Sequence record: ON528743
Reading direction: 5' to 3' (one strand)
Source of the DNA: Shigella phage ESh33
DNA: 64,000 nucleotides
Shown: piece after piece, positions 1-64,000 of the stretch
How positions within the stretch are numbered: position 1 is the stretch's first letter
Layout of the letters: each line of letters begins with the position of its first letter
Program-made: the position numbers and the translations under genes
Notes under the pieces: generated by a model
Database searches by the model: none
Told to the model about the DNA's origin: nothing
What the model saw: only the letters and a program-made list of their open reading frames with translations

Positions 1-383
1 AATCTGACATTAAAATTGAAGTAGTAGAAACGGATAAAATTCCTGAAAATACCGATGTTTTGATTGAAGATACTCCTTTTGTTGAAGAAAAATTCGAGCA
101 GGCTGTAGCTGAGATTATTGAATCTGAAAAGCCGTCTGTATTTACTCTTCCGGAAAACTTTAGTCCGAATCTTCAGCTGATTGGAAAAAATCCAGGATTC
201 TGCACCGTTCCTTGGTGGATTTACCAGTGGATTGCTGAAACTCCGGATTGGAAATCTCACCCAACTAGTTTTGAACACGCGTCGGCGCACCAAACTTTAT
301 TTAGCTTAATTTATTACATTAATCGCGACGGATCAGTTCTAATTCGTGAAACACGTAATTCTTCTTTCGTAACATTAAAATAA
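1..383 (+). CDS. 3' end of a gene whose 5' end lies outside the window; by position just upstream of hoc probably inh (prohead protease inhibitor)
   Basis: Frame open from window start to TAA at 381-383; same strand, 9 nt upstream of hoc; identity from T4 synteny only. Confidence 0.45.
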   Translation, partial: SDIKIEVVETDKIPENTDVLIEDTPFVEEKFEQAVAEIIESEKPSVFTLPENFSPNLQLIGKNPGFCTVPWWIYQWIAETPDWKSHPTSFEHASAHQTLFSLIYYINRDGSVLIRETRNSSFVTLK

Positions 384-392
384 GGATAACTT

Positions 393-1811
393 ATGGCTTT
401 TACAGTTGATATAACTCCTAAAACACCTACTGGAGTTATAGATGAGACTAAGCAGTTTACTGCTACGCCCAGTGGTCAAACTGGAGATGGACCTATTACC
501 TATGCTTGGACTGTTGATGATGCACCGCAGGAAGAAACGTCTGCAGCTTTTAGTTATGTACTAAAAGGTCCTGCTGGACAAAAGACTATTAAGGTAGTTG
601 CAACAAATCCAGTTCCTGATTCTGAAGCTGAAACAGCTGAAATTAGTACAACTATCACAGTTCAAAATAAGACACAAACAACTACTTTAGCTGTAACTCC
701 TGGTAGCCCTGATGCTGGAGTGATTGGAACTCCAATTGAATTTACCGCTGCCTTAGCTTCACAGCCATCAGGTGCAAACGCTACGTATCAATGGCACGTT
801 GACGGTTCTCCTGTAGACGAAGCAACTGACGCTACATTCAATTACACTCCTGACACAAGCGGAGTTAAAAAAATCAAGTGTGTAGCTCAAGTAACTGCGG
901 CAGATTATGATGCACTAAGCGTTACTTCTAATGAAGTATCATTGACTGTTAATAAAAAGACGCAGACGACTACCTTGGCAGTAACTCCTGATAGTCCTCC
1001 AGCTGGAGTGATTGGAACAGCCGTTGAATTTACTGCTGCCTTAGCTTCTCAACCTGATGGGGCATCTGCTACGTATCAGTGGTATGTAGATGATTCTCAA
1101 ATTGGTGAAGCGACTTCTGCTACATTTAGCTATACTCCAACTACAAGTGGAGTAAAAAGAATTAAATGCGTAGCGCAAGTAACAGCAACAGATTATGACG
1201 CAAAAACAGTTACTTCTAATGAAGTATCATTAACAGTTAATAAGAAGACAATGAATCCACAGGTTACATTGACTCCTCCTTCTATTAACGTTCAGCAAGA
1301 TGCTTCGGCTACATTTACTGCTAATGTTACGGATGCTCCAGAAGAAGCACAAATCGAATATTCATGGAAGAAAGATTCTTCTCCAGTAGAAGGGTCAACT
1401 AATGTATACACTGTTGATACATCATCTATTGGAAGTCAAACTATTGAAGTTACTGCAACTGTTACTGCTACTGATTATGATAGCAAAACTATCACAGCAG
1501 AAGGTCAAGTTCAAGTGACTGATAAAGTTGCTCCAGAACCAGAAGGTGAATTGCCTTATGTTCATCCTCTTCCACATCGTACTTCAGCTTACATCTGGTG
1601 CGGTTGGTGGGTTATGGATGAAATTCAAAAAATGACTGAAGAAGGTAAAGATTGGAAAACTGAAGATCCAGATAGTAAATACTACCTGCATCGTTACACT
1701 CTTCAGAAGATGATGAAAGACTATCCAGAAGTTGATGTCCAAGAATCGCGTAATGGATACATCATTCATAAAACTGCTTTAGAAACTGGTATCATCTATA
1801 CCTATCCATAA
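393..1811 (+). CDS. hoc: Hoc, highly immunogenic outer capsid protein with tandem Ig-like domains
   Basis: 472 aa; RBS AAGGA; repeated ~96-aa Ig-like modules (KTQTTTLAVTP...NEVSLTVNK twice plus related segments); position next to rnlB and gene 24 as in T4. Confidence 0.88.
   Translation: MAFTVDITPKTPTGVIDETKQFTATPSGQTGDGPITYAWTVDDAPQEETSAAFSYVLKGPAGQKTIKVVATNPVPDSEAETAEISTTITVQNKTQTTTLAVTPGSPDAGVIGTPIEFTAALASQPSGANATYQWHVDGSPVDEATDATFNYTPDTSGVKKIKCVAQVTAADYDALSVTSNEVSLTVNKKTQTTTLAVTPDSPPAGVIGTAVEFTAALASQPDGASATYQWYVDDSQIGEATSATFSYTPTTSGVKRIKCVAQVTATDYDAKTVTSNEVSLTVNKKTMNPQVTLTPPSINVQQDASATFTANVTDAPEEAQIEYSWKKDSSPVEGSTNVYTVDTSSIGSQTIEVTATVTATDYDSKTITAEGQVQVTDKVAPEPEGELPYVHPLPHRTSAYIWCGWWVMDEIQKMTEEGKDWKTEDPDSKYYLHRYTLQKMMKDYPEVDVQESRNGYIIHKTALETGIIYTYP
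669..1244 (+). repeat. tandem in-frame duplication of a ~288-bp Ig-like-domain coding module inside hoc
   Basis: Hoc residues ~93-188 and ~189-284 are ~75% identical. Confidence 0.75.
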
Positions 1812-1817
1812 TCATAA

Positions 1818-1842
1818 GGGGCTTCGGCCCCTTTCTTCATTT
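1818..1842 (+). terminator. intrinsic terminator after hoc
   Basis: GGGGC-TTCG-GCCCC hairpin followed by T-rich tract. Confidence 0.7.
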
Positions 1843-1900
1843 TGAAAGCACACAAAACACAATCAGAAAATGATGTATATAATGGCACCAACTCGATAAC

Positions 1901-2116
1901 ATGAGATTGATTATGAGAACTGAGGTTGTGGTGTTTACTCTTCATGAGTCTGGAAAGTCATTCATTGAAATTGCTCGTGAATTAAACTTACAGGCAAAAG
2001 AAGTGGCTGTATTATGGGCTCGAGCTATGACTGCTAAGAATAAATTTGAAACTCGAGAAAAAGTTGTCTATAGAAAAAGACATATTAATAAAAAGGTGAA
2101 AAATGGAACAGTATGA
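1901..2116 (+). CDS. hypothetical small protein (71 aa)
   Basis: ORF between hoc terminator and rnlB; exact start uncertain (ATG 1901 or 1913). Confidence 0.45.
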   Translation: MRLIMRTEVVVFTLHESGKSFIEIARELNLQAKEVAVLWARAMTAKNKFETREKVVYRKRHINKKVKNGTV

Positions 2117-2381
2117 TTTTTATGAAAATGAATCTTTTGCTAATCAATTACGTGAAAAAGCACTTAAAAGTAAACAGTTTAAGCTAGAGTGTTTTATTAA
2201 AGATTTTTCGGAACTTGCTAATAAAGCAGCTGAACAAGGTAAAACATATTTTAGTTATTATTGTACTGCTCGCGATAAATTGATTACTGAAGAAATTGGT
2301 GATTGGCTGAGAAAAGAAGGATTTAGCTTTAAAGTCAATAGTGATCAGCGTGATGGTGATTGGTTAGAAATTACATTTTGA
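2103..2381 (+). CDS. hypothetical protein (92 aa)
   Basis: ORF with RBS AAAGGTG upstream of ATG 2103; overlaps previous ORF end. Confidence 0.55.
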   Translation: MEQYDFYENESFANQLREKALKSKQFKLECFIKDFSELANKAAEQGKTYFSYYCTARDKLITEEIGDWLRKEGFSFKVNSDQRDGDWLEITF

Positions 2382-2390
2382 GGATTAATT

Positions 2391-3395
2391 ATGTTTAAAA
2401 AGTATAGCAGTCTTGAAAATCATTACAATTCTAAATTCATTGAAAAACTTTACAGTTTAGGATTGACTGGTGGCGAATGGGTAGCTCGTGAAAAGATTCA
2501 TGGCACAAATTTCTCGCTGATTATTGAGCGTGATAAAGTAACTTGTGCTAAACGCACTGGTCCTATTCTTCCTGCTGAAGATTTCTTTGGGTATGAAATT
2601 ATTTTGAAGAATTACGCTGATTCTATTAAAGCAGTACAAGATATTATGGAAACTTCAGCGGTTGTATCTTATCAAGTCTTTGGCGAATTCGCTGGACCTG
2701 GCATTCAGAAGAATGTCGATTATGGTGATAAAGATTTTTATGTATTTGACATTATTGTTACTACCGAAAGTGGTGATGTAACTTATGTCGATGATTATAT
2801 GATGGAATCATTTTGTAATACATTTAAATTTAAAATGGCTCCACTTTTAGGTCGCGGTAAATTTGAAGAACTTATTAAATTGCCAAATGATTTAGATTCT
2901 GTCGTCCAAGATTATAATTTTACAGTAGACCATGCTGGATTAGTTGATGCAAATAAATGCGTTTGGAATGCTGAAGCAAAAGGCGAAGTATTTACTGCTG
3001 AAGGATATGTATTGAAACCTTGTTATCCTTCTTGGCTGCCTAATCGCAATCGTGTAGCCATCAAATGCAAGAACTCTAAATTTAGTGAAAAGAAAAAGTC
3101 TGATAAGCCTATTAAAGCTAAAGTTGAACTGTCAGAAGCTGATAACAAATTGGTTGGAATTTTAGCTTGTTACGTTACACTGAATCGAGTAAATAACGTT
3201 ATTTCTAAAATTGGCGAAATTGGTCCAAAGGATTTTGGAAAGGTGATGGGACTAACTGTTCAAGATATTTTGGAAGAAACTTCTCGTGAAGGTATTACTT
3301 TAGCTCAAGCGGATAATCCTTCTTTGATTAAAAAGGAATTAGTTAAAATGGTACAAGATGTACTTCGTCCAGCTTGGATTGAGTTGGTGAGCTAA
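2391..3395 (+). CDS. rnlB: RNA ligase 2 (Rnl2)
   Basis: 334 aa; nucleotidyltransferase motif I KIHGTN; length and sequence match my recollection of T4 Rnl2; followed directly by hairpin terminator. Confidence 0.9.
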
Positions 3396-3420
3396 ATAAA
3401 AAGGGACCTTTCGGTCCCTT
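3391..3420. terminator. bidirectional intrinsic terminator between rnlB (+) and gene 24 (-)
   Basis: AAAAA-GGGACC-TTTC-GGTCCC-TTTGTTTT: A-run and T-run flank a perfect hairpin. Confidence 0.75.
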
Positions 3421-3424
3421 TGTT

Positions 3425-4708
3425 TTATTCATCAATAATAATTTTTGGTAATTTAACACCTAATAAAACAGACAAATCTGAACGACCCGCCATTTTATCC
3501 ATGTCTCCACCGTCAATTATTCTTGCTTCTTTTTCATCTTTTGCTACGGTATAAGGATTTGCTGATAAAGCATATCTAACTAATAAACCAATAGACGGTT
3601 GTAAGCTTTCTGGATCAACAACAACTTTAAATGCACCTACATGTTCAGGGTCATCTAAGTCGAGACCTTCTGTATACGGAGCATAGAAAATTGATCCAAC
3701 AATTTCTTTTTCACCGATATTTTCTACTACACCAACGATTACATAATCTAATGGGCTGTTAGTATCGCAATAAAGCGGTAAACCATTAGCTAAGAATCCA
3801 TAGGCATTTTGTGAAAGATATTTATCATCTTCTGGTTTATGTTTTAACCAACCTGATGCAGCAAGAATCGCAGCGGCACGAGCAGAAGCAACACAGAACG
3901 TTGCTGTATAAGTTGATTCTTTTTGGATATGCGAAACCATTTCACACACCATTCGGTATAATGAACGACCAGCTTCAGGTGCAGATGCATAACTCAAATC
4001 AATGAATCCAGTATCAGTAATTCCTGTAACTTTATAGCGTTTTGACACTGTAATCAAAGACTGCAGAATATCTTTATTGATTTCATCTGCCATTTCGGTT
4101 GCAAGCAAATCTTCCAAGAAATTAGGAGCATCGAATCCATTTGCTTCTAAATCTTGTGCTAATTCAACTGTAATGCCAGTTTTAAGTTTACGAGATTTAA
4201 CTGCGGTTTGCCATTTATTAATCTGGAATCTAGCATCCGCAATTTCACTATCAGAGCTTTCAAATTTGCTTGTTGATGCTGCATCAGAAAATAGACGAAC
4301 CTTTAAAAGAACGATTGCAATCTGAAGAGCTAACTCTAAGTCGCTTTCTTCAATATCAGCAAATGGTGTATCTTCTAATACTTTATAAACGATATTATTA
4401 TATTTGAATAAATCGCCTTTATTGAGAGTTAATTTAGACTCTTCTGTTAATTCTGTGATTTGTTCTCGGTCTACATATCCAGCTTCGCCAGCATAAGTAG
4501 CACCAGTTTTAAATGTAAATTCATTGTCTGGGTTAAGGTATTTGATACCATAAAAAGCAGCAACAGGTTGATTAGTTCTTTGCGTTGCTACAATGTCAGA
4601 ATATATTAATTTAGTGGTAGCGCGAGTCAAAGCAACGAGATTTGGGCGACCGATTGAGTTGCTATTCGTTGTGGTTGATTCGCGCAGAAGTTCGTTGATT
4701 TTAGCCAT
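3425..4708 (-). CDS. 24: head vertex protein gp24
   Basis: 427 aa, capsid-fold paralog of gp23; T4 position and length. Confidence 0.9.
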   Translation of the reverse strand: MAKINELLRESTTTNSNSIGRPNLVALTRATTKLIYSDIVATQRTNQPVAAFYGIKYLNPDNEFTFKTGATYAGEAGYVDREQITELTEESKLTLNKGDLFKYNNIVYKVLEDTPFADIEESDLELALQIAIVLLKVRLFSDAASTSKFESSDSEIADARFQINKWQTAVKSRKLKTGITVELAQDLEANGFDAPNFLEDLLATEMADEINKDILQSLITVSKRYKVTGITDTGFIDLSYASAPEAGRSLYRMVCEMVSHIQKESTYTATFCVASARAAAILAASGWLKHKPEDDKYLSQNAYGFLANGLPLYCDTNSPLDYVIVGVVENIGEKEIVGSIFYAPYTEGLDLDDPEHVGAFKVVVDPESLQPSIGLLVRYALSANPYTVAKDEKEARIIDGGDMDKMAGRSDLSVLLGVKLPKIIIDE

Positions 4709-4735
4709 TGCGCTTTCCTTTTGGTTTATATGATT

Positions 4736-4743
4736 TATTTATA
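4736..4743 (-). promoter_or_regulatory. late promoter (TATAAATA) for gene 24
   Basis: TATAAATA on minus strand ~30 nt upstream of gene 24 start. Confidence 0.65.
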
Positions 4744-4747
4744 CCAT

Positions 4748-4776
4748 AAAAACAACTAAAGGGACCCGAAGGTCCC
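4748..4776 (-). terminator. intrinsic terminator after gene 23
   Basis: Minus strand reads GGGACC-TTCG-GGTCCC then TTTAGTTGTTTTT. Confidence 0.7.
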
Positions 4777-4791
4777 TTAAATCGTCAAAGA

Positions 4792-6357
4792 TTAGATACC
4801 TTTAACATATACACGGCGGAAGTAAGCGTTTTTACCAAGGCTATTCAGAATAGAAGGCATACCGCTCTGGATGCGAGAAGCCGGAGCCTGAGCAGCGGAT
4901 TCTGCAAATGGGTTGATACCGATACCGTAACGAGTTTTGAATCCCATTACCGGTTGGAAGTTCTTCGGATCGGAACCACGCAGCGGAGTCAGAGCTACAT
5001 ATGGAGCATAGTAAATACCAGCATCCATTTCGTTCGGACCTTTATAACCTACAGTGAAATAATCCTGTTTAGCATACTGGTCGATATATACACGGTATTT
5101 ACCACCCAGAACACCAGCAAATACTGACTTGGTAGTATCAGTGTTAAAGCCGGTAGCCAGACCTTGCGCAGCATAAGAAATGCCAGTATCAACTGAAGCC
5201 AGAACGTTAACTACGTTACGGGAAGCGATAATGAAGTTACCTTCACCACGACCGGTCTGACGAGCAATTTCAACTGCTTCTTTGTCAATCTGGAACAACA
5301 GAGCTTTAAAGGATTCACCCGCCCAGCGAGCACCACGAATATCGATTGGGTCCTGGAAGTCAAATACACCAGCTTTAGAACCCGGAGTCAGGGTCATACC
5401 AGATTTACCAACCTGAGCTGAGTAGTTAATCCAATCAACAACTTCACGGTTGATTTCCAGCATAATTTCTGTAGCCAGAATGCCAGACAGTTCAGCATCA
5501 GCATCCATACCGTGAACAGCGCGGAGGTCCTGTGCTAATTCGATAGAGTAAGCAGCTTTCAGCTGACGAGATTTAGCTTCGATAACTTGTTTATCGATAC
5601 GGAAGCCCATTTCATTCCATGGGTTATCGGTAGAACCATTGAAACCTTCCTGGAGTTCAGCGATAGAAGTAGCCATACCTTCAGCGATTTCTACCAGTGC
5701 ACCAGCTTCCATTTGTTTCTTAATTTCAGCATCTAATTTATCTGCATCAGTTGCGCTTGCACTAATTGTTACTTGAGCAGAAGCTTGCAGATACACAGTA
5801 CCAGTGTCCTGGAAGAAGTGAGTATAGATATCACCTACTGTGGTTTCTGTGCTAGCAGCCAGAGCTGGGAATTTCTTAGCAGCACCCTGACCAGAGAACA
5901 TTGCATCTGGACCATACATTGGGTGGAATGCTTCTTTAGCACCGGCAGCGATCGGATCTTTACCATATACCGCGCGGAGTGCGAATACCTGACCGGTTGG
6001 GCTGCTCATCGGTTGAACACCGCAAATATCGAAAGCAATCAGGTTAGGAATAGCACGACGTACCATACCCATAACAGCTGGGCCAATCTGAGTTACTGCG
6101 CCAGAAGTCTGACCTGCAGCGATGTTGGTAGCATTGTAACCGTGGTCACCACCGATTTCAGCTTCTGTTAAGAAAGAACCGAATGCCTGAGCAATTTTTT
6201 CGTCTTTATATTCCGGAGCTGTCTGGAAATCTTTTTCCTGGTTTTCAAAGATTTTAGCGATAATCGCTTGTTTGCTATTAGCAATTTCCGGTAAACCTTC
6301 ACCTTCCAGTAATGGCTTCCATTTGTTCAAAAGTTCAGCTTTAGTTTTGATAGTCAT
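4792..6357 (-). CDS. 23: major capsid protein gp23 precursor
   Basis: 521 aa; N-terminus MTIKTKAELLNKWKPLLEGEG as in T4 gp23; T4 synteny. Confidence 0.95.
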   Translation of the reverse strand: MTIKTKAELLNKWKPLLEGEGLPEIANSKQAIIAKIFENQEKDFQTAPEYKDEKIAQAFGSFLTEAEIGGDHGYNATNIAAGQTSGAVTQIGPAVMGMVRRAIPNLIAFDICGVQPMSSPTGQVFALRAVYGKDPIAAGAKEAFHPMYGPDAMFSGQGAAKKFPALAASTETTVGDIYTHFFQDTGTVYLQASAQVTISASATDADKLDAEIKKQMEAGALVEIAEGMATSIAELQEGFNGSTDNPWNEMGFRIDKQVIEAKSRQLKAAYSIELAQDLRAVHGMDADAELSGILATEIMLEINREVVDWINYSAQVGKSGMTLTPGSKAGVFDFQDPIDIRGARWAGESFKALLFQIDKEAVEIARQTGRGEGNFIIASRNVVNVLASVDTGISYAAQGLATGFNTDTTKSVFAGVLGGKYRVYIDQYAKQDYFTVGYKGPNEMDAGIYYAPYVALTPLRGSDPKNFQPVMGFKTRYGIGINPFAESAAQAPASRIQSGMPSILNSLGKNAYFRRVYVKGI

Positions 6358-6375
6358 TTGTGTTAACCTTTAAAA

Positions 6376-7185
6376 TTAGAAACGAGATGCGACTTTCGCA
6401 TATACACTTACAATATCTTCTGCACCCTGTGCAGCTTTATCTTCTACAGCTTCAGTGACGAAATTCAGTCCGGCTGCTTCAGTATCAGGAGTATTTATAC
6501 CCTCAGTAATAGTGCTTTCATCTTTATTAGACTTCTTCACCATTTCTACGATGGCACTCAATTTACTTGAGAATGCATCTGAATAATCCATACCTTCGAC
6601 CAGAGCAGAGACTTTTTCTTTTTGAGACTCAGTCAGATCTTTAGTACTTTCGCTCAATGCCACTTCACGCTGCACATAATTGATATATGCGTCACGCTTA
6701 TTGAGTTCTTCGAACAGACGAGCTGATTCTTCTTTATGTTCTTGCAGTTCTTCTTCCATTTCAGCTACAACATCAACTGATTCTTCTGGAACAACAACGT
6801 TGTGTTCAACGAAGAGCTCTTTCAATCCACCAAGCATGGATTCAAACAGTTCGGCTTTGATGCCTTTATCTACTGCTAATTTATTTTCAGTGAGCCATTC
6901 TTTTGCAAGATGGTCAAGGAATTTAGAAGCTTGCTCAGCGATTTTCTTCTCAGCTTTTTCTTCTGCTTCTTCTTTATTTTTTTCTACTTCTTCTTCTGCT
7001 TTTTCAGCAATTTTAGCGATATGAGATTCAGCTAATTTAACGGCGTGCTGCTTGACGGTAGCTTCGAATACAGTGCCGAAAGTTTCTTTTGCTTCCGGAG
7101 AAATATTAACTGATTCGAAAATACTATCAAGAGCAACGGAAGCATCAATTTTCTGCGCTTCAGCAATCAGTTGTTCTTTAAGCAT
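6376..7185 (-). CDS. 22: prohead core scaffold protein gp22
   Basis: 269 aa, highly charged coiled-coil; upstream of 23. Confidence 0.9.
   Translation of the reverse strand: MLKEQLIAEAQKIDASVALDSIFESVNISPEAKETFGTVFEATVKQHAVKLAESHIAKIAEKAEEEVEKNKEEAEEKAEKKIAEQASKFLDHLAKEWLTENKLAVDKGIKAELFESMLGGLKELFVEHNVVVPEESVDVVAEMEEELQEHKEESARLFEELNKRDAYINYVQREVALSESTKDLTESQKEKVSALVEGMDYSDAFSSKLSAIVEMVKKSNKDESTITEGINTPDTEAAGLNFVTEAVEDKAAQGAEDIVSVYAKVASRF
6492..6499 (-). promoter_or_regulatory. candidate late promoter for gene 23, inside 3' end of gene 22
   Basis: TATAAATA on minus strand ~135 nt upstream of gene 23 start. Confidence 0.45.
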
Positions 7186-7212
7186 TTTGTAGTCCTGTTG
7201 TTTAGATAATAA

Positions 7213-7220
7213 TATTTATA
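7213..7220 (-). promoter_or_regulatory. late promoter for gene 22
   Basis: TATAAATA on minus strand ~30 nt upstream of gene 22 start. Confidence 0.65.
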
Positions 7221-7854
7221 ACGCTTTTTTCATGGCCTCTGCGAGAGCCATATAGGCGTCATCGGCACTTGTATCGGCTTCCGCCGTCTGTGATTCGGTA
7301 ATTTCCTTAGGAGTTACCCATGCATCTGGAGCACTTGGACCCCATACTGCATCAACACCTACAGTTAATTTGAATCCTTCGTTTACGATACGATAACCTT
7401 TATTTGTGTCAGTCAATGAACCTAATCCACGAGAAGAAACTCCTGGAATCCATCCGGCACGAATATTAGCTGCTAATTTATCTCCAGGACCATGGTCACC
7501 TTCAATAACACGAGCTCGTCCGTATACGTCATTTCCTTTCCACCACATATCTTCTATAATGATAGCGGCTTGCATCGGGTCAACATTAGCGCGTGGAGGA
7601 TGATTTAATTCTCCGAGAGCTTGTTTAGTTAAAACTTGCTCATTAATATAGTCTTTTACCGCTTTTTCTAATATACGTTTTGGATAAAGACGTTTATTTC
7701 TATTGACGACTTCCGCTTGCATGAATATTCCTTCGATGTATAAACCAGGTTTTAAACCTAAGTCTTTTCCATCATGAGATTCAAGCATTGGTACGCCATC
7801 AATAATTTCGCCAGGTTGACCCCAAGTTTCAATTAGTAATTGGGGTTCATTCAT
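7216..7854 (-). CDS. 21: prohead core protease gp21
   Basis: 212 aa; T4 order and length. Confidence 0.9.
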   Translation of the reverse strand: MNEPQLLIETWGQPGEIIDGVPMLESHDGKDLGLKPGLYIEGIFMQAEVVNRNKRLYPKRILEKAVKDYINEQVLTKQALGELNHPPRANVDPMQAAIIIEDMWWKGNDVYGRARVIEGDHGPGDKLAANIRAGWIPGVSSRGLGSLTDTNKGYRIVNEGFKLTVGVDAVWGPSAPDAWVTPKEITESQTAEADTSADDAYMALAEAMKKAL

Positions 7855-8279
7855 TAGCTTAATCCTAATGCTTTACGGCGTTTAAGAGCTTTTTTACGCT
7901 TACGCTGAGCACGAGATTGACCTGCTGGATTGGCAATCTTCGTTTTGGTAGCTTTACGAGCAATTTGTCTACGTTTTGCTTTAGACAACCCGGTAGTTTG
8001 AAATGCATTACGTTCGCGGGTTTTGCGATCTTTAGTGCGAGTAATTTCACCACGGGCAGAAACATGTTTAACGATAAATTCATTTAACGGCATATTTTCA
8101 TTAATAGAAGCTAATGCAACCGCTAAATCAGTTTCATCATCAAGCATATTCTCGACAATTGTATTTATATCGTCTTTATTTAAAGCAGAAGACAATTCGT
8201 CAAAGCGACCCTGTGCTTCAGGAATAAGTGCTTCGACATTCTCGAGAACTAATTCATGAGTTTCAGGGATCAGAAGCAT
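7854..8279 (-). CDS. 68: prohead core protein gp68
   Basis: 141 aa; T4 order and length. Confidence 0.85.
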
Positions 8280-8523
8280 TATTCATCATCCTCGTCTTCG
8301 TCAGAGTCTTTGTCTTTTTTGTCGTCTTTATCATCACTATCTTCGTCTTCGTCTTCGTCATCATCCTCGTCATCAGGTTCTTCACCTTCGATTAAGAAAT
8401 TACGAGCGATAGCGATTTTTTCTTCTTTAATTAAATCAGTCGTTCTTGCAGCCATGGCTTCAGCAAATAATTTACGAGCGGCTACGAGGTCGTTTGATTT
8501 AATAGCTTCAATTAAACCTTCCA

Positions 8524-8524
<1 letters not shown>
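8279..8524 (-). CDS. 67: prohead core protein gp67
   Basis: 81 aa with acidic [10 protein letters not shown] tract; T4 order. Confidence 0.85.
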
Positions 8525-10149
<1,625 letters not shown>

Positions 10150-10181
10150 TTAAGCAGGATGGGGATTTCTCCCCATTCATT

Positions 10182-10673
10182 TTATTCCCAATAATCGAGA
10201 GCAAGAGTTACTTCAAAGGTTTGAATTTCATTGTTTGAATCCCAATCTAATTGAAGTTCACCCACGTTAGTAGGCCACAGACCTTTAATTTCAATTTCTT
10301 TTGTTACTGTTTTAGCGTCACGAGCATATTGACGAACGATAGCGCTCTTTTTATACTCTGCAGGTTTTCCACCAGTAATTTCGTTTCCTTGTCCCGCAGC
10401 AATGCTTTGCCAATCAACGAACTTCTGGCGAGCATCATGAGCTTCATCGTTCATTACTGTAACAGTCCAGTCATCGAATGTACGATCGCCTGCTACGTTA
10501 ATTTTACGGTTCATAAATCCGACTGGAATTTTTTCTACAATACCAGCTGGTAAAGCAGTGGCTTTACATTGGAACGTAAAATTTTGTCCAAGATAAGAAA
10601 TTTCTACTTGGAATAAGTTAGGTCGAGCAAAATCACCAGATTCAAACGCTCGTGTTACATCATCTACAAACAT
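10182..10673 (-). CDS. 19: tail tube protein gp19
   Basis: 163 aa; T4 order and length. Confidence 0.9.
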   Translation of the reverse strand: MFVDDVTRAFESGDFARPNLFQVEISYLGQNFTFQCKATALPAGIVEKIPVGFMNRKINVAGDRTFDDWTVTVMNDEAHDARQKFVDWQSIAAGQGNEITGGKPAEYKKSAIVRQYARDAKTVTKEIEIKGLWPTNVGELQLDWDSNNEIQTFEVTLALDYWE

Positions 10674-10687
10674 ATTAGCCTCTGTAG

Positions 10688-10695
10688 TATTTATA
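10688..10695 (-). promoter_or_regulatory. late promoter for gene 19
   Basis: TATAAATA on minus strand 15 nt upstream of gene 19 start. Confidence 0.65.
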
Positions 10696-10746
10696 TCCCT
10701 ATGTTTAACCTAGGGCATATAGAATTAAAGAATTAAGGATATAGTG

Positions 10747-10754
10747 TATTTATA
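10747..10754 (-). promoter_or_regulatory. second late promoter motif upstream of gene 19
   Basis: TATAAATA on minus strand in the 18-19 intergenic region. Confidence 0.5.
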
Positions 10755-10789
10755 TGGCCTGCCGAAACAGGCCTTTAGAATGCACCGTA

Positions 10790-12769
10790 TTAACCTGCAA
10801 GACCAGTTAACTCATCGAAATCTGCACCAGTAGCAGTTGCGACGAAATTCAAAGTAATATAATTTATACTGCGCGCCGGTTGGATGTAGAATGTTGCAAC
10901 AAACTCATTTCTATCAATTACTGACGGAGTGTTATTTGTTGTATCGCAAACTACACGATATTCATAAATTCCACCGAGAGCTTTAATTCCCTGTAAGTAC
11001 TGGGCAGTTTCTGTGCGGAATGATGAACGAGTAAACGCGTTGTTTAATTCGAACAAACGATATTTTGAACTACGTCCGATGTTCGTTTTCAACATATTAA
11101 ACAGACGACGAACGTTAATACGATCAAATGGAGAAGGAACAGAAGTAGCTGTTTTATCACCATACAATACGTAACCATCACCACCTGTACCAGTTACCGG
11201 GTTGATAGCTTCTTGGTATAAACGGTCGCGCTGAGCCTGGCGAGTTTCAATAGCCAGTTTAATAACGTTAAGAATCTGGCCACGATTATAACCAGCTGGA
11301 GACATCCAAGTCTGAGATACGTTATCAGTTCTTGCGCATAAACCAGCAATATCAGCTGCTAATGGAACCCAACGATTCACATCATTATATTTGTCATACT
11401 GATACTTATAGTTACCATCAATTGCTGCATAGGTTGAACTGATATTAAAGTTATTATCAGTGTATGAACCTGTTGCGGTTCTCCAGTTGACTAAGTTGTC
11501 AACAGCGCGAGTTACAGGAATTCCAACTACAGTTTCACGCGGTGGTGAGCACAATACTAAGCAATCCTGGCGAGCATCCCCAATTGAAACGACGTGTTTT
11601 TGGACAGTAGATGCTGTTTCTAAAGATTCACCGGCACAAGAACCCGCAATAAACAGTTGAACATCAACGGATTCACGGTCAGCAAAGAAGTCCCAAGCTT
11701 CCATCAAATCTCCTGCTGTTACTTCAGCATTTGATGATAATCCACCAGACAGAGTTAAAATTCCAGAGAAGCCTTCTGGCCAGTTTTGTGCAGTTGCAAA
11801 AATATATTCTGAGCCGCCTTTTGCGAAAAAGTCATCGATATAGATGTTACTATCGTAAATATCTTTTTCACCACGCTTAGTTGAAAGAACAACGCTTTGA
11901 ACAATAGCATCATTGCGACGAACTATAATAGCGTACTGTGAATCAGTTTGTGGTCCATATCCAAACACTGCTTTAGCAGTAGATGCACGAGTACCACCAC
12001 CTGGATAAATTGGGAGTAATGCAGAAGCTCCTTTTGCATAGTCAGCTTTAGATACGATTTCAATTTCAATTTTATCGCCTAATTCGCCTGGATAAAGAGC
12101 TACTACTCCTGGAATTCCGTATTTTTCGAGATTTGCTTGAAAGTCAACCGCTGTCATAGCAGCTTCAGCATTTTCAATTTCAGCTAATAAAATACCAGAA
12201 TCAGTAATAATTTTTCCAAGAGTTATTACTGCAGCTAAACCAGAGGAAGACGAAGAAATTTCCGCAGTCCAGTTAGAACCTAATTCCGGATATTCACCGA
12301 CTTCTTTCGCTTTAGCGATAATTTTTGCAGTAGGAATATTAATTTTCTTAATTTTTCCATCTGCGTCTACTTCGGTAATTTTACCTTCAGTTTCAATATC
12401 ATCTGAAACATATTTGACCGTGATTTTATCTCCAACTGCATAGTTACTACCTGGGGTAGAAATTGTGTATTCAATATTACCAGCAATTGGCGATGAGTTT
12501 TTAGCGGTATCTCTATCAACAGCACGAACTACTCGTAAGTCATTTCCGTATTGTAAGAAATTCATTGCAGACATAAAATAGTCAGCAGTTTCAGCTGTAG
12601 GTTGACCAAAAGTATTAACTAAATCTACTTCATTTGTAACCTGTTTAATTTGAAAAGCAGGACCCCACTGGAATTTACCGGCCAAAGCTGCTGTACCAGT
12701 AGAGTTATTAACCACGGTGCTTTGAACCGTAGTTTCTTTGAGCTCAATGCCCGGAGATAATAAAGTCAT
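10790..12769 (-). CDS. 18: tail sheath protein gp18
   Basis: 659 aa; T4 order and length. Confidence 0.9.
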   Translation of the reverse strand: MTLLSPGIELKETTVQSTVVNNSTGTAALAGKFQWGPAFQIKQVTNEVDLVNTFGQPTAETADYFMSAMNFLQYGNDLRVVRAVDRDTAKNSSPIAGNIEYTISTPGSNYAVGDKITVKYVSDDIETEGKITEVDADGKIKKINIPTAKIIAKAKEVGEYPELGSNWTAEISSSSSGLAAVITLGKIITDSGILLAEIENAEAAMTAVDFQANLEKYGIPGVVALYPGELGDKIEIEIVSKADYAKGASALLPIYPGGGTRASTAKAVFGYGPQTDSQYAIIVRRNDAIVQSVVLSTKRGEKDIYDSNIYIDDFFAKGGSEYIFATAQNWPEGFSGILTLSGGLSSNAEVTAGDLMEAWDFFADRESVDVQLFIAGSCAGESLETASTVQKHVVSIGDARQDCLVLCSPPRETVVGIPVTRAVDNLVNWRTATGSYTDNNFNISSTYAAIDGNYKYQYDKYNDVNRWVPLAADIAGLCARTDNVSQTWMSPAGYNRGQILNVIKLAIETRQAQRDRLYQEAINPVTGTGGDGYVLYGDKTATSVPSPFDRINVRRLFNMLKTNIGRSSKYRLFELNNAFTRSSFRTETAQYLQGIKALGGIYEYRVVCDTTNNTPSVIDRNEFVATFYIQPARSINYITLNFVATATGADFDELTGLAG

Positions 12770-12797
12770 TTTTAATCCTCTTTAATATGCTTTAATA

Positions 12798-15938
<3,141 letters not shown>

Positions 15939-15979
15939 GATTTCTCCTAATCTGGGCTTTAATTAGTTTATAATATTTA

Positions 15980-17681
<1,702 letters not shown>

Positions 17682-17683
17682 TT

Positions 17684-17710
17684 AAAAATCCTTTGGGGCC
17701 TTGCGGCCCC
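17684..17710 (-). terminator. intrinsic terminator after wac
   Basis: Minus strand GGGGCC-GCAA-GGCCCC followed by T-rich tract. Confidence 0.65.
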
Positions 17711-17713
17711 ATG

Positions 17714-19177
17714 TTATGCTGGTGATAAAAAGGTAGAAAGTAATACCCATTCGCCGTCTTTACGAACGTAAGCTTGGCCATCTTTTGGAGCTTCAGGAAT
17801 ATAACCTGCTTCTTGGAGAGCTTGAACATCACCTTGCAGAGAAGATATACTACCTTTAGCGGTATTCACTTCTTGTGTAACTGATGCAATGTTGGTTTCG
17901 TTAGCTTTTATTGAATTGGTTAATCCGCGTTCTTCGACAGTTGAACCATTTGGGTTAGTTCCATTTACTAAAGTATTTAACGCTACAACTTGCCCTTTAA
18001 TTCCTGTGCTGTTATTACCAATTTCTACCTGTAGGTTTTGAACATCGTTATTCAAGCCTGAAACAGAAGTTTCAATTGTAGAAACTCGGTTTAAAAGAGA
18101 CCCAGGAGGAGACGGTTGTCCACCGCTAGAATCAGTTCCAACAATTTGGTTTAACCACGAAACATTCGCTCTTAAACCGGATGAAGTGTTTTCACCCACA
18201 ATTCCGTTTAGAGCTTCGATTGAAGTTGTATTATCTTTGATTTGTCCTTTAATACTCGAAGGAATATCGTCTGAACCAATAGAAGTTTCAATAACGGTTA
18301 AACGCTGTTTAATACCTCCACTTTGATTTAGCTCTAAATTAATAGATGCAATATTATCAGTGTTTGTATTAACACTCGTGATAATCGAATTATTTCCCGG
18401 ATATCCTATTGAGGTCTTAATAACACTAATGTCAGACTCAACTGTTGTCTGTTTAGTGTCAATTTCATTTAAACGACTATAAACAGTTTGGGAAAATGAC
18501 GGCGGTTTCGGTCCAAGCTCTTCACGAAGATTGCCAACTTCAATAGTCAAAGAACCTACATCAGATTCAATAAATTTTGTTTCTAATTCGCTTAAACGTA
18601 TTCCCTGTGAAGTAATGACATCAGTATTATTAATAATGCGATGCTTCATTCCAGTGCTAGGATTTCCTACAACAGGAAGACCATTAATATCTTGACCTGT
18701 ATATTGACCTAATTCACGTTTAATCCAAAGTAAATCATTTCTGATCGTTCTATATACAGAGTTGGCCTCAGAGTTAAATGGACCAATATCAGCAAGAATG
18801 CTGTCAACCGTACTATTAGTTCCATTTAATATTTCTGTATGTTCACTGGTTAGCGTTTTAAGGTCAGAAATATCCTTTTTATTGATACTTATTTGAGCCA
18901 AAGCTTCAATATCACCAGATACATCTAAGATGCCCTGGATGGTTTTAATATCACTATTTGCGGTTTCTAAAGATGTTTTAAGTATTCCAATGTTTTTATC
19001 AAGAACTTCAACATTTCTTAGTACAGAAACTGTAGGTCTATTCATTGAACCTTCGCTTCCATACTGTGTGTCAGCTCCTAATATTTCTTCGCCGTTTTTA
19101 ATCCAGGAAATGCGGCTCTGGCCCTCCGCAGGAGGGCCGTCAACGAATGGTAAGTCATTCAGTACAATATCTGTCAT
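17714..19177 (-). CDS. wac: fibritin (whisker protein)
   Basis: 487 aa, long coiled-coil; T4 position between 12 and 13. Confidence 0.9.
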
Positions 19178-20757
19178 TCTTTTACCTTAATTATGTAGTT
19201 TAAAGAAATGTTCCATGGACGTGTTTCATTTCCAATTAATTCAGGACGATTTAATGTATATTTGGAATTTCGTTGTGATGCCGGGTCAATTTCATATCCG
19301 TCATTGGTGAAGTATGAACGGTTATCCCAGTCAAGTCCTTTACGTGTACCAACAAAATTTGATCTACGGGTATTACCGAATGCTCCAGAATCATCATGCT
19401 CACCAAATCCGCCAGCATGTTTATGATAAGACATCTGTTGTTTCTGTACTTCACCAACATATCCACCAGTACAACCTACACCTAATCTAGGCTTACCAAA
19501 CTGGTCATTACCATTAACATTTGGATTTGTTAAGTGAGAGCCACGACCAGAGCCGCGAACAAAAAGACCACGCATATCAGGTAATCCAGGATTTGATGAA
19601 CTTCCGCCGTATCTTGTTCCAATTCTAGAAGCATATAATGGACAATCTGATGCTGAAACAGTTCCACCGTGGCAAAAACGCCAAGCATCACTAGGAAGAC
19701 TATCAGCGGCCCACATCATAATAGCTCCGACAGGAATAGTTCTATCTATTTCATTCTGCGTTACAACACGCTTACCCTGAATATAACCACCGGTCATGTT
19801 AACTGTTCCGGTAATATTTGCTCCGCCTGAAGCTATTGTGAGCGTATTATTAATGCGAAGTGTTCCATTAATCGTTTGACCACCTCTTTGATGGATAACG
19901 TCAGCATTCCAAGCTAGTGCTGATGAAGCATCACCTCCACTCTGTGAGCCGGCGGTTGTAGTTAATTTAACTACGCCTCTCATTGACGTTGTAGAACCAC
20001 GACCATTAAGAGTTGCGCCAGTAACCGCAACAGAAGCATTATTCGAGTTAACTTCTGATTGTGTTCCTAATTTAATTACGCCTTTATATTCTTCAGTAGC
20101 AGTAGAATTCATTAGCGTATAAGGAGAAATTGCATAGCCTTCTCTTAAGGTTCCTTGACGAACTTGAGCTACTGTCGCTAATTGAACAACACCTTGGTCC
20201 GATTCGGTAGCTGTGGTTTCAGAAGGAGCGATTTGCGCAATTAGTTTAATAGCTAACTGCTGCGTTTTTAACGGAGTCATCGCAGTAGTATCATCTGCGC
20301 CAGCTAATGCTTGCGGTAGAGATGAAATTTTAATAACTCCATTTGATGATTCAGTTGAAACTCGTGTTTCAAATGCATTATTAAGGGCAACAGTAAATTT
20401 AGCAGGAGTTATAGAAGATTCATTATTAACTCCAGCAATCGCTTCATCATCTGTTGAATATCTTGTTAATCCGTAAACAGTTTCAGTTGCGTTTGGATAA
20501 GATAATCTTGTTGCCAACGTTGCGGGTGTAACTGCTTTGGTATTATCAGTTCCGTCGATAACTTCTTGTTCAGTGGCAAGAAATAAAATTCCTTTTGTTG
20601 TTGATGATGCATCAGGAACTCCATTTACACCAGCAGGAGAAATGGCTGCTATAGCAGCCTGAACATCAGTAATCTCTGCCGGAAAATTTGTACCAGTTGG
20701 ATCAAATTTTACATAGCGAGATTCATTAGAAACGTGTTGATATGTATTATTACTCAT
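19174..20757 (-). CDS. 12: short tail fibre protein gp12
   Basis: 527 aa; T4 order and length. Confidence 0.9.
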
Positions 20758-21413
20758 GCTGTTCTCTCAAAATGATAAAGTACTATTGGAGTTTGCTGAT
20801 TATCTAAAGTTACAGTTTGTGCACCAAGCAAATTCCATGTGCCATATCCAGGCTTAGATTCTGAAATAATTTCTTGGGAAATAGTTATTCCATATGTGGA
20901 ATATGTGCTTAATACATGTTTCTGATTATCTAAATAAGTAACTTCTAATTTACTACCATCGGTTGGATGGTCTTTATATGAATTGATAGCAGTAAATGAC
21001 GCAATAGCTTCTTGTAGAGCAACACGAACTTTGGCGACAAACTCAATAGCTGTCATTCCGGTTGTTGCTGAAACTGGAAGACCGAATACTAATACAGTAA
21101 CAGGAGAACCAGGAGGAAGCGAATCATCTGTTACAGTTCCCGAAAACGCCCAATAATCAGTTTGAGAAACACCCTCAGGAGAAACACCAGTTTTATTAGT
21201 AATAATTGTACCAACGTCTTTTATAGAAAAATTATGAACATCATTAATAGCTGATTCTACGTTTGGTTCATAGAATCCTTTCGCTAATTGAGAAATTGTC
21301 ACTGACCCAACTGATTGATGATTCATTACATCTATATTACCAGCTTTAGGTCTAAAACCAAGAAAATCGGCTAAGCGGGAAATAACTCCCGCTTTATTAT
21401 TAAGTAAACTCAT
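20754..21413 (-). CDS. 11: baseplate wedge protein gp11 (short tail fibre attachment)
   Basis: Start set to ATG overlapping gene 10 stop (219 aa, matches T4); track start 21431 is an upstream extension. Confidence 0.85.
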
Positions 21414-23221
21414 TATGCAATCCTTATCCAACGATAAACTGTAATATATGGTTGAATGTTAGTTATTGATGTTGGCGGAGTGTGAGTAGAGTTAGTAGAT
21501 GCTTTAGCTTCACGGTATTTAGTGTAAATTGGACCGGATTCATCTGGATCGTATTGACACCCACCAACAATGACTGATCCATTTTCATCAACTATTAGAA
21601 CTTCTTCATCTGTTTCAGTTGCAGGAAGATTAGCATTTTCCAATGTAACAGAAGTAGAACCACCTGTTCCACCTGCAGTATGCGAAGGATTTCCGCCAGA
21701 ATCTAAATCGTTGTTATTTAGAGCAAAATTCGGATCTGAAATATCTTCATTCCATCCAACTAAAACTTTTCCTTGCCCAAATAATTTCCATGAGCCGAAT
21801 CCCATATATGTAACAGGGTTGTTTGGATTAACAGCGTTTTCATATATAGTTCCAATAGGATAAATCGTATCAAAGATATTTGAAACAGCATTAAATTCGC
21901 GTTGATAAGATTGAACTGCTTCTACATTTGGCCAACCAATTTTATCGAAGTCTGTTAAATTTACATCACCGGAAATATCTACTCCTGGTCCTTGCGATAC
22001 ATAGAGATTATCAGTTTCATCAATAATCTCATCTTTTGTTAATAATGTACCTAAATCATTATTAAACCAGGTGATATTGATAATGTCGCCATGCTCAAAT
22101 ACTCTATCGAAATGTAAAATTTCTGGTATGCCGTTTTCATCAGTTTCAACTGAATAGTCTGTGTGAGACTGTTCCCAAGTTCCACCTAAAACAGAGCATT
22201 CTACTTCGTCGTCTGAATCAGCACCAACACAATGAAATAATGGCATTCCAACTGTTCCAGCCAATTCTTGTAAAATTCCATTAAAACGAACCTCAAGAGA
22301 ATTAGGATTAATAGGTTCACCTGGAATTAATCCAAAAGCTGAAAATGGAATTGATTTCATTGTTGATAAATCAGTAACGTAAATGCTTCCTTCTAAAGAA
22401 GTCTTTGACGTTAATTTTGAATCTAACACTCTAATTTGACGTCTTGTATATGAACTTCTCCACTGTGATACGCCATCCATAAATGTTTCAATTTGAACAG
22501 TATCACCAATATTACAAGGCTGTCTTAATCGAATATTAAATCCATCAAGAGGAACTAATTCACCTTCGCTTTCGCCCGGAGAGCCAAAATCGCTGTTTTC
22601 GCTAAATACATCGCCATAATATAATTCGTTACCACGATGTTTTACTCTGATGTTATTTACATTATAACTAGTTCCACGGAAAACATCTAAAAAGTCTGTT
22701 TGTCCTTGGACTTCGACTAAAAATTCTTTACGAGCTACATTACTAATGTCTGAACTGGTAATTTTGTCAATTTGCTTATTTTTGACATATTCCCAACGTC
22801 CTGGGGCGCAATACACTAATTCCAAATCGCTGAATTGAACATTAATTTCAACTGGTACCGCAGACCCTTTAATTGTATCGCCGGAAGCAGCTACTAATGT
22901 AACTGGGTTGACGTTCCATGTAGCAAATACGTCTCTAGCTCTAATTACCTTGTTGTAATCATTGACAGTTCCTTTTGGAAGATTTATAGTCACTCTTCCA
23001 GAAGAGGTATTAATAGCGTATGATTTTCCCCATTCGGCTTTTAGTGTTTGACCAGATGAAGCATCATAAGTTTTCCAGGCACCGGCTGAATATGGAACAT
23101 CTCCATCACCAAGCTCGTAATAAAGCTCATCAAAGTTTTCATTTATTTTTATACCACCTTTACGCAGGTAGTCACCGGTACCATCATCTACAACATTACC
23201 GATATTAATATTTTGTTTCAT
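21413..23221 (-). CDS. 10: baseplate wedge protein gp10
   Basis: 602 aa; T4 order and length. Confidence 0.9.
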
Positions 23222-24087
23222 TATTGAGCCACCCCGATTTTCTGCGTAGCGATAACTTTAACTGCTGCTCTCATACCGACAGTTGAAGAACTTATAGTCG
23301 CCGTTACGTAATTTTCTTTAATACTAAATGCAATATTAGCGATTTCGTCTTCTTCGGTTTCATTCCCAACTCGCATGACAGCATATTCAGAAGAAATGAC
23401 CTCTGAATTAACAGTATCCACAAGAATATTTATTTCTGCTGTTTTAATTTTTCTTCCATCTACCGATTGGCATGTAACTAGCAATTTAGCCATATTGTAT
23501 TCAGTGCGATGAAATAATGGAATATCAACTGATCCGGATGTAGAAATATTCCATGTACCTTCAGCTGGTGATTCCTTTTGTCCAAACATGCTTTCAATAG
23601 AATAATTCCAAACCGATGTAGAATTATCAGATGAAATACAGCGTAAAGTTACTTTACTATATGGGCTAGTTACTACTAAATTACCCGAAACACCTTTAAT
23701 TGAATCAATCGCTTGAATCGTTAAAGGATTAGTAACTGATATAGATCCATTTGAGTTAATAAATTCAACACAGTCGCCAAGTTCGCCTCTTTCAATGATA
23801 ACTTTAACACCTACAGTAGAGGTATCAATATCATGCCTAGTGCCAACTTTTACTGGAGTTGCGTACTCTGCAATAGAGTGTTTTTGATAATATCCAGTAG
23901 CATGAATAATTTGGCCATCTGCTCCAGTTCCATTTGCTACTGCCATTTTACGTTGATCGCCAAACGCATTATAAATTGCGTTAAAATCACTATTAATTTT
24001 ATTACCACCGTCGAATAAGATATCACCAGTAGAAGCGTTACCAATTTCGCCGGTATCAATCAATTTCTTTGGTTCTTGAATGAACAT
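23221..24087 (-). CDS. 9: baseplate wedge protein gp9 (long tail fibre socket)
   Basis: 288 aa; T4 order and length. Confidence 0.9.
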   Translation of the reverse strand: MFIQEPKKLIDTGEIGNASTGDILFDGGNKINSDFNAIYNAFGDQRKMAVANGTGADGQIIHATGYYQKHSIAEYATPVKVGTRHDIDTSTVGVKVIIERGELGDCVEFINSNGSISVTNPLTIQAIDSIKGVSGNLVVTSPYSKVTLRCISSDNSTSVWNYSIESMFGQKESPAEGTWNISTSGSVDIPLFHRTEYNMAKLLVTCQSVDGRKIKTAEINILVDTVNSEVISSEYAVMRVGNETEEDEIANIAFSIKENYVTATISSSTVGMRAAVKVIATQKIGVAQ

Positions 24088-24111
24088 AGCGGTTTCCTTA
24101 TGAGTTTATAG

Positions 24112-24119
24112 TATTTATA
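24112..24119 (-). promoter_or_regulatory. late promoter for gene 9
   Basis: TATAAATA on minus strand between gene 8 terminator and gene 9 start. Confidence 0.65.
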
Positions 24120-24120
24120 A

Positions 24121-24145
24121 AGAAAAAGGGAGCCCATGGGCTCCC
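24121..24145 (-). terminator. intrinsic terminator after gene 8
   Basis: Palindrome GGGAGCCC-A-TGGGCTCCC followed on minus strand by TTTTTCTTT. Confidence 0.7.
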
Positions 24146-24150
24146 TTAAG

Positions 24151-25155
24151 TTAAAATGTAAACAGAATATTGATTTCTTCTGTTTGATCCATTGCCATGA
24201 TAATAGGTGGCCTATTTTCCATATAAATCATTTCGCCCGAATGCCTCATTAAATCTTCCGGATCATAATAATCCTTTTCAGCTTTAACGTTTGGGTCATT
24301 TGGATGAGCTTTAGCTTCAAGAGGATTCGTGATTATTGATATTTGTCTAAATCCTTTATTTCCCGGCAATGCAGCTTCTGGAAAATAAACTGAATCTAAA
24401 TATGCTTTAAAACGGATAGTATTTGCCTTAACACGGTAAATTAATCCAAAATCATCTTGTTGCCAAGTGAGATTATCTTCATACCCCCATCTAGCCGGGT
24501 CTTCTTTTAATTCCTCAGGCCAAGGAACCACGATATATTCATTCGTGCATCTATTTATAGATACATCAGGCGGAATCTCAAAAAGATATTCCCAAACATA
24601 TCCGTCTCCTGGTTCGATTGTTCCTTCCGCGTCTCCTCGACCTTCAGGAGGAGTCATTGACCTAACAGAAGGAGTCCATTTTCCACCTAACTTAAGGCAT
24701 TCATCTTTATCAGTTAAAGATGCTATTGAACACATTCCTGTGTCAGGAACATCTAAACAGCGATATACTAACCAGCCTGCGCCTGATTCAGTAGCATTGT
24801 AAGGAGCTGAGTTACACACTACAATATCGTTAATTCTAAATGTATATGGATCCGGATATCTAGTATCTCCCCAATCTCTACGAGGAATAACTGCATCAAG
24901 CATAGATGGAAGAACCTTTACGGTTCCCATCATATGCGTCCACATGTCAGTTACGCCTAATACAGAATCAGTTGGATAAGGTGGAGCAAAGCCCACCTCA
25001 TTTTCATTTGATGACCACGGTTCTGATCTTCCAAATGTGATAAAGATAGTGTTTTTATCCGGACCACTTCCAATTGAATTATAAAAATTCAACATTTTTT
25101 CTGTTCTAAATTTTGAAGTAACTATCGCACGATAGATAACACTTGAATCATTCAT
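24151..25155 (-). CDS. 8: baseplate wedge protein gp8
   Basis: 334 aa; T4 order and length. Confidence 0.9.
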   Translation of the reverse strand: MNDSSVIYRAIVTSKFRTEKMLNFYNSIGSGPDKNTIFITFGRSEPWSSNENEVGFAPPYPTDSVLGVTDMWTHMMGTVKVLPSMLDAVIPRRDWGDTRYPDPYTFRINDIVVCNSAPYNATESGAGWLVYRCLDVPDTGMCSIASLTDKDECLKLGGKWTPSVRSMTPPEGRGDAEGTIEPGDGYVWEYLFEIPPDVSINRCTNEYIVVPWPEELKEDPARWGYEDNLTWQQDDFGLIYRVKANTIRFKAYLDSVYFPEAALPGNKGFRQISIITNPLEAKAHPNDPNVKAEKDYYDPEDLMRHSGEMIYMENRPPIIMAMDQTEEINILFTF

Positions 25156-28100
25156 CTATTTTAACCTGTGTTGGATTTTCAGGGTCTCTTGGATTTCCTA
25201 TATTATCTTTTAGACGTTTATTAACTAAATCTCTAAATTGCGCAAATGTTGTTCCAGATGCGTCAAATAGAGGACTCATTAATTTACGTCGTTCAGACGG
25301 CAATTGACCTTGAAATATTGAATTGTTATTTTCAGCATTATAGTCATCAGGAAGAGGATATTCTACACCAGCCATTGGGCCAGGCTCATAAATTGCTTCG
25401 CCTGTTACCGAATCATGCTCAATTTCACCAGTCGGAGTTAATTTAGCTACTCTATCAGCATATTCAGTAGGCAATCCAGAATCCCATTTATAGTTTTTGT
25501 ATTTATTAATTATGGTCTCTGTATGTTTAAGAGTTAAACCAACATTAATAAACATAGTTAAAAGGGTAATTGCTATAAATCCAAATCCTACTGGATGAAC
25601 AAAACGAATAACGTCAGATTTCCAGCGGGAAGAAGGTAAGTTGGATTTAATTTTCATTACATAATATGATCGACTTCTATTAATATAGTCTATATTATTT
25701 TGAAGCAAATCCTTTCCTTTAACCCCACGAATAATTTCGCCTTCAAAACTAGGAAGTCTTTCTGCTTTAACTTCTTGACCGGCAATCAATCTTCCCAAAA
25801 GATTATGAATAGTTACGGTCCATTGCAATTTACCATTAGAATAGCTTCTTTCTATATAAGTAACATTACATCTTCCTGTAGCTGTATAAATCGTTTGTCC
25901 TACTAAGTCTTCAGTCAAAGAATCAGATTGAACGATTATATCATATTCAGTACCAGCCCCAGATTCAATTTCAATTTCAACTTCTTCATTATAAAGAACT
26001 TTAAAAAGAAATTTGTATGATGCTTCAATTCCTTTAGTAGAATAAAAATCATAGCTACGTGATTCGAAAAATCTTGTAACAGCATCACGTTTGTCAGCAT
26101 TTAAATAAATGTTTCTTTTATATATCTCTGACCACAAATATTCCCATGCATGCTCTTCTCGTGGATATTTGTTACGAATTAAATTTCGTAAATTGTTATA
26201 CTGAGTTCCATATCCATCAGAAAGATACTGAATATATGCTTCGCAAAATGCCTCAAAATTCGAATCCTGCAACAAATAAGAATCAGGCATCATTGTGCCA
26301 ATCAATGGTCTTAAATCAGGGTCAGCTAATCCACGCTCTTCTTCGGGCGACCAAGGAGTTTCATGCTCTTGGTTTTGTAAAAATGCTTTTAAAAATACTT
26401 CAGTTGGCTTCCAAATAATTTCGACAGTGTCTCTAACACGATAGTTAAAATCATAGTAAGAAATTATTTCACCAGAGGCTTTATAGAAAAGCATCCCAGA
26501 TGCATATTTTTTAAATCCAGTGAATTTAACATTTGGCATTACTATAGTACAATCGCCATCATCCCAGTATTCATGAACTAATCTATCTGGTGATGTTTCC
26601 GGAATATTTTCTATAACTTTAGTGTATTTTAAATCAGCATAAACTACTACAACCTTATCGGAGTTGTTTATCCAACAACGTGTGTTAGATTTTTTAGACC
26701 AGTTAAAGAACGGTTCTGCGTAGTATTTCATCGGCTGAGGCGTAAAAGTTTCCCAATCAGACTTTTCATCTGCTATAAATGCCATCATATGATAATGCTT
26801 ATCAGCTAACCATTCACGAGGAAATTCATATTTAACAGCACCGATTAACTGATATTTTGCTGCAGTTTCAGGGTCATTAACAACATTATCACTTAAAAAT
26901 TTAAAATTACTCGATGATAGAGAAACTAATTTACCATCAGTTGACATATTCGCATACCCCGGTTGAATACGTCTTCTTTCTTCTTCAGTGTTGCCAAAAA
27001 CTCTTTTCCACGTTTTTGTGTCGTGATTTAAAACATATATTCCTTTATCAGCAGAATCAATTATTTTTGATGTTCTAGGATTAGCATTTAATGTTTCAAC
27101 TTCACCGATAATAAGAGCAAAAACTTTATCACCGATAGAATCCATTTTATAGCATACTGCTTTAGGATTTCCGGTTATAGTCATCGTATCAGGTTCAAAA
27201 AGCCTTTCCGAATATGTTGGAGATAATGGATCAGAATCTATAGGTGCATTGCTCGTTTTTATGTATCTAACTTTGTCTCTGGCGACAACGTAAATGTAGT
27301 CATCGGTGCAAGTAATAGCTTCTGCAATGCGATATACATTCGCTGGTAAAGTCGCGTAAGTGGCAAAAATTTCTACATCAAATCCTAAATGTAATTGGTC
27401 GCCAAGTTTAGCGAATGTTATATCCTGAGAACTAAATCTGACATCATCAGCTGACCATCTAACATCAGTCGATTTGCGGCTATAGAAAATCTTGTCGTAT
27501 CCTAGAACGTATGTTGTGTTCGCAGATTGGTAATATACTGTCTTAGATAAAGGATATCCTACGCGGTCATTGAAGAGCTTTACAGCTTTCCAAGTTTGTC
27601 CTTTATCATTGGATACTTTAACTACAGGTTGATAACGCTCAAAAAGGTATAGAATCCCTTCTGATTCCATCAAATAAACTCGGTTAATATCCTTACATAC
27701 TTGCTGAATAGAACCCTGTATTTCATGATACTCATTTTCACCAATAATAAAATTACTTATTGATGAAACATCAACATATGATGGGCTGAACTGAAATGAT
27801 TCATTCATCAATGCAGCCATTATAGTGTCATTATTAAAATTAACATAATCAGAATTATTAAGAGTAAATTTTTCCTGAATGAATTTATTAGCTAATTGCA
27901 TTTCAATCATGTTTTGAAATGTATAAGCATTTGTAGCAAAAGTTTCAAACTCTTCGGTATAAATCCAATCAGACTGCTCAAAATCTTGCGCAGCTGTAGC
28001 TACTCTAATAACGTATGATGTCAATGGGTCAGCATCATCAAAAAAGAAGCTGTTATTTGCAGTATATCCTAAGTTAATCCATCTGTATTGATTACTCGGG

Positions 28101-28246
28101 AGATTTTCCCCCGAGTTTGTTTTTGTCTCAGCGATTTCTACAAAATAGTAGAAATTAGCACCAACGTCATCCCAGCGTACTTGCACCTGATTTGCGGATA
28201 ACTTGGAAATTCTGAGACTAGTGACTGAAGGTGCTTTTACTGTCAT
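25148..28246 (-). CDS. 7: baseplate wedge initiator gp7
   Basis: 1032 aa; T4 order and length. Confidence 0.9.
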   Translation of the reverse strand: MTVKAPSVTSLRISKLSANQVQVRWDDVGANFYYFVEIAETKTNSGENLPSNQYRWINLGYTANNSFFFDDADPLTSYVIRVATAAQDFEQSDWIYTEEFETFATNAYTFQNMIEMQLANKFIQEKFTLNNSDYVNFNNDTIMAALMNESFQFSPSYVDVSSISNFIIGENEYHEIQGSIQQVCKDINRVYLMESEGILYLFERYQPVVKVSNDKGQTWKAVKLFNDRVGYPLSKTVYYQSANTTYVLGYDKIFYSRKSTDVRWSADDVRFSSQDITFAKLGDQLHLGFDVEIFATYATLPANVYRIAEAITCTDDYIYVVARDKVRYIKTSNAPIDSDPLSPTYSERLFEPDTMTITGNPKAVCYKMDSIGDKVFALIIGEVETLNANPRTSKIIDSADKGIYVLNHDTKTWKRVFGNTEEERRRIQPGYANMSTDGKLVSLSSSNFKFLSDNVVNDPETAAKYQLIGAVKYEFPREWLADKHYHMMAFIADEKSDWETFTPQPMKYYAEPFFNWSKKSNTRCWINNSDKVVVVYADLKYTKVIENIPETSPDRLVHEYWDDGDCTIVMPNVKFTGFKKYASGMLFYKASGEIISYYDFNYRVRDTVEIIWKPTEVFLKAFLQNQEHETPWSPEEERGLADPDLRPLIGTMMPDSYLLQDSNFEAFCEAYIQYLSDGYGTQYNNLRNLIRNKYPREEHAWEYLWSEIYKRNIYLNADKRDAVTRFFESRSYDFYSTKGIEASYKFLFKVLYNEEVEIEIESGAGTEYDIIVQSDSLTEDLVGQTIYTATGRCNVTYIERSYSNGKLQWTVTIHNLLGRLIAGQEVKAERLPSFEGEIIRGVKGKDLLQNNIDYINRSRSYYVMKIKSNLPSSRWKSDVIRFVHPVGFGFIAITLLTMFINVGLTLKHTETIINKYKNYKWDSGLPTEYADRVAKLTPTGEIEHDSVTGEAIYEPGPMAGVEYPLPDDYNAENNNSIFQGQLPSERRKLMSPLFDASGTTFAQFRDLVNKRLKDNIGNPRDPENPTQVKIDE

Positions 28247-30225
28247 TGTGATATAGGCTCCAAATCGATAGTTAAGTATTGTGGACGTAAGTCATTTTCA
28301 AATACAATCAGTGAACCATCGCGAGTAAAGATAACATCATCGGTTGGGTCAGAATATAATTCAATAGTCTGAACTTCAAATTTTTCAGATGTTAAATTAA
28401 TTTTAGCGATATTCCAATAAATCACATCAGCTGGGTAATTTATTTCACCGATAACATAGTATTTGTCGCGTCCATCAGAATTTGCTAATTTGTTAAAATC
28501 GTTGCCTGTATACGGCTGAATGTTTTCATTTTCTGTAACATCGCCAGAAGCAAATGGACCAATAATAACTTTACCAATTCCTTTAGAATCTCGGTCTGTT
28601 GATACTATGCGAACGTCATATAATACATCTTCTTCTAAACCAGTATCAGGATTTACAACCTTTCGTCCGGAATTAAATGAAAACGTATTAGATTCCATAG
28701 AACGATCTTTTATTTGATTATTGTATTTAATACCTGCTTCAGGCGTTTTATAGAAGTTTTGTACTTCACGAACAATTTGAATTGTCGCTGATGAGCCAAT
28801 GATAGAATGATCTGCATCATCTACATATGTCAACATCTTAGATTTAGCGAAAGATGAGTTAAAAATTTCTACATCTTCGGTATAATAACGATCAATTTTA
28901 TCAATTATTTGACCTTCGAGCCACTGTTCGGATTCTTGCAGCTTATTTAAAGCATATGTGACTTTTAAATTAGTCTTAATAAAAAGATAATTAGGAGAAA
29001 TAATTGATGGCGTAATAGGAGCTAAATTATAGTCTTTGAGATAATTTTTAATATCTTCGCGCTGTACAGTCGTTAAATATAGCCCTGATTTAGGTTTAGC
29101 AGCAATAAATGCATAACCAGGTTTAGTAGAATCAGTGAACGTCTGAACTGCTTGAATAATAGAACCAAATCTCTCTGAAACGAATGTATCATAGTCAGTC
29201 GCAGTTACGCAGCGTTGCTGGGTTTCGCGTTTAATAGTACCCAATTCGCGAATACGTTCAATATCTTCTGGATCACCGCCGCCATCTGCCCCAACAAAAT
29301 CTGGGTCATCGTTTGGATTTTCATTAATATTGATGACAGTTATATTTGTTAATGTATCTGCGTATGAAAATCCGACTGCGCCATTCGCATCTGCACCGTT
29401 AGTACTGATGTACTCAATAACAATCGTAGAGTTCTGGGTAGGCTTAAGACCTCCAATATAATTAGCAGTCAATGCTCCTTCTGCCGCATTAACAGAAATC
29501 TCGCCTTCACCAAAATAAAACTCAGTATTTCCATCAATAGTTTCACGCATGTAGTAAATTGTTGATGTAGAACCAGCATGAACCATTGACTTTCTTGTCC
29601 AGTTAATCCATTCTGCTCCATCAACGTACAGTTTAACTTGGTTTCTATCAATATTTTTATCATAAATGATAATAGGTGTTAATTTATCATAAATGATTTC
29701 AGTTCTTACTATACGTCCCTGAGCCAATTTTAAACGCGGAAAATATTGGTTATTTTTATCACGAATGGCAATAACGTCTTCGGTAGAAACGAAGTTATAT
29801 GGATTAACAGAAGTATCTTTTGCATATGCTAAAAAGCGAGTTCCGCGAGGAATAGTAATGTAATTCCTATTCAATGCGTCTGTACAAGTTAACATAATTT
29901 CAGTCTGCGCAGCGGATTTTGAAGTAGGTAAATATCCATTATCTTGTGCCGCTTGAACTACTGAACTACGTAAGTTAGCAGTACGCATAAAGCTTTCATA
30001 CACGGCAGCATTACCAAACTGCTGAATGTACAATGTATTATAAGCCAAAAGGTCGCACAGAACGTTTAATCTTGAGCCTTCAAAATCATAATCCAAAAAT
30101 TCATTTTGGCCATTAAGCCATTCAATGAGGTTTTGTTTTATTTCAGCAAATGTACCCCCGACGAATATCTCGGGAATAGCATTTGCTGTTCTTGTTAATT
30201 GATAATTTACAGGGGTATTTGCCAT
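28243..30225 (-). CDS. 6: baseplate wedge protein gp6
   Basis: 660 aa; T4 order and length. Confidence 0.9.
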   Translation of the reverse strand: MANTPVNYQLTRTANAIPEIFVGGTFAEIKQNLIEWLNGQNEFLDYDFEGSRLNVLCDLLAYNTLYIQQFGNAAVYESFMRTANLRSSVVQAAQDNGYLPTSKSAAQTEIMLTCTDALNRNYITIPRGTRFLAYAKDTSVNPYNFVSTEDVIAIRDKNNQYFPRLKLAQGRIVRTEIIYDKLTPIIIYDKNIDRNQVKLYVDGAEWINWTRKSMVHAGSTSTIYYMRETIDGNTEFYFGEGEISVNAAEGALTANYIGGLKPTQNSTIVIEYISTNGADANGAVGFSYADTLTNITVININENPNDDPDFVGADGGGDPEDIERIRELGTIKRETQQRCVTATDYDTFVSERFGSIIQAVQTFTDSTKPGYAFIAAKPKSGLYLTTVQREDIKNYLKDYNLAPITPSIISPNYLFIKTNLKVTYALNKLQESEQWLEGQIIDKIDRYYTEDVEIFNSSFAKSKMLTYVDDADHSIIGSSATIQIVREVQNFYKTPEAGIKYNNQIKDRSMESNTFSFNSGRKVVNPDTGLEEDVLYDVRIVSTDRDSKGIGKVIIGPFASGDVTENENIQPYTGNDFNKLANSDGRDKYYVIGEINYPADVIYWNIAKINLTSEKFEVQTIELYSDPTDDVIFTRDGSLIVFENDLRPQYLTIDLEPISQ

Positions 30226-30233
30226 TTTAAATC

Positions 30234-30527
30234 CTATTTAATGAATACTTTAGATGATGCCTGAGCCACAGTATCACCGCATGATATTGGATCAGCCATT
30301 TGAACAGCTTTCTTTCCAGTGACATATACCTTAGAAGTTCTAGGTTGTGTCACTCCGCCATGTGTTTCATATGGCTTTTTAATTTCTGTATGTTCTGTAA
30401 TTGGATCACCTGCTACGAGAACAGCAATTCCTCCAGTGAATACTTTACTTTGCGTAGCATTCACAACTGTTGGAGGCCATGCTTCATGGCCGGCAGTAAC
30501 ACACTTATCATAACTTAATCCTGACAT
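30234..30527 (-). CDS. 5.4: baseplate spike tip protein gp5.4 (PAAR-like)
   Basis: 97 aa; T4 position next to gene 6. Confidence 0.8.
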
Positions 30528-31111
30528 TTATAATACCCCGCTTTAACTCGCCCCTTTAAGGTACTATAATTTATATTAAGAGCTTTAGCTGCGATTTTAA
30601 TACTTTTATATAAAACGCCGTTGATAATAACAGATTTAGCATTAGGGGCTATTTTGCCATACCTTGGGTTATTGGCGCCACACATCTTCAGAGTTTTACC
30701 TCTAGGCCCTCTAGGCCCTCTTTTTCTAGACGATTTAATGCTAATTTTCAATCTAGTTTCACGCGAATGAGATTTACCGTAAAATCCATTTTTAGCACCC
30801 GCTGTGTTATGTTTTGGGAAGCCACCGATACCGCCTAGTTTCATATTATAAGTTTTCTTAGATTTAACAAATTCCTCTGTGACTATTTCTGCCTCTGCGT
30901 CATACATAGCTTTTTCAGATTCAAAGAATTTTATAATATGCTTATAAAAATTATCTATGCCATATTTTTTAATGGCATTTTTAATGGCAACGCCAGAACC
31001 CATATACCCATCATCCAAATTTGAAGTTTTGTGGACGCCTACATAAATTTTTCCTGTTGTTTTATTAGTTATTGAATACAAATAAAAATATTTATGGTCT
31101 TGCATAGACAT
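30515..31111 (-). CDS. GIY-YIG family homing endonuclease (Seg-like)
   Basis: 198 aa; N-terminal [19 protein letters not shown] (GIY...YIG variants); basic C-terminal DNA-binding-like tail; overlaps 5.4 start and 5.1 end. Confidence 0.75.
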
Positions 31112-31649
31112 ATTCTCTCAATTTATTAGCCCAACGACTCCAATTTCCAACTATAGTTTTTGTGTAATTTTTAACAAGAGTTTTTCTTATTGGAGCTGGA
31201 GGATTCGTTGGTTCAGTAGTATCAGAAGATGACCTAGAATTACTGCCAGAACCTCCAGATTCACCTTGTTCTTGGTAGTCATATATTAATGTTACTTCGT
31301 AAGTGAATGTCTTCTGGAGGTTTTGAGGAGCTTTCCATAAATATAACTGAGTATTAGAATCAGTTGGAAGGTCTTCCCATGAAGCAGCGGTTTTAAATTC
31401 ATTATCTAAACGATATTTCAACGCATCATTTCCAAATCCAAATACAGATTCATACGTTCCATATAAACGATTTTCTTCTACTAAAACCCCAGGAGTTTCT
31501 TCGTAACTAGTTATATTTATAGATACTAACGTTTCACCTGTTTCTAATTGAGCGGTAAAGGTGACGTCGATAGAAGAACCTTCCATGGATTCTCCTAAAT
31601 CAGTGCTCATTGGAAGTATATTAGCCAATGTCAATCCTCGATCCATCAA
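31092..31649 (-). CDS. 5.1: gp5.1-like protein of unknown function
   Basis: 185 aa ORF directly downstream of gene 5 as in T4; start uncertain. Confidence 0.6.
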   Translation of the reverse strand: MMDRGLTLANILPMSTDLGESMEGSSIDVTFTAQLETGETLVSINITSYEETPGVLVEENRLYGTYESVFGFGNDALKYRLDNEFKTAASWEDLPTDSNTQLYLWKAPQNLQKTFTYEVTLIYDYQEQGESGGSGSNSRSSSDTTEPTNPPAPIRKTLVKNYTKTIVGNWSRWANKLREYVYARP

Positions 31650-33348
31650 TTGTGTATTGACCAGATGAAATAGAACTCATAGATGCCATTTTTTCTGTCC
31701 AATCGCCACCAACGTCCCAATCAACTGTCCCAGCAACTTTCCAAGAAAGATTTCCATTTACTGTATTAGTCTGATTTCCTTCAACTAAAGTGGTAGCATC
31801 TCCTTTAACTGTAATGTCAGCATTACCTTCAACTACAATAGTAACATTACCTTTAACTAGGATAGTTCCATTACCTTCAACTGTCTTAGTTTCATCGCCA
31901 CGTACAAATATTGTATTGCTTCCATCTATTTGGTGAAGACGATTATCCATGTTGTAATAAATTTCTGATCCACCGACGTTAGTCTTTTTATCGCCGGCTA
32001 CCAAAAAATTACCATCAGCATTTGTTATATCATACAAATTATCAACAGTTTTTCTTGTTCTTCTCCCTGACGGTGATACTTCTTCATAAGTTCCAGTTGG
32101 ATGAACTAATCTATATCGTTCTTGCCCAGGGGTATCATCAAATTCCTGAATATGCCCACTTTCAGTTTCCATTGTATGCACATAAGGATATTCGCCTTTA
32201 TATGAAGAAACTGGTTCTTTGAATAAAATTCTTGAATCATTTGGAATAGGAGGGTCAGCAGGGTCAGAAGATTTAGCTACAGTCGCAGCCATTGCCGATA
32301 AAGACCTAGCTGGAGTTTTCACTTCAACACCATATGATTCCAAATTCCCCGTAAGAATAATCATGGTAACACGGGATGCACGGCCTTTTGTTTGTTGATA
32401 CCACAATGAATCACGACCGGCTTTATATGCTTTTTCCCAATCTCCTGCTAACATAGCAGTTAACATTGTGTTAAATTTAGCTACACCGCCAACACCCATC
32501 TGAAATGCCATATTTTCTAATGCCATTTGACGAGAACGATTGACAGCTTGCCAGACTGGTCCTACTTTAGAATGTGATTTAATGTCACGTTGCATATCAG
32601 CCAAATCACGCTCAAATAAAGTCGTCGCCTCTTCCATTGTAATAGAACCTGGGTTTCCAGTAATTTCACGACCAACTTGTTTTGATAAAACTTTATTAAT
32701 TTGAGCCATATCACGAACTGGCTGCTTCATGATAAGATGACCAATTCCAATTGTCGGATATCCTTCGGTATCCCAATAAACTTTTAGTCTTAATCCTTCA
32801 TCACGGCGAAGCATTTCAGCCATTGACATATTTGGATTATCATCAGTTGGAATCTCTGATAGTGGTCTATCATCAGGATTTATTGCAGTGTCTAAGTTAC
32901 TATCTTGGATAACGTTAGAAGACGAATCATATCCTACTTCTCCGCCTTGGTTTAGTACGTTAGTATCATTTCCTAAACGTCTAGGATATTGCCCAGTTGG
33001 GTCAGAAAATCCTTCAAGTCTATTCGGTTTTTCGCGAACTATTCCACCATACGTGCCAAGGACAATTCCGTTAGTTTTCCATTTGTCCAAAAAATGACCA
33101 TAAACTCTAGTTCCTTCTACCGGTCCAGTAACAGAACCTCCAATTCCTGACATTGCTGCAGAAGTTATAGGTTGAATAACTGACATCCATGGTAATTTTT
33201 CAGTTGGAATACCCATTACATCACCTTGTGCTCTTTGAGGTGGATGCAAACCAACCACACGAACACGAACACGACCTAATTTCAATGGGTCCATTCTATC
33301 TTCAACAACACCAACAAACCAATTGAGGTTATTACTTATCATTTCCAT
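31621..33348 (-). CDS. 5: baseplate hub and tail lysozyme gp5
   Basis: 575 aa; internal lysozyme domain GYPTIGIGHL resembling the e lysozyme [10 protein letters not shown] in this window. Confidence 0.92.
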   Translation of the reverse strand: MEMISNNLNWFVGVVEDRMDPLKLGRVRVRVVGLHPPQRAQGDVMGIPTEKLPWMSVIQPITSAAMSGIGGSVTGPVEGTRVYGHFLDKWKTNGIVLGTYGGIVREKPNRLEGFSDPTGQYPRRLGNDTNVLNQGGEVGYDSSSNVIQDSNLDTAINPDDRPLSEIPTDDNPNMSMAEMLRRDEGLRLKVYWDTEGYPTIGIGHLIMKQPVRDMAQINKVLSKQVGREITGNPGSITMEEATTLFERDLADMQRDIKSHSKVGPVWQAVNRSRQMALENMAFQMGVGGVAKFNTMLTAMLAGDWEKAYKAGRDSLWYQQTKGRASRVTMIILTGNLESYGVEVKTPARSLSAMAATVAKSSDPADPPIPNDSRILFKEPVSSYKGEYPYVHTMETESGHIQEFDDTPGQERYRLVHPTGTYEEVSPSGRRTRKTVDNLYDITNADGNFLVAGDKKTNVGGSEIYYNMDNRLHQIDGSNTIFVRGDETKTVEGNGTILVKGNVTIVVEGNADITVKGDATTLVEGNQTNTVNGNLSWKVAGTVDWDVGGDWTEKMASMSSISSGQYTIDGSRIDIG

Positions 33349-33922
33349 AAGATTTCTCCATTATACGTATAAGGTCGTTCATAAATGAATTAATGTCTGA
33401 TTTTGCTATTATTTTTATTTGACGAAGTTTTTCATTTTCAAGAACAGCAGCTTCATACGTATCGACCGCAGCAAGTGCTCCTTCATATTGAGGATATTTT
33501 CTAGCTTTATCACCTTTGTCATACCAAACATATGGATTATCATCGTATGATACTAAATTATAAAATTTTTCACCGTTCTCATTCACATGATATACTATTT
33601 GGTCTCCACCTACGTTTTTGTATTTTTGTATAGATGCTTGATAAGCAGCTTCTTGTGAAGTAATCCATCCATAATACGGATCATAATTATCATTACACAT
33701 CAATAAAACCCAATACAACTGCGGATTTCCATATATAGTATTTGCTAATTCTTCCGGGCGTGGTGAACCTTTAATATAATAAGTACGTAAGCGGTATCCC
33801 GCAAGAGCACGTTTGAAATAGTCTTTATAGTTTCTAAAAATATCTGTCATAGGAATAGTCGGCGCGTTTTTATTCACCGTTTTGGCCGCATATTCAATCG
33901 GATCAAAAAATGTAAAGAGCAT
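33332..33922 (-). CDS. 53: baseplate wedge protein gp53
   Basis: 196 aa; T4 order and length. Confidence 0.88.
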   Translation of the reverse strand: MLFTFFDPIEYAAKTVNKNAPTIPMTDIFRNYKDYFKRALAGYRLRTYYIKGSPRPEELANTIYGNPQLYWVLLMCNDNYDPYYGWITSQEAAYQASIQKYKNVGGDQIVYHVNENGEKFYNLVSYDDNPYVWYDKGDKARKYPQYEGALAAVDTYEAAVLENEKLRQIKIIAKSDINSFMNDLIRIMEKSYGNDK

Positions 33923-33936
33923 GGGCCCTCCTGTTT

Positions 33937-33944
33937 ATAAATAT
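33937..33944 (+). promoter_or_regulatory. late promoter for gene 4
   Basis: TATAAATA on plus strand 26 nt upstream of gene 4 ATG. Confidence 0.65.
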
Positions 33945-33951
33945 ATTATCT

Positions 33952-33959
33952 ATTTATAA
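33952..33959 (-). promoter_or_regulatory. late promoter for gene 53 (divergent from gene 4 promoter)
   Basis: TATAAATA on minus strand 30 nt upstream of gene 53 start. Confidence 0.6.
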
Positions 33960-33969
33960 GGAGAATCCA

Positions 33970-34422
33970 ATGGCATATTCTGGAAAATGGGTTCCTAAAA
34001 ATATATCAAAGTATAGAGGTGACCCTAAAAAAATTACGTATAGATCAAATTGGGAAAAATTCTTTTTTGAATGGTTAGATAAAAATCCAGAAATTATTGC
34101 ATGGGGTAGTGAAACAGCAGTAATTCCTTATTTTTGTAATGCAGAAGGGAAAAAACGTAGATACTTCATGGATATTTGGATGAAAGATTCTTCTGGACAA
34201 GAATTTTTTATTGAAATAAAGCCTAAAAAAGAAACACAACCACCAGTTAAACCAGCACATCTAACAACTGCAGCGAAGAAAAGATTTATGAATGAAATTT
34301 ATACATATTCTGTTAACACCGATAAATGGAAAGCAGCGCAAGCTTTAGCTGAAAAGCGTGGAATAAAATTTAGAATTCTAACAGAAGATGGATTACGAGC
34401 TCTTGGCTTTAAGGGGGCATAA
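33970..34422 (+). CDS. 4: head completion protein gp4
   Basis: 150 aa; late promoter TATAAATA at 33937-33944; T4 order. Confidence 0.85.
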
Positions 34423-35246
34423 TGGCTATTTTTCAAATAATTAATGAAAGCACTCCCCAAGTTCCAAAGGTTAAGCAATCATTAAACGAAAAGAAATGGA
34501 TTCAGATAGGTCTTGAATATAAAAAGGCCAAAGCAAAAGGAATGGCAGGAAAGCAATTTGCTGAAGAAAGAGGAATCAAATACTCTACGTTTACTTCGGC
34601 AATGTCAAAATATGCTTCAGGAATTAAAACAGCTGAAAAGATTCAAAAGCTTGAATCAAAACCAATGAACAAGCTAAATAAGCAAGAAAGACAATTGCTT
34701 ATGATAAATTCATTCAGACAAACATTGCGCGATAAAATTCGTAATGAAGGTGCAGCAATTAATAATAAAACCAGAAAATGGTTTGCTGAAACTATTAAGC
34801 AAGTAAAAGGACATAAAGTTGTTCGCCCGCAGCCGGGACGAATATATGCTTTTGCTTATGATGCTAAACACAAGGAAACTCTTCCTTACTGGGATAAATT
34901 TCCTTTGATAATTTACCTTGGTTTAGGTAAGCATAATTTAATGTACGGATTAAACCTGCACTATATTCCACCTAAAGCTCGTCAGCAATTTCTAGAAGAG
35001 CTTTTAAAGCAATATGCAAATACACCTACTATTACTAATAAAACGAAATTAAAAATTGATTGGAGTCAAGTGAAAGGATTTAGGGGTGCAGACCAAATGA
35101 TTAAGGCATATATACCCGGTAATATTATGGGTAGCCTTGTTGAAATCGCCCCGAAAGACTGGGCGAACGTTGTGTTAATGCCACTTCAGCAGTTCGTTTC
35201 AAAAGGAAAACGTTTCTCTGCAAACAAAGTCTGGTCAAATATCTAA
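34422..35246 (+). CDS. 2: DNA end protector protein gp2
   Basis: 274 aa; start overlaps gene 4 stop; T4 order. Confidence 0.85.
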
Positions 35247-35352
35247 TTCTATTATCTTCCATTCTTTTCTGTTGTTTGTTCTAAATGGAATTGAATGGAA
35301 GGGACTTAGACCCATTATACCACCAACAGTTATAAAGCATTATGAGGAATAT

Positions 35353-35883
35353 ATGTCGCAAGCTCTGCAACAAATTTTTAACCAAGCAAATACAACTAAC
35401 TTTGTAGTATCAATACCACATAGTAATACTACATCTGCTTTTACTTTAAATGCTCAGTCAGTTCCTATTCCAGGAATTAGAATACCTGTTACTGATACCG
35501 TGACTGGGCCGTTTGGACTGGGTAGAGCACAACGTCCAGGTGTTACATTTGAGTATGATCCACTCATTGTGAGATTTATAGTTGATGAAGAGCTTAAGTC
35601 ATGGATAGGAATGTATGAATGGATGCTAGGAACTAGTAACTATCTTACAGGCGAAAATACTGCCCAAAAAACAGGTCCTGAATACATTACGCTTTACATT
35701 TTAGATAATAGTAAAACTGAAATCGTGATGTCAATAAATTTTTATAAGCCCTGGGTTTCTGACCTGTCTGAAGTAGAATTTAGCTACACAGAAGATTCAG
35801 ACCCAGCCTTAGTATGCACAGCAACGATTCCTTATACGTATTTTCAAGTAGAAAAAGATGGAAAAATTATAGCAGAAGTTTAA
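35353..35883 (+). CDS. 3: tail completion and sheath stabiliser gp3
   Basis: Start set to ATG 35353 (RBS GAGGAA), 176 aa as in T4; track start 35272 is a TTG extension. Confidence 0.8.
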   Translation: MSQALQQIFNQANTTNFVVSIPHSNTTSAFTLNAQSVPIPGIRIPVTDTVTGPFGLGRAQRPGVTFEYDPLIVRFIVDEELKSWIGMYEWMLGTSNYLTGENTAQKTGPEYITLYILDNSKTEIVMSINFYKPWVSDLSEVEFSYTEDSDPALVCTATIPYTYFQVEKDGKIIAEV

Positions 35884-35932
35884 TGCTTCAGTTTTGTGTG
35901 TTATAATCTTAATTAAATTTGAGGAGAAACAC

Positions 35933-36645
35933 ATGAAACTAATCTTTTTAAGCGGTGTAAAGCGTAGTGGAAAAGATACTACTGCTGATTTTATCATGAG
36001 CAATTATTCTGCAGTTAAATACCAACTTGCTGGTCCTATTAAGGATGCATTGGCTTATGCATGGGGAGTATTTGCAGCAAACACTGACTATCCTTGCTTA
36101 ACTCGTAAAGAGTTTGAAGGAATTGACTATGATCGTGAAACTAATTTAAATCTGACTAAATTAGAAGTAATTACGATTATGGAACAAGCATTTTGCTATC
36201 TTAATAGTAAAAGCCCAATTAAAGGTGTGTTTGTTTTTGATGACGCAGTTAATTTCGTAGCATTTAACAAGATTGCTGACGTTATAAATAATATTGAAGA
36301 TCAATGGTCAGTCCGTCGTCTGATGCAAGCCCTAGGTACGGATTTGATTGTTAATAACTTCGACCGCATGTATTGGGTAAAATTATTTGCTTTAGATTAT
36401 CTTGATAAATTTAACTCAGGTTATGATTATTATATCGTTCCTGATACTCGTCAAGATCATGAAATGGATGCGGCTAGGGCGATGGGTGCTACAGTAATTC
36501 ATGTAGTTCGTCCTGGTCAAAAATCCAATGATACTCATATTACAGAAGCTGGATTGCCAATTCGTGATGGCGATTTAGTAATTACAAACGATGGTTCTCT
36601 TGAAGAACTTTTTTCTAAAATTAAAAATACACTAAAGGTACTATA

Positions 36646-36646
<1 letters not shown>
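35933..36646 (+). CDS. 1: deoxynucleoside monophosphate kinase gp1
   Basis: Start set to ATG 35933 (RBS GAGGAG); P-loop GVKRSGKDT; T4 order. Confidence 0.85.
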
Positions 36647-37343
<697 letters not shown>

Positions 37344-37356
37344 TTTCACAAAGTTG

Positions 37357-37393
37357 TTTACATGCTGATGAGGTAGTGATACTATTACCTCAT
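37357..37393 (+). promoter_or_regulatory. sigma70-like early promoter for ipI with palindrome flanking the -10
   Basis: TTTACA-17-TACTAT with TG extension; inverted repeat GATGAGGTA/TACCTCATC around the -10. Confidence 0.6.
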
Positions 37394-37416
37394 CAAAATT
37401 AATTAGGAAAAATAAA

Positions 37417-37701
37417 ATGAAAACTTATCAAGAATTCACTTCAACGACTAGCGCTTCTACTTTGACTGAAGCGACCCTTACTTCTGAAGTTATTAAAGCA
37501 AACAAAGGACGTGAAGGTAAACCGATGATTAGCCTGGTTGATGGCGAAGAAGTCAAAGGTACTGTTTACCTGGGTGATGGATGGTCCGCTAAGAAAGATG
37601 GTGCTACAATCGTTATCTCCCCTGCTGAAGAAACTGCTTTGTTTAAAGCCAAGCATATTTCAGTAGCTCAGCTTAAAATTATTGCAAAAAATCTTCTATA
37701 A
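37417..37701 (+). CDS. ipI: internal protein I (capsid-targeted, predicted gp21-processed)
   Basis: 94 aa; N-terminal capsid targeting sequence MKTYQEF with L-T-E cleavage motif, leaving a ~76-aa mature protein; next to 57B as in T4. Confidence 0.8.
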   Translation: MKTYQEFTSTTSASTLTEATLTSEVIKANKGREGKPMISLVDGEEVKGTVYLGDGWSAKKDGATIVISPAEETALFKAKHISVAQLKIIAKNLL

Positions 37702-37704
37702 TAG

Positions 37705-37742
37705 TTTACAACTTGATAGAACTATGTTATAGTAGTTCTATC
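37705..37742 (+). promoter_or_regulatory. sigma70-like early promoter with palindrome flanking the -10
   Basis: TTTACA-17-TATAGT with TG extension; inverted repeat GATAGAACT/AGTTCTATC. Confidence 0.6.
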
Positions 37743-37769
37743 AAAACAAATGTGAAATTGGAGAATAAA

Positions 37770-37955
37770 ATGAAACGCTGTGAATTAATTCGAAATGTTG
37801 CTATTGCAATTTCTGCTTCCGCTTTTAGTTTTTCAATGTTTGTTGGATTTATATGCGGATTATTAACTACAGCAGAAAATGTGTTTTCGCTTGTAGTAGC
37901 ATTTTTAATTGGTTTAATCGCTATCGTTATGGATAAAATTTCTAAAGGTGAATAG
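37770..37955 (+). CDS. small membrane protein (61 aa)
   Basis: RBS GGAGAA; hydrophobic helices; downstream of palindrome-flanked promoter 37705-37742. Confidence 0.6.
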   Translation: MKRCELIRNVAIAISASAFSFSMFVGFICGLLTTAENVFSLVVAFLIGLIAIVMDKISKGE

Positions 37956-37956
37956 A

Positions 37957-38337
37957 ATGTATAAAGTGTACGCGGATTATCAGGCTAATCCATCTGAAAA
38001 GCCAGATTGCCAAATTGGATGGGCTCATGATACCCTGCTTGAAGCAGTAGATGCTGCTCAAAAATTAGGATATAGTTATGTAGATATTGTTCAACCTGGC
38101 GGAACAGTTATTACTCTTGAAGAGTTTAATAATATTAAACCAAACTTTTTACTTTTTGCAGGTGATAATTATTATCCTCGTGGTGGATATGCTGATTTAA
38201 TCGCGAAAGCCGCTACCGAAGATGAACTCCGTGACATTATCAAAGAAAATGAGAACAAACCAATGTATGGTTCTAATCGCTTTGATTGGTGGCAAATTGT
38301 AAATGCCCACACTCATACTATTGTTGATGAAGGGTAA
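37957..38337 (+). CDS. hypothetical protein (126 aa)
   Basis: ATG 37957 with RBS AAGGTG; track start 37948 is GTG. Confidence 0.6.
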   Translation: MYKVYADYQANPSEKPDCQIGWAHDTLLEAVDAAQKLGYSYVDIVQPGGTVITLEEFNNIKPNFLLFAGDNYYPRGGYADLIAKAATEDELRDIIKENENKPMYGSNRFDWWQIVNAHTHTIVDEG

Positions 38338-38340
38338 ATA

Positions 38341-38631
38341 ATGATTCTTTATGCTAAAGTATCATCAATTGAAAATGGATATAAATATGATCAAGACGCG
38401 GCTAAAGCCTTGATTGATGATTATGGTGTTTTAACATGTTTTGAAGTTGAAAAGGTTTATGTTGACCGTTCATCTTCTCAAGTTAAATTAGTGAAGGAAG
38501 ACCATAAATTTAATACAGTAAATTTTGATTTCTTTATTGAAACAGAAAAAGGTCCTCTTGAATATGATATTTTCAAGAATCCTTTGGGTCTTGAATGTAT
38601 TCAGAAAACGTATATTAATGCAGCGTGGTGA
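38341..38631 (+). CDS. hypothetical protein (96 aa)
   Basis: ORF coupled to preceding stop. Confidence 0.55.
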   Translation: MILYAKVSSIENGYKYDQDAAKALIDDYGVLTCFEVEKVYVDRSSSQVKLVKEDHKFNTVNFDFFIETEKGPLEYDIFKNPLGLECIQKTYINAAW

Positions 38632-38633
38632 AA

Positions 38634-39149
38634 ATGAATATTTGTTTAGGTACTACAATTCCACAGGGTTACGTAATTGATGTCACTACCTGGGAAAATG
38701 ATGGTGACAACTATAAAACTAAAACACTGTTTGGCGTAGAAGAGCATGAAATCTTACAATTCCAATATCTTTTAAAGAAGTTTAAAAGCAGACATTCTAG
38801 TACTAAAGCTGAACGTTATTGTGGTAATGGCTTGTTCAGCGAGCAATCGCTTTTTATTTATGAATACTTGGTTGAAGGACTGTTCTCAGAACAACTTTAT
38901 CCAGAATTCATTAAAAAGGTCTTTGACATAGAAGTTGACCTTGGTAATAAATCCGAAGAAGACGAAGAACGTGTATTTGACTTATTCTTTGTGAATGGTA
39001 ATAAAGTGCTTGAAGGACTTATTAATATTTTAGGTAATGCTTCTGAGTATTATGATTATGATTTTTTGCGTGTAGTTGAGAGTGTTAAATACTCTTATAT
39101 AGAAGAAGAAATTGTTTTGCCGACCGTTAAGATGTTTAATTTGCTTTAA
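38634..39149 (+). CDS. hypothetical protein (171 aa)
   Basis: ATG 38634 after GGTGG; track start 38625 is GTG. Confidence 0.55.
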   Translation: MNICLGTTIPQGYVIDVTTWENDGDNYKTKTLFGVEEHEILQFQYLLKKFKSRHSSTKAERYCGNGLFSEQSLFIYEYLVEGLFSEQLYPEFIKKVFDIEVDLGNKSEEDEERVFDLFFVNGNKVLEGLINILGNASEYYDYDFLRVVESVKYSYIEEEIVLPTVKMFNLL

Positions 39150-39235
39150 GAATTATTTGTTATTATTAACTCATACCGCACTGATTAATACCCTCTATCA
39201 TCAAGGGTTCTTATTTGAGAGCCTTTGTTAATAAT

Positions 39236-39308
39236 TGGGAATTAGCCAAGTTGGTAAGGCACTGGATTTTGATTCCAGGATGCAAAGGTTCGAGTCCTTT
39301 ATTCCCAG
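39236..39308 (+). tRNA. tRNA-Gln (anticodon UUG), no encoded CCA
   Basis: Cloverleaf by hand: acceptor TGGGAAT/ATTCCCA, anticodon loop TTTTGAT, T-arm GGTTCGAGTCC. Confidence 0.8.
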
Positions 39309-39309
39309 C

Positions 39310-39396
39310 GCGAGAATGGTCAAATTGGTAAAGGCACAGCACTTAAAATGCTGCGGAATGATTTCCTTGTGGGTTCGAGTCCCACTTCTCGCACCA
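39310..39396 (+). tRNA. tRNA-Leu (anticodon UAA), long variable arm, CCA encoded
   Basis: Acceptor GCGAGAA/TTCTCGC, anticodon loop CTTAAAA, T-arm GGGTTCGAGTCCC. Confidence 0.8.
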
Positions 39397-39401
39397 AATT
39401 T

Positions 39402-39475
<74 letters not shown>

Positions 39476-39485
39476 ATTTAATTTA

Positions 39486-39559
39486 CTCCGTGTAGCTCAG
39501 TTTGGTAGAGCGCCTGATTTGGGATCAGGAGGTCCAAGGTTCAAATCCTTGTATGGAGA
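39486..39559 (+). tRNA. tRNA-Pro (anticodon UGG), no encoded CCA
   Basis: Acceptor CTCCGTG/TATGGAG with G-U pairs, anticodon loop TTTGGGA, T-arm GGTTCAAATCC. Confidence 0.75.
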
Positions 39560-39561
39560 CT

Positions 39562-39651
39562 GGAGGCGTGGCAGAGTGGTTTAATGCACCGGTCTTGAAA
39601 ACCGGCAGTCGCTCCGGCGACTCATAGGTTCAAATCCTATCGCCTCCGCCA
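39562..39651 (+). tRNA. tRNA-Ser (anticodon UGA), long variable arm
   Basis: Acceptor GGAGGCG/CGCCTCC, anticodon loop CTTGAAA, T-arm GGTTCAAATCC, CCA encoded. Confidence 0.8.
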
Positions 39652-39656
39652 GTTTT

Positions 39657-39732
39657 GCTGATTTAGCTCAATAGGTAGAGCAACTCACTTGTAATGAGAA
39701 GGTCGGCGGTTCGATTCCGTCAATCAGCACCA
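39657..39732 (+). tRNA. tRNA-Thr (anticodon UGU)
   Basis: Acceptor GCTGATT/AATCAGC, anticodon loop CTTGTAA, T-arm GGTTCGATTCC, CCA encoded. Confidence 0.75.
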
Positions 39733-39733
39733 A

Positions 39734-39808
39734 GGCCCTGTAGCTGGAAGGTTCAAGCAAGCGACTCATAATCGCCAGATGGTGGTTCAATTCCACCCAG
39801 GGCCACCA
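39734..39808 (+). tRNA. tRNA with anticodon CAU (Ile2 if lysidine-modified, otherwise Met)
   Basis: Acceptor GGCCCTG/CAGGGCC, anticodon loop CTCATAA, T-arm GGTTCAATTCC, CCA encoded. Confidence 0.7.
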
Positions 39809-39814
39809 AATTAA

Positions 39815-39901
39815 GGGGAGTTATCCCGTAGAGGTAGCGGTGTGGACTGTAAATCCATTGTCATTGCGACTCGGGTGGTTCGACTCCATCACTCCCCACC
39901 A
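39815..39901 (+). tRNA. tRNA-Tyr (anticodon GUA), long variable arm
   Basis: Acceptor GGGGAGT/ACTCCCC, anticodon loop CTGTAAA, T-arm GGTTCGACTCC, CCA encoded; not among the eight T4 tRNAs as I recall them. Confidence 0.7.
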
Positions 39902-39905
39902 ATTT

Positions 39906-39980
39906 GGATGTGTAGCTCAATGGCAGAGCGATCGCCTGTTAAGCGATTGGTTATAGGTTCGAATCCTATCACGTCCGCCA
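39906..39980 (+). tRNA. tRNA-Asn (anticodon GUU)
   Basis: Acceptor GGATGTG/CACGTCC, anticodon loop CTGTTAA, T-arm GGTTCGAATCC, CCA encoded. Confidence 0.7.
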
Positions 39981-40094
39981 AATTTGTGACAACTGTCACA
40001 TTAATATCTACTTGACGCGATTATAGGGGTTGAACTGATCACTCTTCTCTTAATTTCGTGTGAAGACATCATGATTGTTGGAGTAGATATTAAT
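39981..40094 (+). ncRNA. 114-nt structured spacer inside the tRNA array; candidate small stable RNA or processing element
   Basis: No ORF; long-range inverted repeat CATTAATATCTAC (39998-40010) / GTAGATATTAATG (40083-40095) and local palindrome GTGACAACTGTCAC. Confidence 0.3.
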
Positions 40095-40170
40095 GTGGCC
40101 GTAGTTCAGTTGGTAGAACTCGAGATTGTGATTCTCGTAGTCATGGGTTCGACTCCCATCGGTCACCCCA
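40095..40170 (+). tRNA. tRNA-His (anticodon GUG); position -1 is T, so no encoded G-1
   Basis: Acceptor GTGGCCG/CGGTCAC, anticodon loop TTGTGAT, T-arm GGGTTCGACTCCC, CCA encoded. Confidence 0.7.
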
Positions 40171-40174
40171 ATTA

Positions 40175-40250
40175 CGGGGCATAGCTCAGAAGGAAGAGCA
40201 AGGACCTTCTAAGTCCTAGGTCGTAGGTTCGATCCCTACTGCCTCGACCA
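40175..40250 (+). tRNA. tRNA-Arg (anticodon UCU)
   Basis: Acceptor CGGGGCA/TGCCTCG, anticodon loop CTTCTAA, T-arm GGTTCGATCCC, CCA encoded. Confidence 0.75.
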
Positions 40251-40268
40251 ATTATAAGTGAGGAAAAT

Positions 40269-40619
40269 ATGAAAGGTAATGTTTATTTAGTAGTTCATGA
40301 TTTAACATTCTATTTTAATCATAATGATACTGCTATTTCTGAACGTGTAATTAATTTACTTTATCAGCATGCAGATTATGTTTATGTTGAAAATGAATTT
40401 GGCCATTGGCAATTTCTCAAAAATCGTTCATTTGGTTTAGATGGTTACGAATACTTTGATCGTAAAGACCTTTTAGATACAATTCCATTATCTACACAAT
40501 ATCAAAATCATAAGTCTTTACATAAATGCCGGCTAATTCGAAATGCTGAATCTGCGTATGAAGCAATTGATTTATGGCGTAAACGCCGTGAACAGATTGA
40601 TGCTTTAAAAGAATATTAA
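40269..40619 (+). CDS. hypothetical protein (116 aa)
   Basis: ORF with RBS GAGGAAAA directly after tRNA-Arg. Confidence 0.6.
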   Translation: MKGNVYLVVHDLTFYFNHNDTAISERVINLLYQHADYVYVENEFGHWQFLKNRSFGLDGYEYFDRKDLLDTIPLSTQYQNHKSLHKCRLIRNAESAYEAIDLWRKRREQIDALKEY

Positions 40620-40960
40620 GAAACCGGGTCGCTACCGGTAAGTCGTCGGACTGATGTTCCCTGTTTAAGGACTGGCATTAATAAATCTTTATGTTTTGTT
40701 AATGTCCCCTTATATCACAGCAGAAACGGCGCACCGAATTATCGATTCGAGGAAATATCTTTGCCGTAAGCCGAGTAGCGTTTTTGACGGAACGTTCGGA
40801 TATGGTCGAGATATGGCCTTTTAAAAATATTGAGTAGCGTCAACTGCTTGATAACCGGGTTCGAATCCCGGCGTTTCGTACAAACACTTGCCTTAGCAGG
40901 TGGAACCCCGACAAGGTTGCCGCAAGGCTTAGCCCCAGCCGAAAGGTTGGGGCTTTTTAG
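40620..40960 (+). ncRNA. ORF-free structured region; candidate small stable RNA(s) ending in an intrinsic terminator
   Basis: ~340 nt without ORF; tRNA-like T-arm CCGGGTTCGAATCCCGG at 40854-40870; repeated GAGTAGCGT; terminator 40932-40958. Confidence 0.35.
40932..40958 (+). terminator. intrinsic terminator closing the tRNA / small RNA region
   Basis: GCCCCAGCC-GAAA-GGTTGGGGC then TTTTT. Confidence 0.7.
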
Positions 40961-40968
40961 TATAAATA
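40961..40968 (+). promoter_or_regulatory. late promoter for the IP-like gene at 41005
   Basis: TATAAATA just after terminator 40932-40958, ~37 nt upstream of ATG. Confidence 0.6.
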
Positions 40969-41004
40969 AGTATATTAAATCTACAAATTAAAACAGGAAA
41001 TAAG

Positions 41005-41478
41005 ATGAAATCATATACTCAATTTTTAAATGAAGCGGTGTTAAATGAAGCGTCTAGCACCGAAATTCAAGCTGTCGCAAAAGCAGCCATTGCAGCGGGT
41101 AAATATTCCTATAAAGATGCTTCTGATGAATCACGATTCCAATTTGCTCGCGACATGAAAGCAGAAGGATTTACGGGGAATGCTGTTAGTATGGCCTGGA
41201 AAAGTTTAGTTGCTACTGGCGCTGCTTTTGCAAAGGCTTCAGGTAAACCTGCTCCTAAAGCAGATCCTAAAGTCACACAAGAGAAAAATATCGTTAAAGG
41301 AATTATCTCCAAATATGAAGCTATCCTTAAAGAGCTTTTAGTAATCAAAACTGAAGGCCAAAAGCTAGCTCGTGCTTATAGTTTCAAAGATAACCCACAT
41401 GTTCACTCTCTTGAGTATGTTGAAGACATCCAAAAAATTATTAAAGACCGCATTTGGTCTGCTAAACAAATCAAATAA
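41005..41478 (+). CDS. predicted capsid-targeted internal protein (novel IP-like)
   Basis: 157 aa; N-terminus MKSYTQFLNE-A resembles the CTS of ipI/ipII/ipIII with L-N-E cleavage motif; basic Lys/Ala-rich body; late promoter TATAAATA at 40961-40968; terminator at 41487-41514. Confidence 0.6.
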   Translation: MKSYTQFLNEAVLNEASSTEIQAVAKAAIAAGKYSYKDASDESRFQFARDMKAEGFTGNAVSMAWKSLVATGAAFAKASGKPAPKADPKVTQEKNIVKGIISKYEAILKELLVIKTEGQKLARAYSFKDNPHVHSLEYVEDIQKIIKDRIWSAKQIK

Positions 41479-41486
41479 CATTCTTA

Positions 41487-41514
41487 GCCCTAGCCAAAAG
41501 GTTGGGGCTTTTTG
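41487..41514 (+). terminator. intrinsic terminator after the IP-like gene
   Basis: GCCCTAGCC-AAAA-GGTTGGGGC then TTTTTG; near-duplicate of the 40932 hairpin. Confidence 0.7.
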
Positions 41515-41647
41515 ATATCTAGGCCTTTCCAGGCCTCTCTAGACATCGTTTAGTTTCTACCCTTTATAATATATTATCCTATCCTTTGATTTCCCCTCCC
41601 TGCCCTAGAATTCCCCAAAACTTTTTAAAAATTTTTTCACAAAACTG

Positions 41648-41676
41648 TTTACATCCTTGTCCTTCCATGGTACTAT
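41648..41676 (+). promoter_or_regulatory. sigma70-like early promoter
   Basis: TTTACA-17-TACTAT with TGG extension; A/T-rich upstream element. Confidence 0.6.
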
Positions 41677-41719
41677 ACAACTATCAACTACTGATACAGA
41701 AAACAACTTGGAGAATGAA

Positions 41720-41983
41720 ATGGATAATTACGGTGAGCTGTTCAACTTCTTTATGAAATGTGTTTCAGAAGATTTCGGTCGTACAGTGAATGATATTAAA
41801 GTTATCGGTCCTGACCATCCGATGTTTGAAACCTATGCAGTAATGGGTAATGAAGATGGTCAGTGGTATACTGTAAAGGTTGTGATTAATATGTTCACTG
41901 CTGAAGGTTATGTTAAACTGTCTTCTAAAGTTTACCATGATAACGATGAAATCGCAGAAGAATATTTCAATAATATGAAATAA
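41720..41983 (+). CDS. hypothetical protein (87 aa)
   Basis: ATG 41720 with RBS GGAGAA downstream of early promoter 41648-41676; track start lies in the promoter. Confidence 0.55.
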   Translation: MDNYGELFNFFMKCVSEDFGRTVNDIKVIGPDHPMFETYAVMGNEDGQWYTVKVVINMFTAEGYVKLSSKVYHDNDEIAEEYFNNMK

Positions 41984-41986
41984 TTG

Positions 41987-42015
41987 TGTACAAACACCAA
42001 GGACGGTGTTATTAT
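41987..42015 (+). promoter_or_regulatory. possible promoter for ORF 42052
   Basis: TGTACA-17-TATTAT with TG extension. Confidence 0.35.
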
Positions 42016-42051
42016 AGACTTATCAAAACAAATACAGAAACGGAGAAATAA

Positions 42052-42228
42052 ATGACTACTTTAATTATTTGGTTTGACGAAAATGAAGAAACATACTGCG
42101 TGAACATTGGCGAAAGCCCAATGCCAGAATTTGAATCTTCGGATAAAAACTCGGTTATATCTTGGGCTGAAGGTTATAAAGCAGCAAAAGGCGATGTTGA
42201 AATAGTTTATAAACTATCCGGAGTATAA
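42052..42228 (+). CDS. hypothetical small protein (58 aa)
   Basis: ATG with RBS GGAGAA; below the ORF-track size cutoff. Confidence 0.45.
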   Translation: MTTLIIWFDENEETYCVNIGESPMPEFESSDKNSVISWAEGYKAAKGDVEIVYKLSGV

Positions 42229-42271
42229 TACTCTCACGGATTTTAAATCTTAATCAACCTAAGGAAATACT

Positions 42272-42865
42272 ATGAACACACTGAAGAAAATTGTTGAGTT
42301 TATTCGCACTAAACTTGGTTCTGCTATGGCTAAAAATTTATCTGTTGAAGAACAGTATACTGCCGCAGCAGCAAAACTACTTGATAAAATTAAAGATCTA
42401 AAAACTGCTTCTGTTAAATCTATTAATGAAGAAAAGCGTATTCGTGAACTTATTGTCGAAAAGAATAAGCAGGCCGAATCAAAAGAGCGTGAAATTCGCA
42501 AGCTTCTTTCGGAAGGTCAAGATGTAACAATGCATGCTAAACTTGGTTTACTATATCGTCGAACAGCTGAGCAGTTGACTACTAAAGCTGATGGTTATGC
42601 TGAAATGCGAATTGAAATCGCCAAGAAAGTAGTTGAGTTAGATGATGCTCGCCAAGAACTTGCAGTTAAATTGGAATATATCCGTGAAACTCGCGCCGCG
42701 AATGCCCTCGGAATTAGTACTGCTGATGATGTAGTTGAAATTGCAGCACTGACTAAGGTTGATATTGAAGATACTCTTGCTCGAGTTGAAACCTTTAATG
42801 GCAATATTTCTGGGGTTGAAACTACCTCTGCCGATGTTCAGGAATATATTAATTCTCTGAAATAA
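42272..42865 (+). CDS. coiled-coil protein of unknown function (197 aa)
   Basis: Charged helical sequence; followed by terminator 42872-42892. Confidence 0.6.
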
Positions 42866-42871
42866 TGATAA

Positions 42872-42892
42872 GGGGCTTCGGCCCCTATTACT
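42872..42892 (+). terminator. intrinsic terminator-like hairpin
   Basis: GGGGC-TTCG-GCCCC, weak T-tract. Confidence 0.5.
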
Positions 42893-42906
42893 TGGAGTAA
42901 GTAGGA

Positions 42907-43512
42907 ATGAAAATGCAAAGTGATTTCAATTCAATGTTTGAAGAGTTCCAAAGACGAGTTGATGTTCCGGACCAATTATTAAATGCTCTTAAACGTATGG
43001 CAGAAGGACGTAATTATTATTGGGGTTCTTCATATGAAACTGATGAAAGTCTTTCTGGATTTTATAAAGGTAAAAAGTCTTTAATACGTCCTGGAATACT
43101 TATTAACAGTATTGAATCAATTCATTCATTAACATGCGATTTTGACGTTGAATTTACTGATTTTGTTTCTCCTGAATGGACGGTCTGTTATTTAAACGAC
43201 GATTATGATTATCTTGGCGTTTATAGTTTAAGTGATGCATGGTTTAAACGTAATTTACAAAAGTCAAATTTATTCTATATTGATACTACTGTAAAATTTC
43301 AGGGCAAGAAATATTTCTTTACTCTTATAGTTGATTCTGAAACAAAGCATGAAAATAAACGTATTCTTAGTAAAAAGAATATCTTAACTATTGTTGATGA
43401 TCTTTTTGATAAATTCGTAGAAAATCCTAATTTTGAAAGCGATTTATTATTAGAAAAATTTGTTAAGGAATGTAGAGAATATGTCAAAGCCATCACTATA
43501 CCTTCCAAGTGA
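42907..43512 (+). CDS. hypothetical protein (201 aa) ending in the shared FVKECR junction motif
   Basis: RBS GGAGTAAGTAGG; C-terminal FVKECREY shared with the next three ORFs. Confidence 0.6.
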   Translation: MKMQSDFNSMFEEFQRRVDVPDQLLNALKRMAEGRNYYWGSSYETDESLSGFYKGKKSLIRPGILINSIESIHSLTCDFDVEFTDFVSPEWTVCYLNDDYDYLGVYSLSDAWFKRNLQKSNLFYIDTTVKFQGKKYFFTLIVDSETKHENKRILSKKNILTIVDDLFDKFVENPNFESDLLLEKFVKECREYVKAITIPSK

Positions 43513-43873
43513 ACCTGTGAAGTATGAACTAAAGCGTCAGCTAATTCCTACTGATGTATTAATAGGTCCTGTGACAGCTATATCATTTGTAATTCTATTG
43601 ATTGTTGGAATGGTTATAGACTTTATGACTGATATTGAATCTGGCGTAATATTTTTGTTAGTATTAATTCTTCCATTAGTAGTTCCATTTTTATTGGTAC
43701 CTGTAAATTGGGTAGGATATTGGTATCAAGGAAGGCATTATCGTAAACGTGTACGTGAATGGAAAGCTCAGTGTAAAAAGATTAAAAAGGAACACCAGCT
43801 TAAACTAAATATGTATGAATTTAATGAAATTATGAAATTTGTTAAGGAATCACGATGCAAAAGCCAAAACTAA
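43481..43873 (+). CDS. two-TM membrane protein, paralog family member
   Basis: ATG 43481 with RBS AAGGAA embedded in the upstream gene's C-terminal codons; two hydrophobic helices then basic tail ...FVKESRCKSQN. Confidence 0.6.
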   Translation: MSKPSLYLPSEPVKYELKRQLIPTDVLIGPVTAISFVILLIVGMVIDFMTDIESGVIFLLVLILPLVVPFLLVPVNWVGYWYQGRHYRKRVREWKAQCKKIKKEHQLKLNMYEFNEIMKFVKESRCKSQN

Positions 43874-44229
43874 ATAAAGTCAAATATTCTTTTTCTGAGT
43901 CATTTTTAATTTTTGCTGTGGCGTTGGCTGCAGCTCTTGCTGGTAGTCTTATTGGATTAATGATTGACTGTATTATTTTAAACATCCGCAGTAACGTCAG
44001 CGGTATAGTAGATATAATAGAAGTTTGGAGTGAACTTCATTATACTATAGCAATTTCATTATTTTCATTCTTTAGTATCATTTTATATTTTCATTATGAT
44101 AATTTTAAAATAAATTGGCAAAGAAAAAAGGATTACAAAATACAATTAAAAGAATATAATAACTACATGTCTTATATTGAAAATGAATCAATGAAAGAAT
44201 TCGTGAATGATTGTAGGAAAATCAAATGA
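43855..44229 (+). CDS. two-TM membrane protein, paralog family member
   Basis: Two hydrophobic helices then NWQRKKDYK...FVNDCRKIK tail; start overlaps previous gene. Confidence 0.6.
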   Translation: MQKPKLNKVKYSFSESFLIFAVALAAALAGSLIGLMIDCIILNIRSNVSGIVDIIEVWSELHYTIAISLFSFFSIILYFHYDNFKINWQRKKDYKIQLKEYNNYMSYIENESMKEFVNDCRKIK

Positions 44230-44695
44230 TTTTAAAAACTCGCTGGTATGATTTAGATGATGGGGACGATGGCATTTCAGTCGATAGAGTTGACTGGAGC
44301 GGCTGTTCTGAAGATACAAAGAAACGATTAATTAGGGAGTTTAGAATGGGATATCAAGCAGTTAAGCCATCTACTGTAACAGATGATAAATTCGTGTGTA
44401 TTCAAAATGGTCGTGCTAAGTTAACGAACGCTGATTGGTTCACAGATAAGAAGGTTATTCTGTGGTATATTATTAGTTTTCCTGTGACATCATTTGTATT
44501 TTGCTTCTTTGGAGAAAGTCCAGTAGGCAGAACGGAAGATTGGATTCTTTTAATTATACTTGTTAATATTTTTACAGCAGCAGTACTATCAGGAATATGG
44601 TGCGTGTTCATTGAAATGCCATGGCGGTTACGTAGACAGCAAAAGATTTTTGATGAAAAGAAATATACTCAAAATTTAAATAATTTTATCACTGA

Positions 44696-44714
<19 letters not shown>
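44226..44714 (+). CDS. two-TM membrane protein, paralog family member with extra N-terminal domain
   Basis: Hydrophobic helices then PWRLRRQQK...FITECRKLK tail; ATGA overlap with previous gene. Confidence 0.6.
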
Positions 44715-45683
<969 letters not shown>

Positions 45684-45688
45684 AGTTG

Positions 45689-45727
45689 TTTACTTTCTCC
45701 TAGAACTGTGATAGTATATTCACAGTT
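45689..45727 (+). promoter_or_regulatory. sigma70-like early promoter for denV with palindrome flanking the -10
   Basis: TTTACT-17-TAGTAT with TG extension; inverted repeat AACTGTG/CACAGTT. Confidence 0.55.
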
Positions 45728-45742
45728 ACTTGGAGGGATAAA

Positions 45743-46159
45743 ATGACTCGTATTAATTTGACTTTAGTATCTGAACTTGCTGATCAGCATTTAATCGCAG
45801 AATACCGTGAATTGCCGCGTGTTTTTGGTATAGTTCGTAAACACTTGGCAAATGGTAAGCGGGTTAAAGATTTTAAAATATCTTCCGAGTTTATTTTAGG
45901 TTCTGGTCATGTTACGTTCTTTTACGATAAGTTAGAATTTTTGCGAAAGCGTCAATCAGACATTATAACGGAATGCTTAAAACGTGGGTTTAGTATAAAA
46001 GATACTGAAGTTCCTGACATCAGTGATATTCCAGCAGAATGGAAAAATGATTATAATCCATGCAAATCAGCTATTAAATTGAGTCAACAACGACTCGATG
46101 AAAAAATTTTAATGAAGCCACACTGGTACAAGTATTACGGCAAAAATATTTACATTTAA
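45743..46159 (+). CDS. denV: endonuclease V (pyrimidine dimer DNA glycosylase)
   Basis: 138 aa; [17 protein letters not shown]...WYKYYGK close to T4 DenV as recalled. Confidence 0.9.
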
Positions 46160-46168
46160 AGGAAACAT

Positions 46169-46486
46169 ATGAAAACGTATAAAGAATTTATTGCAGAATC
46201 TGCCGCAGGACAACGTGTAGAAGGCGGTTATATCTGGATTGAACAAGTTGAGCCGCCAAGTCGCACTTCTACAGGTAAATGGAAAATCACTGTTGATGGT
46301 CCTGGCGGTAAACGTAGGACTCTTAAAGAAATTAACGGGTACTATGAAGAAGCTCTTTCTGACGCGGGTACTTATATGATGCAAATCATGATTAAAAACC
46401 CAGAAAATCGTTTTGCGGCTAGAGTTTTCCGCCGTATTGGAAATAAGCTTTATGATGCATATTCTAAAAACTTCCCTAAAGAATAA
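46169..46486 (+). CDS. internal protein (ipII-like), capsid-targeted
   Basis: 105 aa; CTS MKTYKEFIAE-S with I-A-E cleavage motif; basic. Confidence 0.75.
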   Translation: MKTYKEFIAESAAGQRVEGGYIWIEQVEPPSRTSTGKWKITVDGPGGKRRTLKEINGYYEEALSDAGTYMMQIMIKNPENRFAARVFRRIGNKLYDAYSKNFPKE

Positions 46487-46502
46487 AAATTAAAGGAAAC
46501 AC

Positions 46503-46976
46503 ATGAAAACATATCAAGAATTTATTACTGAAGCAGCTATTAATTCTCAAATTATTGCTGAATCTTTTACTGATCTTTTGAAATTTAAAAAAGGTCAAAA
46601 AATCACTGCTGTATTGGATGATGGTACAGAAGTTGAGATGGATGTACAAGGATATAATTATGCAGTAGATGGAAAACTGTATAATAAATCTCATGCTAAA
46701 TTTGATTCATTTGACGACTTTGTTAATGCAGTTGAAGATGAAAAAACTCGTCGATCCATTGCAACTGGTGATGCTAAGGTTCTTATGGCACATGGTCATG
46801 AACGCATTCGCGCTAAACAGAATAAAATGGGTGAAGATAATTTTGCATTAGTTGGTTATCAATCTGGTAAACAAACTTATGGTTATCAGCGTACTGCTAC
46901 CATGTATAACAAAAATGGTAAAATCGCTTTCGTGAATAGTAAAGGTTCTGTTCAGTACGTCAAATCATTCAAATAA
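46503..46976 (+). CDS. internal protein (ipIII-like), capsid-targeted
   Basis: 157 aa; CTS MKTYQEFITE-A; leader DNA nearly identical to the ipII-like leader. Confidence 0.75.
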   Translation: MKTYQEFITEAAINSQIIAESFTDLLKFKKGQKITAVLDDGTEVEMDVQGYNYAVDGKLYNKSHAKFDSFDDFVNAVEDEKTRRSIATGDAKVLMAHGHERIRAKQNKMGEDNFALVGYQSGKQTYGYQRTATMYNKNGKIAFVNSKGSVQYVKSFK

Positions 46977-47129
46977 GCAAATAAGAAATATGGGAACAAG
47001 CTGGACCTCATGATTCTATGAGGGATTCCCGCCAACCTGTAATAAGGTCGAGCCCAAGTGCGGTAATGGGTAAATACAGAAATGGACAATTCATGCGCCA
47101 CGGAATGGCCCAAACTTAGAGAGAATAAA

Positions 47130-47669
47130 ATGAGAACATTTTTAACTGGTCCTTATCTATCCCTGATGAATGCTTTTACACACCATTCTGATGCTAGAGT
47201 AGAAGAAATTTGTAAGAATGATTATCTTCCACCAATGGAAGATATGCTCAAACAGTACTGCACACTTCGATTAGATGGTGGACGTCAATCCGGTAAATCA
47301 ATTGCTGTGACTAACTTTGCTGCTAATTGGCTGTATGATGGTGGAACAGTTATTGTTCTTTCTAATACTTCAGCTTACGCTAAAATTTCTGCAGGCCACA
47401 TTAAAAAAGAATTTTCTCGTTATTCTAGCGATGATATTCGATTCCGTTTATTTACCGATTCTGTCCGTAGTTTTATCGGTAATAAAGGAAGCAAGTTCAG
47501 AGGTTTATCGCTTTCGCGGATTTTGTATATAATCGATGAGCCTGTTAAATCTCCTGATATGGATAAAATTTACGATATTCATATTGAAACTGTGCAACAC
47601 TGCTGCAATAGTAAATGTTGCATTGGTGGTATTACTCGTCCACAGTTTTTCATAATCGGAATGCAATGA
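47130..47669 (+). CDS. P-loop NTPase-like protein of unknown function
   Basis: Walker A GGRQSGKS and Walker B-like LYIIDEP; ATG 47130 with RBS; track start 47082 possible alternative. Confidence 0.55.
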   Translation: MRTFLTGPYLSLMNAFTHHSDARVEEICKNDYLPPMEDMLKQYCTLRLDGGRQSGKSIAVTNFAANWLYDGGTVIVLSNTSAYAKISAGHIKKEFSRYSSDDIRFRLFTDSVRSFIGNKGSKFRGLSLSRILYIIDEPVKSPDMDKIYDIHIETVQHCCNSKCCIGGITRPQFFIIGMQ

Positions 47670-47995
47670 TGACAGACACGCAGCTTTTCGAATATCTTTA
47701 TTTTTCGCCAAAAACTATTAAAAATAAATTGGTGAATCATTTTGAAATTTTGGCAAATAACAACGTCTTGAGCGAATTTTATCCTAAGCAATACAAATTA
47801 CAAAAAGGTGTATTCAAAGGATGCAGAGTTTTGTGCACTGCTCCTAACGCGCAGTTAATGAATAAAATTCCATATTTTACCATGGAATTTATTGATGGAC
47901 CTTTTAAAGGACTAATCACCCAAAGTTTAATGGCATATGATTCTGAGCCATTTTTAATTAAAGAACAATCTTGGATAAATTTATTTTCTAATTGA
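47666..47995 (+). CDS. hypothetical protein (109 aa)
   Basis: ATGA overlap with previous stop; track start 47615 is TTG. Confidence 0.55.
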
Positions 47996-48002
47996 GGTTT
48001 AT

Positions 48003-48365
48003 ATGAAAGCATATCAAATTCTTGAAGGCACGCATAAAGGTACTATTTATTTTGAAGATGGTATTCAAGCACGAATTATTGTCTCTAAAACCTTTAAAGA
48101 GGACTCTTTTGTAGACCCAGAAATTTTCTATGGTTTGCATGCCCGTGAAATTGAAATTGAGCAACAGCCTACAGTTAAAATTGAAGGTGGTCAACACCTG
48201 AACGTTAACGTTCTGCGTCGCGAAACTCTGGAAGATGCAGTTAAGCATCCGGAAAAATATCCGCAGCTGACCATCCGTGTATCAGGTTATGCAGTTCGCT
48301 TTAACTCTCTGACTCCGGAACAGCAGCGCGACGTTATCGCTCGTACCTTCACCGAGAGTTTGTAA
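48003..48365 (+). CDS. autonomous glycyl-radical cofactor-like protein (GrcA/YfiD-like)
   Basis: 120 aa; C-terminal half ...[31 protein letters not shown] matches the glycyl-radical domain of E. coli GrcA as I recall it; that half has GC-rich host-like codons. Confidence 0.8.
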
Positions 48366-48586
48366 TGGCAAAGATAATTATTGAAGGTTCTAAAGATGTG
48401 CTAAATGCTTTCGCCGAGTGGTTTAGTAATTCAGGCGAACAGCAATTTAATGAAGCCTGGAATATGGGTGATATTGATGGAATTTATCCTACGACAGAAA
48501 TTTCTGTTCAAGGATATGGCATTCATGAACCTATTCGTTTAGTTGAATATGATTTATGCACTGGTGAGGAAGTCAAATATGATTGA
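48365..48586 (+). CDS. hypothetical protein (73 aa)
   Basis: TAATG overlap with previous gene. Confidence 0.55.
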   Translation: MAKIIIEGSKDVLNAFAEWFSNSGEQQFNEAWNMGDIDGIYPTTEISVQGYGIHEPIRLVEYDLCTGEEVKYD

Positions 48587-48845
48587 AGATATTAAAGGTT
48601 ATAAGCCGCATACCGACGAAAAAATCGGTAAAGTAAATGCTATTAAAGACGCTGAAGTTCGTTTAGGACTTATCTTTGATGCTTTATACGATGAATTTTG
48701 GGAAGCATTTGATAGCTGTGAAGATGATGAACTCGCGAAGAATTACGCCGAAAGCCTCGATCAGTTAACTATTGCTAAAACGAAACTCAAAGAAGCCAGT
48801 ATGTGGGCTTGCCGTGCTGTGTTCAAACCAGAGGAAAAATACTAA
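48579..48845 (+). CDS. hypothetical protein (88 aa)
   Basis: ATG 48579 with RBS GGTGAGGAAG; track start 48543 is an upstream extension. Confidence 0.5.
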
Positions 48846-49123
48846 TGGCTCAATTAAGCGCAGGGTTTGGTTATGAGTATTATACTGCACCTCGTCGTGT
48901 ATCTGCCGCTCCTAAGAAAATTCAAAGTCTTGATGACTTCCAGGAAGTAGTCCGTAAAGCTTTCCAGGACTATGCACGCTATCTTAAAGAAGATTCACAG
49001 GACTGTCTCGAAGAAGATGAAATTGCTTACTATGAACAGCGTCTTGAACAGCTTAAAAACTTACATGAGGTTCGTGCAGAAGTTTCAAAGTCTATGAATA
49101 AATTGATTAGATTTAAAGAATAA
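48845..49123 (+). CDS. hypothetical protein (92 aa)
   Basis: TAATG overlap with previous gene; track start 48803 is GTG. Confidence 0.5.
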
Positions 49124-49126
49124 CTG

Positions 49127-49155
49127 TTTACTTTTCCTCTTGACTGTGGTATAAT
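49127..49155 (+). promoter_or_regulatory. sigma70-like early promoter for regB
   Basis: TTTACT-17-TATAAT with TG extension. Confidence 0.65.
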
Positions 49156-49182
49156 TTTTCTATCAGTTAAGAGGAGAATAAC

Positions 49183-49644
49183 ATGACTATCAATACAGAA
49201 GTTTTTATCCGTCGAAATAAGCTTCGTCGTCACTTTGAGTCGGAGTTTCGTCAAATTAACAATGAGATTCGTGAGGCATCAAAAGCAGCAGGGGTCTCAT
49301 CGTTTCATCTAAAATATTCTCAGCATCTTCTTGATCGTGCAATTCAACGGGAGATTGATGAGACATATGTTTTTGAATTATTCCACAAAATAAAAGACCA
49401 TGTTTTAGAAGTTAATGAATTCCTGAGTATGCCTCCGCGTCCTGACATTGACGAGGATTTTATTGATGGGGTTGAATACCGTCCTGGACGTTTAGAAATC
49501 ACAGATGGAAATCTTTGGCTTGGATTTACAGTTTGTAAACCTAATGCGAAGTTCAAAGACCCGTCACTTCAATGTAGGATGGCAATTATTAACAGTCGTC
49601 GTTTACCAGGAAAGGCTTCTAAAGCAGTAATTAAAACTCAATGA
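49183..49644 (+). CDS. regB: site-specific endoribonuclease RegB (probable)
   Basis: 153 aa, same length as T4 RegB; RBS GAGGAG behind a perfect sigma70-like promoter (TTTACT-17-TATAAT); position near tk and denV consistent with T4. Confidence 0.6.
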   Translation: MTINTEVFIRRNKLRRHFESEFRQINNEIREASKAAGVSSFHLKYSQHLLDRAIQREIDETYVFELFHKIKDHVLEVNEFLSMPPRPDIDEDFIDGVEYRPGRLEITDGNLWLGFTVCKPNAKFKDPSLQCRMAIINSRRLPGKASKAVIKTQ

Positions 49645-49651
49645 GGTAAGC

Positions 49652-50197
49652 ATGAGAAAAGCACTACTCGCTGGTCTATTGGCCATTTCAATGATGGCAC
49701 ATAGCTCCGAGCATACTTTCAGTAATGTCCAACTCGATAACATGCGTTACGCGTATCAATTCGGGGAACAGTTTTCTAAGGATGGAAAATATAAAACACA
49801 CAAAAATATCCACAAGAGCGGATTAGGTCATATAATGGCTGCTATTTTATGGCAAGAAAGCTCTGGCGGAGTTAATTTAAAATCTAAACCAAAGCATCAC
49901 GCCTACGGAATGTTCCAAAATTATTTGCCTACTATGCGAGCAAGAGTTAAGGAACTTGGTTATAATATGACCGATGCTGAAATAAAAAGAATGTTGAATA
50001 AACGGTCCAATTCAGCTTCCTGGGCGTACATTGAACTTTCTTATTGGTTAAATATACATAAGGGCGATATAAGAAAAGCAATATCCTCTTATAATTCGGG
50101 ATGGAATGTTAAAGCTGGTTCTAAATATGCTTCTGAAGTCCTAGAAAAGGCTAATTACCTTAAAAATAATAAACTTTTGGAAATAGTAAATGACTAA
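49652..50197 (+). CDS. secreted lytic transglycosylase-like protein (SLT domain)
   Basis: Signal peptide MRKALLAGLLAISMMAHS; motifs WQESSGG, AYGMFQ, SYNSG resembling family 1 lytic transglycosylases. Confidence 0.6.
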   Translation: MRKALLAGLLAISMMAHSSEHTFSNVQLDNMRYAYQFGEQFSKDGKYKTHKNIHKSGLGHIMAAILWQESSGGVNLKSKPKHHAYGMFQNYLPTMRARVKELGYNMTDAEIKRMLNKRSNSASWAYIELSYWLNIHKGDIRKAISSYNSGWNVKAGSKYASEVLEKANYLKNNKLLEIVND

Positions 50198-50537
50198 AAT
50201 TTTGGTTTTATGTATAGGATTAATTTCATTTTCTGCTTCTGCATCAGCAGATACATCATATACTGAAATTAGAGAATATGTAAACCGCACTGCGGCAGAT
50301 TATTGTGGGAAAAATAAAGCATGCCAAGCTGAATTTGCACAGAAATTAATATATGCATATAAAGACGGAGAAAGAGATAAATCAAGCAGATACAAAAACG
50401 ATACATTGTTAAAACGATATGCTAAAAAGTGGAATACCTTAGAATGTTCAGTTGCGGAGGAGAAAGATAAAGCCGCTTGTCATTCAATGGTTGACCGTTT
50501 GGTAGATTCTTATAATCGAGGATTGAGTACTAGATGA
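50190..50537 (+). CDS. secreted small protein (115 aa)
   Basis: N-terminal signal peptide MTKILVLCIGLISFSASASA; four Cys in mature part. Confidence 0.55.
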   Translation: MTKILVLCIGLISFSASASADTSYTEIREYVNRTAADYCGKNKACQAEFAQKLIYAYKDGERDKSSRYKNDTLLKRYAKKWNTLECSVAEEKDKAACHSMVDRLVDSYNRGLSTR

Positions 50538-51013
50538 TTGTAAAATATATCAAGGGCGATATTGTCGCCCTCTTTCTTGAAGGTAATATTATTGCGCATG
50601 GGTGTAACTGTTTTCATACAATGGGCAGTGGTGTAGCTGGTCAATTAGCAAGAGCCTATCCCAAAATTTTAGAAATAGATAAAACCACTACTGAGTACGG
50701 TTCTCGTGATAAATTAGGCGATATGTCTATTGTTTTTAAACATAAACCTAATGGTTTTGGCATATGTTATAACTTGTATACGCAATACGAACCAGGTCCT
50801 AATCTTGATTATGGTGCTTTAGTAAACTGCATGATAGAATTAAATCTACAGGCAGAAACCCTTTTGTTTAAACCAGTAATTTATATTCCACGCATAGGTT
50901 GTGGTATTGCTGGCGGTGATTGGGATAAGGTTTCTAAATTAATTGACATGTTTACTCCTGATATTGATTTAATAGTGGTGGATTATGAAAGTACATTACC
51001 CACATCCGTTTGA
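50534..51013 (+). CDS. macro-domain-like protein (putative ADP-ribose binding or hydrolysing)
   Basis: 159 aa; HGCNCFHTMGSGVAGQL and IGCGIAGGDWD resemble the two glycine-rich macro-domain motifs. Confidence 0.55.
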   Translation: MIVKYIKGDIVALFLEGNIIAHGCNCFHTMGSGVAGQLARAYPKILEIDKTTTEYGSRDKLGDMSIVFKHKPNGFGICYNLYTQYEPGPNLDYGALVNCMIELNLQAETLLFKPVIYIPRIGCGIAGGDWDKVSKLIDMFTPDIDLIVVDYESTLPTSV

Positions 51014-51197
51014 TCCTAAAAACAAAGTGGAAATTATTCGTCAATGGGAACGCATTTGTCGTACTAAATGTCCAATTAATAGTCCACATGATGTAGATAA
51101 AGACTACATTGGAACATTCGTTGAATATACCTTTATTGATAAGAAAGGTCGTAAACAACATGTAGAAGAATATTGCTTAAAGGTTACATGGTTATGA
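50985..51197 (+). CDS. hypothetical small protein (70 aa)
   Basis: ATG after GGTGG; overlaps 3' end of macro-domain ORF. Confidence 0.5.
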   Translation: MKVHYPHPFDPKNKVEIIRQWERICRTKCPINSPHDVDKDYIGTFVEYTFIDKKGRKQHVEEYCLKVTWL

Positions 51198-51400
51198 GCC
51201 AAACTAGTATTCTTAAAAATGCCCACTGTGAAAAGTGTAAGTGGCCGGTTGTTTTTGCTTTATGCAACGATGAAATGGCTTGTGATTTCGATTATTGGTG
51301 CTATTGTTCTAATAAAGGATGCATCAATCATAAAGGTGAAGGATTTTATTCAGGATTTTATCCTTATCCTGATTTCGTTAAAGAAGGTAAACCAAAATGA
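51188..51400 (+). CDS. Cys-rich small protein (70 aa)
   Basis: ATG 51188 after AAGG; 10 Cys in 70 aa (CEKCKW...CNDEMACDFDYWCYCSNKGC); track start 51173 is TTG. Confidence 0.5.
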   Translation: MVMSQTSILKNAHCEKCKWPVVFALCNDEMACDFDYWCYCSNKGCINHKGEGFYSGFYPYPDFVKEGKPK

Positions 51401-51576
51401 ATAGTTTTGAGTTACAATACGAAGTGTTACGTGAGCTTGATAATTTAATTGAACTCGCTGTTAATAAAGGTTTTGCCATTGGAATCGGTCAAAAAGATAC
51501 TGGTCATTTAACTATGGAAATATTTAAGCAAAAGCGAATTATTTTAAAACTCCTGGAAATTAATATACGAGTCTAA
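51397..51576 (+). CDS. hypothetical small protein (59 aa)
   Basis: ATGA overlap with previous stop; below track cutoff; followed by a 62-codon open frame without ATG. Confidence 0.45.
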   Translation: MNSFELQYEVLRELDNLIELAVNKGFAIGIGQKDTGHLTMEIFKQKRIILKLLEINIRV

Positions 51577-51761
51577 GTAAAGAACAAAAAGATAAATTGT
51601 TTGAGCTTATCCATGAACTTCTAGATGAGCATACAGAAGCAAACACCTTTTATGATGAATATGGCCCGCTATCTCCCGAACAGCAGGAAGAATTTGCTGA
51701 TCGGTTTGATAAGAAAGAAAACGAATTAATAGCTTATGTGAATACGCTTTAAGAAGGTGAT

Positions 51762-52343
51762 ATGGCGAGTTTAATTTTTACTTATGCAGCAATGAATGCT
51801 GGAAAATCTGCTTCTCTTTTGACTGCTGCACATAATTATAAAGAACGTGGAATGAGTGTATTAGTTCTTAAGCCTGCTATTGATACTCGCGATTCTGTCT
51901 GTGAAGTCGTTTCTCGCATTGGAATTAAGCAGGAAGCGAATATTATTACAGATGATATGGATATTTTCGAGTTCTATAAATGGGCTGAAGCACAAAAAGA
52001 TATTCATTGCGTATTTGTAGATGAAGCTCAGTTTTTAAAAACTGAACAAGTGCATCAATTGAGCCGAATTGTTGATACATATAATGTTCCTGTTATGGCT
52101 TATGGATTAAGGACTGATTTCGCTGGAAAATTATTTGAAGGTTCTAAAGAACTTTTAGCGATTGCAGATAAACTTATTGAACTAAAGGCAGTTTGTCATT
52201 GCGGTAAAAAAGCGATTATGACAGCTCGATTAATGGAAGATGGAACACCAGTTAAAGAAGGTAATCAAATCTGTATTGGTGATGAAATTTATGTTTCTTT
52301 GTGTAGAAAACATTGGAATGAATTAACTAAAAAGCTCGGTTAG
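51762..52343 (+). CDS. tk: thymidine kinase
   Basis: 193 aa; P-loop AAMNAGKSASLL; close to T4 Tk as recalled; RBS AAGGTG. Confidence 0.9.
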   Translation: MASLIFTYAAMNAGKSASLLTAAHNYKERGMSVLVLKPAIDTRDSVCEVVSRIGIKQEANIITDDMDIFEFYKWAEAQKDIHCVFVDEAQFLKTEQVHQLSRIVDTYNVPVMAYGLRTDFAGKLFEGSKELLAIADKLIELKAVCHCGKKAIMTARLMEDGTPVKEGNQICIGDEIYVSLCRKHWNELTKKLG

Positions 52344-52352
52344 TGCAAAAGT

Positions 52353-52360
52353 TATAAATA
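52353..52360 (+). promoter_or_regulatory. late promoter upstream of the 70-aa ORF and rI
   Basis: TATAAATA 26 nt upstream of ATG 52386. Confidence 0.55.
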
Positions 52361-52385
52361 GGTTTATCTAACTAAAGGGGTATAT

Positions 52386-52598
52386 ATGCTACAATTAACT
52401 GAAAAGCAACTTCGCAATCTTACTGTGCTTCAATTAGATGAAATTCGTAGGGAAGTTGGAAATATCATTTCAGCTTTGCGTCGAGAAGTATCACTCAACC
52501 AATCTCCGGCAGACTATACTAGATTGCGAAATTTTGAAAAATACCTTGATAAAGTTAAGGCCGTGCATCGGCATAAAGTAAATACAGGACAAAAATGA
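52386..52598 (+). CDS. small helical protein (70 aa), member of a ~60-aa paralog family
   Basis: RBS AAAGGGG; late promoter TATAAATA at 52353-52360; N-terminal LTEKQLRNL pattern shared with four downstream small ORFs. Confidence 0.55.
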
Positions 52599-52610
52599 TA
52601 GGAGGCCTTT

Positions 52611-52904
52611 ATGGCCTTAAAAGCAACGGCACTATTTGCCATGCTAGGATTGTCATTTGTTTTATCTCCATCGATTGAAGCGAATGTCGATCCTCATTTT
52701 GATAAATTTATGGAATCTGGTATTAGGCACGTTTATATGCTTTTTGAAAATAAAAGCGTAGAATCGTCTGAACAATTCTATAGTTTTATGAGAACGACCT
52801 ATAAAAATGACCCGTGCTCTTCTGATTTTGAATGTATAGAACGAGGCGCGGAGATGGCACAATCATACGCTAGAATTATGAACATTAAATTGGAGACTGA
52901 ATGA
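52611..52904 (+). CDS. rI: lysis inhibition regulator RI (probable)
   Basis: 97 aa with N-terminal signal-anchor MALKATALFAMLGLSFVLSPSIEA; adjacent to tk as in T4; RBS GGAGG. Confidence 0.7.
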   Translation: MALKATALFAMLGLSFVLSPSIEANVDPHFDKFMESGIRHVYMLFENKSVESSEQFYSFMRTTYKNDPCSSDFECIERGAEMAQSYARIMNIKLETE

Positions 52905-53287
52905 AATTCAGCGACTTTTCACAAAGTGGAAAACCTTCAAAGGCAGATGAATACTTGGGTTTATTAATGGCTGCACAAGCTTATTTTCATTCTGCACATT
53001 TTGAAACTAAAAGTTATGCTAGACACAAAGCATACGATTTTATTTTCTCCGAGTTGCCAGATTTGATTGACAAATTTGGTGAGCAGTATTTGGGGTATTC
53101 TGGTAGAAAATACACACCTTCAATTCCAGATGCTAGTAAACTTCCTACCGACACAATTAAAATGATTGATCGCATACTAGACCAATCTAACAGCATTTAT
53201 AAAGAAATGCCTCCAGCCATCCAAAGCACGATAGATGATATTACTGGAATGTTTTACCAAAGTAAGTATCTTCTTTCCCTCGAATAA
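52901..53287 (+). CDS. hypothetical protein (128 aa)
   Basis: ATGA overlap with rI; followed by terminator 53293-53316. Confidence 0.55.
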
Positions 53288-53292
53288 CATTA

Positions 53293-53316
53293 GTCTCCTT
53301 CGGGAGACTTTTTCAT
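53293..53316 (+). terminator. intrinsic terminator
   Basis: AGTCTCC-TTCG-GGAGACT then TTTTTC. Confidence 0.7.
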
Positions 53317-53324
53317 TTTACCGG

Positions 53325-53353
53325 TTTACTTTTCGTTTGAGCCGTGGTACTAT
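53325..53353 (+). promoter_or_regulatory. sigma70-like early promoter
   Basis: TTTACT-17-TACTAT, directly after terminator 53293-53316. Confidence 0.6.
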
Positions 53354-53381
53354 ACAACCATCGGATAAAGAGGAGAACATC

Positions 53382-53570
53382 ATGAAAATTGAAGCACTTA
53401 ATCAAGAAGGAAATATCTACGTCATCATTAATGGTGATTTTTTCGTCGACATGGATGAAGTTACTAGTGAAGAACTTGTAGAACTTCTTAAGAAACGTTA
53501 TAATATGTGTGATGAAGTTGCAACTCACATGGCGTGTGCAATATTCTCTCTTTCATATGTGGTGGAATAA
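53382..53570 (+). CDS. hypothetical small protein (62 aa)
   Basis: ATG 53382 with RBS GAGGAG behind early promoter 53325-53353. Confidence 0.55.
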
Positions 53571-53773
53571 TGATTAGTGTAGAGCAAGCGGATAAAATCA
53601 AGGAATTAGTGGCTTCAATTCGTAAAGCAGATGAGGAACTTAGTGACTTTGCTTGGTTTTCGTCAGGCATTGCAAATAAAGGTATTGATGAACTTGAAGC
53701 TAAAGTTGATAATGCTTTAGAAGCGTTAGATATGTTTCTTGATGAAATTATCGATCATAATACGAGAGTTTAA
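53570..53773 (+). CDS. small helical protein (67 aa), paralog family
   Basis: TAATG overlap; N-terminus [13 protein letters not shown]; track start 53534 is GTG. Confidence 0.5.
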   Translation: MISVEQADKIKELVASIRKADEELSDFAWFSSGIANKGIDELEAKVDNALEALDMFLDEIIDHNTRV

Positions 53774-53775
53774 GT

Positions 53776-53970
53776 ATGCTAACACGCGAACAGTTTGAAA
53801 AAATCATTAAATTAGCACGTGATATTGAAATAGATTCATATCAATTAGCAGTTGAGCATTGTGAAGGATATTCATACGACGGTATAGAAGCAGCTAAAAA
53901 GGATTTGGATAAATCTAAAGTTAAGTTAGTTCAATATCTTGAAATGATTAGGTGGAATAATGAAAACTGA
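53776..53970 (+). CDS. small helical protein (64 aa), paralog family
   Basis: N-terminus MLTREQFEKIIKL. Confidence 0.5.
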   Translation: MLTREQFEKIIKLARDIEIDSYQLAVEHCEGYSYDGIEAAKKDLDKSKVKLVQYLEMIRWNNEN

Positions 53971-54133
53971 AAAGCAGATGTTTTTAATGAAACTAATTGA
54001 AGAATATGCTAATGCAGTTTCTGACTATGAATGTTCTTCTCGGGAAAGAGGTACAGCTTTCGCCAAAGAAGAAATGAAAATCATGGTTGATGCTCACACA
54101 AAGCTTCAAAATTTTATTGAAAACGTCATTTAA
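53960..54133 (+). CDS. small helical protein (57 aa), paralog family
   Basis: ATG after GGTGG; N-terminus MKTEKQMFLMKLIEE; below track cutoff. Confidence 0.45.
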   Translation: MKTEKQMFLMKLIEEYANAVSDYECSSRERGTAFAKEEMKIMVDAHTKLQNFIENVI

Positions 54134-54136
54134 TGG

Positions 54137-54165
54137 TTTACAAGTTGGCAAGGTTATGGTATAGT
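54137..54165 (+). promoter_or_regulatory. sigma70-like early promoter
   Basis: TTTACA-17-TATAGT. Confidence 0.55.
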
Positions 54166-54193
54166 AATCTTGTCAACTGTCAAGGAGAAGAGA

Positions 54194-54298
54194 ATGAAAA
54201 TTTTGTTTGTTGTGTATGTGGTGATTCAATATAATTACCCAATGTTTACTTATAATCTGGTGAACAACATTATTGATATGATTCAGAGGAGTATGTAA
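54194..54298 (+). CDS. hydrophobic micro-ORF (34 aa)
   Basis: RBS AAGGAGAAG; MKILFVVYVVIQ...; TAATG coupling to next ORF; speculative. Confidence 0.3.
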   Translation: MKILFVVYVVIQYNYPMFTYNLVNNIIDMIQRSM

Positions 54299-54483
54299 TG
54301 ACAAGTGAGCAGGCTTTTAAATTAAGAGAATTAATTGAGACGTATAGTAAAGCTGTTCATACATCAACAATTATTGATGAATCAGCTTTCTCCGGACATG
54401 CTAACAAGATTAAATACAAAACTCTTATGGAAGAAGCTAAAGTAAATCTTGATTCTTATATTGAAACTTTAATTGGTAAATAA
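54298..54483 (+). CDS. small helical protein (61 aa), paralog family
   Basis: RBS GAGGAG; N-terminus MTSEQAFKLRELIE. Confidence 0.55.
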   Translation: MTSEQAFKLRELIETYSKAVHTSTIIDESAFSGHANKIKYKTLMEEAKVNLDSYIETLIGK

Positions 54484-54484
54484 T

Positions 54485-55027
54485 ATGAAAGCTGTAATTG
54501 AAACAACTGATTTGTTCGGTGACCTGGTTATCGAAAAACGTGATAATGTATACGTTCTGACGCAGGAAGACGATAGTATTACTATTCTTCCTATGGAACT
54601 GGCTGCGATTTTATCTTATGCTCCCTCAGGAGTTACCGGTGTAACTAATATTACAGGCGACCTCCAAGTTCGTTTTTATCGTGGCCTTTACGGCGGTAAT
54701 ATTGAAACTGAATTTATGTGTCTTTCTATCAACAATTGGGCAACATTCGTTGCCAAGGTGAAAGAATTCTTAGAATCTGAAACAGTCGAAACACCCGAAA
54801 AGGCTAAACTTCAATGGGCTAAAGATCGCGGTGCTAACATTATTAATCCAGTAGCTGCAAACTATACTACGACTTTGGATGTCAAGACTTCTTATGAAGA
54901 TGGCGATGTCGTACTTGTTCGCCAAAATGATGATTCTCGAGCACATATTGTCACATTTACCAAAGACGAAGCTATTGCGCTAAAGACTTATCTTGATTCT
55001 GTCATTCTAACTATGATTTCAAAGTGA
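54485..55027 (+). CDS. hypothetical protein (180 aa), paralog of 55034-55555
   Basis: ATG 54485; C-terminal FTKDEAIALKTYLDSV matches LSKSEAEAMIKYLTTV of next ORF. Confidence 0.55.
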   Translation: MKAVIETTDLFGDLVIEKRDNVYVLTQEDDSITILPMELAAILSYAPSGVTGVTNITGDLQVRFYRGLYGGNIETEFMCLSINNWATFVAKVKEFLESETVETPEKAKLQWAKDRGANIINPVAANYTTTLDVKTSYEDGDVVLVRQNDDSRAHIVTFTKDEAIALKTYLDSVILTMISK

Positions 55028-55033
55028 GGAAAT

Positions 55034-55555
55034 ATGTTTATTTCAAGTGGAAGTGGTTTAATTCGTGTTGAATTTAAAAATGACATCTTTCTTATTCAAG
55101 GAGATGATATTATTAAAATGAGTTATGACGAAATCAAGAAAATTTGTCATGCTCTTGAAAGTCATGGAAAAGTGAACGCTGTTATTGATATTGGCGATTT
55201 ATGGGTGACACTTTATGAAGTATCCGAAGGATTTAACATTGAAGATGAAAATAACATTTTAGCTATTGATAAAAGAAGTGATTTGTTTGATGTATTAAAA
55301 GTTTATGAACAGTCAAATGGCGGAAGAAAAGCTGCATTGATTTATCAAAAACCGCATTCATGTGGAACTGCTTCAATCATTTCAAATATTGAAGATGAAG
55401 TTGATACTTATATGTGTGTTTTAAAAGCTGGTGGTGACCGTCATCCGGATTTTATTTCTATTCGTCAAAACAATGGAGAAATTTCATTATCAAAATCAGA
55501 AGCTGAAGCTATGATTAAGTATTTAACAACTGTTACGCCTTCAATGAAAGGATAA
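55034..55555 (+). CDS. hypothetical protein (173 aa), paralog of 54485-55027
   Basis: RBS GTGAGGAAA; shared N- and C-terminal motifs with previous ORF. Confidence 0.55.
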   Translation: MFISSGSGLIRVEFKNDIFLIQGDDIIKMSYDEIKKICHALESHGKVNAVIDIGDLWVTLYEVSEGFNIEDENNILAIDKRSDLFDVLKVYEQSNGGRKAALIYQKPHSCGTASIISNIEDEVDTYMCVLKAGGDRHPDFISIRQNNGEISLSKSEAEAMIKYLTTVTPSMKG

Positions 55556-55557
55556 TT

Positions 55558-56019
55558 ATGATTATTAATGAAAACGCTTGGCACTATAAATTATTCAAAT
55601 TGTTTAACGATGAATGGCAACGACCTAAGACACTATGCGCATATTTTTGGTCTATTGCCATTCCTACATTTTTCGTTTCTATTTTTGGATGTGCTATACT
55701 CGTAGGGCTAACAATTATTTGTGCAGAAAGCCTACAACGTTGGCTTATTTTCGGTAGTTTATGGACTCTTATTCCATCAGCATTTATACTTGCCATTTTG
55801 TTTGTTTTACTTATTATTGGTTCATTTGTTATTCCTGCACAACTGCATGAAAAATATAAAGATTATAAATGGAAAAAGGATTATGCTTTACATGTAGAAA
55901 ATATTGATAGGGCGTATAAGGGTTTACCTCCTATTCAACCCAAGAAATCTATTATCGTCGAATTTTTAAAAGCGCGTAAAGCTAAAGTATGTCCTGTTAT
56001 TGAATATAAGGCTGAATGA
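55558..56019 (+). CDS. multi-pass membrane protein (153 aa)
   Basis: RBS AAAGGA; three or more hydrophobic helices; stop overlaps start of the nucleotidyltransferase-like gene. Confidence 0.6.
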   Translation: MIINENAWHYKLFKLFNDEWQRPKTLCAYFWSIAIPTFFVSIFGCAILVGLTIICAESLQRWLIFGSLWTLIPSAFILAILFVLLIIGSFVIPAQLHEKYKDYKWKKDYALHVENIDRAYKGLPPIQPKKSIIVEFLKARKAKVCPVIEYKAE

Positions 56020-57029
56020 TGAAAACAGTAATGAAAAGCTATTTTGGTAGTCATCTTTATGGAACTTCTACCCCAGAATCTGATGTAGATTTTAAAGAAA
56101 TCTTTGTTCCTCCTGCTCGTGATATTCTTATCGGAAATGTTAAAGAGCATATGAGTAAAAACACTAACAACACATCATCTAAAAACACTAAAGATGATAT
56201 TGACCATGAACTATACAGTCTTAAATATTTCTTTAAATTAGCAGCAGATGGTGAAACTGTAGCATTGGATATGCTCCACACTCCGCCGGAACTAGTGGTT
56301 AAATCTGATTTGCCTGATGTATGGAAATTTATCCAAGACAATCGTTCACGGTTTTATACAACTAACATGAAATCCTATTTAGGATATGTCCGCAAGCAAG
56401 CTTCTAAATACGGTGTCAAGGGTTCTCGTTTGGCCGCATTACGTGATGTATTGAAAGTAGTTAATCAAATCCCTGACCAGTGGGTCGACTATCAAGAAGG
56501 AATCCCTGATAGACTTCGTCGTACTAAGGTAGAAGATATCAAACACAGACTCCCTGAAAACGAGTTCTGTGAATGGGTGTTCCATAATCACGAGAAAACA
56601 GGCCCGCAAACGTTCTACACTGTGTTGGGTCGTAAATATCAGACAACACTTTCTCTTATTGAGCTTAAGCAGTCACTGAACAAATTAGATGCTGAATATG
56701 GTGAACGTGCTCGTAAAGCCGAAGCTAATGAAGGTATTGATTGGAAAGCTCTGAGTCATGCTTGTCGTGGTGGACTTCAACTATTGGAAATTTACAAAAC
56801 TGGTGACTTGATTTATCCACTCCAAGATGCTCCATTTATTCTCGACGTGAAGTTGGGTAAGCATCCATTTAAAACAGTTCAAGAGTTTTTGGAAGATGTG
56901 GTCGATCAAGTAGAAGCAGCATCTACTGAAGCTTCTAAGAACGGTATGCAGCAAAAAGTAGACATGAGTTTCTGGGATGACTTCCTTGAGAAGGTCTATC
57001 TTGAAAACCACCGAAGTTATTATAAATGA
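56016..57029 (+). CDS. nucleotidyltransferase-like protein (Pol-beta superfamily signature)
   Basis: 337 aa; N-terminal GSHLYGTSTPESDVDF fits G[SG]x(9-13)Dh[DE]h; third acidic residue candidate in VALDMLH; followed by terminator 57031-57058. Confidence 0.6.
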   Translation: MMKTVMKSYFGSHLYGTSTPESDVDFKEIFVPPARDILIGNVKEHMSKNTNNTSSKNTKDDIDHELYSLKYFFKLAADGETVALDMLHTPPELVVKSDLPDVWKFIQDNRSRFYTTNMKSYLGYVRKQASKYGVKGSRLAALRDVLKVVNQIPDQWVDYQEGIPDRLRRTKVEDIKHRLPENEFCEWVFHNHEKTGPQTFYTVLGRKYQTTLSLIELKQSLNKLDAEYGERARKAEANEGIDWKALSHACRGGLQLLEIYKTGDLIYPLQDAPFILDVKLGKHPFKTVQEFLEDVVDQVEAASTEASKNGMQQKVDMSFWDDFLEKVYLENHRSYYK

Positions 57030-57030
57030 T

Positions 57031-57058
57031 AGGGAGCCTTCGGGCTCCCTTTTTTATT
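57031..57058 (+). terminator. intrinsic terminator after the nucleotidyltransferase-like gene
   Basis: GGGAGCC-TTCG-GGCTCCC then TTTTTTATTT. Confidence 0.75.
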
Positions 57059-57080
57059 TCAAAAATTTTTCACAAAACTG

Positions 57081-57109
57081 TTTACAAGCATAAAGCTTTA
57101 TGGTACTAT
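57081..57109 (+). promoter_or_regulatory. sigma70-like early promoter (cassette shared with 41648 promoter)
   Basis: TTTACA-17-TACTAT; 26-nt upstream block identical to 41630-41655. Confidence 0.6.
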
Positions 57110-57147
57110 ACAACTATCAAAACAAATGAGTAAATTGGAGATACAAA

Positions 57148-57348
57148 ATGACTACTTTGAATAAACGTTTCGGTAAAGCTAAATCTGGTTGTGCAGCTGA
57201 ACGTCGTTATGTTTTCGCTCAGTTAGAAGATGTAGAGTATCAGATTAATCAAGTTCACATTACTGGTATCGAGCCTATGTGTGGCCTTGAAGCTCTTCGT
57301 GAAGTTCGTGACGGGTATCGTCGTGACATCGAAGAAATGTCAAAATAA
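57148..57348 (+). CDS. hypothetical small protein (66 aa)
   Basis: RBS GGAGA behind early promoter 57081-57109. Confidence 0.55.
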   Translation: MTTLNKRFGKAKSGCAAERRYVFAQLEDVEYQINQVHITGIEPMCGLEALREVRDGYRRDIEEMSK

Positions 57349-57349
57349 G

Positions 57350-57387
57350 TATACAAACTGATAGGACTATGTTATAGTAGTCCTATC
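57350..57387 (+). promoter_or_regulatory. promoter for the AAA+ ATPase gene with palindrome flanking the -10
   Basis: TATACA-17-TATAGT; inverted repeat GATAGGACT/AGTCCTATC, a compensated variant of the 37715-37742 element. Confidence 0.55.
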
Positions 57388-57405
57388 AAATCAAAGGAGA
57401 ATAAA

Positions 57406-58374
57406 ATGAAAACTGTAACTATCAATAAGGGTATCTACTTTGGCAAAGAAATCTCTGGAACTTTTGAGCTCTTAGGCGAATGGTTCCCAGATAATGCTCC
57501 GGTAGATGCGCAAGGAGATGGTAAAGTTTTTGTTGAAATTGACGGTAAACGTCGCGGTGTTTGGGTTTACAAATCAGACATTTCATATGATGGTGTAAAA
57601 GTTGAAGAAGTTAAAGAATCATATGAAGATATGAAAACCCGCATTAATAAAAGATTTAATGTTATGGGAATGATGACGAATGGTATTATTAACGGAAACA
57701 TTCGTTCATTAATTATCTCTGGTGCGGCGGGTATTGGTAAAACGTATTCTTTAGATAAAGCTTTAAATAAAGCAAATGATATTGGATACATTGAATATAA
57801 AAGCATTAACGGTAAAATCTCCGGTATCGGTCTTTATGAACAGCTTTGGAATAATCGTGAAGAGAATTCTGTCCTTTTGATTGATGATGTGGATGTTTTC
57901 TCTGATATGGACATTCTTAATCTTCTGAAAGCTGCTCTGGACACTGGAGAGACCCGTAAAGTCTGCTGGAGCACCGCATCTTCTTACTTAGAAGAAAAAG
58001 GCATTGAGCGTGAGTTTGAATTTAAAGGAACGATTGTTTTTATCACAAACGTTGACATTGACCGCGAATTAGACCGTGGTACTAAACTTGCTCCACATTT
58101 ACAAGCATTAGTGTCCCGCTCAGTTTATTTGGATTTGGGTGTTCACACTAATGAAGAAATTATGGTCAGGGTTGAAGATGTTATTCTTTCAACTGACATG
58201 ATGCAAAAGCGCGGTCTTTCTGATGAAGAAACTTATAAAGCATTATCATGGATGAAAGTCAATGTTAATCGTTTACGCAATGTTTCACTGCGTACTGCTC
58301 TTTATCTTGCTGACTTTATTATGACCGACAAAAATGGTTGGGAAGAAATTGCTGAGGTTACTCTTCTGAAATAA
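57406..58374 (+). CDS. AAA+-type ATPase of unknown function
   Basis: 322 aa; Walker A GAAGIGKT, Walker B LLIDDVD, sensor-like FITN; RBS AAAGGAG behind palindrome-flanked promoter 57350-57387. Confidence 0.65.
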   Translation: MKTVTINKGIYFGKEISGTFELLGEWFPDNAPVDAQGDGKVFVEIDGKRRGVWVYKSDISYDGVKVEEVKESYEDMKTRINKRFNVMGMMTNGIINGNIRSLIISGAAGIGKTYSLDKALNKANDIGYIEYKSINGKISGIGLYEQLWNNREENSVLLIDDVDVFSDMDILNLLKAALDTGETRKVCWSTASSYLEEKGIEREFEFKGTIVFITNVDIDRELDRGTKLAPHLQALVSRSVYLDLGVHTNEEIMVRVEDVILSTDMMQKRGLSDEETYKALSWMKVNVNRLRNVSLRTALYLADFIMTDKNGWEEIAEVTLLK

Positions 58375-58472
58375 TTCATAAGAGGCCTTCTATGACAAAA
58401 AGGCAGTTCAGAAATAGATTATATGGACTGCCATCAAAAAGATGACTAGAATTAAACTGGTAAATGGAGGTA

Positions 58473-58778
58473 ATGATGTTATACTCAAAGGCTCGTGAAA
58501 TTTACGAAACTAAAATTAAAGAAGCAGTATTTCAGTTCGCAACGACAATGCGTTGGACAAATGACTGGGAATACTCCAAGAATCATAAGAAGCCCTTGGT
58601 GACAAGAAAGGCTCATATGTTAGTGTTAATAGACCGTGAGCAGATTAAAGCCCGAGAAGCCCTCCAGAATCATAAAAAGGCTGCCTTTGAATGGTTTATG
58701 GATAACACTGCTCCTGAGACTAAGAAAGCAGTGAGCGCTTGGTTCAGTGGAAAAAATTGTGAAAGAAGTTTCTTTTAG
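58473..58778 (+). CDS. hypothetical protein (101 aa)
   Basis: ATG 58473 after GGAGG; track start 58464 includes the RBS. Confidence 0.5.
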   Translation: MMLYSKAREIYETKIKEAVFQFATTMRWTNDWEYSKNHKKPLVTRKAHMLVLIDREQIKAREALQNHKKAAFEWFMDNTAPETKKAVSAWFSGKNCERSFF

Positions 58779-58781
58779 TTG

Positions 58782-58810
58782 TTTACAAGACTGTTCCTCT
58801 GTGGTATTAT
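58782..58810 (+). promoter_or_regulatory. sigma70-like early promoter
   Basis: TTTACA-17-TATTAT with TGG extension. Confidence 0.6.
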
Positions 58811-58838
58811 ACAACTATCAACTACGGAGGAACAGAAA

Positions 58839-59366
58839 ATGAATGCTAAAGATATTTTCAACTTGGTAAACTACAATGATGGTAAATTTAAATCTGAAGC
58901 TCAAAGCAAGTTCTTTAATGATGTCTCAATCGGTGGTGAAATCACGGTTGATGGAGGACAAATTTACAAATCCCGTTGGAATTGGATCGTTATTATCGAT
59001 GAGATTGGTATTGTAGAAATTTACAAAAATACGAATAAAAATCGTACATTACACTGGTCTCGTGATACTAACGAACAGTACAAAAAGGATAAAGCATCTA
59101 AATTATCTCGTGTAACTCAAGAAGATATTGAGTTCATCAAGAAAGATATTTTGATGTATGATAACTTAATTGCTGAAGAGCAAGCTGTTATTGATAAATT
59201 TGACGAGATTAAAGCTTCTCGTGAAATTCCTGATTTTATGAAAGAATCAGTAAATGAACGATACACTCTCATTTCAGAGCGTATTGAAACTTACAAAAAG
59301 CAAAGAGCTGAACGCCAGAATACTCTTCGGAAGTTTGAAGAACGGTTAAAGACGGTACTCGCATAA
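58839..59366 (+). CDS. hypothetical protein (175 aa)
   Basis: ATG 58839 with RBS GGAGG behind early promoter 58782-58810; track start 58779 lies in the promoter. Confidence 0.55.
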   Translation: MNAKDIFNLVNYNDGKFKSEAQSKFFNDVSIGGEITVDGGQIYKSRWNWIVIIDEIGIVEIYKNTNKNRTLHWSRDTNEQYKKDKASKLSRVTQEDIEFIKKDILMYDNLIAEEQAVIDKFDEIKASREIPDFMKESVNERYTLISERIETYKKQRAERQNTLRKFEERLKTVLA

Positions 59367-59421
59367 CCGCTTTATACCAAGGATGGTATAATGGTTCTAA
59401 GCCCTTTTAATTGAGATTATT

Positions 59422-59823
59422 ATGAAACAGTTGATAATTAAAAGATTGAATTTATTGATATGTTGTTTATGTATAGTAGTTGCATATGGTTATTATGCTA
59501 TTAATGATTATATGCATTATAAAGATTATGATGTTACTGTAGTTAATACCCTTACAGGAACTCAAGGAAAGGGGTCTAGTTTATCGTTTATTGCTGTATA
59601 TGAGCTGAATGATGGTTATAGATTTAGCGAATATATTTCACCAGAGATGTATTCGTCAATAGAAAAAGGTGATAATATTACTGTAAGTTTACGTCCTTTC
59701 GACGTAAAACAGACATTGTTTGATAATATCGTTTGGTTCTTTGGAATGGTATTAGTTCAATCTATATGCGGTGCTTATATAGTCTTTTCCATCATATTCT
59801 GTATATTTAGTAAAATTGAGTGA
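59422..59823 (+). CDS. small membrane protein (133 aa)
   Basis: Two hydrophobic helices (N- and C-terminal). Confidence 0.5.
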   Translation: MKQLIIKRLNLLICCLCIVVAYGYYAINDYMHYKDYDVTVVNTLTGTQGKGSSLSFIAVYELNDGYRFSEYISPEMYSSIEKGDNITVSLRPFDVKQTLFDNIVWFFGMVLVQSICGAYIVFSIIFCIFSKIE

Positions 59824-59830
59824 GGAAAAT

Positions 59831-60718
59831 ATGTCAGTAGTAATTAATAATGTTAATGCAGTAATTAAATCTTTAGTTAATAAAAAATTGAATGAATGGA
59901 CTGTACTTCGTCGTGGAGAGCCAGATAAATTTTTTCATAGATTTAACCCAACTTTGGATTTGAATGTTATTGACAGAGATGTTCATGCAGAAATTTTAGA
60001 TAAGTTTAAAGTTGATATTGGATTTGGATTAGAAAAACATTTACAGCGAACAAACGGGTCTGGAATGGGTTTATCTAATCGCATTATGAAAGCCCTTAAT
60101 AAAATTGGAGCATTGTCTCGTATTAATGCAAGTGAAATTCTTCGCAATTATAATAAAGGATATGACCTTTATGGTCGACTAATGCCAAAATTATCATTCG
60201 ATCAAATGATTGAGGATTTGTGGGAAAATCAACGACGATTATTAGCATTAGGCGCTCGATTAGCTAAAGGTCTAGATAAACAAATGATTTTTAAGACCAA
60301 TAATACAGAAGACCTTAAATGCTTTAAATTTAGTATTCGCGGCGATGATTATTACGTCAGAGCTCGCTCTACAGATTATGTTAATATGGGGCATCATCTC
60401 TGTTTAGCTTTTGAAGTTTTAAAAGAAGCTGGAACATTAGAATATTCATCTGGTGCAAAATGCCCGATTGGTTCAAGTTGTATTTTAATTTATCGCCCGG
60501 ATGAATCCAGTTCAACTAAATTGCCTACAAACCCTGTACCAGTTCGTAGTAACGAAAAACATTCTGAGCAAATTGATTATTTTAATAAGCAAATTGAAGA
60601 GCTGAATATTTCTATTCAACAGTATGACGATGAAATTTTCAGACTATCTGGATTGAGTAGTAAAGCTAAATCTGAGCGTGAAAAATTAATTAAAATTGTT
60701 GATTTACTTAAATCTTAA
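59831..60718 (+). CDS. hypothetical protein (295 aa), first of four tandem large ORFs with C-terminal coiled-coil
   Basis: ATG 59831 with RBS GAGGAAAA (track start is TTG); C-terminal amphipathic helix. Confidence 0.55.
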   Translation: MSVVINNVNAVIKSLVNKKLNEWTVLRRGEPDKFFHRFNPTLDLNVIDRDVHAEILDKFKVDIGFGLEKHLQRTNGSGMGLSNRIMKALNKIGALSRINASEILRNYNKGYDLYGRLMPKLSFDQMIEDLWENQRRLLALGARLAKGLDKQMIFKTNNTEDLKCFKFSIRGDDYYVRARSTDYVNMGHHLCLAFEVLKEAGTLEYSSGAKCPIGSSCILIYRPDESSSTKLPTNPVPVRSNEKHSEQIDYFNKQIEELNISIQQYDDEIFRLSGLSSKAKSEREKLIKIVDLLKS

Positions 60719-60726
60719 GGAACACT

Positions 60727-61731
60727 ATGAAAACTCGTTCTCAAATTGAAGATATGGTTCGTAATGCCAGCTATACCCGTAATGTTATGACATTTTTGTG
60801 CCAAAATAATTTAGACCCTGATAAAGTTAATCGTGATATTCACTTTAAGTATATGAATAGCAGTGAATGGTTACGTCATTTTAGTAAAGCGGGATATATT
60901 ACACAAATGACTGCTCGTGAGCAGCTCACCGATTTCTGTAAAACTATTGATTATAAAAATCCTCTATTTGTTCAAGGCGTTGGTCAGAGTAAGGTTGATT
61001 TATCAACAGGATTTTTTAATCCAAATCATTATCGTATTGAATGGAGATTTATTGCTCTATTTCGTAAACAATTAAAGCAAATTTTGTCTACTGCTAGTCG
61101 ATTAAAGGGCTCTGATATTAACTTAAAGAATCTGAAATTTGATGGTTATACTCTTCAGATGGAAGTAAGACCATTAAAAGAAAATAATAGAACTGCACGA
61201 ATTAGCTTTAAACCTAGTACTAAAAATTCTCTTTCAATTTGTGAATGTCTTAAATCACAGTTGACAGAAGCATTTAAGTATATGGATGTTGTTTCTGCTG
61301 TTCAGTCTAAGATTTCGCAGCATTTCGAACGATTTAAATTAGATACGACAACATATGAACTTGATATGATCGTTTCATTTAAATATGATTTTTTGAGAAA
61401 GGACGAAGTTACACAAGAGAAAAAACCTGAACCCCAAACTAATTACTCATCAAACGATCCTAAATTTTGGATGTATAGTTCAGGTAATAATGATGCATGG
61501 AAATTCAATAAAGTGAATTTTCTTCCTGTTGAAAATCCGAGTCTTAAACCTGTTGAAAAATGGCACGCGGATGCGATTGAGAAGTCTATCAAGGCAGTAG
61601 ATGATGAACTCGTTAAAGCAACTAATGAAGTGTTAGAAGCTGAAAAGATGCTAGAAAAAGCTCAAGAAAAAGTAAAAAATCTCACGAAGCAACGTTCTAA
61701 ATTGAACAACGCACTAAATGCACTAAACTAG
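60727..61731 (+). CDS. hypothetical protein (334 aa), tandem family member
   Basis: RBS AAGGAA; N-terminus MKTR...; C-terminal coiled-coil EAEKMLEKAQEKVKNL. Confidence 0.55.
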   Translation: MKTRSQIEDMVRNASYTRNVMTFLCQNNLDPDKVNRDIHFKYMNSSEWLRHFSKAGYITQMTAREQLTDFCKTIDYKNPLFVQGVGQSKVDLSTGFFNPNHYRIEWRFIALFRKQLKQILSTASRLKGSDINLKNLKFDGYTLQMEVRPLKENNRTARISFKPSTKNSLSICECLKSQLTEAFKYMDVVSAVQSKISQHFERFKLDTTTYELDMIVSFKYDFLRKDEVTQEKKPEPQTNYSSNDPKFWMYSSGNNDAWKFNKVNFLPVENPSLKPVEKWHADAIEKSIKAVDDELVKATNEVLEAEKMLEKAQEKVKNLTKQRSKLNNALNALN

Positions 61732-61760
61732 TTTACTTCGCCACAAGGATGTGGTATAAT
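61732..61760 (+). promoter_or_regulatory. sigma70-like early promoter
   Basis: TTTACT-17-TATAAT with TGG extension. Confidence 0.6.
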
Positions 61761-61788
61761 GTTCTTACTTTCTACTGAGGAGATTAAT

Positions 61789-62790
61789 ATGACTCGCAAC
61801 GAATATATTAAATCGTTCAACAGCGTTATTGATGATAAAGTTAAACCTATGTCTAGTCAGAATAGTGTGATTTCTATTATCAATCAATGGCTCAATAATA
61901 CTGATGCAAGTATTGTTTCTTCCGGCAAATTTATTCATGAAGTTCGTGAAATTTCTAGTCGTACAGATAAAGATGACATTAAGAAAACCTTTAAAGGGTC
62001 TCGTCTTCTTTCATACTTAGTCAACAGAGATATTCTTAGTAAATTTGGGAAAGAAATTAAACGAACTAAAGATGTAGTAGGATATAATTGGTTCGGTGAT
62101 GTTAATTCTTATCATCTTAATAATAAAGAATACCCTGAGAATATTTTTACTCGTCGTTGGATTAGTAATTTCAGACTTTTCAAAGGACAAATTCTAAAAT
62201 CAGCTTCTAAATTATGTTATGGCGATTATCGTCAAATTCATCCTTTGGCTTCTGATATGATTATCGTAAAAGAATATGAGCTTGATGAAAATAAAGTAGC
62301 TATTTTTGTGAATTATGGATTTTTTACACCAAACGCTAACCAAAAGAATATTAATAAATTTTTCTCAATTGCTAGCACTATAACTTATCAATTAGAGGCG
62401 GTTTTGGGCTGTATGGAAACTGTAAAAAGTATTCATACATATCCTTTCAAAAATATGTGTGGTTGGGAAGGATATAAAATTATAATTAGCCTTCGTGAAG
62501 TAAAGTGTGCGTGCTCATCGACTGATAAAGAAATTTACCAACAAAAATGTGATGAAATTGTGAATACTCCTAAAGAAGAAACTACCCTTGAAGAACTAAT
62601 GGAATGTCTTGACGATTCACCTGAACCGATAGAAATTCGTCCAGAAGTTATTGCACTAGAAAAAGCTTATAAAGAAGCTCTAGAAATTTCTAATAAAGCA
62701 CAGAAAGAATATGAGAAGGCTAAAAGGATTTGGGAAGAATCTGTTAATCGCCTGGATCGTCTTGAACAAGCTTTACAGTTAATTAAGTAA
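61789..62790 (+). CDS. hypothetical protein (333 aa), tandem family member
   Basis: ATG 61789 with RBS GAGGAG behind promoter TTTACT-17-TATAAT (61732-61760); C-terminal coiled-coil. Confidence 0.55.
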   Translation: MTRNEYIKSFNSVIDDKVKPMSSQNSVISIINQWLNNTDASIVSSGKFIHEVREISSRTDKDDIKKTFKGSRLLSYLVNRDILSKFGKEIKRTKDVVGYNWFGDVNSYHLNNKEYPENIFTRRWISNFRLFKGQILKSASKLCYGDYRQIHPLASDMIIVKEYELDENKVAIFVNYGFFTPNANQKNINKFFSIASTITYQLEAVLGCMETVKSIHTYPFKNMCGWEGYKIIISLREVKCACSSTDKEIYQQKCDEIVNTPKEETTLEELMECLDDSPEPIEIRPEVIALEKAYKEALEISNKAQKEYEKAKRIWEESVNRLDRLEQALQLIK

Positions 62791-62842
62791 TTTAAAGCCA
62801 AGGATGGCTCGGAGTATAAACCATTAACCAAGTGAGAAGAAT

Positions 62843-63772
62843 ATGAAAACTCGTAAACATTATATTGATTATTTTGACAGTCTTATTACTAAACACCGTA
62901 ATTATCAGATCGGGCACAGAACAGTAATCAATAATATTCTTCGTGATTTCCTTCAATATGTTGGTCAGGAAAATCATATCTGTAAAGATACTCAAAACGC
63001 TTATTCTCATTCGTTAGGCAATTTGCTTGAATGGTTTAAACGTTCTCGTATGTTATCTTCTACTGTAGCTCATGAGAACATTAAAAACTTTATGAAGCCG
63101 AGCTTCATTAAATCTGAGACATCTATAACCGATTTGGTTGAATTTACTATTGTTAATGATGTTAAAAAGACTCATTTGGCTGATTGGTTTTCTACCATTC
63201 CTGAAACTAATTTTGCTGATAAATTTGCTTGTCAATTCAATGACCAAGTGAATATGCTTTTTAAGCATGCTCGCAAACTATTTACCGCGGGCGATGACCG
63301 TACAAATACAGTTCATGTTAAGGACTGGGTTATTGCTGATGAAGTAACACATAAGCCAGGTGGTTCATCAGTATTAATTAATATCCAGGTTCCTTATTAT
63401 TACTCACGTAATCTTGGCACCATGACAGCTAAAGAAATTAATAAGCACAACAAAACTATTCGTTCGTTATCTTATAAACTCCGCATGATGTTAAAAATCA
63501 TGGACGTAGTAGAAATGTATGACGAAACCGAAGATAATGGTTCAATGTTATACAGTTCACGCATTTTAATTAAACTGAAGAACCCTAATACATATAAGAC
63601 AGTTGTAAAAGAGCCTAAAGTAGAAAAGATTGATAACTTGAGCGAAGAACGTGAATACCTCAAATCTCGACTAGTTGAAGTTGAAGCTCAGATTGCCGAA
63701 CACACTAAATTGTTAAAAGCTCTTAATGCAAAAGCAAATGGTTTACGTAATGCTATTGAGGTATTGAAATGA
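62843..63772 (+). CDS. hypothetical protein (309 aa), tandem family member
   Basis: RBS GAGAAGAA; N-terminus MKTRKHYIDYFDSLI resembles previous member; C-terminal coiled-coil. Confidence 0.55.
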   Translation: MKTRKHYIDYFDSLITKHRNYQIGHRTVINNILRDFLQYVGQENHICKDTQNAYSHSLGNLLEWFKRSRMLSSTVAHENIKNFMKPSFIKSETSITDLVEFTIVNDVKKTHLADWFSTIPETNFADKFACQFNDQVNMLFKHARKLFTAGDDRTNTVHVKDWVIADEVTHKPGGSSVLINIQVPYYYSRNLGTMTAKEINKHNKTIRSLSYKLRMMLKIMDVVEMYDETEDNGSMLYSSRILIKLKNPNTYKTVVKEPKVEKIDNLSEEREYLKSRLVEVEAQIAEHTKLLKALNAKANGLRNAIEVLK

Positions 63773-64000
63773 AAAAGCGTCTATTAGAAGATATTGCAGC
63801 TTCAAGTAATTCCAGTCTAATTAAAATTATTATGGCTGGTGAAGAAGACGATCTGGAAATGCGCGGAAAGATTCATGGTTGTGATGATTTAGATTTTAAA
63901 CCTCCAGCCTGGGATGCTATTATGGTTATGGTTGAACGTCGCGAAAGGGCTTCTAAAAACGTTCCTAATTGTCCTGAATGCGGTACTGAACAAGTTCAAT
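63769..64000 (+). CDS. 5' part of a hypothetical protein with a CPECG zinc-ribbon-like motif; continues past window end
   Basis: ATGA overlap with previous stop; frame open to window end. Confidence 0.45.
   Translation, partial: MKKRLLEDIAASSNSSLIKIIMAGEEDDLEMRGKIHGCDDLDFKPPAWDAIMVMVERRERASKNVPNCPECGTEQVQ

Follow-up and report, generated by a model that had tools for sequence, protein, structure and literature searches.

Background

The DarTG2 defence acts through the toxin DarT2, which puts ADP-ribose on thymidine (at N3) where the phage DNA is single-stranded, and by this means blocks replication. Among the macrodomains that act on thymidine-linked ADP-ribose (T-ADPr), SCO6735 of Streptomyces coelicolor frees DNA of the mark and rescues cells from DarT toxicity, is inactivated by the substitutions Q85A, Q85E and N27S, and has been proposed to cleave by means of water, with Gln85 (kept in place by Asn27) setting the position of the distal ribose, the ring oxygen of which the Gln contacts in a model (PMC9411070). 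Furthermore, the backbone of its Val25 (or Ile) is proposed to position the catalytic water, a feature that was called SCO6735-specific by its authors (PMC9411070). T-ADPr is also cleaved by human TARG1. On the phage side, gp104 of PhiKZ (a chimallivirus macrodomain that is likewise named AdfM; Cell Rep 2026, PMC13309987) removes DarT2-made ADP-ribose from a TNTC oligonucleotide in vitro (PMC13309987). In phage T4, the gene tk.4 was tied to the same defence by the HIDEN-SEQ preprint (bioRxiv November 2025, 10.1101/2025.11.20.689424), in which the screening of a T4 transposon library on a host that expresses DarTG2 singled out tk.4 as its one significant hit, the preprint having worked at 30 °C in M9-glucose. 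A clean T4 tk.4 knock-out was found to be DarTG2-sensitive (genetic evidence, at the preprint stage), the gene was given the name adfM (AdfM, anti-DarT factor Macrodomain), and the authors propose that AdfM enzymatically strips ADP-ribose from DNA (10.1101/2025.11.20.689424).

In RefSeq, the tk.4 genes of T4 and JS98 are described as "phosphatase; Tk.4; contains A1pp phosphatase motif", and "macro domain protein" is an existing label in many GenBank records of tk.4 relatives. The literature thus covers the gene and its domain and, in the case of the T4 ortholog, the action against DarTG2; what is added here, on the basis of the allele carried by Shigella phage ESh33, is the case for a Gln-type active site, for a distinction from both DarG and the AdfM of PhiKZ, and for an exchange of the allele as a cassette.

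Genomic context

The window (i.e. the whole 64,000-nucleotide stretch of Shigella phage ESh33 DNA that was analysed, record ON528743) is of Tequatrovirus type: phage JLBYU24 matches a 4-kb region at 98.7% identity, and the best phage matches of a 25-kb region (several T4-like phages) stand at 96-97%, none in the phage collection reaching 99% along the entire region. An earlier reading of the DNA from its letters alone (the sequence-only reading) had located a macro-domain-like protein in the regB-tk interval, a placement that we narrow to the vs-tk interval, in which the gene bears the T4 name tk.4 and has vs and tk.3 as its immediate neighbours. The tk.4/adfM ortholog (50534..51013, + strand) is an ATG-initiated ORF encoding a protein of 159 aa and 17.5 kDa. 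Its pI of 5.1 makes this protein acidic, which is not obviously expected of a DNA-binding enzyme and counts as a point against such a role.

Upstream lies vs (valyl-tRNA synthetase modifier; 50190..50537, + strand), the product of which is 100% identical to T4 Vs, and the stop codon of which overlaps the tk.4 start codon in an ATGA (50534..50537, + strand; from direct sequence reading and the ORF coordinates), a layout that would allow translational coupling. A Shine-Dalgarno-like GAGG (50519-50522, + strand) is situated 11 nt 5' of the tk.4 start, and downstream tk.3 (DUF7202; 50985..51197, + strand) shares its first 29 nt with the 3' end of tk.4. The gene order, as given by annotated relatives and T4, is regB, vs.1, vs, tk.4, tk.3, small ORFs and tk, and the Pfam matches around tk.4 comprise RegB, an SLT domain (Vs.1), DUF7202 (Tk.3) and thymidine kinase. 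A second counter-defence gene, Acb2/Vs.4, is present near tk.4. The scan for sigma-70 promoters and terminators between 48800 and 52600 was uninformative (12 promoter-like sites versus 14.7 expected from shuffles); the best promoter-like site on the + strand falls at 49127-49155, 5' of regB.

Since the ORF occupies the same slot between vs and tk.3 that tk.4 holds in T4 and JS98, we assign it as the positional ortholog of T4 tk.4. The two proteins (T4 Tk.4, NP_049723, has 155 aa versus the 159 aa found here) are 58% identical over 155 aa in a gap-free alignment (E=4e-70), belong alike to PHROG 335 (the 'phosphatase' label of which is also the RefSeq annotation of T4 Tk.4), and have in common the motifs HGCNC, NLYTQ and IG.GI..G.W, while differing within loop 2 (IGCGIAGGDW in the ESh33 allele versus IGAGIGKGNW in T4 Tk.4). 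The sequence-only reading had surmised that a phage macro domain could reverse the ADP-ribosyl marks of bacterial defences, and had pointed to the plating of a deletion mutant on DarTG hosts as a check. For the T4 ortholog this experiment has in essence been done, and the sensitisation of the tk.4 knock-out to DarTG2 (10.1101/2025.11.20.689424) lends support to that surmise. We consider that the ESh33 allele probably encodes a thymidine-ADPr DNA glycohydrolase that counters DarTG2; we infer T-ADPr hydrolysis for an allele that has no more than 58% identity with the T4 protein on which the genetic test was made.

Fold assignment

The 159-aa protein is almost certainly a macrodomain. The Pfam profile PF01661 (Macro) matched it above the gathering cut-off (E=6.2e-8; 33.1 bits, where 22 are required), over residues 22-136 of the protein and positions 2-117 of the 118 in the profile, and PHROG 335 (which carries the label "phosphatase") did so with an E-value of 1.6e-71. 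A single-sequence search of the PDB returned macrodomains only, with BT1257 as the best sequence match (2e-10), followed by yeast Poa1p (2e-9), SCO6735 (9e-8), Mycobacterium tuberculosis DarG (1.4e-5) and TARG1 (0.009). With a profile of 63 family sequences the corresponding E-values were 1.5e-19 for BT1257 (74 bits), 1.2e-16 for TARG1 (64 bits), 1.7e-15 for SCO6735 (60 bits) and 4e-15 for Poa1p (59 bits), and those for DarG were 6.5e-12 (M. tuberculosis, Mtb) and 1.6e-10 (Taq), at 44-49 bits. The AlphaFold2 model built from the 63-sequence family alignment (mean pLDDT 94.4, pTM 0.89) has the three-layer alpha/beta/alpha architecture of the macro fold, as judged from the model itself and from Foldseek. 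The latter gave 176 PDB matches at E<=1e-3, of which the top ones listed are all macrodomains or macrodomain-scaffold designs, with TARG1, Poa1p, BT1257 and the DarG proteins of Taq and Mtb at probability 1.00 and a TM of ~0.72. The macro-domain likeness, which had first been recognised at the level of motifs, thus goes far past chance in profile (Pfam Macro, PHROG 335), fold and synteny, and the Pfam comparison and the structural model that had been named as ways of checking it both bear it out. Homologs of the protein were recovered by tblastn from 2773 phage records, the hosts of which include Escherichia, Klebsiella, Salmonella, Pseudomonas, Vibrio and Acinetobacter, along with other phages.

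The same searches bear on a metabolite-processing role, in which the macrodomain would act as an Appr-1''-p phosphatase (Poa1p-like) or as an O-acetyl-ADP-ribose deacetylase and clear NAD-derived small molecules. We regard this as improbable, even if the A1pp annotation of T4 and JS98 in RefSeq and the 'phosphatase' label of PHROG 335 speak for it, Poa1p comes near the top in both the sequence and the fold comparisons, and His23 of Poa1p (in 'IHSCNC'; mutated in PDB 6LFS) aligns with the invariant H22 of the ESh33 protein (in 'AHGCNC'), the middle of Poa1p falling outside the alignment. The label, however, stems from the old domain name A1pp and not from an assay, and the role is without genetic support, the sole known phenotype of an ortholog being the loss of DarTG2 resistance. 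Moreover, no phage or host pathway that makes Appr-1''-p during T4 infection is known. Phosphatase and DNA-ADPr activities are, in any case, not mutually exclusive.

Active-site residues

With regard to the preferred reading (a glycohydrolase acting on T-ADPr in DNA), the two motifs quoted in the sequence-only reading are indeed present in the ORF. The first, HGCNCFHTMGSGVAGQL, makes up the loop 1 region (residues 22-38, H22-L38; 50597..50647, + strand) and contains the invariant H22, G23, N25, C26, G33 and A35; the second, IGCGIAGGDWD, constitutes loop 2 (residues 121-131, I121-D131; 50894..50926, + strand), i.e. the second Gly-rich diphosphate-binding loop, with A126 at the position of TARG1 D125. 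The segments N25...G31-S-G33 and I121-G-C-G-I-A-G-G128 align with the Gly-rich loops of TARG1, DarG and SCO6735, and the two motifs also align with the conserved Gly-rich loops of BT1257. The N80-L-Y-T-Q84 motif (50771..50785, + strand) has Q84 at the position that is held by the catalytic Lys in TARG1 (K84) and DarG ('FPTK') and by Gln85 in SCO6735. Invariant in 63/63 members of the family alignment are H22, G23, N25, C26, G33, A35 and D49, together with N80, Y82, Q84, P119, G122, G124 and W130; the catalytic Lys of DarG (Taq K80) and TARG1 (K84) is absent from the tk.4 family, all 63 sequences of which have Gln in its place.

These correspondences were read from several alignments. The HMMER alignment of TARG1 with the tk.4-family profile sets Q84 opposite K84 and A126 opposite D125. 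With hhalign, H24, V25, N27, N81 and Q85 of SCO6735 pair with H22, G23, N25, N80 and Q84 (probability 98.7, E=1.6e-16; the SCO6735 sequence was taken from the PDB alignment, and its residue numbers agree with PMC9411070), and the Lys of the 'FPTK' motif in Haliscomenobacter DarG pairs with Q84 (probability 98.6). The DarG reference derives from a darT-darG operon on a Haliscomenobacter plasmid, which was retrieved via plasmid tblastn and the two proteins of which score 415.7 bits (DarG) and 218.8 bits (DarT) with the respective NCBIfam equivalogs. A seven-sequence MAFFT alignment also placed the Lys of DarG, TARG1 and PhiKZ at Q84, but mis-gapped the 'ANMIGQHG' segment of SCO6735/BT1257, and the HMMER profile and hhalign, which agree with each other, were relied on instead. 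With Gln at the Lys position, the ESh33 protein is not a DarG-type enzyme, and these alignments place it with SCO6735 and BT1257 among the Gln-type macrodomains. For an active site of this type, the reversal of DarT action has an experimental precedent.

The absence of the classical catalytic Lys would equally suit a non-catalytic neutralisation of DarT2, whether by binding and inhibition of the toxin or by the sequestering of ADP-ribosylated DNA or of NAD-derived ligands. That dead variants of SCO6735 (Q85A), DarG (K80A) and TARG1 (K84A) inhibit DarT in vitro, SCO6735 most of all (PMC9411070), gives this possibility a precedent, and still we think it unlikely to hold here: the C-terminal domain through which DarG binds DarT is absent from the ESh33 protein, and a stoichiometric mode of action would demand high expression of a small early protein. 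Furthermore, Q84, N25 and H22 are strictly invariant across 63 diverse homologs, which is the pattern of an active site, and in view of this strict invariance we favour catalysis over non-catalytic inhibition.

Proposed mechanism and substrate

For a catalytic T-ADPr glycohydrolase, we envisage that the two Gly-rich loops of the Tk.4 macrodomain would grip the ADP-ribose, and that hydrolysis of the bond between ribose and thymine would restore the phage DNA. The chemistry would probably be that of SCO6735, rather than that of DarG or TARG1: Gln84, positioned by Asn25, may bring both the distal ribose and the transition state into the right orientation for a water-mediated cleavage, which would proceed without a Lys nucleophile or acid.

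A broader reading of the substrate would have Tk.4 act mainly on ADP-ribosylated protein or RNA (e.g. on the marks of Alt/ModA/ModB or of further ADP-ribosylating defences such as CmdTAC), or degrade ADPr-derived immune signals, and this we hold to be very unlikely. It draws on the breadth of SCO6735 and TARG1, both of which also act on Glu/Asp-linked ADPr in proteins and on ADPr at the phosphate ends of RNA, but SCO6735 fails to act on 2'-OH ADPr of RNA. Alt, ModA and ModB, moreover, modify arginine, and the arginine-ADPr linkage is not known to be cleaved by macrodomains; for the suggestion of the sequence-only reading that the phage's own Alt/ModA/ModB marks might be reversed, no evidence was found. 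The HIDEN-SEQ screen, for its part, linked tk.4 specifically to DarTG2. CmdTAC defends strongly against wild-type T4, itself a carrier of tk.4 (PMC11618068), from which it follows that Tk.4 does not neutralise CmdTAC. A link between macrodomains and CmdTAC was also considered and set aside as unsupported, the former appearing only in the reference list of that paper (PMC11618068). The removal of DarT2-made T-ADPr from DNA is, on balance, the role that we prefer.

Allelic mosaicism

The ESh33 allele lies in a mosaic segment (50550..51030), in which the identity to T4 passes from ~100% to 40-86% over the body of tk.4, and the identity to JS98 amounts to 85-94%. In sliding windows along the nucleotide sequence, identity to T4 is ~100% up to ~50550, stands at 98-100% between 51050 and 51150, and collapses from 51170 to 51760, the tk.2/tk.1 region of T4 being replaced by other small ORFs. 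The encoded proteins follow the same course: RegB (99.3%), Vs.1 (100%), Vs (100%), Tk (99.5%) and rI.1, rI and rI.-1 (100% each) are virtually those of T4, Tk.3 stands at 92.9%, and the tk.4 product at 58.1%. Measured against JS98 (Dhakavirus), the tk.4 product is 94.3% identical, and the surrounding proteins are far more distant (RegB 58%, Vs.1 68%, Vs 46%, Tk 70%). A tk.4 that is 58% identical to T4 and 94% to JS98, set between flanks that are 99-100% identical to T4, shows that the allele was acquired by cassette exchange, a JS98-type tk.4 cassette sitting in a T4-type backbone. Residues 1-38 (loop 1 included) are nearly identical between the ESh33 and T4 alleles, which would fit a recombination joint within the 5' part of tk.4. 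The ESh33-type allele is found (tblastn) at an identity of at least 90% in ~318 phage records.

Taken together, these observations show the tk.4 allele moving from one T-even genus to another as a self-contained cassette, and so precise an exchange of alleles fits what would be expected of a counter-defence locus. A more far-reaching idea, which we put forward tentatively and consider doubtful, is that the Tk.4/AdfM clade represents an independent lineage of Gln-type (SCO6735-like) T-ADPr glycohydrolases, separate from DarG antitoxins and from the AdfM of PhiKZ, and that the two alleles, swapped between T-even backbones that are otherwise identical, differ in specificity. Were this the case, each allele might suit particular DarT2 variants, further toxins that ADP-ribosylate bases, or inhibitors from the host, and tk.4 would qualify as an arms-race locus. 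More generally, phage macrodomains that erase ADPr from DNA would help to explain the resistance of T-even phages to DarTG2, and would count in predicting the host range of phages among clinical strains that are rich in defences.

Comparison with known systems

DarG (NCBIfam NF048014; PDB 5M31, 5M3I) has the macro fold in common with the ESh33 protein (TM ~0.72) and presumably the same substrate, the T-ADPr made by DarT2. The PADLOC model of DarG matches the ESh33 protein at 4.3e-7 over positions 3-144 of 329 (the macro half only), and NF048014 does so at 1.4e-6 over positions 2-142 of 338, with 27.8 bits, where 250 are required of an equivalog. The ESh33 protein has no counterpart of the C-terminal domain with which DarG binds DarT (the match being confined to the macro half), and no darT (DUF4433) was found beside tk.4, where the neighbours are vs and tk.3. 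The possibility of a captured DarG antitoxin was rejected in view of the missing C-terminal domain, Lys and adjacent darT, and of profile scores that are lower for DarG (44-49 bits) than for BT1257, TARG1, SCO6735 and Poa1p. The Gln-type active site calls for caution, both against the label "DarG homolog" and against attempts to mutate a Lys that does not exist.

SCO6735 (PDB 5E3B) and BT1257 (Bacteroides; PDB 2FG1, 2AFC) are, like the ESh33 protein, Gln-type, ALC1-like-class, stand-alone macrodomains of ~155-160 aa, with which it has ~25% identity. Q85, N27 and H24 of SCO6735 correspond to Q84, N25 and H22, and loop 2 is of the form RIGCG(L/I)AGG.W in this type and in the ESh33 protein alike. 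The differences are as follows: Val25 of SCO6735 is replaced by the invariant Gly23 of the tk.4 family; the mobile loop that carries the DNA-binding Lys89 and Lys94 of SCO6735 is shorter here and without Lys89 (Q84 is followed by a 5-residue deletion in the hhalign alignment); the position of Lys34 is taken by Ser32 (hhalign); and the gene of SCO6735 lies on a bacterial chromosome and is induced by DNA damage, whereas tk.4 is a phage gene. TARG1/OARD1 (human, PDB 4J5R) is the best fold match, but its catalytic dyad K84/D125 is exchanged for Q84/A126 in the ESh33 protein.

Among phage proteins, PhiKZ gp104 resembles Tk.4 in being a stand-alone macrodomain; it counters DarTG2 and is imported into the phage nucleus. 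It keeps the Lys of the DarG-like 'FPTK' motif, where the ESh33 protein has Q84, and is related to the ESh33 protein family distantly (hhalign probability 96.1, E=3e-9). Given the retained Lys and a relation that is only distant, the two proteins named AdfM belong to distinct lineages of macrodomains, which converge on one and the same defence system. T4 AdfN (gene 30.3, NADAR; PMC11825919) is, as Tk.4 would be, an orphan antitoxin-like hydrolase with which T-even phages erase DarT marks, but it has the unrelated NADAR fold, and its target is the guanine-ADPr left by DarTG1, as opposed to the thymidine-ADPr of DarTG2 that is proposed for Tk.4.

Mosaicism at the borders of tk.4

The point at which nucleotide identity to T4 begins to decay in tk.4 (the macrodomain gene) coincides exactly with a perfect, GC-rich hairpin of 8 bp (AGGGCGAT-ATT-GTCGCCCT; 50553-50571, both strands), which falls within tk.4 codons 7-13 and whose sequence is identical in T4. 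Scored as terminator-like in the scan and followed by a T-rich tract, this hairpin could have arisen by chance, but it could also form a structure in the RNA or mark a recombination joint. At its other end, tk.4 overlaps tk.3 by 29 nt (50985-51013), an arrangement shared with JS98 (Dhakavirus), whereas the corresponding overlap in T4 spans 4 nt. The C-terminal ~9 residues of the window Tk.4, which have low pLDDT in the predicted model, come from reading the 5' end of tk.3 in the alternative frame.

In place of the T4 tk.2/tk.1 region, three different small ORFs were found in the window (51170-51760, +). This stretch comprises a 68-aa ORF (51194-51400, +; Pfam Phage_zn_bind, 2.3e-29), a 59-aa ORF (51397-51576, +) with no Pfam family match, and a tk.2-like DUF7438 protein (51597-51752, +) that is closer to the JS98 protein (88% identity) than to T4 Tk.2 (52%). 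The 59-aa ORF is missing from JS98 (the window-JS98 alignment has a gap at 51400-51600). As judged by sequence comparison, 51170-51760 is a second mosaic island, adjoining tk.4.

Gene neighbourhood and related macrodomains

Two genes upstream of regB, an 88-aa ORF (48579-48845, +; Pfam Acb2_Tad1_hairpin, E=1.6e-19) is, on the strength of its sequence, the ortholog of Vs.4/Acb2. Acb2 is a cyclic-nucleotide sponge that counters CBASS, and its proximity to tk.4 therefore places two counter-defence genes within ~2 kb. Vs.1 (181 aa; 49652-50197, +) carries an SLT lytic-transglycosylase domain (Pfam, 1.4e-5) and is 100% identical to its T4 counterpart; its N-terminus (MRKALLAGLLAISMMAHS) is hydrophobic and signal-peptide-like, and the following gene, vs, has a signal-like start as well.

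The name AdfM was given independently to two proteins, PhiKZ gp104 (PMC13309987) and T4 Tk.4 (bioRxiv 10.1101/2025.11.20.689424). These are distant relatives only (hhalign E=3e-9), the former being Lys-type and DarG-like, whereas the latter is Gln-type (by the residue at the DarG/TARG1 catalytic Lys position). Moreover, loop 2 of T4 Tk.4 (IGAGIGKGNW) departs from the consensus of its own family (IGCGIAGGDW).

Follow-up and report, generated by a model that had tools for sequence, protein, structure and literature searches.

Four small genes downstream of tk in the Shigella phage ESh33 (record ON528743) are, as judged from profile and shuffle comparisons, true paralogs within the DUF7438 family (PF24219), and a further member, the homolog of T4 Tk.2, lies upstream of tk. 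The window analyzed here, a 64,000-nucleotide stretch of this DNA, comes from a Tequatrovirus (T4-like phage) with ~98.5% identity to vB_EcoM_G4498 (G4498). The family is already known to Pfam as a DUF of T4-like phages (Tevenvirinae), and its genes carry names in T4, making our finding a rediscovery. An earlier note on this DNA had described a multi-copy family of five ~60-aa helical paralogs in the early region, all downstream of tk. Family models, shuffled sequences, and a predicted helix-loop-helix fold bear this description out for four of the five ORFs, which we designate members B (start at 53570), C (53776), D (53960), and E (54298); T4 names follow the annotated T4 record. The remaining ORF, the rI.1 homolog at 52386, falls outside the family. 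The location downstream of tk likewise applies to the four listed members, but not to Tk.2 here or to Tk.1 and Tk.2 in T4, which lie upstream.

The family genes lie in compact early operons with overlapping reading frames, behind a cassette of a terminator and an early promoter; every feature described here is on the plus strand. A terminator scan places an intrinsic terminator 3′ of rI.-1 (53292–53319; an AGTCTCC-TTCG-GGAGACT stem-loop followed by a T-run), and the G4498 annotation has a terminator at the equivalent position. An early-promoter-like site 5′ of mobD.5 (53324–53353; GTTTAC, 15 nt, TGGTACTAT) was read from the sequence, its 8 of 12 matches lying under the scan threshold of 9. The operon’s first gene encodes a 62-aa MobD.5 homolog (53382–53570; phrog_3024, E = 2e-44) whose stop codon overlaps the start of B (TAATG). 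Member B (53570–53773; 67 aa from the ATG, pI 4.27) is the ortholog of T4 MobD.4, member C (53776–53970; 64 aa) is the ortholog of T4 MobD.3, and member D (53960–54133; 57 aa), which overlaps C by 11 nt, is an intact form of T4 mobD.2a. A second early-promoter-like site, identified by the promoter scan with 10 of 12 matches (54137–54165; TTTACA, 17 nt, TATAGT, with a TG upstream), precedes the gene for a hydrophobic, 34-aa MobD.2 homolog (54194–54298; phrog_3515, E = 9e-22). The stop codon of this gene overlaps the start of member E (54298–54483; 61 aa; phrog_4859, E = 8e-39), and two y05I-like paralogs lie directly downstream of the array. Neither the MobD.5 nor the MobD.2 homolog matches DUF7438 in the Pfam scan, and both are non-members. 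All five ORFs listed in the earlier note, including that of rI.1 (52386–52598; 70 aa), are present.

The curated gathering cut-off of DUF7438, a whole-protein score of 25 bits, is exceeded by five window ORFs at 55–70 bits (B, 55.1; C, 62.9; D, 56.5; E, 57.8; and the ORF at 51567). For the four listed ORFs, the profile is covered end to end, from position 1 to 57 of 57. Database proteins carrying PF24219 are 91–100% identical to the four listed ORFs. Smith-Waterman comparisons against 1000 shuffles yield z scores of 4.0 for B–C, 5.8 for B–E, and 6.2 for D–E (0/1000 for the last). Profile-profile alignment of the subfamilies with hhalign connects B with C (84%, E = 8e-6), B with E (82%, E = 1e-5), B with Tk.1 (78%), and C with Tk.1 (84%); the supporting subfamily probabilities span 73–84%. 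Leave-one-subfamily-out HMMs, each trained on three narrow subfamilies, weakly recover B, D, and E (E = 0.017–0.03), in each case as the top non-training match, and do not recover C. Member D is the weakest link in these comparisons: its hhalign probability with E is 29% and confined to the N-terminal part, BLASTP returns no alignment between the two, and D is tied to the others mainly via E and the Pfam model.

Chance resemblance among amphipathic helices, through convergence or composition without common descent, is a very improbable source of this similarity. Pairwise identity among the four ORFs is only 18–30%, D and E show nothing by BLASTP, and the pairs B–D, C–D, and C–E are not significant on their own; yet the profile matches are full-length and collinear down to E ~1e-5, the linking pairs score z values of 4–6, and control small helical ORFs from the same region give no match. 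The four proteins also have length, start motif, and C-terminal motif in common, their genes adjoin within one operon, and the same junction, GGTGGAATAATGA, precedes both B and D. Apart from such short junctions and codon-level echoes, the paralogs show no DNA-level repeats that would indicate a recent duplication. The 24-sequence family alignment contains no conserved stretch of 7–10 columns. The Pfam DUF7438 model may itself include orthologs of D. Of the 1.84 billion representatives covered by a large-scale search, only 29 match at E ≤ 1e-3, and the short ones all resemble T4-type proteins. T4 PseT.1 was considered as a further member and not accepted, with a marginal E of 0.025 in our own HMM search and no Pfam match.

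The window holds an additional member that the earlier note had missed. This Tk.2 homolog (51567–51752), with a DUF7438 score of 69.6 bits (E = 2.9e-19), is by its profile match the true fifth member. Its start codon position reads ACG in the window and, among the nearest relatives, ATG in Shfl2, Phaginator, and T4, and GTG in G4498; the next in-frame start, a TTG at 51597, would give a product of 51 aa. Tk.1, which together with Tk.2 belongs to the family in T4, is missing from the window phage.

The same comparisons place rI.1 outside DUF7438 and unrelated to the four paralogs. A single family embracing all five ORFs, the position taken in the earlier note, is highly improbable, even though the motif LTEKQLRNL superficially matches TSEQAFKLREL and AlphaFold2 (AF2) models rI.1 and B alike as short helical hairpins. 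That note had set beforehand, as its own test, alignment significance beyond that of shuffled sequences; the linking pairs of the four ORFs reach z scores of 4–6, but rI.1 does not exceed 2.55, its highest value against any member, obtained with B. Against the family profile, rI.1 scores 2.1% in hhalign, and no more than 3.1% against every subfamily. It has no DUF7438 match at E ≤ 1 and is unlisted at E ≤ 10 in the HMM scan of 1195 window ORF segments run with --max. The protein is basic, with a pI of 10.2 as opposed to 4.2–6.1 for the members, and the architecture of its AF2 model differs by an additional helix at the N terminus and a turn of two residues. In T4 the rI.1 protein is late, whereas the family is early (PMC9697503). 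Homologs of rI.1 fall in a separate Pfam family, PF26904: the window protein is 97% identical to P0092, and all 21 homologs found carry PF26904, an assignment taken from the precomputed annotation of these homologs. It also matches phrog_1826 (E = 1.6e-37).

The predicted structure of rI.1, a short N-terminal helix followed by a long hairpin, resembles the fold of the ribosomal protein uL29. At the sequence level, none of 17 rI.1-family members matches PF00831 (Ribosomal_L29) at E ≤ 10. Our own L29 HMM ranks rI.1 8th of 1195 window ORFs with an alignment that is out of register, and hhalign of the rI.1 family against L29 gives 5.9%, with a score of 17.6 that exceeds all 100 column shuffles (maximum 16.7). 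No sequence link between rI.1 and uL29 emerged from Pfam, from profiles searched against the PDB, or from HMMs run each way. Because the only signals are weak hhalign and pairwise ones, we treat homology between the two as no more than possible. A survey of virus-encoded ribosomal proteins does not mention uL29 in its main text (PMC6375957).

The family members are predicted to be two-helix hairpins. Structure prediction, a check proposed in the earlier note, was carried out for B as the sole member modeled, and the single-chain AF2 model (pLDDT 75) is a helix-loop-helix with helices at residues 4–31 and 37–66. Conservation is concentrated in an N-terminal M-[IL]-[ST]-x-E-Q-hydrophobic motif and a broad hydrophobic stripe along both helices; this helix-capping motif and the stripe look like determinants of fold or oligomerization and not like a catalytic or ligand site. 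Members have pI values of 4.2–6.1, with B, Tk.1, and Tk.2 the most acidic (pI 4.2–4.3, net charge −9 to −10) and C, D, and E mildly acidic (net −1 to −3). Foldseek searches of the single-chain B model against the PDB returned only non-significant, generic hairpin bundles, namely ROP, EsxAB, and designed bundles, at E values of 0.9–2.9 (0.9–2.8 for ROP) and TM scores of 0.47–0.59 for ROP entries and 0.45–0.80 for Esx entries. ROP (ColE1 Rom) and WXG100/EsxAB proteins are helix-loop-helix proteins of ~60 aa that dimerize into four-helix bundles, and the predicted B hairpin resembles them in this respect. The family, however, has no sequence relationship with either group and lacks the WXG motif, and the matches are not significant; we treat the likeness as a lead on a possible mode of action, not as a sign of membership.

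The T4 members, MobD.4, MobD.3, MobD.2a, Tk.1, and Tk.2, occupy genomic positions matching those in the window. T4 differs in having no ortholog of E and no room for one between mobD.2 and mobD.1, and its reference mobD.2a is frameshifted (38 aa), with the N- and C-terminal parts in different frames, whereas D in the window is intact. The 3.9-kb stretch from tk to the MobD.1-like genes has matches in 565 records; full-length D occurs in 489–491 phage records, and the ortholog of E in only 191. Among 45 cluster representatives of B, variation and internal indels are concentrated in a hypervariable inter-helix loop at approximately residues 24–44, while the C-terminal 20 residues are invariant. 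The record counts for D and E, the T4 frameshift in D, the start mutation of Tk.2, and the loop of B mark the family as accessory and fast evolving, with a copy number that varies between phages. The B loop could vary because it is under little constraint and not because of an arms race.

Published T4 data place several of these genes early in infection. Primer extension mapped a promoter of T4 mobD.5 that is active 3 min into infection (PMC1702504). For MobD.3 and MobD.4, RNA and protein are both early (PMC9697503, supplement); for Tk.1 and Tk.2, the RNA is early and the protein middle (PMC9697503). A T4 deletion extending from nrdC.11 to mobD.3 is viable (PMC9825161). The literature searched by gene, accession, and family name gives no function for mobD.2a, mobD.3, mobD.4, tk.1, or tk.2, and a 2026 paper in PNAS about toxic products of phages leaves the family genes unmentioned.

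We lean towards a function in which the DUF7438 paralog array supplies oligomerizing binding modules aimed at host or defense proteins. A lone 60-aa hairpin would be unable to bury its hydrophobic stripe. The members most likely assemble into ROP-like or Esx-like four-helix bundles, whose partners could be copies of the same protein or neighboring paralogs. Such bundles would bind host or host-defense proteins stoichiometrically, early in infection, and duplication combined with surface divergence and the variable loop would provide each paralog with a target of its own. Small takeover and anti-defense proteins of this kind, including T7 Gp5.9 and Gp0.4 and T4 Arn and AsiA, are early, dispensable, often acidic, stoichiometric binders. 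The likeness of the family to these four in small size, early timing, dispensability, and acidity is one of analogy; no homology was detected. Inhibition of host proteins, as suggested in the earlier note, is compatible with the early expression, dispensability, patchy distribution, and variable loop of the members, and with conservation that seems limited to fold determinants.

It is possible, though we consider it unlikely, that the hairpins instead act on phage processes, for example as partners or modulators of the putative transcription factors of y05I/MobD.1 type encoded alongside them, or as obligate paralog heteromers resembling EsxA/EsxB. Such roles would suit the adjacent and overlapping arrangement of the genes, their apparent translational coupling, the two y05I-like paralogs directly downstream, and the Esx-type heterodimeric hairpins among the fold matches. 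The paralogs nevertheless occur independently of one another (E in 191 records, D in 489–491), T4 has one y05I gene and several hairpins, and in phage Merlin the members adjoin tk with no y05I annotated within the ~8-kb stretch compared.

T7 Gp5.9 and T4 Arn are DNA mimics directed against host nucleases or restriction, and the acidic B, Tk.1, and Tk.2 might similarly be DNA mimics that block nucleases or restriction, or else ROP-like RNA binders. The pI of 4.2–4.3 in three members, the presence of ROP among the fold neighbors, and an early timing suited to anti-restriction would agree with a nucleic-acid mimic or binder. We regard this role as improbable given that C, D, and E carry a net charge of only −1 to −3 and that no fold match is significant; PADLOC also returned nothing meaningful, its library being one of defense and not anti-defense proteins.

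In a more speculative and doubtful reading, rI.1 would be a highly diverged phage copy or mimic of uL29; as a separate matter, the DUF7438 hairpins could be diversifying anti-defense binders with an arms-race loop. uL29, a protein of the 50S subunit, sits at the exit tunnel, bound to 23S rRNA and to uL23. If the reading holds, rI.1 would dock at the exit tunnel, on the site where uL29 and uL23 receive SRP, trigger factor, and SecYEG, and would tune the co-translational targeting of holin T and of RI, the secreted antiholin encoded next to it. Docking there would also account for the effect of RI.1 on lysis inhibition and for its toxicity on overproduction. A protein with genetic links to lysis inhibition now has a ribosomal-protein-like predicted fold. 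The family, for its part, offers a testable set of small, acidic hairpins, five to six in number, that are made early, can be dispensed with, and are patchily distributed within the best-studied group of phages. Should its members prove to be host-takeover or anti-defense binders, several new specificities of inhibition would come with the array.

Two database product names, from RefSeq and PHROG, suggest other functions: ‘helicase loader’ for E (phrog_4859) and ‘molybdopterin-guanine dinucleotide biosynthesis protein MobD’ for MobD.4. Both are almost certainly wrong, since DUF7438 is the only Pfam family above cut-off for E and for the MobD.4 ORF, no NCBIfam family scores above cut-off for either (none at E ≤ 1 for E), and the T4 helicase loader is gp59, a protein of 217 aa whose gene lies in another part of the genome. 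We reject ‘helicase loader’ for E, which shows no similarity to known helicase-loader families (T4 gp59, DnaC/DnaI, lambda P) in the Pfam and NCBIfam scans, and correct both misleading labels; the molybdopterin label arose from two uses of one name, as ‘mobD’ in T4 designates an HNH homing endonuclease.

Four of the five ORFs of about 60 residues that the earlier note had grouped as helical paralogs are related; the fifth, rI.1, is not, and an overlooked fifth member lies elsewhere. The window derives from a Tequatrovirus, and its 51700-55600 stretch, with matches in 565 phage records, shares 98.5-98.7% identity with vB_EcoM_G4498 among others. In the gene order given by the T4 annotation and the RefSeq entry for G4498, tk (51762-52343) is followed by rI.1 (52386-52598), rI (52611-52904), and rI.-1 (52901-53287; DUF5856). 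A stem-loop terminator (53292-53309) and an early promoter (GTTTAC...TGGTACTAT) precede mobD.5 (53382-53570), after which come four short ORFs at 53570, 53776, 53960, and 54298 (B, C, D, and E). All five proposed ORFs are present at the coordinates given, set around rI and promoter/terminator cassettes as described. A second promoter site (54137-54165, matching 10 of 12 consensus positions) and the 34-aa mobD.2 (54194-54298) are inserted among the four.

Smith-Waterman alignment places B-C, B-E, and D-E above 1000 shuffled sequences (z of 4.0, 5.8, and 6.2, the last exceeded by 0/1000), while control small helical ORFs from the same region show no match in this test. Each ORF also matches the full 57-position model of Pfam DUF7438 (PF24219; cut-off 25 bits), with 55.1 bits for B, 62.9 for C, 56.5 for D, and 57.8 for E. 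Because this model probably contains orthologs of the window ORFs, subfamily profiles made from database homologs were also compared. They relate B to C at 84% (E 8e-6) and B to E at 82% (E 1e-5); D and E reach 29%, over the N-terminal third only. In leave-one-subfamily-out HMM searches of 1195 ORF segments, the omitted B, D, and E are each the top non-training match (E 0.017-0.03), and the omitted C is unrecovered. By these sequence comparisons the four are paralogs; D has diverged furthest and has the least independent support. Their identity as DUF7438 is almost certain, and the feature is a family already catalogued as one of unknown function.

By profile, shuffle, and Pfam tests rI.1 does not belong to the family, and the N-terminal motif seen in it is a coincidence. 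It has no DUF7438 match and a shuffle z of at most 2.55; its hhalign probability is 2.1% with the family profile and no higher than 3.1% with any subfamily, and a --max family-HMM scan of the whole window does not list it at E<=10. Its 21 homologs all have another Pfam family, PF26904, instead. The protein is basic (pI 10.19), whereas DUF7438 members are acidic (4.2-6.1), and in T4 it is made late, MobD.3 and MobD.4 (the C and B orthologs) early (PMC9697503 supplement).

Placing the family downstream of tk holds for the four ORFs but misses a Tk.2 homolog upstream (51567-51752), which at 69.6 bits has the top DUF7438 score in the window. T4 Tk.1 and Tk.2 are likewise picked up by a wider HMM (55.6 and 65.4 bits with the Pfam model). 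At the start position of Tk.2 the closest relatives have ATG (Shfl2, Phaginator, and T4) or GTG (G4498), and the window has ACG; starting instead at the following in-frame candidate, a TTG, would cost the protein its conserved N-terminus. Window Tk.2 is therefore poorly translated or inactivated, unless the ACG is a sequencing error. The same T-to-C change abolishes the TGA stop of the upstream gene, extending that ORF by two codons.

Across T4 1-49, 54.5-61.5, and 119-169 kb and the 64-kb window (by estimate the counterpart of roughly T4 48-112 kb, in opposite orientation), no members appear beyond Tk.2, Tk.1, MobD.4, MobD.3, and MobD.2a. In T4 a frameshift has reduced the 57-aa D gene, intact in the window, to the 38-aa mobD.2a; its C-terminal half persists in another frame (NC_000866, positions 3497-3678 of locus L001, minus strand). 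The 57-aa D is complete, at 100% identity, in a second record under the name Tequatrovirus T4 (OZ035787.1). PseT.1 (75 aa; positions 15912-16136 of T4 locus L008, minus strand) was rejected, with a marginal E of 0.025 against the family HMM and no Pfam match; its N-terminal MISxxQFxxLxxLI and C-terminal DLxDYIQSLV patterns are common to the family, and the resemblance may reflect either very remote kinship or chance.

The family is narrow, with 29 matches at E<=1e-3 among 1.84 billion representative proteins. About twenty are proteins of ~60 aa; the rest are long, with several short matched stretches each, and were taken as coiled-coil noise. Distant members belong to other Tevenvirinae. Citrobacter phage Merlin (NC_028857) has clear members upstream of tk, one of them an unannotated 61-aa ORF between Merlin119 and Merlin118 (positions 4370-4552 of locus L003; 47.9 bits); Merlin109, after rI.-1, scores a weak 18.6 bits, below the DUF7438 cut-off. 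Copy number varies: 191 phage records contain E, and 491 contain D (near full length in 489).

The helical character proposed for these proteins is supported for B, the one member modeled: AF2 predicts a helix-loop-helix (H4-31 and H37-66; pLDDT 75, pTM 0.53). Foldseek finds it no significant relative among solved structures; ROP, EsxAB, and designed bundles, all of them generic hairpin folds, come nearest but fall short of significance. Among 24 diverse members, L13 is the sole invariant position; E5 and L53 come close. The common N-terminal M-[IL]-[ST]-x-E-Q-hydrophobic pattern would form a helix N-cap with a hydrophobic staple. The other conserved positions line both helices with hydrophobic stripes, too broad to be buried within a single hairpin, which points to oligomerization. 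In 45 cluster representatives of the B subfamily, variation and internal indels concentrate in the loop (roughly residues 24-44), and the C-terminal 20 residues are invariant. The inter-helix loop (window 53640-53700) is a substitution and indel hotspot, giving variants of 60-70 aa.

The genes are tightly packed. TAATG stop/start overlaps join mobD.5 to B and mobD.2 to E, C and D overlap by 11 nt, and an identical 13-nt junction, GGTGGAATAATGA, comprising ribosome-binding site, upstream stop, and start, precedes B (53561-53573) and D (53951-53963). Composite stem-loop/early-promoter cassettes like the one before mobD.5 (PeSLs) have been described as recombination points in T4-like genomes (PMC2839356, PMC4122927). 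A T4 mobD.5 promoter is active 3 min post infection, and its transcript is RegB-insensitive (PMC1702504). T4 remains viable after spontaneously losing the stretch from nrdC.11 to mobD.3 (PMC9825161). Beyond E lie two tandem MobD.1/y05I-type paralogs (54485-55027 and 55034-55555; PF24449 plus PF24448), a hydrophobic 153-aa ORF (55558-56019), and nrdC.11. T4 has one of these "putative transcription factor" genes rather than two. The T4 genes are named after the mobD homing endonuclease, which the window phage lacks. A 29-nt direct repeat (54446-54474 and 54990-55018, 76% identity) joins the C-terminal coding ends of E (NLDSYIETLI) and the first y05I paralog (YLDSVILTMI) and may reflect chance or a shared helix.

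The searchable literature reports no function for mobD.2a, mobD.3, mobD.4, tk.1, or tk.2. Two database product names (RefSeq NC_000866 and NC_054918) look wrong and lack sequence support. The E ortholog is labeled "helicase loader" (also phrog_4859), and MobD.4 is labeled [quoted passage not shown], a gene-name collision. Tentatively, the hairpins could be binding modules that engage host or defense proteins stoichiometrically and were diversified by duplication. Such a role would fit because of the early timing and dispensability, the acidic hairpin fold, conservation readable as reflecting the fold alone, an uneven spread across phages, and the variable loop in one member. Alternatively, the paralogs may form heteromers, partner the adjacent y05I proteins, or, in the most acidic members, mimic DNA.

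The family as such is of low interest; the modest upside is rI.1. Modeled confidently from its own alignment (pLDDT 93), rI.1 combines a short helix with a tight hairpin, and its best 50 Foldseek PDB matches are all ribosome chains of uL29 size (TM 0.75-0.89). Seven Foldseek-matched chains correspond to chains that bear the name uL29 among the sequence matches of E. coli RpmC. The sequence evidence for a uL29 relationship is weak: 0/17 rI.1-family members match Pfam L29 even at E<=10, and a PDB profile search and HMM searches in both directions are negative. The hhalign probability is 5.9%, with a score above all 100 column shuffles and a segment in the structurally equivalent place. Pairwise, rI.1 aligns collinearly over its full length with Firmicute L29 (z about 5) and gives z 0.7-3 with E. 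coli L29. The term uL29 is absent from the main text of a survey of virus-encoded ribosomal proteins (PMC6375957). RI.1 and RIII modulate lysis inhibition, and overproduced RI.1 is toxic (PMC2962797). It is an attractive idea that a uL29-like rI.1, encoded beside the secreted antiholin gene, might act at the exit-tunnel docking site.

Follow-up and report, generated by a model that had tools for sequence, protein, structure and literature searches.

The stretch analyzed here, a window of 64,000 nucleotides from Shigella phage ESh33 (ON528743), is of Tequatrovirus type. Four consecutive open reading frames, all on the plus strand, were found exactly where an earlier sequence-only reading had placed them:

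59831..60718, plus strand: nrdC.6 ortholog, 295 aa; PHROG 2257 / Pfam PF26899 (PHROG E 9e-153)
60727..61731, plus strand: nrdC.5 ortholog, 334 aa; Pfam DUF7235 (PF23882) / PHROG 2351 (Pfam E 1e-116)
61789..62790, plus strand: nrdC.4 ortholog, 333 aa; PHROG 1435 / Pfam PF26897 (PHROG E 7e-165)
62843..63772, plus strand: nrdC.3 ortholog, 309 aa; PHROG 1435 (PHROG E 7e-115)

That reading named no counterpart of this size in the T4 region after rI. The four reading frames do in fact correspond to T4 nrdC.6, nrdC.5, nrdC.4 and nrdC.3, which lie downstream of rI within the nrdC-mobD interval; by sequence comparison they are direct T4 orthologs and not new genes. Amino acid identity to T4 is 97% for nrdC.6 (so named in both KMB22 and T4, and within the array the most divergent of the four), 90% for nrdC.5, which occupies the same slot between nrdC.6 and nrdC.4, and 89% for nrdC.4. 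The nrdC.3 product differs from that of T4 (60%) and is closer to that of Mosigvirus ST0 (75%); the gene exists as two deeply diverged alleles, with the window copy in the class held in common with Mosigvirus. All four proteins are 94-98% identical to KMB22 nrdC.6 to nrdC.3. The surroundings also follow T4, with nrdC.11, nrdC.10, nrdC.9, nrdC.8 and nrdC.7 preceding the 6-5-4-3 series and nrdC.2 following it, on one strand (open reading frames from 56016 to 63772); the nrdC.3 stop codon overlaps the nrdC.2 start (ATGA). Matches were found in 654 phage records, with a top nucleotide identity of 98.4% and query coverage of at least 80% in 464.

The nrdC.5 product matches DUF7235 over its full length (390 bits, gathering score 30; protein residues 1-334, model positions 1-307 of 307), and the Pfam scan gave no match to this model for nrdC.6, nrdC.4 or nrdC.3. 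The two MKTR starts (nrdC.5 and nrdC.3), the motifs NEYIKSFNSVI and KHYIDYFDSLI, and the C-terminal peptides quoted earlier all stand in the sequence as written.

We prefer ATG 61789 as the nrdC.4 start because it is preceded by a GAGGAG Shine-Dalgarno sequence and because the alternative, ATG 61759, falls within the -10 element of a promoter-like site in the 57-nt gap before the gene:

61732..61760, plus strand: T4-early-type promoter-like site, (G)TTTACT, 17 nt spacer, TG-n-TATAAT

This site, recognized by consensus match only, agrees at 10 of 12 consensus positions and has the extended -10 TG; promoter-like sites are no more numerous in the region than shuffled sequence would lead one to expect. 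We count the match in favor of early expression of the array, to which it would point.

Many GenBank records label these genes as thioredoxins. Pfam and NCBIfam scans of the four proteins returned no thioredoxin family, and the label, which is thus carried in many phage genome records without domain support, appears to have been transferred from the gene name nrdC.x. A weak NCBIfam match offered a second lead, an N-terminal SAM-like domain of tyrosine recombinases; it was rejected, with XerD models reaching 15-17 bits against cut-offs of 279-330 in nrdC.3 only, and with Phage_int_SAM_1 matching inconsistently, in 1 of 22 family members (E 0.12). Searches for a solved structure or a known domain giving a biochemical clue found none for the four proteins.

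Common descent and shared domain design

The earlier reading took the four genes for a tandem family whose products combine a variable body with a coiled coil at the C-terminus. Pairwise BLAST among the four links nrdC.3 and nrdC.4 only, and the nrdC.6, nrdC.4 and nrdC.3 products are only remotely related to nrdC.5 (identity no higher than about 20%) and are assigned to other Pfam and PHROG families. We compared profiles by hhalign, using as links the relatives that Karam-, Kanagawa- and Marfavirus phages carry in single copy. A chain of matches, each of about 94-98% probability (E 2e-7 to 3e-14), joins all four: nrdC.3 to nrdC.4 (97.6-98.2%, best E 3e-14), nrdC.4 to the Marfavirus family (93.6%, E 2e-7), the Marfavirus family to nrdC.5 (95.5%, E 1.4e-8; P0236 alone 97.6%, E 4e-12) and to the Karam/Kanagawa family (97.0%, E 8e-11), and the latter to nrdC.6 (96.8%, E 2e-10). 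With the last 60 residues removed, nrdC.3 still matched nrdC.4 at 98.4%, and nrdC.4 matched nrdC.5 at 89.9%. Because the bodies match without the helix, the shared architecture reflects common descent and not only low-complexity helices. The C-terminal 60 residues alone gave no match between families except a weak one of nrdC.3 with nrdC.5 (49%).

Compared directly with the nrdC.3, nrdC.4 and nrdC.5 profiles, nrdC.6 scores weakly (at most 24% probability), so its membership depends on the transitive links and on TM-scores of 0.42-0.49. The fold comparison is based on two AF2 models, those of nrdC.4 and nrdC.6 (pLDDT 82.2 and 77.6), which share one succession of elements: helices at the N-terminus, then two helix pairs, a beta-hairpin, a helix, a further beta-hairpin, a linker and finally the terminal helix. 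In Foldseek searches of BFVD each model retrieves relatives of the other; the nrdC.4 model matches nrdC.6 of JS10 (E 7e-6, TM 0.42/0.48), and the two models have five targets in common; the nrdC.5 family is absent from the BFVD lists of both. One segment, a helix-pair motif, was aligned by hhalign in every pair of families, including those that are otherwise weak:

60095..60151, plus strand: helix-pair motif, nrdC.6, LNKIGALSRINASEILRNY
60880-60936, plus strand: helix-pair motif, nrdC.5, FSKAGYITQMTAREQLTDF
61990-62046, plus strand: helix-pair motif, nrdC.4, FKGSRLLSYLVNRDILSKF
63035-63091, plus strand: helix-pair motif, nrdC.3, FKRSRMLSSTVAHENIKNF

A loose form of this pattern, derived afterwards, occurs in 33 of 68 family open reading frames and in 0 of 213 others from the same loci. 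Gene order 6-5-4-3 is conserved, and single-copy relatives occupy the same locus. A merely superficial resemblance, among four unrelated genes that each happen to end in an amphipathic helix, for which the BLAST result and the weak direct nrdC.6 comparisons might be cited, is contradicted by the profile chain, the body-only matches, the models and the synteny, and we regard it as very improbable. We propose instead that the four paralogs form one nrdC.3-6 superfamily, which nrdC.6 would join transitively. To judge from sequence and models, the common design comprises an N-terminal helical region with the helix-pair motif, a variable beta-beta-alpha-beta-beta middle, a probably disordered linker and a heptad-patterned C-terminal helix.

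The C-terminal regions are as follows:

60563..60712, plus strand: nrdC.6 helical hairpin, aa 245-294; AF2 helices 245-271 and 276-294, low-confidence linker 227-241
61543..61728, plus strand: nrdC.5 heptad helix region, aa 273-334; 11/12 a/d positions hydrophobic
62641..62784, plus strand: nrdC.4 single long helix, aa 285-332; AF2 helix H285-332 (48 residues), after a low-confidence linker
63641..63769, plus strand: nrdC.3 heptad helix, aa 267-309; 10/12 a/d positions hydrophobic

When the last 42 residues are set in their best heptad register, each of the four proteins has hydrophobic residues at 9-11 of 12 a/d positions. Compared with 2000 shuffles, this pattern exceeds chance in each (P = 0.011 for nrdC.6, <0.0005 for nrdC.5, 0.0045 for nrdC.4 and 0.006 for nrdC.3), in line with the architecture first described; among N-terminal windows of the same protein at most 1.5% reach such a score, and the neighboring nrdC.10 and nrdC.11 give no such signal in this test. 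The AF2-predicted helices are 43-48 residues long and show the heptad periodicity and the absence of Pro and Gly by which we defined a coiled coil. Oligomerization through this helix, suggested by the sequence pattern, would be a plausible role.

The helix is the best-conserved region in the nrdC.4 and nrdC.3 families (mean pairwise identity 70% in nrdC.4, against 45% for the middle domain; 81% conserved in nrdC.3) and among the best-conserved in nrdC.6, and its nrdC.5 counterpart contains columns invariant across the family. In three of the four families it is the middle domain that varies most. Conservation extends beyond the a/d positions, and the helix itself could be a binding surface. 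It could even be the active part, engaging one shared partner from host or phage, or mediating hetero-oligomers among the paralogs, with the body only tuning specificity or stability. A similar tail, (Q/E/N)R-x-x-L-x-x-A-(L/I/M)-x-x-L-K, ends all families, and co-expression of the genes from one early region would suit such a role. However, the C-terminal profiles are largely unmatched between families, and the nrdC.6 encoded in the T4 RefSeq record is without the coiled-coil tail, which the window copy retains; we consider an active helix improbable.

Copy number and rates of change

Across Straboviridae genera the array comprises one to four copies, and the four genes are ancient tandem duplicates of a single gene located just upstream of nrdC.2 in many of these phages. 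Between genera, array genes are 22-49% identical, as against 75-79% for nrdC.10, so that the variation in copy number and sequence anticipated among T-even relatives is borne out. The term "diversifying" holds in part. Non-synonymous change in the array genes is 3-5 times that of their neighbors, within-genus dN/dS for nrdC.5, nrdC.4 and nrdC.3 is 0.16-0.32 versus 0-0.09 for flanking genes, and nrdC.3 has its two alleles; gene-wide, however, dN/dS is 0.05-0.32, which indicates purifying selection. Deletions and fusions occur naturally, as do a frameshift and an internal duplication; for example, ELT1 has a deletion that spans nrdC.4/nrdC.3, the nrdC.4 of L013 is frameshifted, and two array genes are joined in an nrdC.5::nrdC.3 fusion.

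A proposed counter-defense role for the array

A T4 deletion clone regains plating on cells with Dsr1 from ECOR17 when T4 nrdC.5 is expressed, which identified NrdC.5 as an anti-Dsr1 factor (Srikant, Guegler & Laub 2022; PMC9391042). The activity is known from the T4 allele only; the window protein, its full-length ortholog, probably shares it. Neighbors of the array inhibit other systems: for nrdC.1 this is Septu, for the nrdC.8 ortholog bas37_0203 Druantia III (bioRxiv 10.1101/2025.11.20.689424), and for gp49.2 OLD (PMC13096335). The array itself has an accessory character, all four genes being non-essential on K-12 according to transposon maps of T4 and Bas37 (bioRxiv 10.1101/2025.11.20.689424). 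The earlier suggestion of a host-range or anti-defense array thus survives in its second half, and a receptor-binding role in host range found no support. The genes are indeed known T4 genes, but an established function attaches to nrdC.5 only; that function agrees with the anti-defense guess.

T4 is the best-studied lytic phage, and about half its genes are without an assigned function. Three of these, nrdC.3, nrdC.4 and nrdC.6, still "hypothetical proteins" in T4 and found in the window with order and strand unchanged, belong to the fold family of a validated anti-Dsr1 protein. Given the published nrdC.5 phenotype and the common protein design, they are good candidates for immune evasion, specific and cheap to test.

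We consider it probable, with moderate confidence, that the locus is a paralogous counter-defense array within an anti-defense island, in which each protein neutralizes a different host immune protein. Made early in infection, the proteins would act as counter-defense factors, and the window nrdC.5 ortholog most likely blocks Dsr1, a SIR2-domain, NAD+-depleting defense protein. The variable body may recognize its target by binding it directly; the coiled coil at the C-terminus would yield dimers or higher oligomers, with a gain in avidity against oligomeric defense proteins.

It is also conceivable that the four are paralogs of which only nrdC.5 serves in counter-defense, the others having a different accessory role in host takeover (e.g. 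in host physiology under particular growth conditions) or being redundant or decaying copies. No published phenotype in the array extends beyond nrdC.5, and isolates with broken copies occur. The Bas37 orthologs bas37_0198-0201 were neutral in two HIDEN-SEQ strain comparisons (log2FC -0.73 to +0.12, none significant), and the study concerned (bioRxiv 10.1101/2025.11.20.689424) did not follow them up. Yet all four genes are under purifying selection, the array is intact in most of the 654 records, surrounding genes of known role are nearly all anti-defense, and rapid divergence with variable copy number is the pattern of counter-defense genes; we judge a role restricted to nrdC.5 unlikely.

The counter-defense array that we favor resembles known anti-defense islands, such as the T4 dmd-tifA-adfA anti-toxin-antitoxin island and anti-CRISPR loci, in consisting of early, non-essential, fast-evolving genes of small to medium size and variable content, and in that gp49.2, nrdC.1, nrdC.5 and nrdC.8 inhibit distinct defense systems. 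Most such islands are described as sets of unrelated genes, whereas here four adjacent paralogs share one fold. The array suggests tandem duplication as a means by which a phage can diversify a single inhibitor scaffold. More tentatively, and with somewhat less confidence than we place in the array itself, we suggest a Straboviridae-specific modular family of immune inhibitors, in which a constant oligomerizing C-terminal coiled coil is joined to a fast-evolving beta-beta-alpha-beta-beta recognition domain that was duplicated and retargeted, one defense system per paralog, Dsr1 being the first target known. If so, growth from one to four copies in E. coli phages would reflect successive encounters with new host defenses. 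Knowledge of the systems that each paralog disables would be of help in predicting the host range of T4-like phages for therapy, and in engineering it.

For NrdC.5 itself, the motif helices, variable middle domain and conserved C-terminal helix provide a domain map for dissection. A functional analogy, with no homology expected, exists with DSAD1, a phage inhibitor of the SIR2-domain protein DSR2 that likewise neutralizes a defense-associated sirtuin. Their targets differ, DSR2 for DSAD1 and Dsr1 for NrdC.5, and direct binding is a feature of DSAD1, as stated in two abstracts (PMC10973363, PMC10981675).

Identity of the four array genes

The window phage is T4-like, of the genus Tequatrovirus, and the + strand of the window is the equivalent of the T4 minus strand. 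In a megablast search, nucleotides 59400-64000 matched 654 phage records with a top identity of 98.4%, and query coverage reached at least 80% in 464 of the 654. In T4 (NC_000866, OZ209057) and the Escherichia phage KMB22, the genes annotated beneath the match are nrdC.6, nrdC.5, nrdC.4 and nrdC.3, with nrdC.11 to nrdC.7 ahead of them and nrdC.2, nrdC.1 and nrdC behind. A sequence-only reading had given all four ORFs their exact coordinates, and the peptides and motifs it quoted are found in them; its remark that the region has no T4 counterpart was wrong, because the ORFs match these T4 genes.

59831-60718, + strand: nrdC.6 ortholog, 97% amino acid identity to T4; PHROG 2257 / PF26899
60727-61731, + strand: nrdC.5 ortholog, 90% amino acid identity to T4; PHROG 2351 / DUF7235 (PF23882)
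61789-62790, + strand: nrdC.4 ortholog, 89% amino acid identity to T4; PHROG 1435 / PF26897
62843-63772, + strand: nrdC.3 ortholog, 60% amino acid identity to T4; PHROG 1435 / PF26897

PHROGs 2257, 2351 and 1435 and the matching Pfam families are listed in the databases as of unknown function. Many phage GenBank records label nrdC.2 through nrdC.11, array genes included, as thioredoxin. Family-database scans matched a thioredoxin domain in none of the four array proteins; the annotation was apparently taken over from the gene names. The T4 RefSeq nrdC.6 (NC_000866, locus L003, 52066-52893) encodes 275 residues with an unrelated tail, ...LFNNMMMKFSDYLD; the protein has 295-296 residues and a coiled-coil tail in the window, in OZ209057 (296 residues), in the T4 annotation of the HIDEN-SEQ preprint and in other Tequatroviruses. 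A frameshift or a sequencing error in the reference record is the probable cause of the divergent RefSeq end.

Homology and shared architecture

The sole link in an all-against-all BLASTP comparison was between nrdC.3 and nrdC.4 (24% identity over 226 residues), and this method is too insensitive to decide paralogy. Profile-profile comparison joined nrdC.3 and nrdC.4 at 98.2% (E 3e-14), and nrdC.5 to either of them at 85-88%. With the last 60 residues removed, nrdC.3 still matched nrdC.4 at 98.4% and nrdC.4 matched nrdC.5 at 89.9%; the similarity is therefore not made by the coiled coil, and these proteins are related beyond their low-complexity helices. P0236, a protein from Klebsiella Marfavirus phages, bridges two families, with a probability of 97.6% against that of nrdC.5 (E 4e-12) and of 96% against that of nrdC.4 (E 4e-9). 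It was one of only 10 matches when a profile of nrdC.4 and nrdC.3 was searched against 1.84 billion representative proteins; all 10 were relatives or fragments from T4-like phages, with no homolog outside that group in this search.

Direct hhalign comparison of the nrdC.6 family with the other three was weak (at most 24% probability), and nrdC.6 was for this reason joined through intermediates: it matched a single-copy Karam-/Kanagawavirus protein (96.8%, E 2e-10), whose family in turn matched that of Marfavirus (97.0%, E 8e-11). AlphaFold2 models cover two members, nrdC.6 (pLDDT 77.6) and nrdC.4 (pLDDT 82.2). Among the predicted viral structures of BFVD, the nrdC.4 model matched that of JS10 nrdC.6 (E 7e-6, TM 0.42/0.48), and the two models had five targets in common, proteins of 300-335 residues from T4-like phages of Acinetobacter and Enterobacter. 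These matches between predicted structures lend independent support to homology. At the DNA level, repeats among the four genes are limited to a 19-nt ribosome-binding site and MKTR start region in nrdC.5 and nrdC.3, so the duplications are ancient. We conclude that nrdC.6, nrdC.5, nrdC.4 and nrdC.3 are ancient paralogs, and we unite four separately filed families and the single-copy relatives of other genera as one fold family. Literature searches returned no paper mentioning the Pfam accessions of the array, and the link may still have been described.

The shared architecture proposed from the sequence was borne out. Read in the best heptad register, the last 42 residues of each of the four proteins have 9-11 hydrophobic residues at the 12 a/d positions, and the heptad signal is significant at all four C-termini (P <=0.011, 2000 shuffles). 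Almost no N-terminal windows of the same proteins reach the C-terminal score, and the same test gave no signal in nrdC.10 or nrdC.11. The nrdC.6 and nrdC.4 models share one series of elements: N-terminal helices, a motif-bearing helix pair and a second helix pair, then a beta-hairpin, a long helix, a second beta-hairpin, a low-confidence linker and a terminal helix, the last modelled as a single helix of 48 residues in nrdC.4 and as a hairpin in nrdC.6. All families align on a single helix-pair motif and share the C-terminal tail pattern -R-x-x-L-x-x-A-(L/I)-x-x-L-K.

Helix-pair motif of the four array proteins
nrdC.4: FKGSRLLSYLVNRDILSKF
nrdC.3: FKRSRMLSSTVAHENIKNF
nrdC.5: FSKAGYITQMTAREQLTDF
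nrdC.6: LNKIGALSRINASEILRNY

The upstream gene nrdC.8 was tried as a fifth member because its C-terminal tail is helical and its Bas37 ortholog, according to a 2025 preprint, is directed against Druantia III. It was dropped: the C-terminus is helical yet without detectable relationship to the four-gene family (profile similarity <=1.1%), and heptad periodicity in it is borderline (P 0.08).

Distribution, divergence and turnover

The family is restricted to Straboviridae. Across phage groups the gene order is kept and, as the sequence-only reading had anticipated for T-even relatives, copy number varies.

Array composition by phage group
Tequatrovirus: 6-5-4-3
Dhakavirus: 6-5-4
Mosigvirus: 6-5-3
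Moon-, Karam-, Kanagawa-, Marfa- and Jiaodavirus: single copy, directly upstream of nrdC.2
Acinetobacter phage Acj61: two copies (E5E4A1, E5E4A2), from the BFVD matches

A conserved gene for a protein of ~257-263 residues (C-terminus ...YGSLPK...F(F/Y)KRP...) is found upstream of the single-copy member in Jiaoda-, Karam-, Kanagawa-, Marfa- and Tegunavirus (phage loci L021, 11257-12045; L022, 11683-12456; L025, 11630-12421; L028-L032, ORFs of ~770 nt); neither a coiled-coil tail nor similarity to the family was found in it.

Array genes from different genera share 22-49% identity, compared with 75-79% for nrdC.10, located ~1.5 kb upstream.

dN/dS within Tequatrovirus
nrdC.5, nrdC.4, nrdC.3: 0.16-0.32
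nrdC.6: 0.05-0.15
nrdC.11, nrdC.10, nrdC.8: 0-0.09

The array thus consists of real genes that evolve faster than their neighbours under gene-wide purifying selection. Divergence is uneven along the proteins. The beta-beta-alpha-beta-beta middle domain (45-64% conservation across the four families) is the least conserved part of nrdC.6, nrdC.4 and, apart from the linker, nrdC.5; the C-terminal helix (57-81%) is the most conserved part of nrdC.4 and nrdC.3 and among the highest in nrdC.6. The nrdC.3 of Tequatrovirus falls into two allele classes that are only 60% identical in amino acid sequence (dS ~1). The class in the window is nearer to Mosigvirus, where identity is 75% with ST0 in amino acids and 94% with HX01 in nucleotides, and its presence in both genera points to exchange of the allele between them. 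Natural variants demonstrate that the array turns over.

P0057: in-frame fusion nrdC.5(145-266)::nrdC.3(129-309), with nrdC.4 lost
P0124 (Shigella phage Sf25): internal duplication of 83 residues, 176-258, in nrdC.6
ELT1, 3911-4841: ~1 kb deletion across nrdC.4/nrdC.3
L013 (IMG/VR), 6971-8003: frameshifted, split nrdC.4

The neighbouring nrdC.10 (window 57406-58374) encodes a P-loop (AAA/STAND-like) protein strikingly conserved for an accessory region, with amino acid identity of 99-100% within the genus and 75-79% across Tevenvirinae genera, and is detectable in jumbo phages.

Anti-defence setting and possible mode of action

An evolved T4 clone with deletions lost infection of ECOR17; T4 nrdC.5 counteracts the Dsr1 of this strain, a SIR2-domain protein with presumed NAD+-depleting activity (Srikant, Guegler and Laub, eLife 2022, PMC9391042). 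That paper offers neither a mechanism for nrdC.5 nor data on its paralogs, and a search for follow-up literature on nrdC.5 and Dsr1 found no paper on mechanism. A HIDEN-SEQ transposon-mapping preprint (10.1101/2025.11.20.689424) rates nrdC.3 to nrdC.6, and likewise the orthologs of these genes in Bas37, as non-essential on K-12; in two of its Bas37 comparisons the four orthologs were neutral, with no conditional phenotype. The preprint also reports that nrdC.1 inhibits Septu and that bas37_0203 inhibits Druantia III. Judged by size and position, bas37_0203 corresponds to nrdC.8, the second gene upstream of the array (window 58839-59366, 175 residues), which is accompanied by a promoter-like site at 58782-58810. 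T6 gp49.2, encoded just beyond nrdC, inhibits OLD (PMC13096335). Because these nearby genes inhibit Septu, Druantia III and OLD, the array lies within an anti-defence island. What stands of the original interpretation is the array of paralogs, at least one of which acts against host defence; its genes were already known in T4. The analysis adds a map of the protein domains and puts forward three specific candidates for counter-defence, nrdC.3, nrdC.4 and nrdC.6.

No solved relative or recognisable catalytic domain was found for any family member, and a binding protein therefore fits better than an enzyme. NCBIfam and PADLOC scans gave nothing above cut-off, and a weak match of nrdC.3 to a XerD N-terminal domain was set aside when other family members did not reproduce it. 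In the most economical model, the variable middle domain and body would recognise a host immune protein and the conserved heptad helix would oligomerise the inhibitor. Alternatively, since the C-terminal helix is strongly conserved, non-core positions included, it may itself be the binding surface or mediate hetero-oligomers among the paralogs.

Within the array, a good match to a T4-early-type promoter precedes nrdC.4 (GTTTACT, 17 nt, TGgTATAAT), and a weaker promoter-like match, found by eye, precedes nrdC.3 (TTTAAA, 18 nt, TATAAA, at 62791-62820). A homing endonuclease gene that separates nrdC.10 from nrdC.9 in KMB22 (4275-4994 of its locus) and in some other Tequatroviruses is missing from the window (58374-58464). 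Terminator-like sites number 9 in 57000-64000 against 3.6 expected from shuffles, and a strong terminator-like hairpin directly follows nrdC.11 at 57031-57050, with an 8-bp stem, 6 GC pairs and then a T run.
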